DNA from: Octopus vulgaris
Taxonomy: Eukaryota
Length of the DNA stretch: 64,000 bases
Direction of reading: 5' to 3'
Assembly (NCBI GenBank): GCA_951406725.2
Contig: OX597827.1
Span: 41,788,001 to 41,852,000, forward strand
Position 1 is the stretch's first letter, and each line of letters begins with the position of its first letter. The notes under the pieces are model-generated. The model was not told the DNA's origin and did not search any database. It worked only from the letters and a program-made list of their open reading frames with translations. Positions 1 through 64,000 of the stretch are shown piece by piece. The translations under genes were made by a program, and so were the position numbers.

Positions 1-262
1 TTACGCACTGGGGTCGATATAATCGACTTAATCCGTTTATCTGTCCTTGTATGTCTCCTCTGTGTTTAGCCCCTTGTTGGTAGTAAAGAAATGGGTATTT
101 TGTCTGTCTTTATGTTCTGAGTTCACATTCCGCCAAGGTCGACTGTGCCTTTCATCCTTTCGGGGTCGATAAATTAAGAGCCAGTTGCCTACTGGGGTCA
201 ACCTAATCGAGTGGCCCCCCTCCCCCAAAATTTCGTGCCGTGTGCCTAGAGTAGAAAAGAAT
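1..262 (+). mobile_element. SINE, 3' part (tRNA-like B-box, GTCGAC-rich core)
   Basis: gagttcacattcc B-box-like motif then gtcgactgtgcctttcatcctttcggggtcgataaa; related pieces at ~9850-10072, ~16685, ~19935, ~53410, ~60520. Confidence 0.7.
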
Positions 263-1389
263 TATAGACACATTAAATAAAGTAATAACACAAAACGAGA
301 CAACAAAAACAACAGACTTTTGTCTTCCCAGGCAGCTTAAAAATACAAGCGTAGTTACACACCAGAAATAGCAAAACTAATAATGTAAAAAAATAGAAAA
401 ACAAATCTATCCCAAAACAGAGACTACCTGAAAAATATTGATGTACATACAACTGAAATAAAAATTCAGCTTTAAAACAAGTAAACAAGGAAAATAGAAA
501 AAATATAAAGAAAGTAGCAGTAGAAATGGAAACTAGGAAACGTTTGTATCCAATATAAAAGAGAAAACAAATGGTTAAAACTTTATTTCAACAGCGACAA
601 CGTCATAGCTTCTCCCGTGTGACGTTAAGAACTTTAAATAACATGAGCACGTTGCAACAACAGCAGGCAAACGCCGCTTTCATTTACATACATAATACAT
701 ACATACATACATACATACATACATACATACACACATACATACATACATACATACATACATACATACATACATACATACACACATACATACATACATACAT
801 ACATATAATTAATTATATTTACACCTGTATATGAGCATATGTATATATATATGTATATAAGTATATGTGCGTGTACATATATATATATGTGTGTGTATAG
901 ATATGTATGTATGTATGTATAATAGAAATATTAAAATTACTAAGTCTCTCTAAAAGAGATTACGGCAGCGTTACTGGAAATTAATTGTTATCGCCATATT
1001 AATATGGCAGTCTTATAGATATAAGACTAAAGCTGTCGTCGATTAGCTCCATGAGGCCATCGCCTTAAGCTAGCTATTTGACACACAAACTGTGTCCATT
1101 ATAACCTTCGAACAAGGTTATATATATATATATATAATAACAAAATAATAAATATAACATATGCATAGACACATACATATATGTACGTACCTACATATAT
1201 ATGTATATATACATGCATATATGGGTACAGGACACAAAGAAAAACGTCAAATACATTGAGAAACGAAAACATAATAACAAAACCATGGAAACGGACATTT
1301 TTTAAACAACGAAAAAACAAAGTACAAGACATACAACATAAGGAAAATTCCCCTTCTTCAGCCACCCCTGCTTCGTCTACTCCGTGTTA

Positions 1390-1675
1390 TATACGAACAG
1401 CCTTGGAGCGGTCAAAATGGAGATCGTTGTGGCAAAATACTTTTAGAAACTTTATTTCAACCAGCGTTAACAGGCTTCGAGGTGCAAGGCAGAGGGGAAA
1501 AGTGGCTGTAAATATACCACCTGCACTGACCTGTAATCTTCATACTTGCAGGATCTGTGGGCTTCTTTGCAAATCGATGGCGGGACTTAAATCTCACATT
1601 CGACATAAGCATTATGACTGACGAAGGAGTAGGTTGTCGGCTCCTCATACGTCGAAACTGACGGGAGAGTCCATC
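1390..1675 (+). mobile_element. RTE-clade LINE 3' end
   Basis: ORF 1181-1621 ends ALERSKWR...CRICGLLCKSMAGLKSHIRHKH (C-terminal C2H2-like finger typical of RTE), then short 3'UTR and (CA)n. Confidence 0.65.
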
Positions 1676-1689
1676 ACACACACACACAC

Positions 1690-1759
<70 letters not shown>

Positions 1760-1779
1760 ATAATATATATATATATATA

Positions 1780-2610
1780 TAGTGACAATTTACAAAAAAA
1801 CAAAAGACGAAGACGGGTGTATAAACAACAAACAGATGTATTAGTTTAACGCTTGGGAAGTGAGAAAGTTTCGACAGGAAGGAACACAGAAATAAACAGA
1901 AATTTCTAGAGAAAATAGGAAAAGTTTGAGTGGCTAGCGATCTATCATGGCAAATGCCGGACAGAGGGATCACACAGAAGAGCTAGGAAGAAGGGGAGAT
2001 AATAAAGTAGTGGAGATAGTAAAGTGGTGGTGATCCCAAAACGAAGGTGCGCGTGCGTGTCTATGTGAGAGCGTGTATGTGCGTGTAGAAGGGGGCTGGT
2101 GACATTGACGTGTGCGTGTGCACCTGTGTAGGTATATGGATGATGGCGTAGGTGCTGGGACGTGGTCAGTGCTAGTGCGTGCGTGCGTGATGGTGTGATG
2201 TGGTGTGGTATTGTGGTGTGTGGTTTGGTGGTGTGTGGTGGTGTGGTGGTGTGGTGGTGTGTGGTTTGGTGGTGTGTCGTGTGGTTGTGTGGGGTGGTGG
2301 TGTGAGTTGTAGTGGTGTGTGGTGTGGTGGTGTTGGGGTGTAGGGGATGCGAGAGTCGGGGAAGCAAGGGTGGGGTCTAAGGGATGGGGTGGAATGGGAT
2401 GAGATGTATAGTGATGGTGGGGTTGGAATGTGTAGGGGTGGGGTAACGACGGAGGGGGTGACGATGAAGGGAGAGGATAGAAATGAGAGGATAGAAGGGA
2501 GAAGGTAGTAGGAGTGAGAAGGGAAGTAGGTGTGAGATGAGAGGAGAGAGGAGGAGGGTTAGATGAGAGGGGAGGAGAGTTGAGCCCATGTGATGCAAAG
2601 GAGCGAACAT
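1780..2610 (-). mobile_element. Penelope-like element, 5'-truncated 3' fragment
   Basis: RSFASHGLNSPPLSSNP matches the ORF segment RSYTPFGLNSPPSSSNP of the 31468-34143 element; terminal caaaagacgaag... matches 31491; HHR segment deleted; abuts (TA)n. Confidence 0.7.
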
Positions 2611-2637
2611 ACAAACACACACACACATACACACACA

Positions 2638-2702
<65 letters not shown>

Positions 2703-3004
2703 CCCCACCGTGATCACCGTGACTGACCAGGCTATCAGATGTTGCTACACATCGCTGGTCACAATGCGCTTCGCATTGTTTTAGCCTTCAAATGACGCCA
2801 CCCCGCTGGCTAAGCGAGCAGGCCAACAAGAAGACTGAATGAGAGAAAGTTGTGGCAAGAGAGTACAACAGGGATTGCACCCGGCTCCCTGCCGTAGCCT
2901 TGTGGAGTTTTAGGTGTTTTAGCTCAATAAACCACTCACAACGTCCGGTCTGGGAATCGAAACCGCGAGTCTGCTGCCCAAACCACTGGGCCATTTCGCC
3001 TCCA

Positions 3005-3005
<1 letters not shown>
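2703..3005 (-). mobile_element. tRNA-derived SINE (family B)
   Basis: Reverse complement of the copies at 42591-42888 and 63298-63540; A-box tggcccagtgg, B-box gtttcgattccc. Confidence 0.8.
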
Positions 3006-3047
<42 letters not shown>

Positions 3048-3410
3048 TTGTATGTTCTCTACCGTTTATAATTATTTAAATTCTTCCTCTGAGAAAAGAG
3101 GTGGTTTCAAACGAAAATACAAAGTTCTATAACAAAAACCTTGTCACATATTAAACTTGAGGAAAGTCTTGCATATTTTTACTGTTCCACTTACAGATTG
3201 TATTTGTAATGTAGGAGTTAGTTGGTCGATTTCTTTTTCTGAAAACCTTCTCGTATACAGATTCTCCCCTAGACACTCACAAAACCAAGAACACCGATTG
3301 TTTTTTTTATAATTAACTTTTTTCTTTCCAGTTATCCCTGCTATAATTTAACACAGCACGGGCAGGGGACTGTGAAGTCGTGTATAAAACAAATGGAGAA
3401 CAGGACATTT

Positions 3411-3975
3411 TATTGGGTTGTCCGGAAAGTTCGATTTTTAAAGGAAAGAAAAAAGTCAATAGATACTTGCCATTACATTTTTAATCAACCAAATATGAAC
3501 CATTTTGTTGCACAATGCGTCTCCATCTTTCCTTTAACATGAAAATACTATCTTCCCAGAAATGAGGTGGTTTCATGGCAAAGAATTCATCAAGGTATCT
3601 TTTTACGTCATACAAGGAATTGAAACGTTTACCACTAAGATTATTCTGCAGACACCTGTGTAAGTGGAAATCCGAAGGAGCAATATCTGGTGAATATGGA
3701 GGGTGGGGTAACACATCCCAGCCGAACTGCAGCAAGTTGTGTCTGGTTCCCAAAGCATCAAGTGCCGAAAATGAACTTTTTTATCTTCCATTTTAAAGGG
3801 TTACAGAATTAACACAGGTTATAGGAACATAAATTTTCTTCAGCGAAAAGATAGCTTAAACTGTGCTCTAAATGGAGGTGTAGTCAAATCCTATTTTATG
3901 GACTCAACCATGTTCTAAAATAAGTCGAAATGTAAGCTACTATAAATCGGCACGAACTTTCCGGACAACCCAATA
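3411..3975 (-). mobile_element. Internally deleted mariner (non-autonomous)
   Basis: TA-flanked TIRs ttgggttgtccggaaagttcg; N-terminal MEDKKVHFRHLML joined to C-terminal GWDVLPHPPYSPDIAPSDFHL. Confidence 0.92.
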
Positions 3976-4509
3976 TTTTCAAAAGAAAGAAGAAGAGAAA
4001 GCAAAGAAAGAAAATAATAATAAATAATTTTTTTTAAAAATTAACAATAAATAAATAAAAACAAAGAACGAGAAGAGAGAGAAAAGAAGGAATAAAAAAT
4101 AAATAAATGGAATAAAATGAAATAGACTACACACTCTTACACATTCTCTCGTCAATCACTCATAAAATCTTAATTCAGGTCTACAAGAAGAGAACCCCAC
4201 TTGTTGGTATAGATGTGAATTTATAATCTGAGTTCAGAAGCTGGAGGTTTCAAAGCAGTTGGCCATGTATGTATGTATGTATGTATGTATGTATGTATGT
4301 ATGTATGTATGTATGTATGTATGTATGTATGCATGTATGCATGTATGTATGTATGTATGTATGTATGCATGTATGTATGTTTGTATGTATGTATGTATGT
4401 ATGTATGTATGCATGTATGTATGTATGTATGTATGTATGTATGTATGCATGTATGCATGTATGTATGTATGAATGTATGTATGTATGCATGCATGTATGT
4501 ATGTATGTA

Positions 4510-5430
4510 CTTATTCAGCTTTATTTCAAGATTTCTTGCCAATAGAGAAAGAACTGGTTTGTAACCTAGATCCAAGGCTCCTTCATTGGAATTTCAACTT
4601 CATTAACAGAGTATGTATGTATGTATGTATGTATGTATGTATGTATGTATGTATGTATGTATGTATGTATGTATGTGCAGATTTGTATGTTTTATGTCTG
4701 TATCTTCATGCACATAGTTGCATATCTAGACATGCTCATATATATTTAAATGACAAACTTCTGGAAAGTTTTACAGATTTTAACAGTTCCAGTGCCAGAT
4801 TGGATCTGTAACCTTCGAATTAGCTTTCACCTTTCTGGTTCTGAGAACCTTCATTTCTCAAGATTTGTAGTTAGGCAGTGTGTCCCATATTCCAGGGTCC
4901 TAATAATTACAGGTATAAACCTGAACTTGTAATCTGGATAGAGTAACTACAGATTTCTCAATAGTTCAGCATAGGTGTTCTCTTTTTCACTTTATGTTAA
5001 CATCCGCTGGCCAGCTAATTTCTACAACTGTGCACAGTTTCTCTTCTCTATCTCAAACCATTATATCAGGTCTGTTGTGATTACATTTTATTGAGGTCTT
5101 CACTGGTACAATCCACCAGTATTCATTTTTATCATGAGTGGCTATGGCTTCTATTATATTGTGGGTTCTTATTTCTTTGTCCTCGGGTTTATCCTTCCGA
5201 CGGATAACATTATAGACTATCTTAGCTACAACATCATGTCTCATCGGTAGATAAAACCGTAATGACATTTTCGGACAACTGCTTATGACATACGTCATAT
5301 CTTCAGTGTGAACTCCACAAAGTCTTCATCGATTGTCACATTTTATGGATTTTCTTGCATCTCTATCTCTTTTGTGCATCAAGCACTTGGTTGATATTTC
5401 CTGTTCCTGTATTGCAAACGCATACCATTC
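4510..5430 (-). mobile_element. RLE-type non-LTR retrotransposon 3' fragment in (TATG)n
   Basis: VISSC...RHDVVAKIV...WW...NRPDIMV (CCHC remnant plus restriction-like endonuclease); (TATG)n nearby on both sides and inside the 3' region. Confidence 0.75.
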
Positions 5431-5892
5431 TAAGTGGGCGGTAGTAATCCGGCTATTCGTCTACGATAAACTGCTTTTATGATCGATGTTACTATCATCA
5501 CGGAGCTTTCTACTGACATATCCATGTATGTATGTATGTATGTATGTATGTATGTATGTATGTATGTATGTATGTATGTATGTATGTATGTATGTATGTA
5601 TGTATGTATATAGGTATAAACAGAAATGAGGTTAGGAAAATCGTGTGTATTTGAACAAGGCAAACGAAGTGTGTATATAACATTAAAAAAAATTCTAGAT
5701 TTACTAAGATTATCCCAGCTTCCAGAGATGTCAGATTAATCACTTGGTGGCAAATGAAACGAACTCCAAACGAGAAGGGGAGATAACTTCAAAAACAAAG
5801 AATTTTCGAAATATTGAGGTGCTATTACGGCAAGACAGTCTATCTAGAAATAAAAGTACAGCCCCAGAAACTTCTTTCTACCTCAGTAAGAA

Positions 5893-5984
<92 letters not shown>

Positions 5985-6152
5985 ATGTGTTTGTGTGTGT
6001 ATGTGTGTGTGTGTGTCCTAAAATCTACCTAACCGTGTTATTTTATGTACGAGTACATGAATACCCACCTAAATGTATTTAAATGGTCTTCGCAATACAG
6101 ATGCACTTTATTGAAATGGCACCGAGAAAGCTTTAATATGCCATGCTCGAAC

Positions 6153-6200
6153 TTAGCTCTGATTGCGCGCATAGTTTGAGCAGAAACAGCTGTTAGCTAA
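6153..6200 (+). ncRNA. Degenerate type I hammerhead motif
   Basis: TTAGCT-CTGATTG-C-GCGCA tagtt TGAGC-A-GAAA-CAGCTG-TT-AGCTAA: 6-bp stem I and palindromic stem III, but core G8/A9 altered. Confidence 0.5.
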
Positions 6201-6496
6201 TTAAAAATGATTGCGTAACGCCTGTTTTTTTTGTCATTCCTTAACTGATACACACACGCATACGCAAACACACACACGCACACACATGTATATACACACA
6301 CAACCTCCACCACCACATATATCTGTGCATGTATAAACCGAGAAGAGACGATTACAAAATAAAATTTGCATACCTACCAGCTAAACTCTTAATTTTATTT
6401 GACATAAATAATAGGAAAATCTAAAGGCACAAAGACCCAGAGGCAGACAAAATGCCTTATTATATAAGACACGTATTGCTTGAAAGTTTAGCATTT

Positions 6497-6527
<31 letters not shown>

Positions 6528-6644
6528 CGCTATTGTATTTTTAGGTGTTTAATTTTATTTTATAAAATTTTTATGAATTTTAAAAAATTTTATAATTTTC
6601 TAATTTTTTAAATCTTTTAAATTTTGTAAAAATATATTAGGAAG

Positions 6645-6685
<41 letters not shown>

Positions 6686-6691
6686 AACAAG

Positions 6692-6765
<74 letters not shown>

Positions 6766-6844
6766 CTTGTTCTTATTTTTAATGAAGATATCTTAGAATT
6801 TGTAGATTAAGTTGGATCCGTTAATAATAATAATAAAAAGACGA

Positions 6845-6930
6845 AAATAGCCTGAGGATGCACTGGTGGATTTGTGTATTAGGTATAGCCTGGTAAAACA
6901 AACCACCAGTGCTGAAACACGTGTAGCGTT
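6845..6930 (+). ncRNA. Type I hammerhead ribozyme (Penelope-type)
   Basis: CTGAGGA 6852-6858; stem II GCACTGGTGG/CCACCAGTGC; GAAA 6914-6917; ACACGTGT palindrome; GUA site; weak stem I. Confidence 0.78.
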
Positions 6931-7283
6931 GATTAATATTATCTTCTTTCCCCACAGGCTAATAACAGGTAAGGTATATATATTTTTTTTAAATATACTT
7001 AAACAATTTACAATTCTAATGTACTTTATTCTTATTGTATCTTATAGTAGGCTTTAAAATGCTTATATTATTAGATTAGTATTTAGGATATAATTTTCTA
7101 TGTGTACTCCAGTAAATGAGGTTGCCCTGAAATTGAAGTTGTTGCCCTGTTGGTAAAATTCCAAATTTGTAATAATAATATTATAACTGATACCGTTTGC
7201 TTGCTTTGCATTAATAAAGTGTAAAATAGTAAATATCCTGACAACCTGGAATAATTATTATTCCCTAAGGTTTAAAAAAAATA

Positions 7284-7339
<56 letters not shown>

Positions 7340-7340
<1 letters not shown>

Positions 7341-8049
7341 CTCGTAGGATGAGTTCCTGGATCTTAAGAACTTTCCGGTCCAGAGAACTTTTTTCCTCCT
7401 TTGTACGGCCACACCTTGAATACTGCTGCCCACTGTGGTCTCCTCACACAAGACAAAACATCTCCAGAATTGAGTCACCCCAGAGGGCTCTCACTAAACA
7501 AATTGAAGGCATGGCTGCTCTCGATTATTGGGATCGCCTTAAAGCCTTGAAACTTTACTCCCTCCAGCGTCGCCGTGAGCGGTACATCATTTGTACGATG
7601 TGGAAAATATACCGCCAACTTTGCCCAAACGACCTAAACATCAGCTTCAATGTTCATCCAAGACTTGGACCACGGGCTATACGTCCCCTGCCAAATTCAA
7701 GATCACAACATACATGTACACTGCAACATAATTTCTTCTCCTCAACAGGTCCTGCCCTATTTAACATTGTCCCGAGGGAGATCAAAGAGGAAAAGGATCC
7801 CATCAACTTCAAACAGAGTCTGGATAGATTCCTTCAAAGAATACCAGATAAGCCACCCATAATTGGATGCAACTCACCTAACAAGAACTCACTACTTGAA
7901 CAAAACTGGATACAACTCACCCAACAAGAACTCACTACTTGAACAAAACTTGACTTAAACAGGATTCGAATAATCCTATCAGGTGGTGCTATTAAGTTAG
8001 ACATGGCCTGGACCAATCTCTGGTCGAAACATATCTAAGTTTTATCTAA

Positions 8050-8052
<3 letters not shown>
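7340..8052 (+). mobile_element. CR1/L2-group LINE 3' end
   Basis: ORF 7349-7942 VRPHLEYCCPLWSPH...DYWDRLKALKLYSLQRRRERY; ends in tatctaagtt x2; (TA)n on both sides. Confidence 0.8.
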
Positions 8053-8101
<49 letters not shown>

Positions 8102-8214
8102 TGTGCATATATGTACGTATGTATGTATGTATGTATGTATGTATGTATGTATGTATGTATGTATGTATGTATGTATGTATGTATGTATGTATGTATGTAT
8201 GTATGTATCAATCA

Positions 8215-8311
<97 letters not shown>

Positions 8312-8459
8312 AAAGAGTGTACATTAAAACACAAGAGAAAACTGCCTTCAACAGGTAGTTTTTACACGCTAGAAGAAGTAGTCAAAACGACCAAAACCAC
8401 ATTTAAGAGCAATCTTCAAAAGGAACGAAAAATAAAACTTTTACCTTGTTATTTAAATC

Positions 8460-8533
8460 CGGTCAGACCTTGATTTCTAATTTTTTTTAGCAAATAACAT
8501 AATTTGCTAGGCGAAAGTTTTCATCAGTGACCG
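8460..8533 (-). ncRNA. Type I hammerhead, left arm
   Basis: CGGTCA-CTGATGA-...TAGCAAAT/ATTTGCTA...-GAAA-TCAAGG-TC-TGACCG; 6-bp stem I, GUC site; base of stem II and stem III weakened. Confidence 0.7.
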
Positions 8534-8732
8534 CGCCATAACACTAACTTATAATTAAGAGACGACTAACACGTGTCTCTTCATTATACATTATAAAACT
8601 TTTATTAGTTCGGCAGTCATTCATTTACTGACGAGTGATACTGCCCTCGCGCGGTGAATTTGAAAAATTATAATATATAACGAAGAGACACGTGTTAATC
8701 GTCGATTAATTATATGGTAGTGTTATAGCACG

Positions 8733-8802
8733 GTCACTGATGAAAAATTTCGCCTAGCAAATTATTTTATTTGCTAAAAACATTTTGAAACCTAGGTCTG
8801 AC
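8733..8802 (+). ncRNA. Type I hammerhead, right arm
   Basis: GTCA-CTGATGA(8737-8743)-AAAAT...ATTTT-GAAA(8787-8790)-CCTAGG-TC-TGAC; canonical core, GUC, cleavage predicted after C8798. Confidence 0.82.
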
Positions 8803-9036
8803 AGGAATAAAATAACAAGGTAAAATATTTTATTTTTCATTCCTTTTGAAGATTGCTCTTAAATGTCGTTTTGGACGTTTTGACTACTTCTTCTAGCGTG
8901 TAAAAACTGCCTGTTGAAGGCAGTTTTCTCTTGTGTTTAAATGTACATTATTTTATATTTGAGAATATGTTGTCTATTGACTTTTTTATACATGTTAGCC
9001 CCTGGTGGTGAATTTTAAAAAAATCTCACCACCCTA

Positions 9037-9109
<73 letters not shown>

Positions 9110-9160
9110 GTCTGTCTATCGATATGTATATATATATATACAAATATATGCCAGTGTATA

Positions 9161-9200
<40 letters not shown>

Positions 9201-9354
9201 TTATTATTACCTATGAGGTTTTTATTCCCATGCTAGCCAGATATGATCGGTATTTTCAATAACGATCTTATCCTTATTTATATAAATTTATATATATACA
9301 TGCATACACACACACACACACACACACGCAAACACACACACACACACACACACG

Positions 9355-9432
<78 letters not shown>

Positions 9433-9434
<2 letters not shown>

Positions 9435-9598
9435 CGACAGGCTCCTTTCAGTTTCCGTCTTCCAAAACTACCCACAAAGCTTTATTCGGCCCGAGGCCAT
9501 TGTAGGAGACACTTGCGAAACATTATGCGGTGAGACTGAATCCGGAACCATATGGTTGGAAGGGAAGTTTCTTACCACACAGCCGGCCGTACCTGCGT
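9433..9598 (-). mobile_element. tRNA-derived SINE (family A), 5' half
   Basis: Reverse complement of the head of 21217-21600. Confidence 0.75.
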
Positions 9599-10073
9599 GT
9601 ATAAACATTTAAAATGTATATACAAACGTTGAACGGCACAAGCTGTCATGTTTTGTCTCAGAGAAACTACTTTAAAAGACCTGTGTGTTCAGAATACACG
9701 CGACTTCGCTCAGAATATGGATGGGTGGTCAGAAACGGTGTATCAAACTGATTCAGTCTTCTCACGGTTATTCTGAGCCATGCCAAAAATGTTTATTACT
9801 TAGTCCTTGTTCAGCAGATCAATGATATTAATTTCAACTGTTGACACAATGTCAGCACTTTGGTGGGACGTGATCAGTCGATTATTTCGACTGCAGTGTC
9901 TAAGTGGTACATATTTTATCGATCTCGAAAGGATGAAATGCAAAGTCGACTTCGGCGGAACTTGAACTCAGACCGTAATGACGAACGAAATTAAGTACAA
10001 GTGAAACACTGGGATCGATGTAATCGACTAGTCCCCAACCAAATTTTAGGCTTTGAGCCTTTAGTAAAAAGGA

Positions 10074-10136
<63 letters not shown>

Positions 10137-10160
10137 GCCGCCGCCGCCACCACCACCACC

Positions 10161-10237
<77 letters not shown>

Positions 10238-10244
10238 AATCAAT

Positions 10245-10800
10245 ATTGAGTGAGAGAGCAGTGCATGCCATTAGAATGACACTGGGATTAAATATATTAA
10301 GTTCTGTATACCCATCATGACTACCCGCCTGATAAGGGTACACCAGACACATGGATCGCAACCATATGTACGCGTCATGGTGACTTTATATCAAGATAAT
10401 CAGAGCATGATCTTGCAGGTGGGGCCCAGTTAGAATTTTTTCAGGTCGAGTAGCCTATCTCACTGAAAAGGTCCTCGATTAAGAGTTGTTTAAGGACACT
10501 AAATGAAACACCCATGTTTCCAGAGGAGAAATATTCAAACTCCAGAGAATTCTTCTCAACACATAGCTATGATGCTCCCCACTACTTCTGTTCGTGATCA
10601 GAGATGCACATACCGTCAGCCACCAAAGGACAAGCTCAACTGGTTAAGGTCAAGCAACTGACAAGCAAATTTGTGGTATTGAGCAGAATATTTGCTGTAG
10701 CCCAACTTTTATACCAAGACAAAACATGTACATGATAACACTTCCAATCAGTTAAGATCAAAAGCCATGAGAGCCACTGCCAGGTACACCTTAGGGCATC
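10245..10800. mobile_element. ~560-bp non-coding element in trinucleotide tract, copy 1
   Basis: tgagtgagagagcagtgcatgcc...agggcat; same ends as 11799-12363. Confidence 0.8.
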
Positions 10801-10818
10801 ATCATCATCATCGTCATC

Positions 10819-10881
<63 letters not shown>

Positions 10882-10980
10882 ATCTTTCTGTCAGTTTGAA
10901 TGGTGAAGTTCCAGAGGAGTGAGATGTGGTCATTTTCAAGCTCTGGGGGTAATTTGTGTTCCCACCAGTTTTTTTTTAGA

Positions 10981-11110
<130 letters not shown>

Positions 11111-11133
11111 GCTGTTGTTGTTATTGTTGTTGC

Positions 11134-11214
<81 letters not shown>

Positions 11215-11216
<2 letters not shown>

Positions 11217-11787
11217 GTTTGACTTTTGTTTTATATTTGTACAAGTTGGCTCCAAGTCTCACCCGGAGACCTCAAGAGACAGGTTGGAAGTTCACGTTGT
11301 TGTTATGCCTAGTGTGCCATATATTTGGTTGTATTTTTTGTGTTGTACTGGTGGATGTCTAAAAAAAAATGTTTGTTTTAAACCTTGAGATTACATAGAA
11401 AGTATTTTGCGTGGGATATGAGCAGTTCCCATGAGCACTATCTTTTGAATTTCTGCCATTTTTGGGTTTCCTGGTATCTGAGTTAGGTAGCTATCAGCCC
11501 CTTTTGCTATCATTCCCTGGGCACCTTTGACAACAGGTATTGTTTTAGTTTTCAGGTTCCACATTTTGCTGATTTCGTTTCAAGATCTTTATATTGGCTC
11601 AGTTTTTGGTAGGTCTTGACAGATACGTTTATATCGATTGGGATTGTCATATCAATGAGGAGGCATGTTCTTTGTTTGAAGTCTTTCAATATGATGTCTG
11701 GCCTATTTGCATCTATCTTTCTGTCAGTTTGAATGGTGAAGTTCCAGAGGAGTGAGATGTGGTCATTTTCAAGCACTGGGAGTGGTT
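11215..11787 (-). mobile_element. R4/Dong-like RLE LINE 3' end (family 2)
   Basis: LLWNFTIQTDRKIDANRPDIILKD...DMTIP...KLSQYKDL; (TAA)n on both sides; its 3'UTR recurs at 54480-54588. Confidence 0.85.
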
Positions 11788-11798
11788 TATTATTATTA

Positions 11799-12508
<710 letters not shown>

Positions 12509-12510
12509 TA

Positions 12511-12594
<84 letters not shown>

Positions 12595-12604
12595 GATTTG
12601 AAAT

Positions 12605-13008
12605 GTCTGTGGGAAGTAGCTTGCTTACCAGCCACATGGTTCCGGGTTCAGTCCCACTGCGTGGCATCTTCGGCAGGTGTCTTCTACTATAGCCTCGAGA
12701 CGGCCAAAGCCTTGTGAGTGCATTTGGTAGACGAAAACTGAAAGAAGCCCACCATATATATATATATGTAGGTATGTATGTGTTTGTGTATATGTTTTTG
12801 TGTCTGTGTTTGTCCCCCCAACATCGCTTGACAACCGATGCTGGTGTGTGTACGGCTCCGTAACTTAGTGGTTCGGCAAAATAGACCGATAGAATAACTA
12901 CTAGGCTTACTGAGAATAAGTCCTGGGGTCGATTTGCTCGACTAAAGGCAGTGCTCCAGCATGGCCACAGTCAAATGACTGAAACAATTAAAGAGAGTAA
13001 AAGAGAGT
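12605..13008 (+). mobile_element. tRNA-derived SINE (family A)
   Basis: B-box ggttcagtccc, internal (TA)/(TG) tract, tail aaatgactgaaacaa. Confidence 0.85.
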
Positions 13009-13234
13009 ATTCTTCTTCTTCTTCTTCTTCTTCTTCTTTTTCTTCTTCTTCTTCTTCTTCTTCTTCTTTTTCTTCTTTATTATTCGTAGAGGTAGCTGCA
13101 GTAGTATAGTATTAACATTAATAATAGCACTAGTAGTGGTTGTAGTAATAGCATTAGTTGTAGAAGTAGTGTTAAAAGCATTTGTAGAACTACTACTACT
13201 AATACAACTACTATCGCTACTACTACTACTATCG

Positions 13235-13280
<46 letters not shown>

Positions 13281-13301
13281 CACTACTACTGCTGGTGATG
13301 A

Positions 13302-13334
<33 letters not shown>

Positions 13335-13381
13335 AACCACCACCACCACCAACGCCACATCTGCTGCTGCTGCTGCTGCTG

Positions 13382-13426
<45 letters not shown>

Positions 13427-13897
13427 GTAGTAGTAGTTGTAGTAAAATTCGTTGTTGTTGATTTTGTTCACTATATTTTATTTTGCTAATGTTGATCTTG
13501 TGTCTCAGAAGATTCAAGCAGACTGTATCGATCAATTTGCACTGTGAGACCTTCCAATTTGATCGTGGAAGCACACAAACACCGACACATACATACACAC
13601 ATACGTTCACAAAACACACATACATACAAACACTGTCACATACGCACACAAACAGAGTACATAAATTCACTCGCACACACATACACACACTCACAGACGC
13701 ACACTTACATACATGTAAACACAGACACGTACAATTCATACATTCATGCATACATACGTATGCACCCACATACAGACAGGCAGACGTAGAATAAATATAC
13801 AAATATGATTCAGAAAAATTAATAAGTAAAGAAAGAATTCACAAGAAATGTAATTTGAAAAGGAATTCAAAAATACAAACAGTAAAAAATAGGTGAG

Positions 13898-13931
<34 letters not shown>

Positions 13932-14012
13932 TGTATGTATGTATGTATGTATGTATGTATGTATGTATGTATGTATGTATGTATGTATGTATGTATATAT
14001 ATATATATATTC

Positions 14013-14076
<64 letters not shown>

Positions 14077-14607
14077 TTCTAAATATACATTTATATAAAT
14101 ATATAAATCTATATAAATATATATATATGTATATACATATATGTATATATATACATGTTTTTACATATTCGTATTTGCATGAATATATTGATGATTATAT
14201 ATATATATATGCATTTACATACACATACACACATATGTATATATGTATGCACATACAAGCATCCATATACACACAACACAGCGCATACACACGATCACCT
14301 ACAAACATTTTCCTTCTCTACAATTAGCAATTTTGTATGTGTGTGTATGTGCATGTATATATACGTATGTATGTATGTACGAATGATGTTACACACAGCA
14401 AAACACACACACACACACTTACAGATTTGACTGACATTCAAACACACATAAGCGTATACATAATTCACCCTATGATGGTTACAAATACATAAGAAAACTC
14501 CACATAGAAGCGCCAGGCATTCACAAATTCCTACGCACGCGCGCAAACACACATACACGCAATAGCTTGCTCATATATCAATATTTAATTGTATGCATAT
14601 ATGTGTT

Positions 14608-14657
<50 letters not shown>

Positions 14658-15070
14658 CACATATATCGAAATACACGCAGCTCCCACTGTCTCTCGCTAT
14701 ATATATCTTACACACACACAGGCATAAATATACATACATATATATATATATATATACATATATGTGTATACAAACACACATATATGTATATAAACAAGTG
14801 TGTGTATGTTTCTATTCTTGTATATGTGTGTGACACTGATAAACGTTATCACAAAATTAAAAGCAAGCCAAAATACACCAAACCATAAAGTTAATAAGAT
14901 TCTTCACATATGTATAAAATGGATATAAAAACATTTTTAATACAATAGCTTGACATACATAGAAACACTCTCTCGTACATATACGATACTCATTTGTATA
15001 TAAATATATATATATATATATTTACTCATATACACATATATACATATACATATATATATATGTGTATGTG

Positions 15071-15117
<47 letters not shown>

Positions 15118-15506
15118 TCACAGCGATACACAGGTAGATGTTTGTAATTATATTTACAAAGTTTTTTTGCCCGTAAGTACATTCAAGACACGTATATAAA
15201 TACACTCATATTTGCTGATGTTGTATAAACCTACTCCCTCTCTATGGCTGTCGGGGCTCTCATTACCGCTCTGAAGCAGTCTGTTTGTGTATGTCGAATG
15301 TGTGTCTGTGTGTGTGTGTTTGTGTGCGTTTGTGTTTCTTTGTATATAGCAATAGCCATATACTCATATACCCACAGATACACACACTCACTCACACATA
15401 TACACAACACACACACATGCACGCACACAGACCCACTATCTATATATCTATCTATCTCTCTATCTATCTATATATGTATGTACCCATCTATCTACATATC
15501 TATGTA

Positions 15507-15550
<44 letters not shown>

Positions 15551-16553
15551 TACACACACACAAAATTTCTGTTTTATTTGCTCACATTAGATATTTCTTG
15601 CAAAGTATAAGAATGTCCAAGAAAAAATTCGAAGTTCAAAGGACAATAACTACATCAACAACAACAACAAGTGCGCCATCCTCCACCCCCACAACTGGCA
15701 CTGTCACCACCATCACCATCACCATCGCCGTCACCTTCACCATTACCACCACCATCACTATCTTCATTTCCAGTAACAACAACAACAACAACAGCAGCAA
15801 TGATAAAAGAATAATAAAAACACCATAACAGCAACGACAACGTTAAGAGCAGACGAACAGCTGCACCAGCAACAACAGCAACAACAGCAACAATTGCAAT
15901 AACTGCAGCAGCAACAGCAGCAGCAGCTGCATGCAAAATCAAGCAACAATGCAGCTGTTCGTCGGTGTTGATAATAATACGTCTTCACACGGAAACAAAT
16001 TTGATGCACTTTGCTGAAAGTTCATCGATAAATTTGTAATAACATCAACATCACTGCTGGCGTTCAGACCACAAACATCATCAGCACTACCACCACAACC
16101 ACCACCGCTTCCACCTCCACCACCACCACCGCCACCGACGCCACCACAACCACAGCAGCCATCCTCGAACAAACTGCTGCCACCGCCGCCGCCACCGCCA
16201 CCAGCGGCACCACGCACCATCGCTGCCATCACCAACGGCAACCTTCTTATCATGTTTGTTGAGTTTACTACCATTCACTTCCCCCACCTCCTCCTCATCC
16301 TCCACCACCACCACCACTACCACCGCCACCAGTACCACAACCGTCATCATCATCATCGTCGTCGTCGTCGTCATCATCATCATCATCAGCTGCTGCTGCT
16401 ACATCTCCATCTGTTGATTCTTCTTCTTCTTCTTCTTCTTCTTCTTCTTCTTCTTCTTTTTCTTCTTCTTGTTTCTTTCTTTCATCACTTATCACTTTTA
16501 AGTTGAGGAACTCAATGCTAATGATGATGATGATGACTATAATGATAAAGATG

Positions 16554-16621
<68 letters not shown>

Positions 16622-16623
16622 TG

Positions 16624-16685
<62 letters not shown>

Positions 16686-16728
16686 TCTTTCTACTATAGG
16701 CAGAATGCCTGAAATTTGGGGGAGAGGA

Positions 16729-16867
16729 TAATTTGTCAAAATATTTTCGTCGCTTTGAGATCACGACCTGTTCTCTGACAAAATTCTATGCTGCATCGGA
16801 TGCAGAACGGAATTTTGTCAGTGAGCAGGTCGCAGTCTCAAAGTGACGAAAATATTTTGACAAATTA
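16729..16867. repeat. 139-bp imperfect palindrome / hairpin
   Basis: taatttgtcaaaatattttcgtc...ctgcatc g gatgcag...gacgaaaatattttgacaaatta. Confidence 0.9.
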
Positions 16868-17239
16868 AGTTTAAATGTTGAAGTGAATCCGACGGATTTT
16901 GTGTGTTTCTTAAATGGCTTATAAACACCTTCCACGCTGCAATTGTTTAATAATAATGTTTTCTTTTAATATTTTCTTTTCTTGGACACAAAGCCCCGAG
17001 ACATAGAGCACAATATCAAAGGATGAGTTATGACACAACCCCCCCCCAAAAAAAAAAACAAGACAAAAATGAACAAATTAGAACTAAAACAGGTGGGGTT
17101 TACATTAATGAAAGGGAGTCACTACCACATTAAGAGATATAACAAAGGATATATTACACGAATTAGAGAAATAAATAAATAATAAATAAATATCTGAAGT
17201 CCTCAATAGCGGGCTAGTCGAGTTAGAGTAATTCAGAGT

Positions 17240-18225
17240 AAATCCCACACAAAAATCACGGATTACTCTGCCATCTCCAAAGGCATGGGAAAATGATCAC
17301 TTCCGGTTTCTTTTCCCCCCTGCTTGAAAAAGCATATTCAGGGTAGATCCATTCAGTTTCACCAGTCTTGTCACTCACGCCCGCAAATTTATTTTCCTTG
17401 TGTGTTACTGTAATATCTGGTTTGCTATGTTGCATCTTCTTATCCATTTGAATAGGAAAATTCCACAAAATATTGCATGTTTTCGACACAATTACTCTTT
17501 CTACCTGATGATTATATCATGTAGCTTCCAGCTTCAAATTCTAACTTTTAGCAAAGCTTGCAGGGTAAAACTTTCACAGCTTGATTACATCTTCGTTTCT
17601 TATATTCTCCCTGGGCCAACTTTTGGCATTCTGCAACAGTATGTGCCAATAATTTCTTCCCAAATTCCACATACTTTACATTTTGCCGAGACCTTTTCCC
17701 CATATACATATTTTTCAAGTTGTTTGTTCACAGTGCTTGATCTTAAGCTGCTTTTATTAGGTTCTCTGTTTCGCTTTTAATTTTCCTTTTTTCAATCAAG
17801 CGCAGGATGTAGTTCCGCATATATCTTCACTGGCTTTCCAAAACTGACCATGAAAAGGTTTTCTTTTCTGTCTCTTAAAGGTAATCTCTTTAGATTTCCT
17901 GTTCGTCATTTTCTTCGTTTATTGATCTAGGTTTGATCACCTGTTATTTATTCACAACCCTTAGTAACCTTTCTATGTCGTTGTGCAGATAATCACATTA
18001 GCTGCATCGTGCCATCTGAAAATTCTCTGCCACACCAATTCAGCCACTCCCACCCTGCTCTCTCTTCAAGTACAATCGGTTAATATCAGTTTTCGCAGGG
18101 TAGGCTCTATACAGAATGAATAGTTTTCTCATTTTTCTATCAAGTTTTTGCTTTTCGCCTTTTCTCCGATTCACAATATTCCCGTTCCATATCTGATAAC
18201 CAGTACTGCTTTCCAATTAATTGCT
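17240..18225 (-). pseudogene. Degenerate RLE-type LINE fragment
   Basis: ILWNFPIQMDKKMQHSKPDITV; upstream remnants parallel the 27801 ORF, with stops. Confidence 0.65.
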
Positions 18226-18263
18226 TCAACAGCAGCAGCAACAACAACAATATCATCATCATC

Positions 18264-18308
<45 letters not shown>

Positions 18309-18332
18309 TATAATGAAAATAATATTAATAGG

Positions 18333-18912
18333 TCCCTGATACTGCACTCATGCAGTACCAGGTACTGGCTTTCATGGCTTCTGATCTTAACTGATTTGAC
18401 GTATCATCATATACGTATTTTGTCTTAATGTGAAAGGTGGGCAACAGCAAATATTCTGCTCCGTATCACAGATTAGCTTGTCAGTTGTTTGACCTTAACC
18501 AGTTGAGCATGTCCCTTAATGGCTGACGATATGTGCATCTCTGATCACAAGTAGAAGTAGTTGGTTGGGGAATCATAGTCATGTGTTGAGAGGAATTATT
18601 TAGGGTTTGGATAATTCACCTTGGCAGATTCTTTCAACATTCTCAAACAACCCTTATTCAGGGACCTTTTTAGGAGGATGGGTTACTTGACATGAAAAAC
18701 ATTCTAACTGGGCCCCACCTGCAAGGTCATACTCTGTTTATCTTGATATGAGATCACTGTGTCGTGGATATATGATTAAGATGCATGTGCCTGGTGTATC
18801 CTTATGAGAGGGTAGTCATGATGGGTATACTGGGCTTCGTATATTTTACCCCAGTGTTACTTTGATGACGTGCACTGCTCTCTCCCTCTCTCTCTCTCTC
18901 TCTCGCTCTCAA
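18333..18912. mobile_element. ~560-bp element, copy 3 (inverted, diverged)
   Basis: Reverse complement of 11799-12363, ending ctctcaataataat. Confidence 0.75.
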
Positions 18913-19185
18913 TAATAATAATAATAATAACAACGTTGAATTTGTGAAAAAGTGGTTGAATGAGCCTACTCGAAGTACACGCCAGTAGATTGGAAAGTAA
19001 GAGAAAGGGATCGTACCTTTTCTGGTCAGGGCGATCCTAGATCTGTGTGACTCCTGGATTGACCCTAGTTGGAGCTTTTTCTGTATTAGGAGGACTGCAT
19101 CATTCATATTATCATACTGTTTACTTTTGTATCTTTTTGTCGCATTTTACTGTCTTTGGCTAATAAAAGGAATTATTATTATTAA

Positions 19186-19290
<105 letters not shown>

Positions 19291-19295
19291 TATTA

Positions 19296-19365
<70 letters not shown>

Positions 19366-19379
19366 CATTATTGTTATTA

Positions 19380-19905
19380 TTCCGTCTTTCTTCAATTTTC
19401 TTCAATTTCTCGCCGAGTGTTTTCCGTACACCTAGGACAGAGAAGCTCATTGTATGCATTCCCAGATTACATACACAAATTCACAGGTAAAATATGTATT
19501 TAAAAAAATTAATAAATAAATAAATTCATGAACGGATGTTGTTTTCACAGCGATAATGCTCTTCTCAGTATATGAGTCGTTCCAGTTCTGTAGGGATGGT
19601 AAGACTGGTATCATTTTCAAATAGGTTTCAGTACCTTTTTTTTTATCATTCCTAGAGATCCTACAATCACTGGTAGTGTAGTCGCCTAGAGATGCCACAT
19701 TTTTTCATTTTCTATTAGCAAGTCTTTTCATTTACTGATCTTGTCAAATTCTTTCGCCGCTATATTGTGATCGCAAGGAATACTCATGTCAATTAATAAA
19801 CACAACTTTTTTTGTCTGATCTTTTATAATAATATCCGGCTTATTATTTTTATAGTCTTGTCGGTATTTACGGGGAAGTTCCAGAGAATCGACATATTTT
19901 CGTCC
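19380..19905 (-). pseudogene. Degenerate RLE-type LINE 3' end
   Basis: Minus strand reads LWNFPVNTDK...KPDIIIKD...LIDMS; next to (TAA)n. Confidence 0.6.
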
Positions 19906-20079
19906 TTATCATCATCATCATCATTATTATTATTATGAGTTCAAATTCCACTGAAGCCGTCTTTGCCTTTCAACCTTTCGGAGTCGAACATTGGGGTCAA
20001 TATAATCGACACATCTCCCCCACAAAATGGCTGCTCTTGTTGCATCATCATCACCATCACCACCACCACCACCACCACC

Positions 20080-20132
<53 letters not shown>

Positions 20133-20221
20133 CATCATCATCCTCATCATCATCCTCATCATCATCATCATTGTCATCATCGTCATCATCATCATCATTA
20201 CCATCATCATCATCATCATCA

Positions 20222-20286
<65 letters not shown>

Positions 20287-21216
20287 TATGTTTTTGCCAT
20301 AGCCGAGCCGCTCTTCTTGTAAAAATCTATAGCTTGTACGTTGATATCAGTTTTCTTCAGTTTGTCCGATAGAAGTTTTAATTTTCAATTATTATTGTAT
20401 TTGTCTTAGGTATAGAAAAAAAAAAAAAGAAAACAAACGAACAAAAATAAATAAAAAAAGTGAAGTTCGAATATTTTGAGTGTCCACCCTCATTAAAGGA
20501 GGCAGAATGACATTTTCATGTCATTTGTAGTCAGGAAACAAATATTTTAATTAATTATCTCAGCATATTTGACGTATGAAGCAGGAGGACTAGTGAGAGG
20601 AATCCTTGACAGCTGTGGTAGCGGTAAACGCTGACGCTGTTGTTTGCTTTGAAAACATTGCTAGCCAAGGCGAAAAAGTAATTATATTCCAAATAGCTTC
20701 CGGAGAAATATAACAAATGTATTGGTGCTAGCTCCGGCGACGACGTTTAATGCTATAGTGCAAAACAGCGGTGAAACGGAGATAGACATATATCAGAAAT
20801 ATGTAGATATGAACTGTGACAGTCTAAAATTCTGTGTCACAACACAATAATGAGGCGGGAAGCAATAGCGCTATAAACATCACGAACAGCACGAAATGTA
20901 AAAACAAAGAAAAATAACGTCAAAAATAATAAAAACAATGATAAAATCTGCATCGACGAGACAACAATGAAGATTTTTTTTTTTATCTTCTGTCCGTACA
21001 GCGAACCAATTGATGCCACATTCAATCAAGGGAAAAAATACAAGCTAAAAAACATACAAGAGAGACGTTATGGCTCTGAGGTGTTGCTACTTCCGGCAGA
21101 AGAGTGTAGATGTACGTATTTTAAACTAATGTATTCCGGAAGTTATATGACCTTACACTAGCACAAAAGAAAAAAACACAAGACCGACCTAGTTTCGGTC
21201 AGCAGTTATTTATATA

Positions 21217-21600
21217 GGCGCAGGAGTGGCTGTGTGGTAAGTAGCTTGCTAACCAACCACATGGTTCCGGGTTCAGTCCCACTGCGTGGCATCTTGGGCA
21301 AGTGTCTTCTGCTATAGCCTCGGGCCGACCAATGCCTTGTGAGTGGATTTGGTAGACGGAAACTGAAAGAAGCCTGTCGTATATATGTATATATATATAT
21401 ATGTGTGTCTGTGTTTGTCCCCTTAGCATTGCTTGACAACCGATGCTGGTGTGTTTATGTCTCCGTTACTTAGCGGTTCGGCAAAAGAGACCGATAGAAT
21501 AAGTAATGGGCTTACAAAGAATAAGTCCCGGGGTCGAGTTGCTCGACTAAAGGTGGTGCTCCAGCATGGCCGCAGTCAAATGACTGAAACAAGTAAAAAG
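21217..21600 (+). mobile_element. tRNA-derived SINE (family A), full length
   Basis: ggcgcaggagtggctgtgtgg (A-box), ggttcagtccc (B-box); near-identical to 62622-63030. Confidence 0.9.
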
Positions 21601-22479
21601 AAAAAGAAAAAAAGAAAAAGAAATAAAGAAAATGAGACATCACGACACTATGGTTGCCATCTTTAATAGTGTGCAAGAATCCGAACGGTGGTCATATCTG
21701 TGAGCATGCCCTTGCAATTCCTGATGTTTTTAACTTTATATGGGGTACCGGGCGACTGATGTCGGTCCGCCCGACAGGAACACAGAACAGACATAGTACT
21801 TAAGTCTATTTTCCAACAGCAACAGCCAAACATTTTATAAGAGACTTCCAGGTGTTGGTTGTATTTTCATATCTTCCTGTCACCTCAGAACATTTCTCTT
21901 TTTGATTAGTGTAAGCAGTTAGAAGTGTTTGTCGAAGACGGGACTGAACAGCAACTAGAATAACCATCTCAGATCTTATTACTCTGTGAAGGAGAAGGTG
22001 AAAGCTGAGAACCTGCCCTCTCTGCTGCTACCAATCCTCTCGGCCGCTGTAATCCGAACAACAGTAACAGTCATAGCAACAAAATAACAACAACAGCAAC
22101 AAAAATTCTTATATTCGTTCAAATTCTCATATTCACCGGGGTTCTAGCAAATGATTCCCAACCACAAATATAAAAACAACATACATATATTTGGTAAAAA
22201 AACAGACATAGCCTCAACACACTCTGATCCATGTTGAGAGAAACCTGCTGTGATTTATTAGAACGTTTCCGGAAATGGCAAATTGTGGGAAGATCGACAA
22301 AGAATAAGAGGATTAAAACAAGTTTAAGGTGAAATTATAGATCATGAATTTGTAGTCCATCTTGCCAACTTCCCGGACCATACACATTACGCTAATTATT
22401 TGTTAATTGGACGAAAATTCTCATTAACATTTGTGACACTACGTTGTATCAAAACTTACATTGCGAAGATCAAAGCCAT

Positions 22480-22930
22480 ACTTGTTATACCGTTGGAGCT
22501 GTCTGAGAAAATTTATAGGACATTTTAGTTTTCTCTCCTATTAGATACTAATATACATTCCTAGCGTGCATCCAAATTACCATTCCAATAGCCCAGTAAC
22601 ATTAATAAGCTTGTTATTCCTTGGAATGATAACTAAATATTAAAGAAACCATGTCGTCTAGTTTTTACCGTAAGCGGGTGGTGGCTTGACTGAAGTTACT
22701 ACCATCGTCTTTACTGCTGTCCATGTATACGACCACCGACTTGCCACTCAGTACCTAGGAAAACATTACTTTCCTCTAAATTCTGTGCTGTTTACTAGAT
22801 TCCCAAATAATAACTACAAAGCCACTCGATCCAGTGCGCGCTCGACTAGAAAAGAATGCGTGTCGGAAAATCTTGTCTCGCTGATGACAACTTCGTCTTG
22901 ATGTAATGACCTAACATTGTTAAGTAGCGT
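22480..22930 (-). pseudogene. Possible APE-endonuclease remnant of a LINE
   Basis: Minus strand NVRSL, VVISETRF and GNLDAR (GDFNAR-like) in the expected order; heavily degraded. Confidence 0.4.
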
Positions 22931-23499
22931 CTTCCTACTTCCACTCCGACTCCTGTATACATGCATTAACACAGCCTTTTCTTAGTATGGCCATGTAAGA
23001 GAAGAAATTAAAACAAAAGGAGTTATCTTCAGTTACACTAATCAAGGGATAATCCGTTTTAATACCATCCTGTTCATTAAACTTTCAAAAGATACTACGC
23101 CGTATCAACAATGTTTCTCCAGACTATGGTACACTTCTGACATGGCTCCTCACTTTGATATTATGACACCTCAGCCCACGAACGTCTCCTCCTATTAAGG
23201 ATTACACATTGTTGATTTCTTTTTTATGCTAATTTTGTTAGTCTTGTTTACACGCAAACCCCCTCACAACACACACATTTTCTGTTTTGTCTTGTGCCGT
23301 CCATAATTTTTTTCTTAAGGAAAACCCTGGTGGTTAATAAAGAAATCATTCTTCTTCTTCTTCTTCTTCTTCTTCTTCTTCTTCTTCTTCTTCTTCTTCT
23401 TCTTCTTCTTCTTCTTCTTCTTCTTCTTCTTCTTCTTCTTCTTCTTCTTCTTCTTCTTCTCCACCTTCTCCTGCTTTTTCTTCTTGTTTTACTACTCAG

Positions 23500-24130
23500 A
23501 AGTAGATCCGTTTTATCATCAAAAAATTGGGATTTCGGATTTGACCGAATTATATGATGTGGTTGATCGGAGCGGCGGTGGAGGTAAATGTGAGATAACG
23601 AGGGCTTGCAAAATAACTCTGTTACCATTTTGCCTCCCGAAAACTTAACTTTTGTGTCCAAAAATTCAACGCAAGCTTTTGAAAAAAACTTGACGTAAAT
23701 TTTATGTCGGACTTAAAGTCATAGGTTTATCATAACAGTTGCAGAAATTCAAGAAGTCAATTAAATTATCTTGTGATCCTTCCCAGACATAAAAGATGTC
23801 ATCAATGATCCGTAACCAGAGTATTGGTTCATGACCATGTAGGGATTTGAATGTCTTCAGTAACTGTGTCTTGAATTTCATCATGAAGACATTAGCGAAA
23901 TTAACTGCCATGGGGGTACCCATGATGCATCTGGCGGTAAAAGTTTTGTCCAAACTTCATAGTGTTACTTTGTAACACAAACCTTAATAACCTACAAAGA
24001 AAATTTGATAGAATATACTTTTGTTTGACTTTTTTCGGAAGGCATTCATTCATGCTTCTACCCCTTCATCGCGGCCAATATTGGGATATAAGGAAGAAAC
24101 TTACATGGTTACCAAAAAACAGTTTTCGAC
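23500..24130 (-). pseudogene. Penelope-like RT fragment
   Basis: MGTPMAVNFANVFM...WLRIIDDIFYVW; YLHRRSDQPHHIIRSNPKSQF. Confidence 0.8.
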
Positions 24131-24139
24131 GTTGCCTCG

Positions 24140-24880
24140 TTGCTTCAAAAAGTTGTTGATTTTAGACACACAATCAAAATTATCCTGAATATAGGAACTT
24201 GAACTCTTTGCGACAGGCAGTAGAAAGCCATCCAGCCATTCCGAAATCTTGACTGTAAAACATTTATATCCACTGCAAATTTACCTGCACTGTCGTTCCG
24301 ATCAGCCACATCATATAATTCGGTCAAATCCGAAATCTCAATTTTTGAGGATAAAACAGATTTGTACTGATATAGGGGATTACTGGAAACATGCAAATGC
24401 TTTTGTCCCCTATTATGTCAAACACAGTTACAGTGAATGACAATTAAAGGAAATAACAAATGAAATAACTAAGATTAGCAAGGAAAGTCAACCTAGCAAA
24501 AAAAAAAAAAAAAAGCCCCCACGAGTAATTTTAGCAAACACAGTACAATATATACGATGTGACAGAATTCCTTTAGTGATTAACTGGCACCGAAATTCCG
24601 CTGGCATTTCAAAAGGGTTTTATGAAAGCTACCAGCATGTTGCAGGAAAATATCCTCGTTTCAAACAGATATTTCCTCAGCCGCCTATTGTAGCCATTAG
24701 ATGAAATAAAAATATAAAAGAACATTTAAAGAAAATTAATAATGGTGTATCTGCACGCTGTATCTTGAAAAAAAAAAAACAGCCGCAAGAGAGGTAAGCT
24801 CTGTTCATTGTGCAACAATATGACTCAAGTGAATTCCATCAGGAATCATAACAGAAATATTATAATTTGTACAGAAGTTC
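24140..24880 (+). pseudogene. Penelope-like RT thumb/linker fragment, opposite orientation
   Basis: YLHCRSDQPHHIIRSNPKSQFLRIKQICT, then RIPLVI and IFPQPPIVA-like linker motifs. Confidence 0.72.
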
Positions 24881-25115
24881 TTGTATAATTTGCTTTGTTA
24901 CATAGTTTCCAATTTTAATTTGTTTTCTATTTTGGATTGTATTTGAGAGTTTATGAAGAGGTTCTCTATCCTGCATGTTACTACAAGCTTATTCAGGATT
25001 TTCTGCTTCAGTTCTGTCATAGGCTCCCTATGTTCTTCAGTAAATGCGTAGTCTTCAAATATTGTTTCTGTACCACTTTCCTCGTTATCTTTATCTTTAT
25101 CAGGTTCATTACAAT

Positions 25116-25197
<82 letters not shown>

Positions 25198-25202
25198 CAT
25201 CA

Positions 25203-26715
<1,513 letters not shown>

Positions 26716-26728
26716 TTGTACCTACATT

Positions 26729-26801
<73 letters not shown>

Positions 26802-26861
26802 CTCTCCTCCTCATCCTCCTCCTCCCCATTATTATTATTATTATCATTATTATTATTGTTA

Positions 26862-27375
26862 TTATTCAGTAGTTTTATTTTTATAGCGTGCTTTCACTTC
26901 ACTACCGAGCACAGCTCTGTGTGCCTTGGGTATGTGCTGTGATTTGTTGTGATGCTCTGATGGTTATTGTATGGAAAGTGTTCTGCGTAGGATGTGTGCA
27001 GTGCCTAGTAGTGCAATTTTCTGTATGTTATATGTGTTTGTAAGTCCTGGTGTTTTTGTTATGTATTTGTCTGAATATTTTTTTATCATGCCTAATGCAC
27101 CTACTATGATAGGAATTGTTTCTGTTTTCAGATTCCACATTCTAGTTACCTCTATTTCCAGGTCTTTGTATTTTGAGAGTTTCTCCATTTCTTTTAGAGA
27201 CACGTTGTCATCTGCCGGTATTAATACATCAATTAGAAAGCATTTTTTTTCTTCATGATCTCTGACAACTATATCTGGTCTGTTGACCTTAATTTCTCTA
27301 TCTGTGTGTATCGGCATATCCCAGAGTATGGTTGCTTTCTCGTTTTCTGTGACCTTTTCTGGTGTGTGCCTATAC

Positions 27376-27377
<2 letters not shown>
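26862..27377 (-). mobile_element. R4/Dong-like LINE 3' end (family 1)
   Basis: ORF 26964-27317 NRPDIVVRD...IQKIALLGTAHILRRTL. Confidence 0.9.
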
Positions 27378-27467
<90 letters not shown>

Positions 27468-27468
<1 letters not shown>

Positions 27469-27678
27469 CATTCAGTAGTTTTATTTTTATAGCGTGCTTT
27501 CACTTCACTACCGAGCGCAGCTCTGTGTGCCTTAGGTATGTGCTGTGATTTGTTGTGATGTTCTGATGGTTATTGTATGGAAAGTGTTCTGCGTAGGATG
27601 TGTGCAGTGCCTAGTAGTGCAATTTTCTGTATGTTATATGTGTTTGTAAGTCCTGGTGTTTTTGTTATGTATTTGTCC
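27468..27678 (-). mobile_element. R4/Dong-like LINE short 3' end (family 1)
   Basis: Same 3'UTR, between (TAA)n tracts. Confidence 0.88.
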
Positions 27679-27702
27679 ATTATTATTATTATTATTATTA
27701 TT

Positions 27703-29463
27703 ATTCAGTAGTTTTATTTTTATTTTTATAGCGTGCTTTCACTTCACTACCGAGCGCAGCTCTGTGTGCCTTGGGTATGTGCTGTGATTTGTTGTGATGG
27801 TTATTGTATGGAAAGTGTTCTGCGTAGGATGTGTGCAGTGCCTAGTAGTGCAATTTTCTGTATGTTATATGTGTTTGTAAGTCCTGGTGTTTTTGTTATG
27901 TATTTGTCTGAATATTTTTTTATCATGCCTAATGCACCTACTATGATAGGAATTGTTTCTGTTTTCAGATTCCACATTCTAGTTACCTCTATTTCCAGGT
28001 CTTTGTATTTTGAGAGTTTCTCCATTTCTTTTGGAGACACGTTGTCATCTGCCGGTACTGATACATCAATTAGAAAGCATTTTTTTTCTTCATGGTCTCT
28101 GACAACTATATCTGATCTGTTGGCCTTAATTTCTCTATCTGTGTGTATCGGCATATCCCAGAGTATGGTTGCTTTCTCGTTTTCTGTGACCTTTTCTGGT
28201 GTGTGCCTATACCATCTTTTTTCTGTTGTTATTCCATAATGTTGGCATAGCTTCCAATGTATGTAAGTTCCAACTCTGTCATGTCTGTGAATATATTCCT
28301 TCTTAGCCAGGACTGGGCAGCTAGAGATAATATGATTTATTGTTTCTGGTCCATCTCCACATATTCTGCAGTTACTTGTAATATTTCTTTTCATTACATG
28401 TTTTTGGTAATTTCTGGTGGGGAGGCTTTGGTCTTGTGCTGCAATTAAAAATCCCTCTGTTTCTGCTTTGAGTCCTGAGCTTCTCAACCATTGCTGGGAT
28501 TTTTCTTTGTCTATTTCTTTTGCGTTTAGTTTAGTCCAGTATTTACCATGAAGGGGCTTTTCTTGCCATCGTTTTATCATGGTTCGTTGCTGTTCTATTT
28601 TTAGTTTGGATTTCATTTTTTTTATAGCTTTTGTTGTTTCTTCATCTTCTTCTTCTTCATGTTTATTAGGTGGTATGATTTCTTGTTTGTATTTGTCAGC
28701 TTCCTTAAATACTGAGAACAGTTTTTTGTTTTGCTCGTGTTTTGCCGCTATCTGGATCAGTTTTCCTTCCTTCTGAAGTAGATATTTTTGCAGTCCTATG
28801 GTGGTTATTTTATAGTAGTTTTCCAGCTGTATAAGGCCTCTACCACCTTCTATACGTTGTATATATAGTCTTTCTATGTCAGATTTTGGGTGATGCATCC
28901 TAGATCCTGTCATTATTTTTCTTGTTTTCCTGTCTATTTTGGTCAGTTCATTTCGTGTCCAGTTAAGGATATTGTAGCTGTAACTTATAACTGGGACAGC
29001 TAAAGTGTTGATACCTATTATCTTGTTTTTAGCATTTAGCTCTGTGTTTAGTATTGATCTAACTCGTCTATAATATTCTTTTTTTATTTTCTCTTTCATT
29101 TGTGTGTGTTGTGTCTTATCTAGTTCATGGACTCCTAAGTATTTGTAAGTTTGGCTTTGGTCTAATTCTTTTATTTCATTTGCTTCATCTAGTGTGATGT
29201 TGTTACTCTTAACAAGTTTTCCTCTTTTCATGGTTACTTTGGCGCATTTTTCTAATCCAAATTTCATATCTATTTCTTTGGTAAATCCATGAACTGTCTT
29301 TAATAGTGTTTCCAGCTGTTTGTCATTTGCAGCGTATAGTTTTAGGTCATCCATATATAAAAGGTGGCTGATCGTTTTGCCGTAACATTTATATCCGCAT
29401 CCAGTTCTATTTAGCATATCAGATAGAGGTGACAGTGCCAAGCAGAAAAGGAGTGGAGAGAGC

Positions 29464-29465
<2 letters not shown>
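27703..29465 (-). mobile_element. R4/Dong-like LINE, 5'-truncated young copy
   Basis: RT-CCHC-RLE ORF plus 3'UTR; (TAA)n at both junctions. Confidence 0.93.
27801..29465 (-). CDS. Truncated non-LTR ORF: RT C-half, CCHC knuckle, restriction-like endonuclease
   Basis: LSPLLF, LYMDDLKL, CRICGDGPETINHIISSC, RHD, RSDIV..D; stop-free for ~550 codons; the listed N-terminus (to 29597) is microsatellite read-through. Confidence 0.88.
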
Positions 29466-29539
<74 letters not shown>

Positions 29540-30190
29540 GCGCATTTAATTCAGTGATATTTAATGAATAATTTAGATTATGTGGGCAAAGCCCCATTTA
29601 AAAGAAATGTCTCATAAATTTACAGGTCCTCTGTAATTCATAATTAGATTGAAAAGAGCTAATCGGAGTATGGCCTGCAGTGGTGGTCACTGTTATCTCT
29701 TTTGAATCTCCTGAAGAGATGCTGCTCCTGGGATATTGCTAACATGTTTTTCCAGTCCTGTTTCATACCCAGGGATCCTAAGATTAATGGAACTGTCTTC
29801 CTTTTAACAATCTCATTCTCTAAGACTGAATTTGTTAATTTTTTTTTCTATCTCTTTTACTGATATGGCGTTATCTGATTGAATACTCATATCAAATAAT
29901 TTTCAGGTTTTATCTTTCTTGCCCTTGAAAATCATATCTGCTCTGCTTGAATTCTCCGATTTGCACTCACTGGGAAATCCCAAAGTATTGTTATCTTATA
30001 TCTTCTTCCATTAATAGTTATGGTTTGTATTCATGCCGGTTAATGGTTGTTTTGATGATGTAATGGTTACATAACTTCCAGTGCCAATAATGGTTTACTC
30101 TGTCATGGCGATTCTTATAACTATTTCGTGTCAGTACCGGACAGCCTAAAATAAGATGCTTTGTGTTTTATCATATCTGTCACAAAATAT
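29540..30190 (-). pseudogene. Very degraded RLE-type LINE 3' region
   Basis: LWDFP motif and downstream remnants on the minus strand. Confidence 0.5.
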
Positions 30191-30207
30191 GCATAAGACT
30201 TAAACAT

Positions 30208-30375
30208 ACAGGTGTAGGAGTAGCTGTGTGGTAGGTAGCTTGCTTACGAACCGCATGGTTTCGGGTTCAGTCCCACTGCGTGGCACCTTGTGCAAGAGTC
30301 TTCTACTATAGCCTCGGGCCGACCAAAGCTTTATGAGTGAATTTGGTAGACGGAAACTGAAAGAAGCCCGTCGTA

Positions 30376-30471
<96 letters not shown>

Positions 30472-30675
30472 CTTGTGTGAGTATGTTTATGTGTCTGTGT
30501 TTGTCTCCCCAATATCGTTTGACAACCGATGCTGGTGTGTTTACGCCCCCGTAACTTAGCGGTTTGGCAAAAGAGACCGATAGAATAAGTACTAGGCTCA
30601 CAAAGAATAAGTCCTGGATCGACTAAAGGCGGTGCTCCAGCATGACCACAGTCAAATGGCTGAAACAGGTAAAAG
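30208..30675 (+). mobile_element. tRNA-derived SINE (family A)
   Basis: Match to 21217-21600 with an expanded internal (TA)n(TG)n. Confidence 0.88.
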
Positions 30676-31084
30676 ATAATTTGGCCTCGTAGAGCGAATA
30701 TGAACCTCTCTCTCCCCTCTGGCAACGTAGGTCTTTTTTCTGGTCTACATCAGTATCTTGATTTGGAGGACAGGTAGTCAATGCAGAGGCTTGTGTTCCC
30801 ATTGATATTTGAATTATTATTGGTTTCCCATTTTTGCTAGCTGCTTGATGTTTTTCTCTACCACTCTCCGAGTTCAGAGTCGTGTATCCTACATTCAAAT
30901 GCGTTTTTGTTGTTTACCTGCTTTAGAACCGGTTTTAAATATTCAGGCTTCTGTGAAGTAGAATTATGTAAATAATCCTATTGATGATACATTATACAAA
31001 AGTTAAAGTTGTGACATTTCCCTGCTTCGCTTGACCCTCTGTAGGTACAGACGATCAACGTTCGAACTGATGATGTATTACCAG

Positions 31085-31243
31085 GCCGGAATGGCTGTGT
31101 GGTAAGAAGCTTGCTTACCAACCACATAATCCCGGGTTCAGTCCCACTGCGTGTCACCTTAGGCAAGTGTCTTCTACTATAGCCTCGGCCCGACCAAAGC
31201 CTTGTGAGTGGATTTGGTTGACGGAAACTGAAAGAAGCCCGTC
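31085..31243 (+). mobile_element. SINE family A, 5' half
   Basis: Stops at aagaagcccgtcg, where the internal (TA)n begins in intact copies. Confidence 0.85.
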
Positions 31244-31284
31244 GCCTCTGTTTTGTTTTGTTCTGTCAACGTAATTCCTGCTTT

Positions 31285-31364
31285 TTCCTGAAGAGAAAGC
31301 TGCAATATGGTATCCTTATTTAATCAGAATTTGGAAAATTGTGGCCTTTGAAACATGTGTAGAA
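31285..31364 (+). ncRNA. Type I hammerhead (Penelope pLTR remnant)
   Basis: TTC-CTGAAGA(31288-31294)-GAAAGCTGCAAT...ATTGTGGCCTTT-GAAA-CATGTG-TA-GAA; canonical core, GUA, 3-bp stem I. Confidence 0.68.
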
Positions 31365-31467
31365 TGTAATAAAAGGAATTCTGTACAATCTTCGTTCAAC
31401 TCCATTTCTTCCATTCACTAATTATATATATATATATATATATATGTGTATATATATATATATATAT

Positions 31468-31837
31468 AACGGGAAGCTTTATGAAAATAAACAAAAGACG
31501 AAGGCAGGTGGAAAACAAACGAACAATTGTATTAGTATGGCGCTCAGGAAATATAAATAAAACAAGTCTTTAACGTTTCGAGCCTACGCTCTTCAACAGA
31601 AAGATACACAGAGAGAGAAAAACACAGAAAGAAGGAGAGAAAAAAAATGCGTGCAGTAGCTAACGAATCAACATGGCGATCTGATTTCGGCCAGAGGTCA
31701 AAGATCAAACATGAGACGCGAGAGCGAAATAAGGGGAGATAATAGGGTTGATAAATGGGTTGAGGGACCAGCTAAAAGTGCGTGGGAGGGGTCTGGATGT
31801 GTGTATGTATAGGTTTGGTGTATGTATTAGTATGTAT

Positions 31838-31874
<37 letters not shown>

Positions 31875-34143
31875 AGAGAGTATTAGTGCGTAAGATTGGT
31901 CTGGACGTGCGTATGTATGGGGTTGGTGTATGTATTAGTACGTATTGGTATGTATAGGTGTGTGTGTGTGTGTGTGAGAGAGTATAAGTGCGTATGCGGG
32001 GTCTGGACGTGTGTATGTATAGGGTTGGTGTAAGTATTAGTATGTACTAGTATGTATTAGTACGTATTAGTATGTATTAGTTGGTGTGTGTATTAGTATG
32101 GCACATCATATGTGATGTGATGTGTAAAGTCATGTGGTGTAGTGAGGAGAAGAGGGGGAGGGGGAGAAGAGGGGGGAAAAGGGGAGGGGAAGAAGAGGGG
32201 AGGAGAAGGGGGGAGAGGAGAGGATGGGGGAGAAGGAAGGGGATGAGGGGGATGAAGGAGGAAAGAGGGAGAGGGGGAGAGAGAAGGGGAGAGAGGGAGT
32301 GAGGGAGCAGAGGGAAGGGGAACAGGGAGGGAGAAAGAGGGAAGAAGGGAAGGGGAGTAGGGGTGAAAGGATGAAGGACTGAAGAAGTAGGGGTCGGGGG
32401 AGAAAGGATAGGTGAGGAGGGGGGAGAGGGGGTTAGATGAGGAGGGGGGAGAGTTGAGACCAAATGGCGTATAAGAGCGAAGAGAGAAGATTAATTCCTG
32501 TTCACGGCGCAAACGGGAATCCGGATGGCCTCTGTGTAAGGACAAACCGAACACAGATAGGTGTTGCAAGGAGTGACCGGTGGAGCGGAAATGGCGTGAG
32601 ATCGGTGTGTCGTTCGCAAGGTGGATGTCACGAAGGTGTTCCGCGAACCGGTCAGCCAAGCGGCGTCCCGTTTGTCCGATGTACAAGGAATTGCAGAGAG
32701 AGCAAGAGAGGCAATAGATAATATTGCTGGAGGTGCAGGTGAAGGAGTGGATGATGGGATAGGGTCGATGGTGGGTGCTAGTGAGGCGGGTGGTGTTGGA
32801 GAGGTAAGGGCAAGTGCGGCAACGTGGGCGGGAGCAGGGGAACGAGCCGGGTTGGGAGGTAGGGTCAGGGAAGGAGCTATGGACCAAAAGGTCTCGAAGG
32901 TTGTGGGCTCGTTTGAAAGAGGGGAGGGGTCGGTTAGGGAAGAGGTGTGAAGTGGACGGGTCGGACTGGAGATGACGGAAAGCTCGAAGAATGGTGCGTT
33001 GGAGACGTAGGGTCGTGGGGTGGTAAGTGAGGGGAAAAGGGAGGCGGGAGACTACAGGGCGGGTTCGGGGAGAGAGAGCAGAAACACGGTCCACGGACCG
33101 TGCTCTGGCAAGGGCGGTGTGGATAGTGGTGAGGGGGGTATCCACGTAGGGTGAAGTGGTGAGCCATACGTTGAGACTGAGTCTCAAAGTCATGGTCGTC
33201 ACTACAGAGCCTACGTAGACGGAGGAATTGGGAATAGGGGATGGAAAGCTTGGTGTGTTCTGGGTGGGAGGAAGAGAAGTTGAGGTATGAGTGTGAGTCT
33301 GTGTGTTTGTAGTGAATGGAGGTGGTAAGAGTGGAGTGAAGAATGCTAACCGAAATGTCGAGGAAGGAGACAGAGGTGTTGGAGATAGTGGAAGTGAAGT
33401 GGAGGGCTGGATGGAAAGATTGGACGAAAGAGAGGAAGGAATCTAGATGTTCGCGGGAGAGTGAGGTGGCACCGATAATGTCGTCAATATAACGACCATA
33501 TAGTTCAGGAGTGGGACCAGTGAAATTAGAGAATATTTGGGCCTCAACATAGCCAACGAACAGGTTCGCATAGTTGGGGCCCATTCGCGTTCCCATGGCC
33601 ACTCCCGAGACCTGATGGTAGAACTCGCCCGCGAACGAGAAGCAGTTCAGAGTAAGGACAAGTTCGGCCAGAGTGTGGAGGTGTCAGGTACAGGGTTAGA
33701 GCGGAGGTCAAGAAAGTGTCGAAGGGCCTGCAGTCCTTCCTGGTGAGGGATAACAGTATAGAGGCTTTGGATGTCCATAGTAAAAAGGATTTTGGAGGAG
33801 CCGGGAGGAAAGGAGAAAGAGTTGAAAAGCCGGAGAGCATGGTTGGTATCGTGGATGTGGGAGGGAAGAGATGCCACTAGGTGGGCAAGGACACGGTCGA
33901 GGTATTTAGAGATGAGCTCCGTGGGGCAGTTACAGGCGGAGACGATGGGGCGGCCAGGGTTGTTGGGTTTGTGGATTTTGGGGAGGAAGTAAATGGTGGG
34001 GGTACGTGGGGTTCGCACAATTAGGTTGGATGCAGTGCGGGGGAGACGGGAGGACGAGATGAGGTCTTGGACAGTAGAGGATACCGTCTGTTGGTAGCTA
34101 CGTGTGGGGTTAGAGGGCAGAGGGGAATAGAAGGAGGTGTCAT
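31468..34143 (-). mobile_element. Penelope-like retroelement (RT + GIY-YIG), 5'-truncated, frameshifted
   Basis: YFLPKIHK..GRPIVS, MDIQSLYT, AMGTRMGPNYANLF, RYIDDI, IIYCLSCSLCNSLYIGQTGRRLADRFAEH; (TA)n at both ends. Confidence 0.95.
31567..31604 (-). ncRNA. Minimal hammerhead-like motif with A6U core
   Basis: TCTTT-CTGTTGA-A-GAGC gtag GCTC-GAAA-CG-TT-AAAGA in the element's 3' terminal region. Confidence 0.62.
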
Positions 34144-34214
34144 TGAGTTATATATATATATATATGTATGTATATATATATATACATATATATATATGTA
34201 TATATATGTGTGTA

Positions 34215-34430
34215 TATGTGTGTGTGTCTGTGTTTGTCCCGCCAACATCGCTTGACAACCGATGGTGGTGTGTTTAAGTCCCCGTAACTTAGAGGTTCGG
34301 CAAAAGAAATCGATAGAATAAGTACTAGGCTTACAAAGAGTATGTCCTGGGGGGTCGACTTAAGGCGGTGTTCCAGCATGGCCGCAGTCAAATGACTGAA
34401 ACAAGTAAAAGAGTAGAGTAAAGATTAAAG
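34215..34430 (+). mobile_element. SINE family A, 3' half
   Basis: tgtgtttgtccc...gactgaaacaagtaaaagag. Confidence 0.85.
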
Positions 34431-34774
34431 TAAAAAATATATATATAAAGTAAAAACAAAAGCTATTTGTCAACGTGATATGGTTGTCCTGGAAGGGACT
34501 TCGTTACTGTTTATTAGCCCCCAAGGAATATCGTTCCTAGCTGGCTAGGAATTCAGCATTCCCATCTAGCACAAAAGCATCTGTGGACTAGTTTCAGTTT
34601 TATTGCACTTTAGCAACACAGTGTAGCTGCATGGCCAGATGACGCTGCTGAATTCACGGTTCGAATATATAGATTTCAAAGTAACACACAGTCACTGACC
34701 TATTTATAGAAATATGTACACATACACACACACACACACACAGACACACATATATACATATATATACATGTATG

Positions 34775-34975
34775 TAAAAGACCCCCTTCGGTCATGAATG
34801 ACCATGGGATTGCACCTAGAAAGTTACCCTCCTAGGCACAAGTCCGGGCAAGGTTGTTTATGGAAGACCAGCAGTCGCCCATGCATACCAGCCTCCCTTC
34901 TCCACGCCACCAGTGTTATCCAAGGGAAAGACAAAGGTCGATACAGCTTGGCACCAGTGACGTCGCAACTCATTT
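34775..34975 (-). mobile_element. Probable SINE 3' part with RTE-like tail
   Basis: Non-coding, GC-richer block with terminal stem-loops ggtcat/atgacc and cctag/ctagg; family assignment from recall, unverified. Confidence 0.45.
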
Positions 34976-34983
34976 ATGTATAA

Positions 34984-35053
<70 letters not shown>

Positions 35054-35065
35054 GTAATAATAATA

Positions 35066-35301
35066 AGGTGCATTAGGCATGATAAAAAAATATTCAGACA
35101 AATACATAACAAAAACACCAGGACTTACAAACACATATAACATACAGAAAATTGCACTACTAGGCACTGCACACATCCTACGCAGAACACTTTCCATACA
35201 ATAACCATCAGAGCATCACAACAAATCACAGCACATACCCAAGGCACACAGAGCTGCGCTCGGTAGTGAAGTGAAAGCACGCTATAAAAATAAAACTACT
35301 G
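35066..35301 (+). mobile_element. R4/Dong-like LINE 3' end (family 1)
   Basis: Reverse complement of 26862-27100; (TAA)n on both sides. Confidence 0.9.
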
Positions 35302-35479
35302 AATAATAATAATAATAATAATAATAAATGGTAAAGTCATAAATGATTTTTACCAAGTGGTCAGCGCAGAAATAAAACCTCGTAGGAGAATTTATGGTGG
35401 CAATAGTGTCTTTTTACGTCAATTTTTCATGTGCGTGGTGAGGCGCAATCCAAGCCCTTGTTATAATTATGTATATAGT

Positions 35480-35529
<50 letters not shown>

Positions 35530-35780
35530 CTGTCTATACATACACACACACACGCACACGCACAAACATACACAAATCCACGACGGCGTGCTGAGGAGTT
35601 CCTGCCTTTAAGTAAATGAAAATACAGGAGGATCAGTTAATTAGGATTTTATCCACCATGTTCCCCTCCCAGATTCCCACACTTATTACAGCGGTCCTTC
35701 ATTTTTGTTTAATCCCTGTAAAAGAACCTCCACTCAGGCCTTTCGCGATACCCCGAAAGCCAGGAACTTTTCAGCCATCC

Positions 35781-35882
<102 letters not shown>

Positions 35883-36145
35883 TTATTTATTTATTTATTT
35901 ATATGTGTGTGTGTGTGTGCGTGTGTGTGTATAAGTGTGTATCTCTGTATCTGTGTAGATGCATAGATAGGTACATAGATTGATGATTAGATATGGATAC
36001 TACCATTAATGTGAGTTTGGTTTTAATTATATGGTTGCGCATAATAACAAACTATTACTGTAAACAAATTCAATATTTTTAGTAAAATCAAATTATTATA
36101 ACGGGACTTCGGGCTTAGTAATTAATGTGTGTGTATGTACGTACA

Positions 36146-36246
<101 letters not shown>

Positions 36247-36799
36247 TACGTACATATATATGTGTGTTTATGCCTGTTTGCATGTATGTTTGTATATATA
36301 CATATATACATACACACACAAACTCAAAGCAATATCTTGATTAACGAGTTTTTTTTTCTCCATATTTTGCAATATCTTTTTTTTTAATTTGCTATCAAAA
36401 ACCTCATTAACGGACGAAGCTTAAACATAGTTTTAATGATAGTTTTAACGCAGATAAAATATTTGTGTCCGTTATCAAATATGTACTGTCAGAATCGTTG
36501 AAAAAAAAATTCAGTACTGATTCATAAGTTTGCCTCATTATTCCACTCAGACCGGAAGAGATGTCAACGCTTCCGGTGATACGTTGGAAAATAGAAGAAT
36601 AACCTACCCCCAGACTGATATATTCTACATTATTGGCAATATCATCGCCTGTATATCTTCTCAAAATATCTCATCATAATTTTTGTAATCTTTGGGCAGC
36701 AGTGTAATGCTTTAACATTTGGAGTTAATAGAATATTGAAATCATGGCGGGCAACGATAATATTCATTTTATCCGACCGTGGACGGACATAAGACTAGC

Positions 36800-36832
<33 letters not shown>

Positions 36833-37300
36833 TGTATGTATGTATGTATGTATGTATGTATGTATGTATGTATGTATGTATGTAGTAGGTATGTATATAT
36901 ATATATGCATGTACGTATATATATATATATATGAATGCATATAAATATGAATGCATGTGTGTACGTAAGTATGTATACATCAATAAAATGAATGGGTGTA
37001 TGCACATATGTATATAAGCGAGTGTGTCTGTGTATCGATGTAAGGATCATTATATACACATATATGTGTAGACGTGTTGAGTGTATATGTCAGCAGGTAT
37101 GCATGGGTGTACATATTTAGCATTTGAGGTATATATATATACGCACACATATACATATGTATATTCACCCATAAATATATACATACATACAGGCATACAT
37201 GCATATAGATATGTATATATGTGGATATATATATACACACAAAACACATATATAAATATCCATACATATATACATGTATATATATGTAAATAGTATGTGT

Positions 37301-37331
<31 letters not shown>

Positions 37332-37560
37332 AACACACACATACACACACACACACACAGACACACACACACACACAAACATATACATATACACACACGT
37401 AACGGAAAAAGAGTTACTGTGTGGGTGTTTGTTTTCTACATGCATGAATATTTATATAATACTGACATATAGTCAATATACTCTGTTTCTTTTTAACAAA
37501 ATCTACATAAATAATTACTTTACACACACACACACATACATACATATATCATATCATATC

Positions 37561-37596
<36 letters not shown>

Positions 37597-37600
<4 letters not shown>

Positions 37601-38830
37601 TAGCTAAGTTAGAGGTTAGAATAGTCGTCTAAAGAATAGAAGTATCGATTATACTACCGGTATATTAGCTATGTTTAACCATGGGCATACATATGCAAGC
37701 ATATTATGCTCATAAATTATAGTTAAAGACAAGGATAAACATGAGTTTATCAAGAATCAAAATTTAAAGAAAACAGAAAATGGAGAAATATTGATGAACA
37801 ACAATTTACTTACATCAATTATTATTTATTAATTCAATACAATGGAATGCTTCCCATCTACCAGCTGTTTCTGCTTCTAATGTTGTACGGCTTTGCCATT
37901 GATATGCTAAAGACATTTATCATATTTGGTAATGAAACCGATCTGAAATTGGAGCTTCATCAGAGTGAAGAATAAATAAAAAAAGAGCCATGAGAACAAA
38001 AAAAAGTTGAATATGGTTAGAATCATACCATTTTGACTTCGTATCTCCTTGGGATGTTAGGTAAATGACTAAGCTTAAAATAGTACTTGGTGGGTTAATC
38101 CTTTGTACGGGTGGGTGGGTGGATAGGATGGATAAATGATAAAAAAATAATAGTGGGATACGCCAATAGGTTTTAGTCAGAGAAGTGGTGAATATACCAT
38201 AAGATTTTAAATTAATCATTATAATTTTTAATAAATTATGTTTATCGTACTAATTTAAGTGTTAATCGATTAAATGTAATATTTTATTTATTACTACAAG
38301 GTTAAGCCCTTCCACCTGTTGTCCGAAGTGAGATAGGCCAAGGTCCGATGTTCGATATAATTGGTCAGTTGAAATTTAAAAACAAAAGACCAGCTATTGA
38401 AACCGTTATACGAGGTAAGATAAATAAATAAATGGAAAAATGGTATACGTTGTAAGGGGCCCCAAAACACTTAGGATAGTATATGCTAGATTAAAAAAAT
38501 ATTATGGAATACCTATTACGAAAGAAACCTATTGCGACATTTAGGGATTAGGACGGTTGGGGGTGAAAATGGTCCAAAAATTTTTGAAATAAGAATGTGA
38601 AATTAGAAAAAACAATGGAAAGGATCTATTAGGAAGGAAAATTAGGGAAATATTTATAGTCAAGGGGAGGTAATAACTAGGGTAATTGGCCTAAATTGGA
38701 GACTGCTGGTCTACCACCCAGTGCACCTAATCAGTGAGTTAACTAGCCAAACAACTAATTTCCCAGCTAATTGGCTAAACAGTCTATAAATCAGTCAGCC
38801 CAGTGGTCAATTAAATAAGTAAAACGGCGA
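37597..38830 (-). mobile_element. Degenerate Penelope-like terminal region with HHR remnant
   Basis: 37853-37969 minus: CTGATGA-AGCTC...GAAGCA-GAAA-CAGCTG; 37597-37767 recurs inverted at 61728-61900; both abut (TA)n. Confidence 0.5.
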
Positions 38831-38839
38831 CCACACCTG

Positions 38840-39708
38840 TTCACCGTCGTCTACGTAGAGCCTGAGATGTCGCAGTCTCAGCGCGTGTCTGCGCATTATC
38901 AACTACGGCATACCCAGTCCTCTTTTTAACGGGTATTGACAGCAAATGGATCGCCTGACCATCGGGACTCATCCTTTCCACAAGAAGCGAAAGAGAATGC
39001 GTTCTAGTTCGGTGATGGTAGGATCGTGACAAGGCACGACGGTCAGACGGTAGTAGATGACGGATGCGATGTACGTGTTCGCCACCTCCGCCCGCGTATG
39101 CAGACAAGCTCGTCCCGCATCCCAATTCTCGCGGGATGCCCCTCAGAGCTGCCAGCTTCCGCAATAATGGCTCGAGAGTCAATACATAGAGAAGCGGCGA
39201 GAGGGGTCATTCCTGACGGACCGAACGTGCAATGTCGAAAGGTCTCGATAGATATCCATATACGCGAGTTACTGAACGGATACTTCTGTACAAAGCGGTT
39301 ATCCAGCCCCGGAAGACGGGACCGAAGCCAGCCGCTCTGAGAACAGCCTCCAAGTATCGATGGTCTACCCTATCGAAGGCTTTCGATTGATCCAAATTGA
39401 TCAGGGCCCCACCCATGCTAGGTTCCTTAACTACTCTGTCTATGATGTAGCGCATCAGATGGAGGTTGTCATGGATGCTCCGGCCCGGCACAGCGCACGT
39501 TTGCGCCTTGTCGACCAGTTTCTCGATGACAAGCGCCAGCCTCTTGGTTAATTCTTTGGCCTAAATTTTCAAGTCTGCATTGAGCAGAGTGATGGGCCTA
39601 AAGTTATCTATTACATCCCCCTTATTTAGATCTTTTTTCAGCAGTGTTACGGCTCCTCGGCTCACAAAACCAGGGATCCTCCCGTTTTGCTGCCAGTTGC
39701 AGCACACC
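38840..39708 (-). pseudogene. L1/Tx1-clade LINE RT fragment
   Basis: GRSIHDNL, LDQSKAFDRVDH, SVRQ, LEPLLRKL; frameshifted. Confidence 0.85.
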
Positions 39709-39709
39709 G

Positions 39710-39755
<46 letters not shown>

Positions 39756-39830
39756 CTCTGTAGCTCTCTATATATATACGTTCCTCTCTTTATCCTCCTC
39801 CTCTCTCTCTATACACATATCCGTCCATCC

Positions 39831-39905
<75 letters not shown>

Positions 39906-40248
39906 CATCTATCTATCATACATACATACATATATGTAATATAGAAGTACACTTGAACCACACACATATGCAGGCGAATGACTATTCACATATGCTATGA
40001 ATATAAGGTTATCTTTTGAATCATAGTTTTGGAAGAAACCATTTTCCATTGTAGGATCCTATGCATCTATTATTCTTATAACTGTAGCTTTACATCTATT
40101 ATGTTCTGCACCCTCCATCTTGCGCACGTACACACGTAGACACACATAAGCGCGAGCGTATATACACACCCAAACACACACAACCTTCCTTTCATTCTCT
40201 TTGTATTAGGGCAACAGTTTATATAGCTACACACCCACCTCTTTACAA

Positions 40249-40313
<65 letters not shown>

Positions 40314-40824
40314 TACGTATAGACAAATTAAACATATATATATATATATATATATACATAAACTTGGATGTATATATATATATATACATACATATAAATA
40401 TATATGTATATGAACATGTGTGTATATATATATATATACATATATTCACATATATATACTTATATACACGTGCTATATAATGCATGTTGTGTTAGGTGAC
40501 CTATGCATGTATATTATGTTTTACACATACACACAGACATAGGCACACACACATATACAAACGCACGCACGTACACACACACCCCCGTACACATACATGT
40601 ACCTGCATATGTATCTATCTACCTTCCAATCTACTTATCTATCTATATACATATGCTTATGGAGTCCTACATTTATATACGTATGTATATTCATACATAT
40701 TATCTGCATAAACATATACAAACATACGTATATATACATACACATATATTTCTATATACGTATACATATATATATATATATATATATGTATTTAATATAT
40801 ATCACCATATTTATATATATATAC

Positions 40825-40901
<77 letters not shown>

Positions 40902-41388
40902 CATGTAACCGTATATATAGTTATATCCATCAATATTTTGAGTTTAAAAAAAAAATGATAATTCCAGTAATTTCCGTTCTTTGATTGCAAGAAGCAACCA
41001 AGAGAATGAAGAAATAAGCAAGAAATCTGCAAGCATGTAAGCCGGATTAGAGGATTAAAGGGAAATAATATATTTTCCAAGAGATCAACTTTTTCTTAAT
41101 AAAAATATACACATATGTTGGCATAAAAAGAATCAGGCCCCCTTTACATGCATGTATGCCATATATATATATTATTACATACATACACATATATATACAT
41201 ACGCGCACACACATACACATATATATATATATACATATACATATACACACACACATATATATATGTATATGGGTATTCCTGTACATGTATGTTGCATCTC
41301 TGATGCATGTTATGTATCTTGTGTATGTATTGGGGTATCTATATCTTGCACATGTGTGGGTATTAGTATATATATGTATATATATGTA

Positions 41389-41445
<57 letters not shown>

Positions 41446-41745
41446 GCATTCATAATATCTTTGATGTGTTGGGTCGCGTGTATATATATATGCTGCATAT
41501 GTCAATGCACCCACGTATCTTGAATATATGTGTGCGCGCTTCTATCTTGCATTGCATGTGTGTTTGTGTGTGCAAACACACACACGCGTACATTTACAAA
41601 CGCACGCGCACACACAAAAACCCGCACGCACTCAAGGATGAACGCGTGGGTTTTTATCCTCTGCATATCTTAGAAACTGTGTATATATCTACTGTATAAG
41701 TGCATATGTATACGTGTTGTACGTATATATATATACATATATATG

Positions 41746-41808
<63 letters not shown>

Positions 41809-42454
41809 TTGTGCGTGTGCGTGTGTTTGTGTGTTTGTGCGTGTGTGTGTGTTTGTGTGTGTGCTCATGTAAGTATCTAATACATGTAGTTTCCTATGTT
41901 TTTATTTTACTGGTTTCTTAAAGTTGAAAATATTTACACATGTTCCCGTGTATGTGTCTTTTGCAAAATGTAAAACGGAGCGGAATAAGCAACAAGACTT
42001 GCGGCTTCATCAAATGCAATTAGATATCTAAGTGAAGTGAGTTGAGTTCCTGTTAGTTAAACGCTAAAGAATCTTGTTATCTAGCTAAGTTTGTGGAGAT
42101 GAGATGACCTTTGAATTCCAAATGCAGGTTTCGGTCAGTTAACATTTACCGCAGATGTTTCCCAATGGATGTTTCCTTGGACACCTCTCATTTAGTGACA
42201 CTGGTTGAGTTCCTCTAGGCGTTGTATCTGAATATATTTATCGTATGTTCAGTATATTTTTTTGTGTGTTGCATAGTTATGATATGAAAATAGATTTAGT
42301 GGTCGTGGACTTTGGTCACAGAAGGAACGTGAAAGGACCTTGGATATATACCAAAGCTGAAATAAAATTGTTACCTGTTATGTATATCTATAATCAGTGC
42401 AAATAATAACAAAATATAATGAAGGAAGAGAACTTAGAATGATTTCTGAATGTA

Positions 42455-42575
<121 letters not shown>

Positions 42576-42590
42576 GAGTATATATATACG

Positions 42591-42888
42591 AGGCGCAATG
42601 GCCCAGTGGCTAGGGCAGTGGACTCGCGGTTTCGATTACTAGACCGGGCGCTGTGAGTATTTATTGAGCGAAAACACCTAAAGCTCCACGGGGCTCCGGC
42701 AGGGGTGGGGGTGGCGATCCCTGCTGTACTCTTTCGCCACAATTTTCTCTCACACTTTCTTCTGTTGGCCTGCTCGCTTAACCAGCGTGGTGGCGTCGTT
42801 TGAAGGCTAAAACAATGCGAAGCGCATTGTGAACAGCGATATGTAGCAACATCTAATAGCCTGGTCGGACACGGTGATCACGGTGATA
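42591..42888 (+). mobile_element. tRNA-derived SINE (family B)
   Basis: aggcgcaatggcccagtgg...tttcgatt; match to 2703-3005. Confidence 0.82.
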
Positions 42889-43336
42889 TACGAAACAGGT
42901 AATTTCGTTTACGTCCTGTTAACGAACGAGACGGGTAATCTCGTTGACTTCCTGTTAAAAAGGGAAAAAGGAAAATCTAAAGAGAGAGTTTAGAATACAG
43001 CAACGGCATTGAATGGATAGTAAAAATTACGAGAGAGAGCTGCATACAGATCGGACCGTTTACAACATAACTTTGAACAATCGAATACTGGACATGAAAT
43101 TCTTTGGATATTAAGTTATTTGCAAATGGATCGCTAAAATATCGAATATATCCTTTAATTGACTTAAATGAAATATATATTTGTTACATAATTTCATCCT
43201 TGAATGTTAATTCACTGATTTTACAATTCTGTTGTTGCGTTCTGAGGTTCACCCCTTTTATACCAAAGAATTTGCCTGATCGAAACATGCCAAAACGTGC
43301 AAGTGTTGAAGTAGCAATAAGGTAACAAAATGATAT

Positions 43337-43905
43337 TATTGGGTTGTCCGGAAAGTTCATACCGATTTATAGTAGCTTACCCTTTGGCATTTTTTAGAAC
43401 ATGGTTGAGTCCATAAAATAGGATTTGACTACACCTCCATTTAGAGCACAGATTAAGCGATTTATTCGTGGAAGAAGGTTTATGTTCCTGTAACCTGTGT
43501 TATTCTGTAACCCTTTAAAATGGAAGATAGGAAAGTTCATTTTTGGCACTTGATGCTTTGAGAACCAGACAAAAATTGTTGCAGTTCGGCTGGGATGTGT
43601 TACCCTACCCTCTATATTCACTAGATATTGCTCTTTCGGATTTCCACTTATTCCGGTCTCTGCAGAATAATCTTAATGGTAAAAAATTCAATTCCTTGGA
43701 TGACGTAAAAAAATACCTTGATGAATTCTTTGCCATGAAACCACCTCAATTCTGGAAAGAGGGTATTTTCAAGTTAAAGGAAAGATGGAGATGCATTATG
43801 CAACAAAATGGTTCATATTTGGTTGATTAAAAATATAATGGCAAGTATCTATTGACTTTTTTCTTTCCTTTAAAAATCGGCACGAACTTTCTGGACAACC
43901 CAATA
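43337..43905 (+). mobile_element. Internally deleted mariner
   Basis: TA-flanked TIRs; same deletion product as 3411-3975. Confidence 0.92.
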
Positions 43906-44284
43906 GAATAATGGATTAATAGAATTGTTGAGTAAGTTAATGACATATTTATTGTGACAAATACGGATGAAGAGATAGACAGACTAATAGATGATCTCGA
44001 GTATCATTTCAACTTTATATTCAGAGGCCAATATTGCTCTCAGTTTAATTCAGGCTACATCACCATTCGGTTCTTAGTTGTAAATTTAGAAATAATGAAT
44101 TATTCATGGAGTATATACAAAAGAAGGACATAAGCCAATTGCTAAACTTGCACAGACATTGCGAGTGTCCTCAATGATATAAAATAGTCGAAATCTATAG
44201 TTAAATTCTCTCTTAGCCGAGCTTATAAATTTTCGTTCGCTACAATAGCTTTAAATAAGCAAACATTACATTTGTTCAATTTTC

Positions 44285-44815
44285 AACGTCAAATGGGAAC
44301 ACTTTGTGACCAACAATAAAGTCCTGGAAAGGACCAACAATCAAAGGATAGAATCGTTGATCATGAAAGACCGTGTTCGATGGTCAGAACATGTAGAAAG
44401 AATGAAAGAGTCAAGGTTCCCACGCTATGTCTTGTTCAGCGAACTCATTTCAGAGAAAAGACCACGGGGTTGCCCTCTTCGAAAATACAAGGACCAACTC
44501 AGAGCAACACTGAAAGCCACTGGAATGGAGCCTAAATCGTTTGAAACACAAAGCTGAGACTGTACTAAGTGGCGGGGTTCCATCACCATCGGAACCAAGA
44601 TCTTCGAAGCCATCAGAAGAGAGAAGAAAGAAATCCAACAGCAGGAAAGAAAGGGTCGACAAAATCACACTCGTCCTCCACCAATGTTGCCATGCATGCA
44701 ATGCCATTGACTCTTCTGTGCAAGAATTGGTCTACTTAGTCAACAACACTGTCACCGTGCAGGAAGCGTCCAGCAAATAAATTCTCGTATATCAGATAAA
44801 AGCGATGACGAACGA
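44285..44815 (+). mobile_element. RTE-clade LINE 3' end
   Basis: TNNKVLER...RWSEHVERM...RPRGCPLRKYKDQL, then a degenerate Cys/His finger. Confidence 0.8.
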
Positions 44816-44982
44816 CATGCAAAACAAACATTAATTAGAAACGAATACCTCAATAGAATGGTACCGCCGTGTCTTAGTAATATACAAGAAGAAATTCACC
44901 TGAGTTGATATAACAAATTTAGAGTCCGTTAAAAATACACACAGATCACACACATCGAAGACTAGAAGAACCAAATGCATTC

Positions 44983-45286
44983 TATTAGGTTGTCCGGAAA
45001 GTTCGTGCCGATTTATAGTCGCTTACGTTTCCACTTATTTTAGAACAGGGTTGAGTCCATAAAATAGGATTTGACTACACCTCCATTTAGAGCACGGTTT
45101 AAGCTATCTTTTCGTGGAAGAAGCTTTATGTTCCTATAACCTGTGTTAATTCTGTAACCCTTTAAAAGGGAAGATAAGAAAGTTCATTTTCGGCACTTGA
45201 TGCTTTGGGAACCAGACAAAAGTTGCTGCAGATTGGCTGGGATGTGTTACGCCACCCTCCATATTCACCAGATATTACTCCTTCGA
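44983..45286 (+). mobile_element. Left half of the deleted mariner
   Basis: One TIR, sequence runs to the YSPD motif then stops. Confidence 0.88.
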
Positions 45287-45873
45287 ATTAGTAATATACA
45301 AAAAGAAATTCCCCTGAATTGATATAACAAATTTAGAGCCCATTAAAAACACACACGAATCACACACATCGTAGACTACAAGAACCAAATGCATTCTAGT
45401 TGCTGAAAGGCTCAGTGTAACATTTAAAATGAACTTATAACATAGCACGTATATATATATATATAGCATGTATATATATACGTGTGTGCGGTGAATTCAC
45501 TAACAAACTATTAACCAACTGGGAGATATAACAGAAGGTACTGGGACAAGGTGAGACGCATTGGGACTAAGCTTGAAGTCACAGAGCTTCGAAGCGAACT
45601 TCTTGAACATCATCTATCGAGTCAGTATTTATGTTTACGTGCATCAACATGTGTATCACTTAGCGGTTCGATAATTAGATTTGGATAAAAAAAAATACTA
45701 GACTGAAATACGTACTAGGATCAATAAGATCGTCTAAACACTTAATGACGGGGCAAAGAGCATGGCTAGGATCCAGTAGCTGAAACCAGTCCAAGAATAA
45801 AATAGTATGTATGTATGTATGTATGTATGTATGTATGTATGTATGTATGTATGTATGTATGTATGTATGTATG

Positions 45874-45917
<44 letters not shown>

Positions 45918-46016
45918 TATATATATATACATACATATGCATACACACATACATATATATACATATATATATATAAGAATAAAATAGTAGGTATATATAT
46001 ATATGCATATATATAC

Positions 46017-46057
<41 letters not shown>

Positions 46058-46084
46058 CATGCATGCATACATACATACAAATAT

Positions 46085-46143
<59 letters not shown>

Positions 46144-46336
46144 GTACAATTAATGCTCCCCATTATACAATTCCTCTCTCTCTCGACATAGATATATACA
46201 AACATGAATGCGTGTATTTGTGTGCATCTGTAGAACTAAACTATACATTCACATGCATATATATATGCGTATCTATCTATTTATATATGTATATATGTAT
46301 GTATGTTTGTATGTATCTATTTGTCTATCTATCTAC

Positions 46337-46425
<89 letters not shown>

Positions 46426-46738
46426 CTTCTTTCTTTGCATGCATCTATCCACACATCTACATAACTACATCATTACATCTTTACATCTCTTTGGATATAT
46501 CTCCTCCATCTCCTAATCTCCCTTAATACTCGCATTCATGCCATTTATCGTAATCTCTCCCCCTCTCCTACCCCTTTCCGACCCTTTACCACCCAAGCTG
46601 ATTTCATCTTTCACTCTCCATCTAGCATTACTTCCCAATTGCCTTACAGTATCACGTAATTCCTCACACTTTCCCTCCAAATATTTACTTAGCAACTCCA
46701 AGTTTCTCGCTTACAAACTTTCCCTATCTCTTATCTCT

Positions 46739-46783
<45 letters not shown>

Positions 46784-47111
46784 ATGTCTATCTATCTGTC
46801 TATCCTTTCCTAATTTATTTTTGGGTATGATGGCATTCTAATTCTACCGTTAAAATACTATTTCTCTCTCTTTTTGGCCTTACTATATATAACCCGCTTT
46901 TTCTGTTATTCTTATTGTCTGCTTCTATTTTTCTATCTGTCTGTCTGTTTCTGGGGATATATTTCTCTCTCTCTCTCTCTGTGACTAAATATATATATAT
47001 ATATGCAACGTACACCCGACTTTTATTAACAGTAAGATCATATATATATATATATACATATATACACTTGTATATATGTGTGTGTGTATGTGTGCGCGTG
47101 CGTGTGTGCGC

Positions 47112-47163
<52 letters not shown>

Positions 47164-47224
47164 GTGTGTGTGCAGATAGATAGATAGAGAGCGAGAGACC
47201 GCTAGGAAGATAGTTATATAGTTA

Positions 47225-47325
<101 letters not shown>

Positions 47326-47888
47326 GACAGCCCCTGTCAGTATTACGTAACTCACTTCCATACATGAATAATAGATACCCTGTCACTACAAGCTTGTCAC
47401 GTGACAAAAGATCCTAACCCCTAACTGCAATCCCACCCATTACTTACTGTTCAATACATGACATCACTTACAACGACCTATCACGTGATGGTTCACTCCC
47501 AAAATTCTAACTACACCGTCCGCTCACACCGTTGTACGCTCTTTGTAAGTATTACCCAGCTTTCTCTAGCCCCAACTCGCCGCAAAAACTCTTGAAACTA
47601 TGACGTCATTTTCCGAACTCTCACATGACGTCAACTTCCGAGGCATCATCACATGACATAGCATCTAGCGAACCACCTGACTAGCAACACACTGTTGCTA
47701 GTCGAGTGGTTGTATCGTTTGATATACCTGTTACAGCATGCCGTGTTACGATAATATCAAACGCTGGTTTTTCACTGAATGTTCGATATTAGTAAAAGAG
47801 TGTTGCTGTTGTCGTCATTGTTATTGTTGTTGTTGTTGTTCATTTCAGAGTACATGTGTTTGTGTGTGTGTGCGTGTATGTTTGTGTG

Positions 47889-47973
<85 letters not shown>

Positions 47974-48205
47974 ATATACATCAGTATATATTTACATATA
48001 TGCACATGCATGTATGTATGTATGTGTGTGTGTGTGTGTGTGTGTCCGTGTTTGTGTGTGTATTTACATACAAATACAAACAAGTAAATAGTATGTGTAA
48101 ATAAATACAAAAAGCGCGGTCTCCTATCTTACTGGCACCACATAAAAGTTTTCAACAGTCGCACTCCAGCATGAGCGTAACCACTTGACTGAAACTTTTA
48201 ATAGA

Positions 48206-48277
<72 letters not shown>

Positions 48278-48319
48278 ATGTGTGTGTATGTGTGTGTGTG
48301 TGTATGCGTGTGTGTATAT

Positions 48320-48409
<90 letters not shown>

Positions 48410-48546
48410 TTTATATATATATATATTGTATATCTATATGTATATATATGTATTCATATATGCCTATACACACACACATACACACACACATATATATGTA
48501 TAATATATATATCTGCATGTGTGTGAGTATAAATGCATATGAGTAC

Positions 48547-48590
<44 letters not shown>

Positions 48591-48619
48591 ATGCATATAT
48601 TACTGGTGCAAACATGTCT

Positions 48620-48980
48620 ATGTGTTTCGGGTTCAGTCCCACTGTGCAGTAACTTCGTTATGTTTCGCCTACGATAGCCTTGGGCCGATCAAATCTTTGT
48701 GGATGAATTTAGTAAATGGAAACCGGAAAAAAAACCCCGTCGTTTATCTATTTAAATACATCAATGCGCATGTGCCATTGCATGTGTTTTTACCCCGCAC
48801 CATTACCGCTTGAGAACCGCTGTTAGTTCGCTAACGTTTCTGTTGCATAGTGGAATGGCAAAAGGGTCCGCTAAATTTAAGAACCTCACACGCACACTCA
48901 CAAAAAAGGGCACCTGTTCGACTGAATCCCTTCAAAGTGGTACCCCAGCAGGGGCACGGTGCAATGATTGAAGTAAAAGA
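48620..48980 (+). mobile_element. Diverged SINE family A
   Basis: gggttcagtcccactg...gactgaatcccttcaaagtggtaccccagca. Confidence 0.6.
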
Positions 48981-49045
48981 TCAAACGTAATAGATATGTG
49001 TGCTTGTATATATATATACATATACATATACATATACATACATAC

Positions 49046-49076
<31 letters not shown>

Positions 49077-49119
49077 TAAGAAAAAAGGTTTGAAAATGCA
49101 ATTTAAACGATGTTTATTT

Positions 49120-49160
49120 ACTTAACCGGTTTCACTCTTTGGTAAAAGATTGTCAAAAGT
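49120..49160 (-). ncRNA. Minimal hammerhead, U3-A8 variant
   Basis: ACTT-TTGACAA-T-CTTTT acca AAGAG-T-GAAA-CCGG-TT-AAGT. Confidence 0.62.
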
Positions 49161-49898
49161 TACATTTAAGGAAACATTGAATAATATGGGTTCAAAAAAA
49201 GTTTTTTACATAATTGTCACATTGAATATTATGCATTCAAAAAAGTTTTTTACATAATTGTCACATTGGATATTATGAATTCAAAAATGTTTTTTTATAC
49301 ATAATTGTCACATTATTTGGGAAAATTTGGCAGAAAAGGATAAAACAAATATATTATTGGGAATTGGTTGCGTTAATTATTGGTTGTCGCAAATTGTCAC
49401 ATTACATGTATATATATACAATCTTTGGTATATATATACAGCGTTTTGACAGCAAAAATTAAAATGGATTTTTTGTACATCTCAGAATATTTTAAGTATG
49501 TTTTTACTGACCTGTCAGTATTAGCAGAAAGGCTGAACTGAGAGAACAGAAGAAGTAGCCAATGTGGTGTATACTTCCCCTTTATGCATGAATGATTTTG
49601 GGGTTATCAGGAGGTTAGTATGCGGGTGTGAATAGATGTGTCCGTGCCTGCTGGTCAGACAGCGTCTGTTTGTCACACACATATATATACACACAAACAC
49701 ACACACACACAACAACACACACACACACACACACATAGTATACAAACACACACCACATACAAACAACACACACACACACACACAGAACACACACACCCAC
49801 ACACAACGCACCCACATATATCACATATACACACAGCACACAAATATAACATGTATCTATATATAACATACACAGATATATAACACACATACACACAC

Positions 49899-49940
<42 letters not shown>

Positions 49941-50737
49941 TACATACATAATATAAATATCACACAAATACACCTAGCATATATATACACACATACAATA
50001 CACACATACAGCATGTAAGTAATATACATACACAATATATGCATGCAATATACATACGCAATACATACATATAATATATATATATATATATAGACAATGC
50101 ATATACATATATACACATATACATATAAATAGTGTTTACATACACATACATAGATGTACCACATATACAAACAACACACATACATACAATGCATACACAT
50201 ACACGTACGCATACATATAATATATATACACACACACACACACATAACATACATACACACACAATGCATACATATATATACACGCAATGCATATACATGT
50301 ATTCATGCACATATAGTACACCTACAATATACATATATACAGTGCACACATACACACAAATATATACACTTAATTGTACACGTACATATACAATACACAT
50401 ACATACAATATACATATACACAATGCGCATGCAAATAATGTACATGTTTATACACACATAAACATGCAAATAAATATACACACACACACATACACACACA
50501 CATATATATATACACATATATATATATATACACACATACATACATACATACATACATGCACATACATATATTTTTTCACACACATACACACACATATATA
50601 TATATAAAAAATTCACCACCCCCACACACACAAATTACAAACCTATAGCGTACACACTCAAATATATCTCTACATGCCGCACATACACACAAACAAAGTA
50701 CTAACATATACACACATACCATGCATATACACACACA

Positions 50738-50776
<39 letters not shown>

Positions 50777-50947
50777 AAAACAGATACATATGTAAATACA
50801 TACACACGTACACAATGCTCACACACACACACACACACATACACACACACCCGCACACAGTGCACACACACACACACATATATACACACGTGCACACACA
50901 CATACAACGCGCGCACACACACACATATACACACACACGCACACAGT

Positions 50948-50993
<46 letters not shown>

Positions 50994-52110
50994 ACATACA
51001 TCACCTACATATATATAATGCATGCGTGTGCATGCCACGTATGTGTGCGGTCAATGCCTGCTAGTGTGTCCTATGCGTGCCGATGCGCGCATGTGCCCGC
51101 CCGCGCGATATGCTGTGAGCGTGCGCGCGTCCCTGTGTGCTTGCTCTGGATGTGCTTCCAGGGGGTATGTTAGAGTATGTTTAGTTGTGGTCTGTATTTT
51201 TGAATAAGATTACTTTCCTTATTTATTCGTGTTTGGTCTGTGGTGTTGTCCGAGCATTGGTATAGTGGGAAGACTAAGAATTTGGGGGACTTATTGTGTG
51301 CACAAAGGTCTAAGTGTCCACTTAGTGGTATCTGTCTTGTGGAGGGGTCCCTCAGTTGTTGTCGGTGAACTGTCATTCTGTCTCTGAGGGTAAGGCTCGT
51401 TTGCCCTATGTAGTCTTCGTGGCATCCTTCACACCTTATGACGTAGAGTAAATTTTTTGATGCGCACGTGAAGTTATTTTTTATGATGAATGTGTGTCCC
51501 GAGTGGAACTTGTACGACGATCCCTCAATGAGGTGGATGCAGGTCTTACAGTTGGGGCGACCACATTTTTTGATGGTGGGCGGTGGGTTTGTGTTGTGTA
51601 ATTTTGCGTTGGTGAGGAGGTTTTTTAGGGATTTAGGTTGTCTCTTACTTTTTATTATTTTATGAGCTGCCAGTATTTTTTCAGGCGTGGGTCTTGATTT
51701 AGTTGTGGAATGTTGTTGTATATAATAGTGTAAGCTTCTGCATTCCTTGGGTTGTGTGTTGAGAGATAAGGAGGCTATTGACTGTACTGTGGATATGTTT
51801 GGGTTTTCGAAGGTCTTGAATGTTGATTGATTTGGCCCGTTCTATTCCGTTGTCTACTAGTGATGCCGGGTAATGTCTTTCGAGAAGAATTGCCCTTAGT
51901 TCCCGGAGTCTTCTATTTCGTGTTGTGTCATTTGAGACAATAGTGCAGATTCTTCTCGCTAGGTTGAAGGGGATATTTGTCTTTGTGTGTTTTGGGTGAT
52001 TGGAGGTGAATAGAAGGTATTGTTTAGAGTCAGTGGGTTTGTAATGGATGTCAGTTTCAATGTTGACGCCTTTTTTAATGATTAGGATGTCAAGAAAAGG
52101 GAGTTGGTCC

Positions 52111-52544
52111 ATGGATTTTTTGTACATCTCAGAATATTTTAAGTATGTTTTTACTGACCTGTCAGTATTAGCAGAAAGGCTGAACTGAGAGAACAGAAGA
52201 AGTAGCCAATGTGGTGTATACTTCCCCTTTATGCATGAATGATTTTGGGGTTATCAGGAGGTTAGTATGCGGGTGTGAATAGATGTGTCCGTGCCTGCTG
52301 GTCAGACAGCGTCTGTTTGTCAGGACCGGTCCTGACAAACAGACGCTGTCTGACCAGCAGGCACGGACACATCTATTCACACCCGCATACTAACCTCCTG
52401 ATAACCCCAAAATCATTCATGCATAAAGGGGAAGTATACACCACATTGGCTACTTCTTCTGTTCTCTCAGTTCAGCCTTTCTGCTAATACTGACAGGTCA
52501 GTAAAAACATACTTAAAATATTCTGAGATGTACAAAAAATCCAT
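52111..52544. repeat. Perfect 434-bp palindrome, no spacer
   Basis: Centre 52327/52328 (caggacc|ggtcctg); ORF track gives the identical 70-aa peptide on both strands. Confidence 0.95.
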
Positions 52545-52892
52545 TTTAATTTTTGCTGTCAAAACGCTGTATATATATACCAAAGATTGTATATATATAC
52601 ATGTAATGTGACAATTTGCGACAACCAATAATTAACGCAACCAATTCCCAATAATATATTTGTTTTATCCTTTTCTGCCAAATTTTCCCAAATAATGTGA
52701 CAATTATGTATAAAAAAACATTTTTGAATTCATAATATCCAATGTGACAATTATGTAAAAAACTTTTTTGAATGCATAATATTCAATGTGACAATTATGT
52801 AAAAAACTTTTTTTGAATGCATAATATTCAATGTGACAATTATGTAAAAAACTTTTTTTGAACCCATATTATTCAATGTTTCCTTAAATGTA

Positions 52893-52933
52893 ACTTTTGA
52901 CAATCTTTTACCAAAGAGTGAAACCGGTTAAGT
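52893..52933 (+). ncRNA. Minimal hammerhead, U3-A8 variant (second copy)
   Basis: Exact reverse complement of 49120-49160. Confidence 0.62.
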
Positions 52934-53010
52934 AAATAAACATCGTTTAAATTGCATTTTCAAACCTTTTTTCTTATATAATCCCACTCGTGCGATACCC
53001 CACAACTCAA

Positions 53011-53097
<87 letters not shown>

Positions 53098-53150
53098 GTA
53101 TATATATATATATATATATATGAATATATGTGTATACATATATGTATATG

Positions 53151-53194
<44 letters not shown>

Positions 53195-53196
53195 CA

Positions 53197-53253
<57 letters not shown>

Positions 53254-53345
53254 ACATATGCTCGGCCGATTGAGGTCGACGAGCTAAATTTTAGTAACGA
53301 GCCTACGGAAGTTAAAGTTCCGTGGAGCCGAATCAAACAATTTGA

Positions 53346-53413
<68 letters not shown>

Positions 53414-53493
53414 TCCTTTCTACTGGAGGCAGAAGGCTTCAAATTTGGTGGGAGGGGGTCTAGTCAGTTACATCGGCGCTAGTGTTTCACTGG

Positions 53494-54007
53494 TATAAGG
53501 TGTGACAGAGAGGACAGACGTTTTTGAAAAATTCACAAAATCATTAATTTTAGCTGCAAACAAATTTTATTGACATCAATATGTTCGTAGTGAATAAATA
53601 TTTGTCAAAATAAAGTGTGGAATACAACATCCATCATGTGGTGTCTGTTTTCATTGACGCATTTCTGAAGGCGTTCCAGGGACGGTACCGTCTGTGGCGC
53701 CCCCACCGGTTTCCTATTTGTTAGTGTACATCGTGTGCGAGGTGCATTCACCCAACGTGAGACTGTGTTACGGGAGGGAACAGTCTGATTTCGGTGAATG
53801 TTGAAGCGACGCCGAAACTCAGGTTGACAGACTCGTTATTTTTCACCTAATTGTCGTAGGCAAACACGTGATACTGCATCGTCCATAGCGCCATGGTTTC
53901 AACTGAAAAGAAAAAACAAATGACTAAGGACCGAATTGCACCTGTCTGACATATGTCCCTTCCTCTGGGGCCGAGTAATAGCCATTTCAAACACGTCCGT
54001 CCTCTCT
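53494..54007 (-). mobile_element. Internally deleted Tc1/mariner-superfamily element (rosa/DUF4817-like)
   Basis: Imperfect TIRs agagaggacagacgtttttgaaa / tttcaaacacgtccgtcctctct; minus strand FRRRFNIH..VPSRNTVSRWV joined to ERLQKCVNENRHHMMDVVF. Confidence 0.7.
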
Positions 54008-54036
54008 AAGCATTTCGTCCGATGATGATGATGATG

Positions 54037-54475
<439 letters not shown>

Positions 54476-54479
54476 AATA

Positions 54480-54586
54480 ATAACACCAACATAACACCAA
54501 CATGAACTTCCAGCTTGTTGCCTCTTGAGGTCTCTGGGTGAGACATGGAGCCAGCTTGTGCAAATGTAAAGCAAAAGTCAAACATA

Positions 54587-54588
<2 letters not shown>
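54480..54588 (+). mobile_element. R4/Dong-like 3'UTR (family 2)
   Basis: Reverse complement of 11215-11310, followed by (TAA)n. Confidence 0.8.
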
Positions 54589-54625
<37 letters not shown>

Positions 54626-54665
54626 TGATGATGATGATGATGATAATAATAATGATAATAATAAC

Positions 54666-54733
<68 letters not shown>

Positions 54734-54918
54734 TAATAATGATAATGATAATAATGATAATAACAATAATAATAATGATAATAATAATAATAATAATAAT
54801 AACAACAAGAACAACAACAACAACAACAACTACAACAACAGCAACAGCAACGACAGCAGCAACAGCAACAACAACAACAACAACAACAGCAACAATAATA
54901 ATAATGATAATAATAATG

Positions 54919-54984
<66 letters not shown>

Positions 54985-55114
54985 TTTAAAGGCATGCTTT
55001 TATCATGTTTGCTCTCTCTCTTCACATTGATTAATAGCTTTTTGTTATTCAGAATAGTGTGTAATGTGTCATGGAGCAGTTTACAACTAAGCAACGCGTT
55101 TTCATCATGAAGAC

Positions 55115-55182
<68 letters not shown>

Positions 55183-55234
55183 GTCTGTCTGTCTGTCTGT
55201 CTGACTTTCTATCTATCTATCTATCTATCTATCA

Positions 55235-55283
<49 letters not shown>

Positions 55284-55319
55284 CTTATCTATCTATCTAT
55301 CCATCTATCCATCCATAGT

Positions 55320-55351
<32 letters not shown>

Positions 55352-55389
55352 CATCTATCCATCCATAGTTCTCTCTCTCTCTCTCCCTC

Positions 55390-55440
<51 letters not shown>

Positions 55441-55475
55441 CTATCTATCTATCTATCTATCTATCCATCCATAGT

Positions 55476-55507
<32 letters not shown>

Positions 55508-55523
55508 CATCTATCCATCCATA

Positions 55524-55561
<38 letters not shown>

Positions 55562-55959
55562 TCTATCTATCTATCTATCTATCTATCTATCGTGCGCATG
55601 TTTATGCTTAACTTTCGTATATTTGTGCGACTGTTGGGTACTTCTATGGTTTCCTAAGTGCATCTGTACCTTCCGTCATATGACTGCAATGTACGCGTGC
55701 AGTTACATAATTACCTACGTTTCCTGCATTTCTGTGTCTGCTTTTCTTATTTGTGTGGTTTGTCTGCTATTTCTGTTTACTAAAATTTAATGAACATTAA
55801 TCATAAGAGAATAAATACAAACTATCCAGACATATTCACGCACGCACGCACGCACACACACATATACAATCAAATACATACATACATACTTATACATATA
55901 TGCGTGTGTATGTATGTGTATGTATATATATATATATATATATATGCATATATATATAT

Positions 55960-56047
<88 letters not shown>

Positions 56048-56051
<4 letters not shown>

Positions 56052-56179
56052 TTCCCAACCTCGTGGATGTGGGTTCACTCCCACTGTGTGACACCTTGGC
56101 CAAGTGTCTTCTACTATACCCACGTACTGACCAAAGCCTTGTCAGTGGATTTGGTAGACGGAAACTGAAGAAACTCGTC

Positions 56180-56243
<64 letters not shown>

Positions 56244-56465
56244 ATGTGTGTGTATGTGTGTCTTTGTATTTTTGTTTGTCCCCCTACCGTCGCTTGACGA
56301 CCAATGTTGGTCTGTTTACGTCACTCTCCCTAGCGGTTCGGCAAAAGAAACTGATAGAATAAATAGCAAGCTTACAAAGAATTAGTCCTGGGGTCGATTT
56401 ATTCGACTAAAAGGCGGTGCTCCAGCATGGCCACAGTCAAATGACTGAAACAAATAAAAGAAAAA
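56048..56465 (+). mobile_element. SINE family A
   Basis: Match to 21217-21600. Confidence 0.85.
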
Positions 56466-56475
56466 ATGAATAAAA

Positions 56476-56515
<40 letters not shown>

Positions 56516-57047
56516 ATTAATAATACAATAATTGTTTCTTGTCAGGAACAAAAAAAGTTTAATAGGACTGCTATAGAAGTGCTCTATTGGAAGAGACAAA
56601 AATATCAAACTAAAATCATTGAACAAACAAATGCAAGGTCATCCGCATATCATTTCATAATTCGAACATTTAATTATAGAATAAACATATAACCCGCAAG
56701 ATGGAACAAAATTCATATGTATAGCACGTAATAATAATAATATGGTGCGAGAAAAATTCTTATCATTAAAAATTTAGAATTAATATTTTAGCGATTCAAA
56801 GAAAATACATTAATAAAAGGACGTAGAAAGTAAAATATAATATAAGTAATTTATAAAAATATATAGGTATATAAAAATATAGGCATATAAAAATATATAA
56901 AACATATATAAATATATATACATATAGGAGCATATAAAAAAATATATAATATATATATCATGTAAATAAAGTAAAATAAGGTTCATTGTTTAGAAATCTT
57001 ATTCAGGTAAAATAAGCCTTATATTTAAGAAGGAAATCATGTTTACT

Positions 57048-57128
57048 TATCCCTATGGCCATGTCAGGGATGTATTATGTTTAAAGCACTAGGGTGCATT
57101 CAGATAATACCTCCTTCGTCAGGGGAAA
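57048..57128 (-). ncRNA. Degenerate hammerhead (GAAA to GACA)
   Basis: TCCC-CTGACGA-AGGAGGTATTAT...ATAATACATCCCT-GACA-TGGCCA-TA-GGGA; abuts (TA)n. Confidence 0.58.
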
Positions 57129-57470
57129 AATATATATATATATAAACACTAAGATAGACATCACGCACCAAGCCCGTACGGTGTTGTTTGCTTTCCCACT
57201 GTGGTATTCATATACACAGATGCACATATATGCAGTTATGTACGTACACACTCACTGAAACATGTGTGCCTGTGTCGGTGCACATTCAAAGACAGTGAAC
57301 AGTAATTGACGAAACCGGTATGTCGGAATAGTAATTGACGAAACCGGAATTATTTTAGTAATTCAAAATGACTTTTATTGGTCTTAATTCTACGTCAGTT
57401 CATCTAATTGTATATATTTATCATTACTTTTCATAAAAAAAGCCATTATTTTTTAAATATCCAATGTGCA

Positions 57471-57539
57471 TATGTATACATATACACACATAAATACGTA
57501 TACGTTTAAGTATGTATGTATATGAGTGCATATGTGTGC

Positions 57540-57594
<55 letters not shown>

Positions 57595-58324
57595 TACACG
57601 CACGCGTGTGTGTATATATATACACATGTGTGGATTAGTGGTTTGGGCATTCTGTTCACGATCGTAAGGTCGTGAGTTCAATTCCTGGCGACGCGTTGTA
57701 TTCTTGACCAACACACATTATTTCCCGTTGCTCCAGTCCACTCGGCTGGCAAAAATGGGTAGTACTTGTATTTCAAAGGACCAGACTCTGTGTCACGTTG
57801 AATCTCCCTTAGAACTTCATTAAGGGTACACATGACTGTGGAATGCTCAGCCACATGCACGTTAATTTCACCAGCAAGCTGTTCCGTTGATAGGATCAGT
57901 AGGACCCTCGCCGTCTTAACCGACGGAGTGCTTCTAAATATATGTGTATATATATGTGCGTGTATATATATATATATGTGCGTGTATATATATATATATA
58001 TATATGAAGTTCTAAGAGAGATTCAACGTGACACAGAGTCTGACCGTATGAAATACAAGTACTACCCATTTTTGCCAGCCGAGTGGACTGGAGCAACGTG
58101 AAATGATGTGTCTTGGTCAAGAACACAACGCGTCGTCGGGAATTGAACTCACGATCTTACCATCATGAACGGAATGCCCAAACCACTAATCCACACATGT
58201 GTATATATATATACACACACGATACGTTTATATATATATATATATATATACACACACGCACACATATACACTCATACATACATACTTAAACACATACGTA
58301 TTTATGTGTGTATATGTATACATA
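57471..58324. repeat. Inverted duplication of a SINE head plus its flank
   Basis: 57471-57820 versus 58004-58324; B-box gagttcaattcc in both arms. Confidence 0.88.
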
Positions 58325-58326
58325 CT

Positions 58327-58372
<46 letters not shown>

Positions 58373-59809
58373 CTCTTTTCTCTTTACTCTTTTACTTGTT
58401 TCAGTCATTTGATTGCGGCCATGCTGGAGCACCGCCTTCATTATATATATATAGATATATGCATTCATACGTACATGTTTATATACTTATTAAAGTGATA
58501 TATATTCGTAAATGCGGTGTTTTATATGTGTGTGTGTATGCGTGTGGGGGTGTGTATATGTGTGCATATATATGTATATGTGTGTTTGTATATATATATG
58601 TGTGTATATATATGTGTGTTTGTATATATATATATGTGTGTGTTTATGTGTATATATATATATACGTGTGTGTATGTGTGTGTGTATAAATATACATGTG
58701 TGTATGTGTGTATATATTGAGAGATATACACTCACAATCATGTAAATACACACAATTGGCTCCACAGAATTGTAATTATTACCTAATGCACATTACGATT
58801 TTTTAGCTTTCTTTTTCTGCAAATTGGATGGTGCTTCATTTCATCGTTACTTAGTATTTCCTAACCTTCATGCTCATCTATGAGAATCCTTTGGCACAAA
58901 GAGTACCAAATTATAAATAGCAATGAAGCGAGGCGCCAGTTGATTATAAATAAATCATAATCTCCTTACAATGATGGTTATGCGGCGATGTGTGTATATG
59001 AAACCGAAATCTCTCTCTTTCTTTATCACTCTTCCCCAATAAATCAAATTGTAGAAAATTCAATTAGTGATAATTTTTTTTTTAGTACAACCTCTCGTTT
59101 AATATATCTATTTCGATTCTCTGCAAATAGCTTCACAATTTTAGTAATATATTTTCAGTCTCATTAAAATAAAAAAAATATTTTGTAAATGCATACCAAA
59201 TGAAGTGCGTTAGATAATGGATAGAAGAAATATTCACTCTAAATTAAAAAGTAATTTAAACTATAATATGGTTTTCGTGTTTCTGTAATCGTTGAAGGTT
59301 AACGCGTTTAGATTTCTTTGAAATCTGTATATTTATTTAATTAACAGAAGAGGCGTACTGCAGCTTTTGTAAATAACACTATTTTTTTTTTTTTTTAAAC
59401 CAGGTACGTTCAACATCAAACATACCAGGCTTTTGGTGAATGAACAAAATTCGGCCGTTATTCGGCCTGCTGACAAAGCAGTCAAAACACAAATGACACT
59501 CATAAATGAATCTATATTGGCCTATATAGTTTCTGATGGCTTGCAGCCCGCTTATCCATGCAGAAACATTACCTTAAAATAAGAATAGTCATCGAGTTGA
59601 AAAACCACCAAAAAATTATTCACACCTTCATCTATCTAGTTGTTAAACCAGTGTATGTGTGTATGAATGTATGTTCACATAAAAATATATGTAAGCCTGT
59701 CTTTAGTATTATATATATAAAACACACTAATCAAATAAAGTGGCTATTGTTTCTGTATTGATGAATAGATAAACAGCTTTTTTTTTTATTATAAGAGGCT
59801 TTTTAGGCA

Positions 59810-60400
59810 ATGAAGAGAAATATCCAACTGGCAAATAGAAATTCCGCAATGAATGGCGACGCAAGTGCTTAAAATAATTCACCATTACCGATCTATCCTT
59901 CAAAATTACAAAAGACTTTCAACAGAATGATATACTTCTCTGAAACACTCAGTTTACACCTTCGGGCCATTAATGCACTGAAGCACATATTCTTTAGTGG
60001 AGCATTGAATTTTATAATTATCATACTTTAGATTCCAGATATATTTGGAGAGAGTGGTGTTCTAAAGAGTACCTGAATATATACATCTATTGCGAGAAAT
60101 TTTTAAACGAATTTTTTAGTAAATCCTACTTAGATTTTTTTGTATGTCATTTGTAAGGGAGATCATAACTCGACAAACCAATGCTTTGGGAATATACATG
60201 GTTTTGAAAGAGTAGTTATTAGATTTGTTGAAATTACATACAGTACAAGTGCTGAAGCTTTTCATTCCGTTTATTACGGACATGGGGAAGAAAGGCTTGG
60301 TGCAACTGTCGCTCTCATGAATATTATTTCTATTAAAAATCTTATGATACCTATGTTCCATGGGAAAATGCTTATTTTAACTTTTTCCCTGTTGAACGGG
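59810..60400 (-). pseudogene. Degraded Penelope-like linker/GIY-YIG
   Basis: HFPMEHRYHKIFNRNNI, TTLSKYIWNLK, RRCKL..SEKYII. Confidence 0.65.
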
Positions 60401-60929
60401 AACTAAATCCTGATAAAATTAAAACGAACATTTAAACTATAGAAATTATATCTAATTCAAAATTAATTAATAGTATATGATATAATTGTTTCTAATTTAG
60501 ACACAAACAAGCAGTTCTGAAGGAAGAGGATTGTTCAATTACACCAACTAGAAATATATTTTAGCGACCCCAAAAGGCTGAAAGGCAAAGCTTTTTGTCC
60601 GACGCTCTAACCATTCTATCAGTCCGCCGCCCTTAATGTAATATGCAACATAATAAAAATGTTTCAGAAAAAAATGGAATGTAAAACGAAAAATACGAAA
60701 TGTTGGTAAGTTCAGATAATGAAGATATCTAGGAATTGGAAATGTGGGTATGTAACATGTAAACATACTAAATTAGCAAAATTAGACTGTTGGGATAACA
60801 GTGTGTATTGCAAAGAAATGGATGGATAATTGTGCTCAATGTACAAATATTCTATTGGTATTACATCTGACAGGGTCAGCGAATATGATGCTCCATCATG
60901 CTTCCAAGAGTCAAAATCATGAACAGAGC

Positions 60930-61447
60930 AAATTTTAGCCATTTCTCCGCAGACTGAAAAAAAGAAAATGATTAACGACTTTAATCGATTTTTGAACTTT
61001 ATTGGGTTCCACATCATTCTGACAATCTCCATAGAAACAAGTAGCCAAACTGATTATATACTCAAGAATTGCAGCAATTACCTTATGAAGGAGACCCTAA
61101 TTTGCATACCGAAGGTGTTTAACGCTTTATAAATATCAGCAACCTGTCAACGGGGATCTTAGTCCATACAGTATTAAGGTATGATGTAATACATATGTAA
61201 CATATGGTATAATTATAAACAGGGAAAATTCTAGCCATTTCTCCACAGTTAACCGATTTTCGAACCGTATTGGTTTCTCACCAGGGGTGTTTACATCATT
61301 CTGACAATCTCCAGAAAATCAAGCAGCAAAACTATTTATATACTCAACAAATACAGCAGTTACTCTATGAAGAGGACTCTAATTTGTATACCCAAGGTGT
61401 TTAACACTCTAAAGATACCAGCGGCTGTCAACGGGGATCTTAGCCAT
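60930..61447. repeat. Diverged direct duplication (~230 bp x2)
   Basis: aaatt.tagccatttctcc...tgtcaacggggatcttag at ~60930-61165 and ~61226-61447. Confidence 0.85.
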
Positions 61448-61903
61448 ATGTATATACATAATAAGGATAAAGTCAGTAATTAATTAATGATTTATCAGTG
61501 GCCAGCGGAGCAACAAGACCATATTGGTTAATTTGTATTCAAAGTATAATTATAAAAGATATAATCATGATTAAGGGCGCTGAACTGACAGCGCATGTAC
61601 TCTAGAAATAGATGCCAAAAGGACTACATACCACTTAAGTTCTTACTCCATATACCACAAGGGTGTATGCGAGGAAAATGGACAGAAATGATTAATAAAA
61701 ATATTTATAACATACATAAATTTATAATAAATTTTGGTTCTTGATAAACTCATGTTTATCCTTGTTTTTACCTAAAATTTATGAGCATAATATGCTTGCA
61801 TATGTTAAGCCCATGGTTAAACACAGAAATATACCGGTAGCGTAATGGATACTTCTATCCCTTACACAGTTATTTTAACCTTTAACCCAGCTAGCCTTAT
61901 ATA

Positions 61904-61947
<44 letters not shown>

Positions 61948-61961
61948 TTATAAGGAACAAA

Positions 61962-62010
<49 letters not shown>

Positions 62011-62195
62011 GGGATTAGCATTGAAAGTATTGTGCATGGGCTATGGTCAGCAGTGCCCGTGCAATTGTCACGTGTGTACAGTCATCAACATCATCATCAT
62101 CATCATAATCATCATATTTATATATATACATTTACATATATATACATACATACAATCATTTATATAGAGACATACATATAAAGACACATACACAC

Positions 62196-62243
<48 letters not shown>

Positions 62244-62621
62244 TGAGAGAGAAAGAGAGATAGAGAAAGAATGTAAGGGATGTACATAGATTAGTTCATA
62301 ATTAGAAAGATGGACCGACGGGTAGCTGTATAGATTGAGGAAGAGATAAATAGATGTATTGATAGAGTAATGATACCACAGAAACCCATTCTTCATCTCA
62401 ACCCTTCTCTGCCTCCGCTTTCCTCCTGCCCCTCCTCCTCCTCCACTTTCCCTATCTCACATATGTTTCTATCTCTTATAAATGTTTAAATGTTATTTCA
62501 CTAATATATTATACGTTTGCACTCTGAGATTGTTAAACACTGTTCCCTTTTGCATGATTTACGTCGTTAATTATCTGATAAAGATGAGAACAGGATACTG
62601 GACACATATATATATATATGT

Positions 62622-63030
62622 AGGCGCAGGAGTGGCTGTGTGGTAAGTAGATTGTTTACCAACCACATGGTTCCGGGTTCAGTCCCACTGCGTGGCATCT
62701 TGGGCAAGTGTCTTCTGCTATAGCTCCGGGCCGACCAATGCCTTGTGAGTGGATTTGGTAGACGGAAACTGAAAGAAGCCTGTCGTATATATGTATATAT
62801 ATATATGTATGTGTATGTTTGTGTGTCTGTGTTTGTCTCCCTAGCTTTGCTTGACAACCGATGCTGGTGTGTTTATGTCCCCGTCACTTAGCGGTCCGGC
62901 AAAAGAGACCGATAGAATAAGTACTGGGCTTACAAAGAATAAGTCCCGGGGTCGATTTGCTCGACTAAAGGCGGTGCACCAGCATGGCCGCAGTCAAATG
63001 ACTGAAACAAGTAAAAGAGTAAAAGAGTAG
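62622..63030 (+). mobile_element. SINE family A, full length
   Basis: Near-identical to 21217-21600; TA-rich flanks. Confidence 0.9.
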
Positions 63031-63178
63031 AGTATATATATATATATATATGCCTGGGGCTAAATGCAACAGTGACACCCCCACCACCCTGCCCTGTCCC
63101 TAGCCATATTCGGTTGGCTAATATCCCTTATATTACGGAGCAGTCACTGTCTATAACTCATTTAGAGAATTATTATTG

Positions 63179-63540
<362 letters not shown>

Positions 63541-63693
63541 ATATATATATATATATATATATATACATAAATGTATATACACTCATATACATATATGCAT
63601 ATATATATATATGTATATATACACACATACATAAACACATTTATATACATATATATGTATATATATACATACATTTATGTAAATGTGTTTATG

Positions 63694-63801
<108 letters not shown>

Positions 63802-64000
63802 TATATGTATATAAGTATATATATATATGTGTGTGTGTGTTAACATTTGGAACAGTGTAATCCCGGGTGAAGATCCACGCCGAAACGGAAATCATTGTTT
63901 TCTACCTTGGCAGTAATCTGGGACAACGAATGGCCTTTGAGACAAGCATATGTAAAAACAAGTGAAAACATACCATATACATCTTGCAATGTACACAATG

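Follow-up and report, generated by a model that had tools for sequence, protein, structure and literature searches.

A foldback of non-coding DNA whose two arms each carry a hammerhead ribozyme motif raises the question of whether the foldback is itself a two-ribozyme element, as an initial annotation had proposed, or whether its symmetry arose through the insertion of something simpler. The locus lies in a 64-kb stretch of DNA (G000:C14:41788001-41852000, hereafter the window), and the genome searched spans 2.8 Gb. The element is an ageing, decaying copy of a common, dispersed, non-coding hammerhead repeat of ~470 bp, and its mirror-image arm is likely to be an ordinary by-product of Penelope-like insertion, not a new two-ribozyme element.

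The inverted arms occupy positions 8307-8596 and 8668-8958 of the window and are 90% identical over 291 aligned bases (86-93% complementary in ungapped pieces), in keeping with the ~285-bp arms first described. Mapped onto the repeat unit, the left arm (8307-8596, minus strand) is an inverted, 5'-truncated copy spanning unit positions 97 to ~387, ending at the 'short' 3' end of the family and 94% identical to the family reference. It is joined head to head, through a 7-base filler (8597-8603) absent from every other locus examined, to a near-complete copy (8604-9040, plus strand; unit 33-467) that ends at the 'long' 3' end of the family and is 94.5% identical to the reference. The 'spacer' of the initial annotation (8604-8667, plus strand) is by unit mapping the unit's own 5' part beyond the reach of the inverted copy, and includes a hairpin at 8610-8634. 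A AAAACTGCCT/AGGCAGTTTT hairpin (8903-8927, plus strand) belongs to the unit and is mirrored at 8338-8362, and the ~80-base tail between the two fixed 3' ends of the family (8959-9040, plus strand) is carried by a single arm and contains a GGTGGTGA/TCACCACC hairpin at 9004-9033. Every hairpin previously reported, including the inner one of the ribozymes, is present in the sequence. No stop-to-stop frame of at least 40 aa occurs inside the element, in keeping with the earlier remark that no credible ORF is present, and the frames that touch it are microsatellite read-throughs.

The reported (TATC)n setting is likewise confirmed, with (TATG)n grading into (TATC)n on the left (8118-8311) and (TATC)n in the same orientation on the right (9037-9120). 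Since both flanks are (TATC)n, a target-site duplication is unreadable at the element. An open frame fragment without a Pfam match (7340-8056, plus strand) lies 300 bp to the left of the element; a 43-bp duplication and TATCTAAGTTT repeats come after it. The fragment looks like the C terminus of a LINE protein of CR1/L2 type. Downstream of the plus-strand cut site, a GT..AG intron-like stretch (8820-8896, plus strand; AAG-GTAAAA ... TTCTAG-C) is predicted from sequence, and 37 of the family's 56 ribozyme contexts contain its donor-like motif. No matching spliced joint was found among the 15 joints listed, out of 33, from assembled contig sets, nor any precise spliced copy lacking the predicted intron in the locus maps of the family. 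Four such contig sets yielded family-level pieces at 85% likeness, and contigs of this kind cannot show RNA ends.

When the whole 64 kb was searched on either strand for type I hammerhead motifs, exactly two matches emerged (plus 8731 and minus 8533), the outward-facing pair already described. The Rfam scan of the window, which had been suggested as a check, gave no match at the gathering threshold. The plus-arm motif (8733-8802) contains CTGATGA at 8737-8743, GAAA at 8787-8790 and a 2-bp, palindromic stem III, CCTAGG, at 8791-8796 followed by TC, with a predicted cut at 8798/8799; it has all the parts of the type I hammerhead found in Penelope-like elements (PLEs), namely CUGANGA, GAAA, a UH core, stems I and II and a palindromic stem III. 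The left-arm motif (8460-8533, minus strand; CTGATGA from 8527; predicted cut at 8466/8465) has an intact core, carries an A-A mismatch at the foot of stem II and has lost the palindrome (TCAAGG). Both predicted cuts, derived from the motifs, agree with the RNA 5' ends forecast at 8799 (plus) and 8465 (minus).

The initial annotation had also remarked that the arms have diverged and that both keep the ribozyme core, which is correct for the core; the implied selection is not seen. Between the arms, 7 of 70 positions differ within the ribozyme and 18 of 209 outside it, so that the ribozyme drifts like the remainder of the window's copy. Across 59 ribozyme-spanning arms of inserted copies, the 12-base core is kept in 35, the palindrome in 24 and both in 15. 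Selection on the ribozyme after insertion was considered and rejected: core positions mismatch at 39 of 677 (5.8%) against 1811 of 22910 (7.9%) at non-CpG, non-core sites, a difference given no weight because some loci were chosen by a core-containing pattern. A different picture emerges between subfamilies, where stem I changes in step, and this covariation points to a ribozyme under selection in the source copies. Among 56 distinct ribozyme contexts, stem II is GAAC/GTTC in 9 and GAAA/TTTT or AAAA/TTTA in 11 each, while 32 have CCTAGG as stem III.

In contexts of 131-136 nt the probability of the active monomer fold was at most 0.01 for either arm, which is weak evidence because ViennaRNA, with which it was calculated, does not model the ribozyme core. 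The folding model bears out the earlier suggestion of a ribozyme buried in read-through RNA, with 61 of 71 ribozyme positions predicted to pair with the other arm. RNA started at the centre would carry a lone motif with a short stem III, which is expected to cut poorly in the absence of another copy, and the window's two motifs lie on opposite strands; no in vitro cleavage by a single minimal hammerhead motif is reported in PMC4209133.

A whole-element genome search returned 141 matches from the best 40 of 2595 candidates. Most of them cover only 8604-9036 of the window, and the family is therefore a single ~470-bp unit. Where it forms head-to-tail partial repeats, a short link connects its tail with its start. 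Architecture was scored in 84 non-redundant main-subfamily loci drawn from 134 locus records, leaving out same-place repeats, records with a longest match below 84% and three segmental duplicates; L085 and L114 were both kept although their flanks are shared. As the best 40 candidates were scored per search, the sample favours long, well-kept copies. An outward-facing inverted copy occurs in 50 of the 84 loci and an inward-facing one in none; the head-to-tail link, absent from the window's own copy, occurs in 30. The outer ends are strongly clustered, with 49 of 135 at unit positions 380-396 and 48 at 465-468 (97 at the two fixed sites) and 38 elsewhere, and 31 of the 50 inverted loci combine one long with one short end, as in the window. 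TA or TATC repeats lie within 40 nt of a fixed end in 75 of 88 cases, a count made without a random-site control in a microsatellite-rich genome. The whole-element search was biased toward two-arm copies, so a tail-only query supplied a sample not chosen for two arms: it gave 23 new loci, of which 17 are inverted and one carries both ribozymes. Inverted partial copies with ever-different junctions are thus the usual form of the family, and the reading of the palindrome as the element is not supported.

No complete same-strand dimer was found among the mapped main-subfamily loci, and L114 alone has two same-strand motifs, by local duplication. Segmental duplications sharing a family insertion and its flanks lie at G000:C18:17.61-17.77 Mb (L085, L086, L087, L114) and C8:86.29/86.49 Mb (L103, L104). 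A sister subfamily (L154, L155, L182, L214-L243; best 40 of 1825 candidates) is ~75-86% like the window's unit, closes stem II at its base with the canonical G-C pair, shows the same two ends and inverted forms as the main subfamily and includes one likely tandem dimer (L230). A different non-coding hammerhead unit at L045:430-1020 (minus strand) has a ~466-bp period; its stem III palindrome is CTCGAG, and its tail region is 75-86% like that of the 470-bp family. L156, L157, L163, L171 and L183 are unrelated hammerhead repeats, with stem III CCTAGG in common but not the unit.

The element itself lacks the ORF with telomerase-like RT and GIY-YIG that characterises an autonomous PLE. Penelope-like RT/GIY-YIG ORFs are abundant in the genome (6136 GIY-YIG candidates, of which the best 150 were scored and 39 loci read), including a 781-aa ORF with RVT_1 and GIY-YIG, and in none of the 39 loci read does the family unit lie downstream of the ORF. 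Penelope-like protein matches close to family copies were found at 0 of 74, 1 of 60, 0 of 30 and 1 of 14 loci in overlapping sets, and no linked autonomous partner appeared among the loci with the exact core-plus-CCTAGG pattern (47 matches) or in the sister-subfamily search. GIY-YIG fragments ~300 bp from a copy at L204 and L256 were rejected as partners, lying on the 3' side beyond the microsatellite. With no coding partner found, the element is likely a non-autonomous, retrozyme-like derivative, and as no autonomous element with a shared end was found in the loci searched, the source of its enzymes is inferred. This supports the earlier description of a non-coding, likely non-autonomous, ribozyme-bearing element related to Penelope pLTRs and retrozymes.

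The 781-aa family has a hammerhead of its own kind downstream of the ORF, a minimal U3-A8 variant (TTGATAA ... GAAA CATG TA) seen in 14 of the 39 loci scanned (L053:2662, plus; L115:5377, plus; and 12 more GIY-YIG loci); this core variant is known from Schistosoma elements (PMC4209133). A second frame of 333-378 aa without a Pfam match (L115:1244-2242, L116:1287-2420) lies upstream of the 781-aa frame and overlaps its start, and may represent either a separate upstream ORF or an N-terminus split off by an intron. Broken Penelope-like RT/GIY-YIG fragments also occur in the window at 51173-52115, 32567-34099 and 23530-24292 (all minus strand), unlinked to the element.

In an alternative reading, the unit is no separate non-autonomous family at all, but the pLTR remnant of a heavily 5'-truncated autonomous PLE. 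Most Penelope-like hammerheads are reported, in PMC4209133, as single truncated remnants, and the coverage of our searches (the best 40 candidates per search; 39 loci read and 150 scored of 6136) leaves some room for such an element. In 30 of 84 loci, however, the unit's start is preceded by its own tail, always with the same short connecting sequence, and never by an ORF; the short-link search gave 574 candidates, of which the best 40 were scored. Together with the 39 GIY-YIG loci that lack the unit, this makes the truncated-remnant reading unlikely, and we retain that of a non-autonomous family.

It has also been proposed that the two-arm palindrome is a mobile or selected unit, transcribed from its centre to expose two ribozymes. 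A search with a query across the window's junction was matched through at one other locus, at 79% (best 40 of 164 candidates), and there both the junction sequence and the subfamily are unlike those of the window, so the sought-for copies with the same spacer and ends did not appear. The 50 head-to-head junctions are scattered across the whole unit, and only four pairs lie within 5 nt of each other, one with shared flanks (a segmental duplicate) and three without. The case for a mobile palindrome draws on three loci whose junctions are close in unit coordinates, the window (33,97), L002 (34,93) and L006 (25,91), on the 12 of 84 loci with ribozyme-spanning arms on both strands, and on the oppositely oriented promoter motifs described in other pLTRs (PMC3846280). 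Yet the three junction sequences all differ, L002 carries its tail on the arm opposite to the window's, and L002 and L006 fall in another tree branch than the window's arms, from which their own arms differ by 10-13%, as do any two loci (mean 11.8%), with 1-3 shared variants. Nor is the ribozyme extra-conserved between the window's arms, one of which has lost its stem III palindrome, and an outward-facing pair occurs at just one locus among the 47 genome-wide matches to the exact core-plus-CCTAGG pattern, some of which come from other families (reversed control, 0). Unlinked copies with a common centre and both ends, the mark of a mobile two-arm palindrome, were not found among the loci examined. 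The initial annotation had named a unique two-arm junction between ordinary single arms as the outcome that would speak against it, and this is the outcome obtained. We regard the palindrome as a mobile unit as already largely refuted and give it very little chance. An elaboration of the same idea is equally doubtful: long two-ribozyme foldbacks might be functional, sending RNA outward from the centre in both directions, with the two same-sense RNAs forming an active trans-dimer hammerhead through stem III, and re-seeding new copies, while long read-through dsRNA would silence the family. Re-seeding of this kind would account for junctions clustering around unit positions 25-34/91-97.

The kinship of the arms was examined in a tree of 52 arms, in which seven two-arm loci are represented by both arms. 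Arms of the same locus are sisters with strong support in three of the seven (L006, L024, L107) and with weak support in one to two more, L002 among them; left arms form no clade. In several loci the two arms share 8-18 private variants, compared with a mean of 1.45 between loci. The window's own arms, each ~5% from the family centre, share none, as is also the case at L034, so that a common template RNA is not demonstrated for the window locus; the same absence speaks against gene conversion between its arms. It is scarcely credible that the inverted arm is a later addition, whether from foldback repair at the DNA level or from an independent second copy landing in the first. The missing private variants at the window and L034 would suit such an origin, but every one of the 50 inverted loci faces outward, inverted and direct arms end at the same two sites, and the arms of several other loci share far more private variants than those of different loci do.

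We therefore hold, with good confidence, that the window contains a decaying copy of the 470-bp hammerhead repeat, probably inserted by borrowed Penelope-like enzymes that built an inverted, truncated second copy. The observations underlying this model are the unit, its many copies, the two fixed 3' ends, variable junctions, partial tandems, microsatellite flanks and even decay, and the family displays several features of Penelope-type architecture: variable head-to-head inverted copies, two fixed 3' ends with a one-sided tail, partial tandems and AT-rich microsatellite targets. A Penelope-like RT/GIY-YIG protein would act in trans and bind the unit RNA, by extension from in vitro work on another element (PMC11167929), would cut both strands of AT-rich DNA and would start cDNA synthesis from one or the other of two internal sites. 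Both new DNA strands would then grow inward and be joined wherever synthesis halts, giving outward-pointing arms, one with the tail and one without; if both arms extended past the ribozyme, two opposite-strand hammerheads would result. The ribozyme would matter in source copies only, where two hammerheads on a tandem RNA may pair with each other by way of their stem III palindromes. For the Poseidon element PAc of the green anole, both strands of AT-rich DNA are cut and extended, two internal RT start sites match the genomic tail, and the ribozyme depends on the protein for cleavage and is dispensable for insertion in vitro (Frangieh et al. 2024, PMC11167929). Self-priming is proposed as an alternative route by Arkhipova et al. 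2013 (PMC3846280). Counted against the insertion model are the lack of a linked coding element, the ~80-bp tail, the zero private variants shared by the window's arms and the unreadable duplication.

This is a new family of a known kind, with an arrangement already in print, and the window copy is one of many decayed copies. A literature search found no paper on the 470-bp family, which may be catalogued in Repbase or Dfam. The family is of modest interest in that a protein-free 470-bp hammerhead unit displays the entire Penelope-type insertion signature of two fixed ends, tail, inverted copies and partial tandems. The short unit RNA would be a handy in vitro template for testing Penelope-driven retrozyme movement, and the many junctions of the family are a natural data set on the still unexplained formation of inverted copies.

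Among known systems, the family resembles endonuclease-bearing PLEs. Craig et al. 2021 (PMC8557442) describe their insertions as including partial tandems, an inverted copy that is 5'-truncated and adjoins the 5' end, a one-end tail and a microsatellite bias, alongside non-autonomous elements with pLTRs. Partial tandems, the head-to-head inverted truncated copy, the one-sided tail and microsatellite targets are all shared with canonical PLE insertions as presented there and in PMC3846280. The 470-bp unit differs from these in having no ORF inside or adjoining it, no readable target-site duplication and a tail of ~80 bp instead of the 30-40 bp given in PMC8557442. Pairs of minimal hammerheads with a palindromic stem III, one motif on each strand and ~100-700 bp between them, were reported in 2014 (PMC4209133), and the family's motifs are like those of that study in their 4-5 bp stem I, long stem II and palindromic stem III/loop 3. 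Unlike them, the window subfamily has lost the G10.1-C11.1 pair, there called highly conserved and retained by the sister subfamily, and its stem II is interrupted by an internal loop and contains an inner hairpin of 8 bp.

Non-LTR retrozymes are defined as tandem units by Cervera and de la Pena 2020 (PMC7229834), and at least two consecutive complete same-strand units with hammerheads, the strict form, do not occur in the window. The family shares with animal non-LTR retrozymes, as there described, an AT-rich unit that is non-coding and a few hundred bases long, one type I hammerhead and head-to-tail joins, and differs in its slightly longer unit (~470 bp against 170-400 nt) and in the dominance of inverted and tailed forms, known here from DNA. 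Li et al. (bioRxiv 10.64898/2026.07.22.740005) argue that retrozymes derive from PLEs as non-autonomous elements, and the family fits the recent proposal, from vertebrate phylogeny, that Penelope-like enzymes move animal retrozymes. With PAc it shares two fixed 3' ends bracketing a tail, an AC-rich hairpin nearby and AT-rich targets, and its two ends, known here from sequence, fit two RT start sites as in that element (PMC11167929); PAc is autonomous and has its ribozyme over the start codon, whereas the 470-bp unit has no ORF. Taken together, the element likely works like a non-autonomous PLE, and not like an autonomous PLE, a strict tandem retrozyme or a two-arm mobile palindrome.
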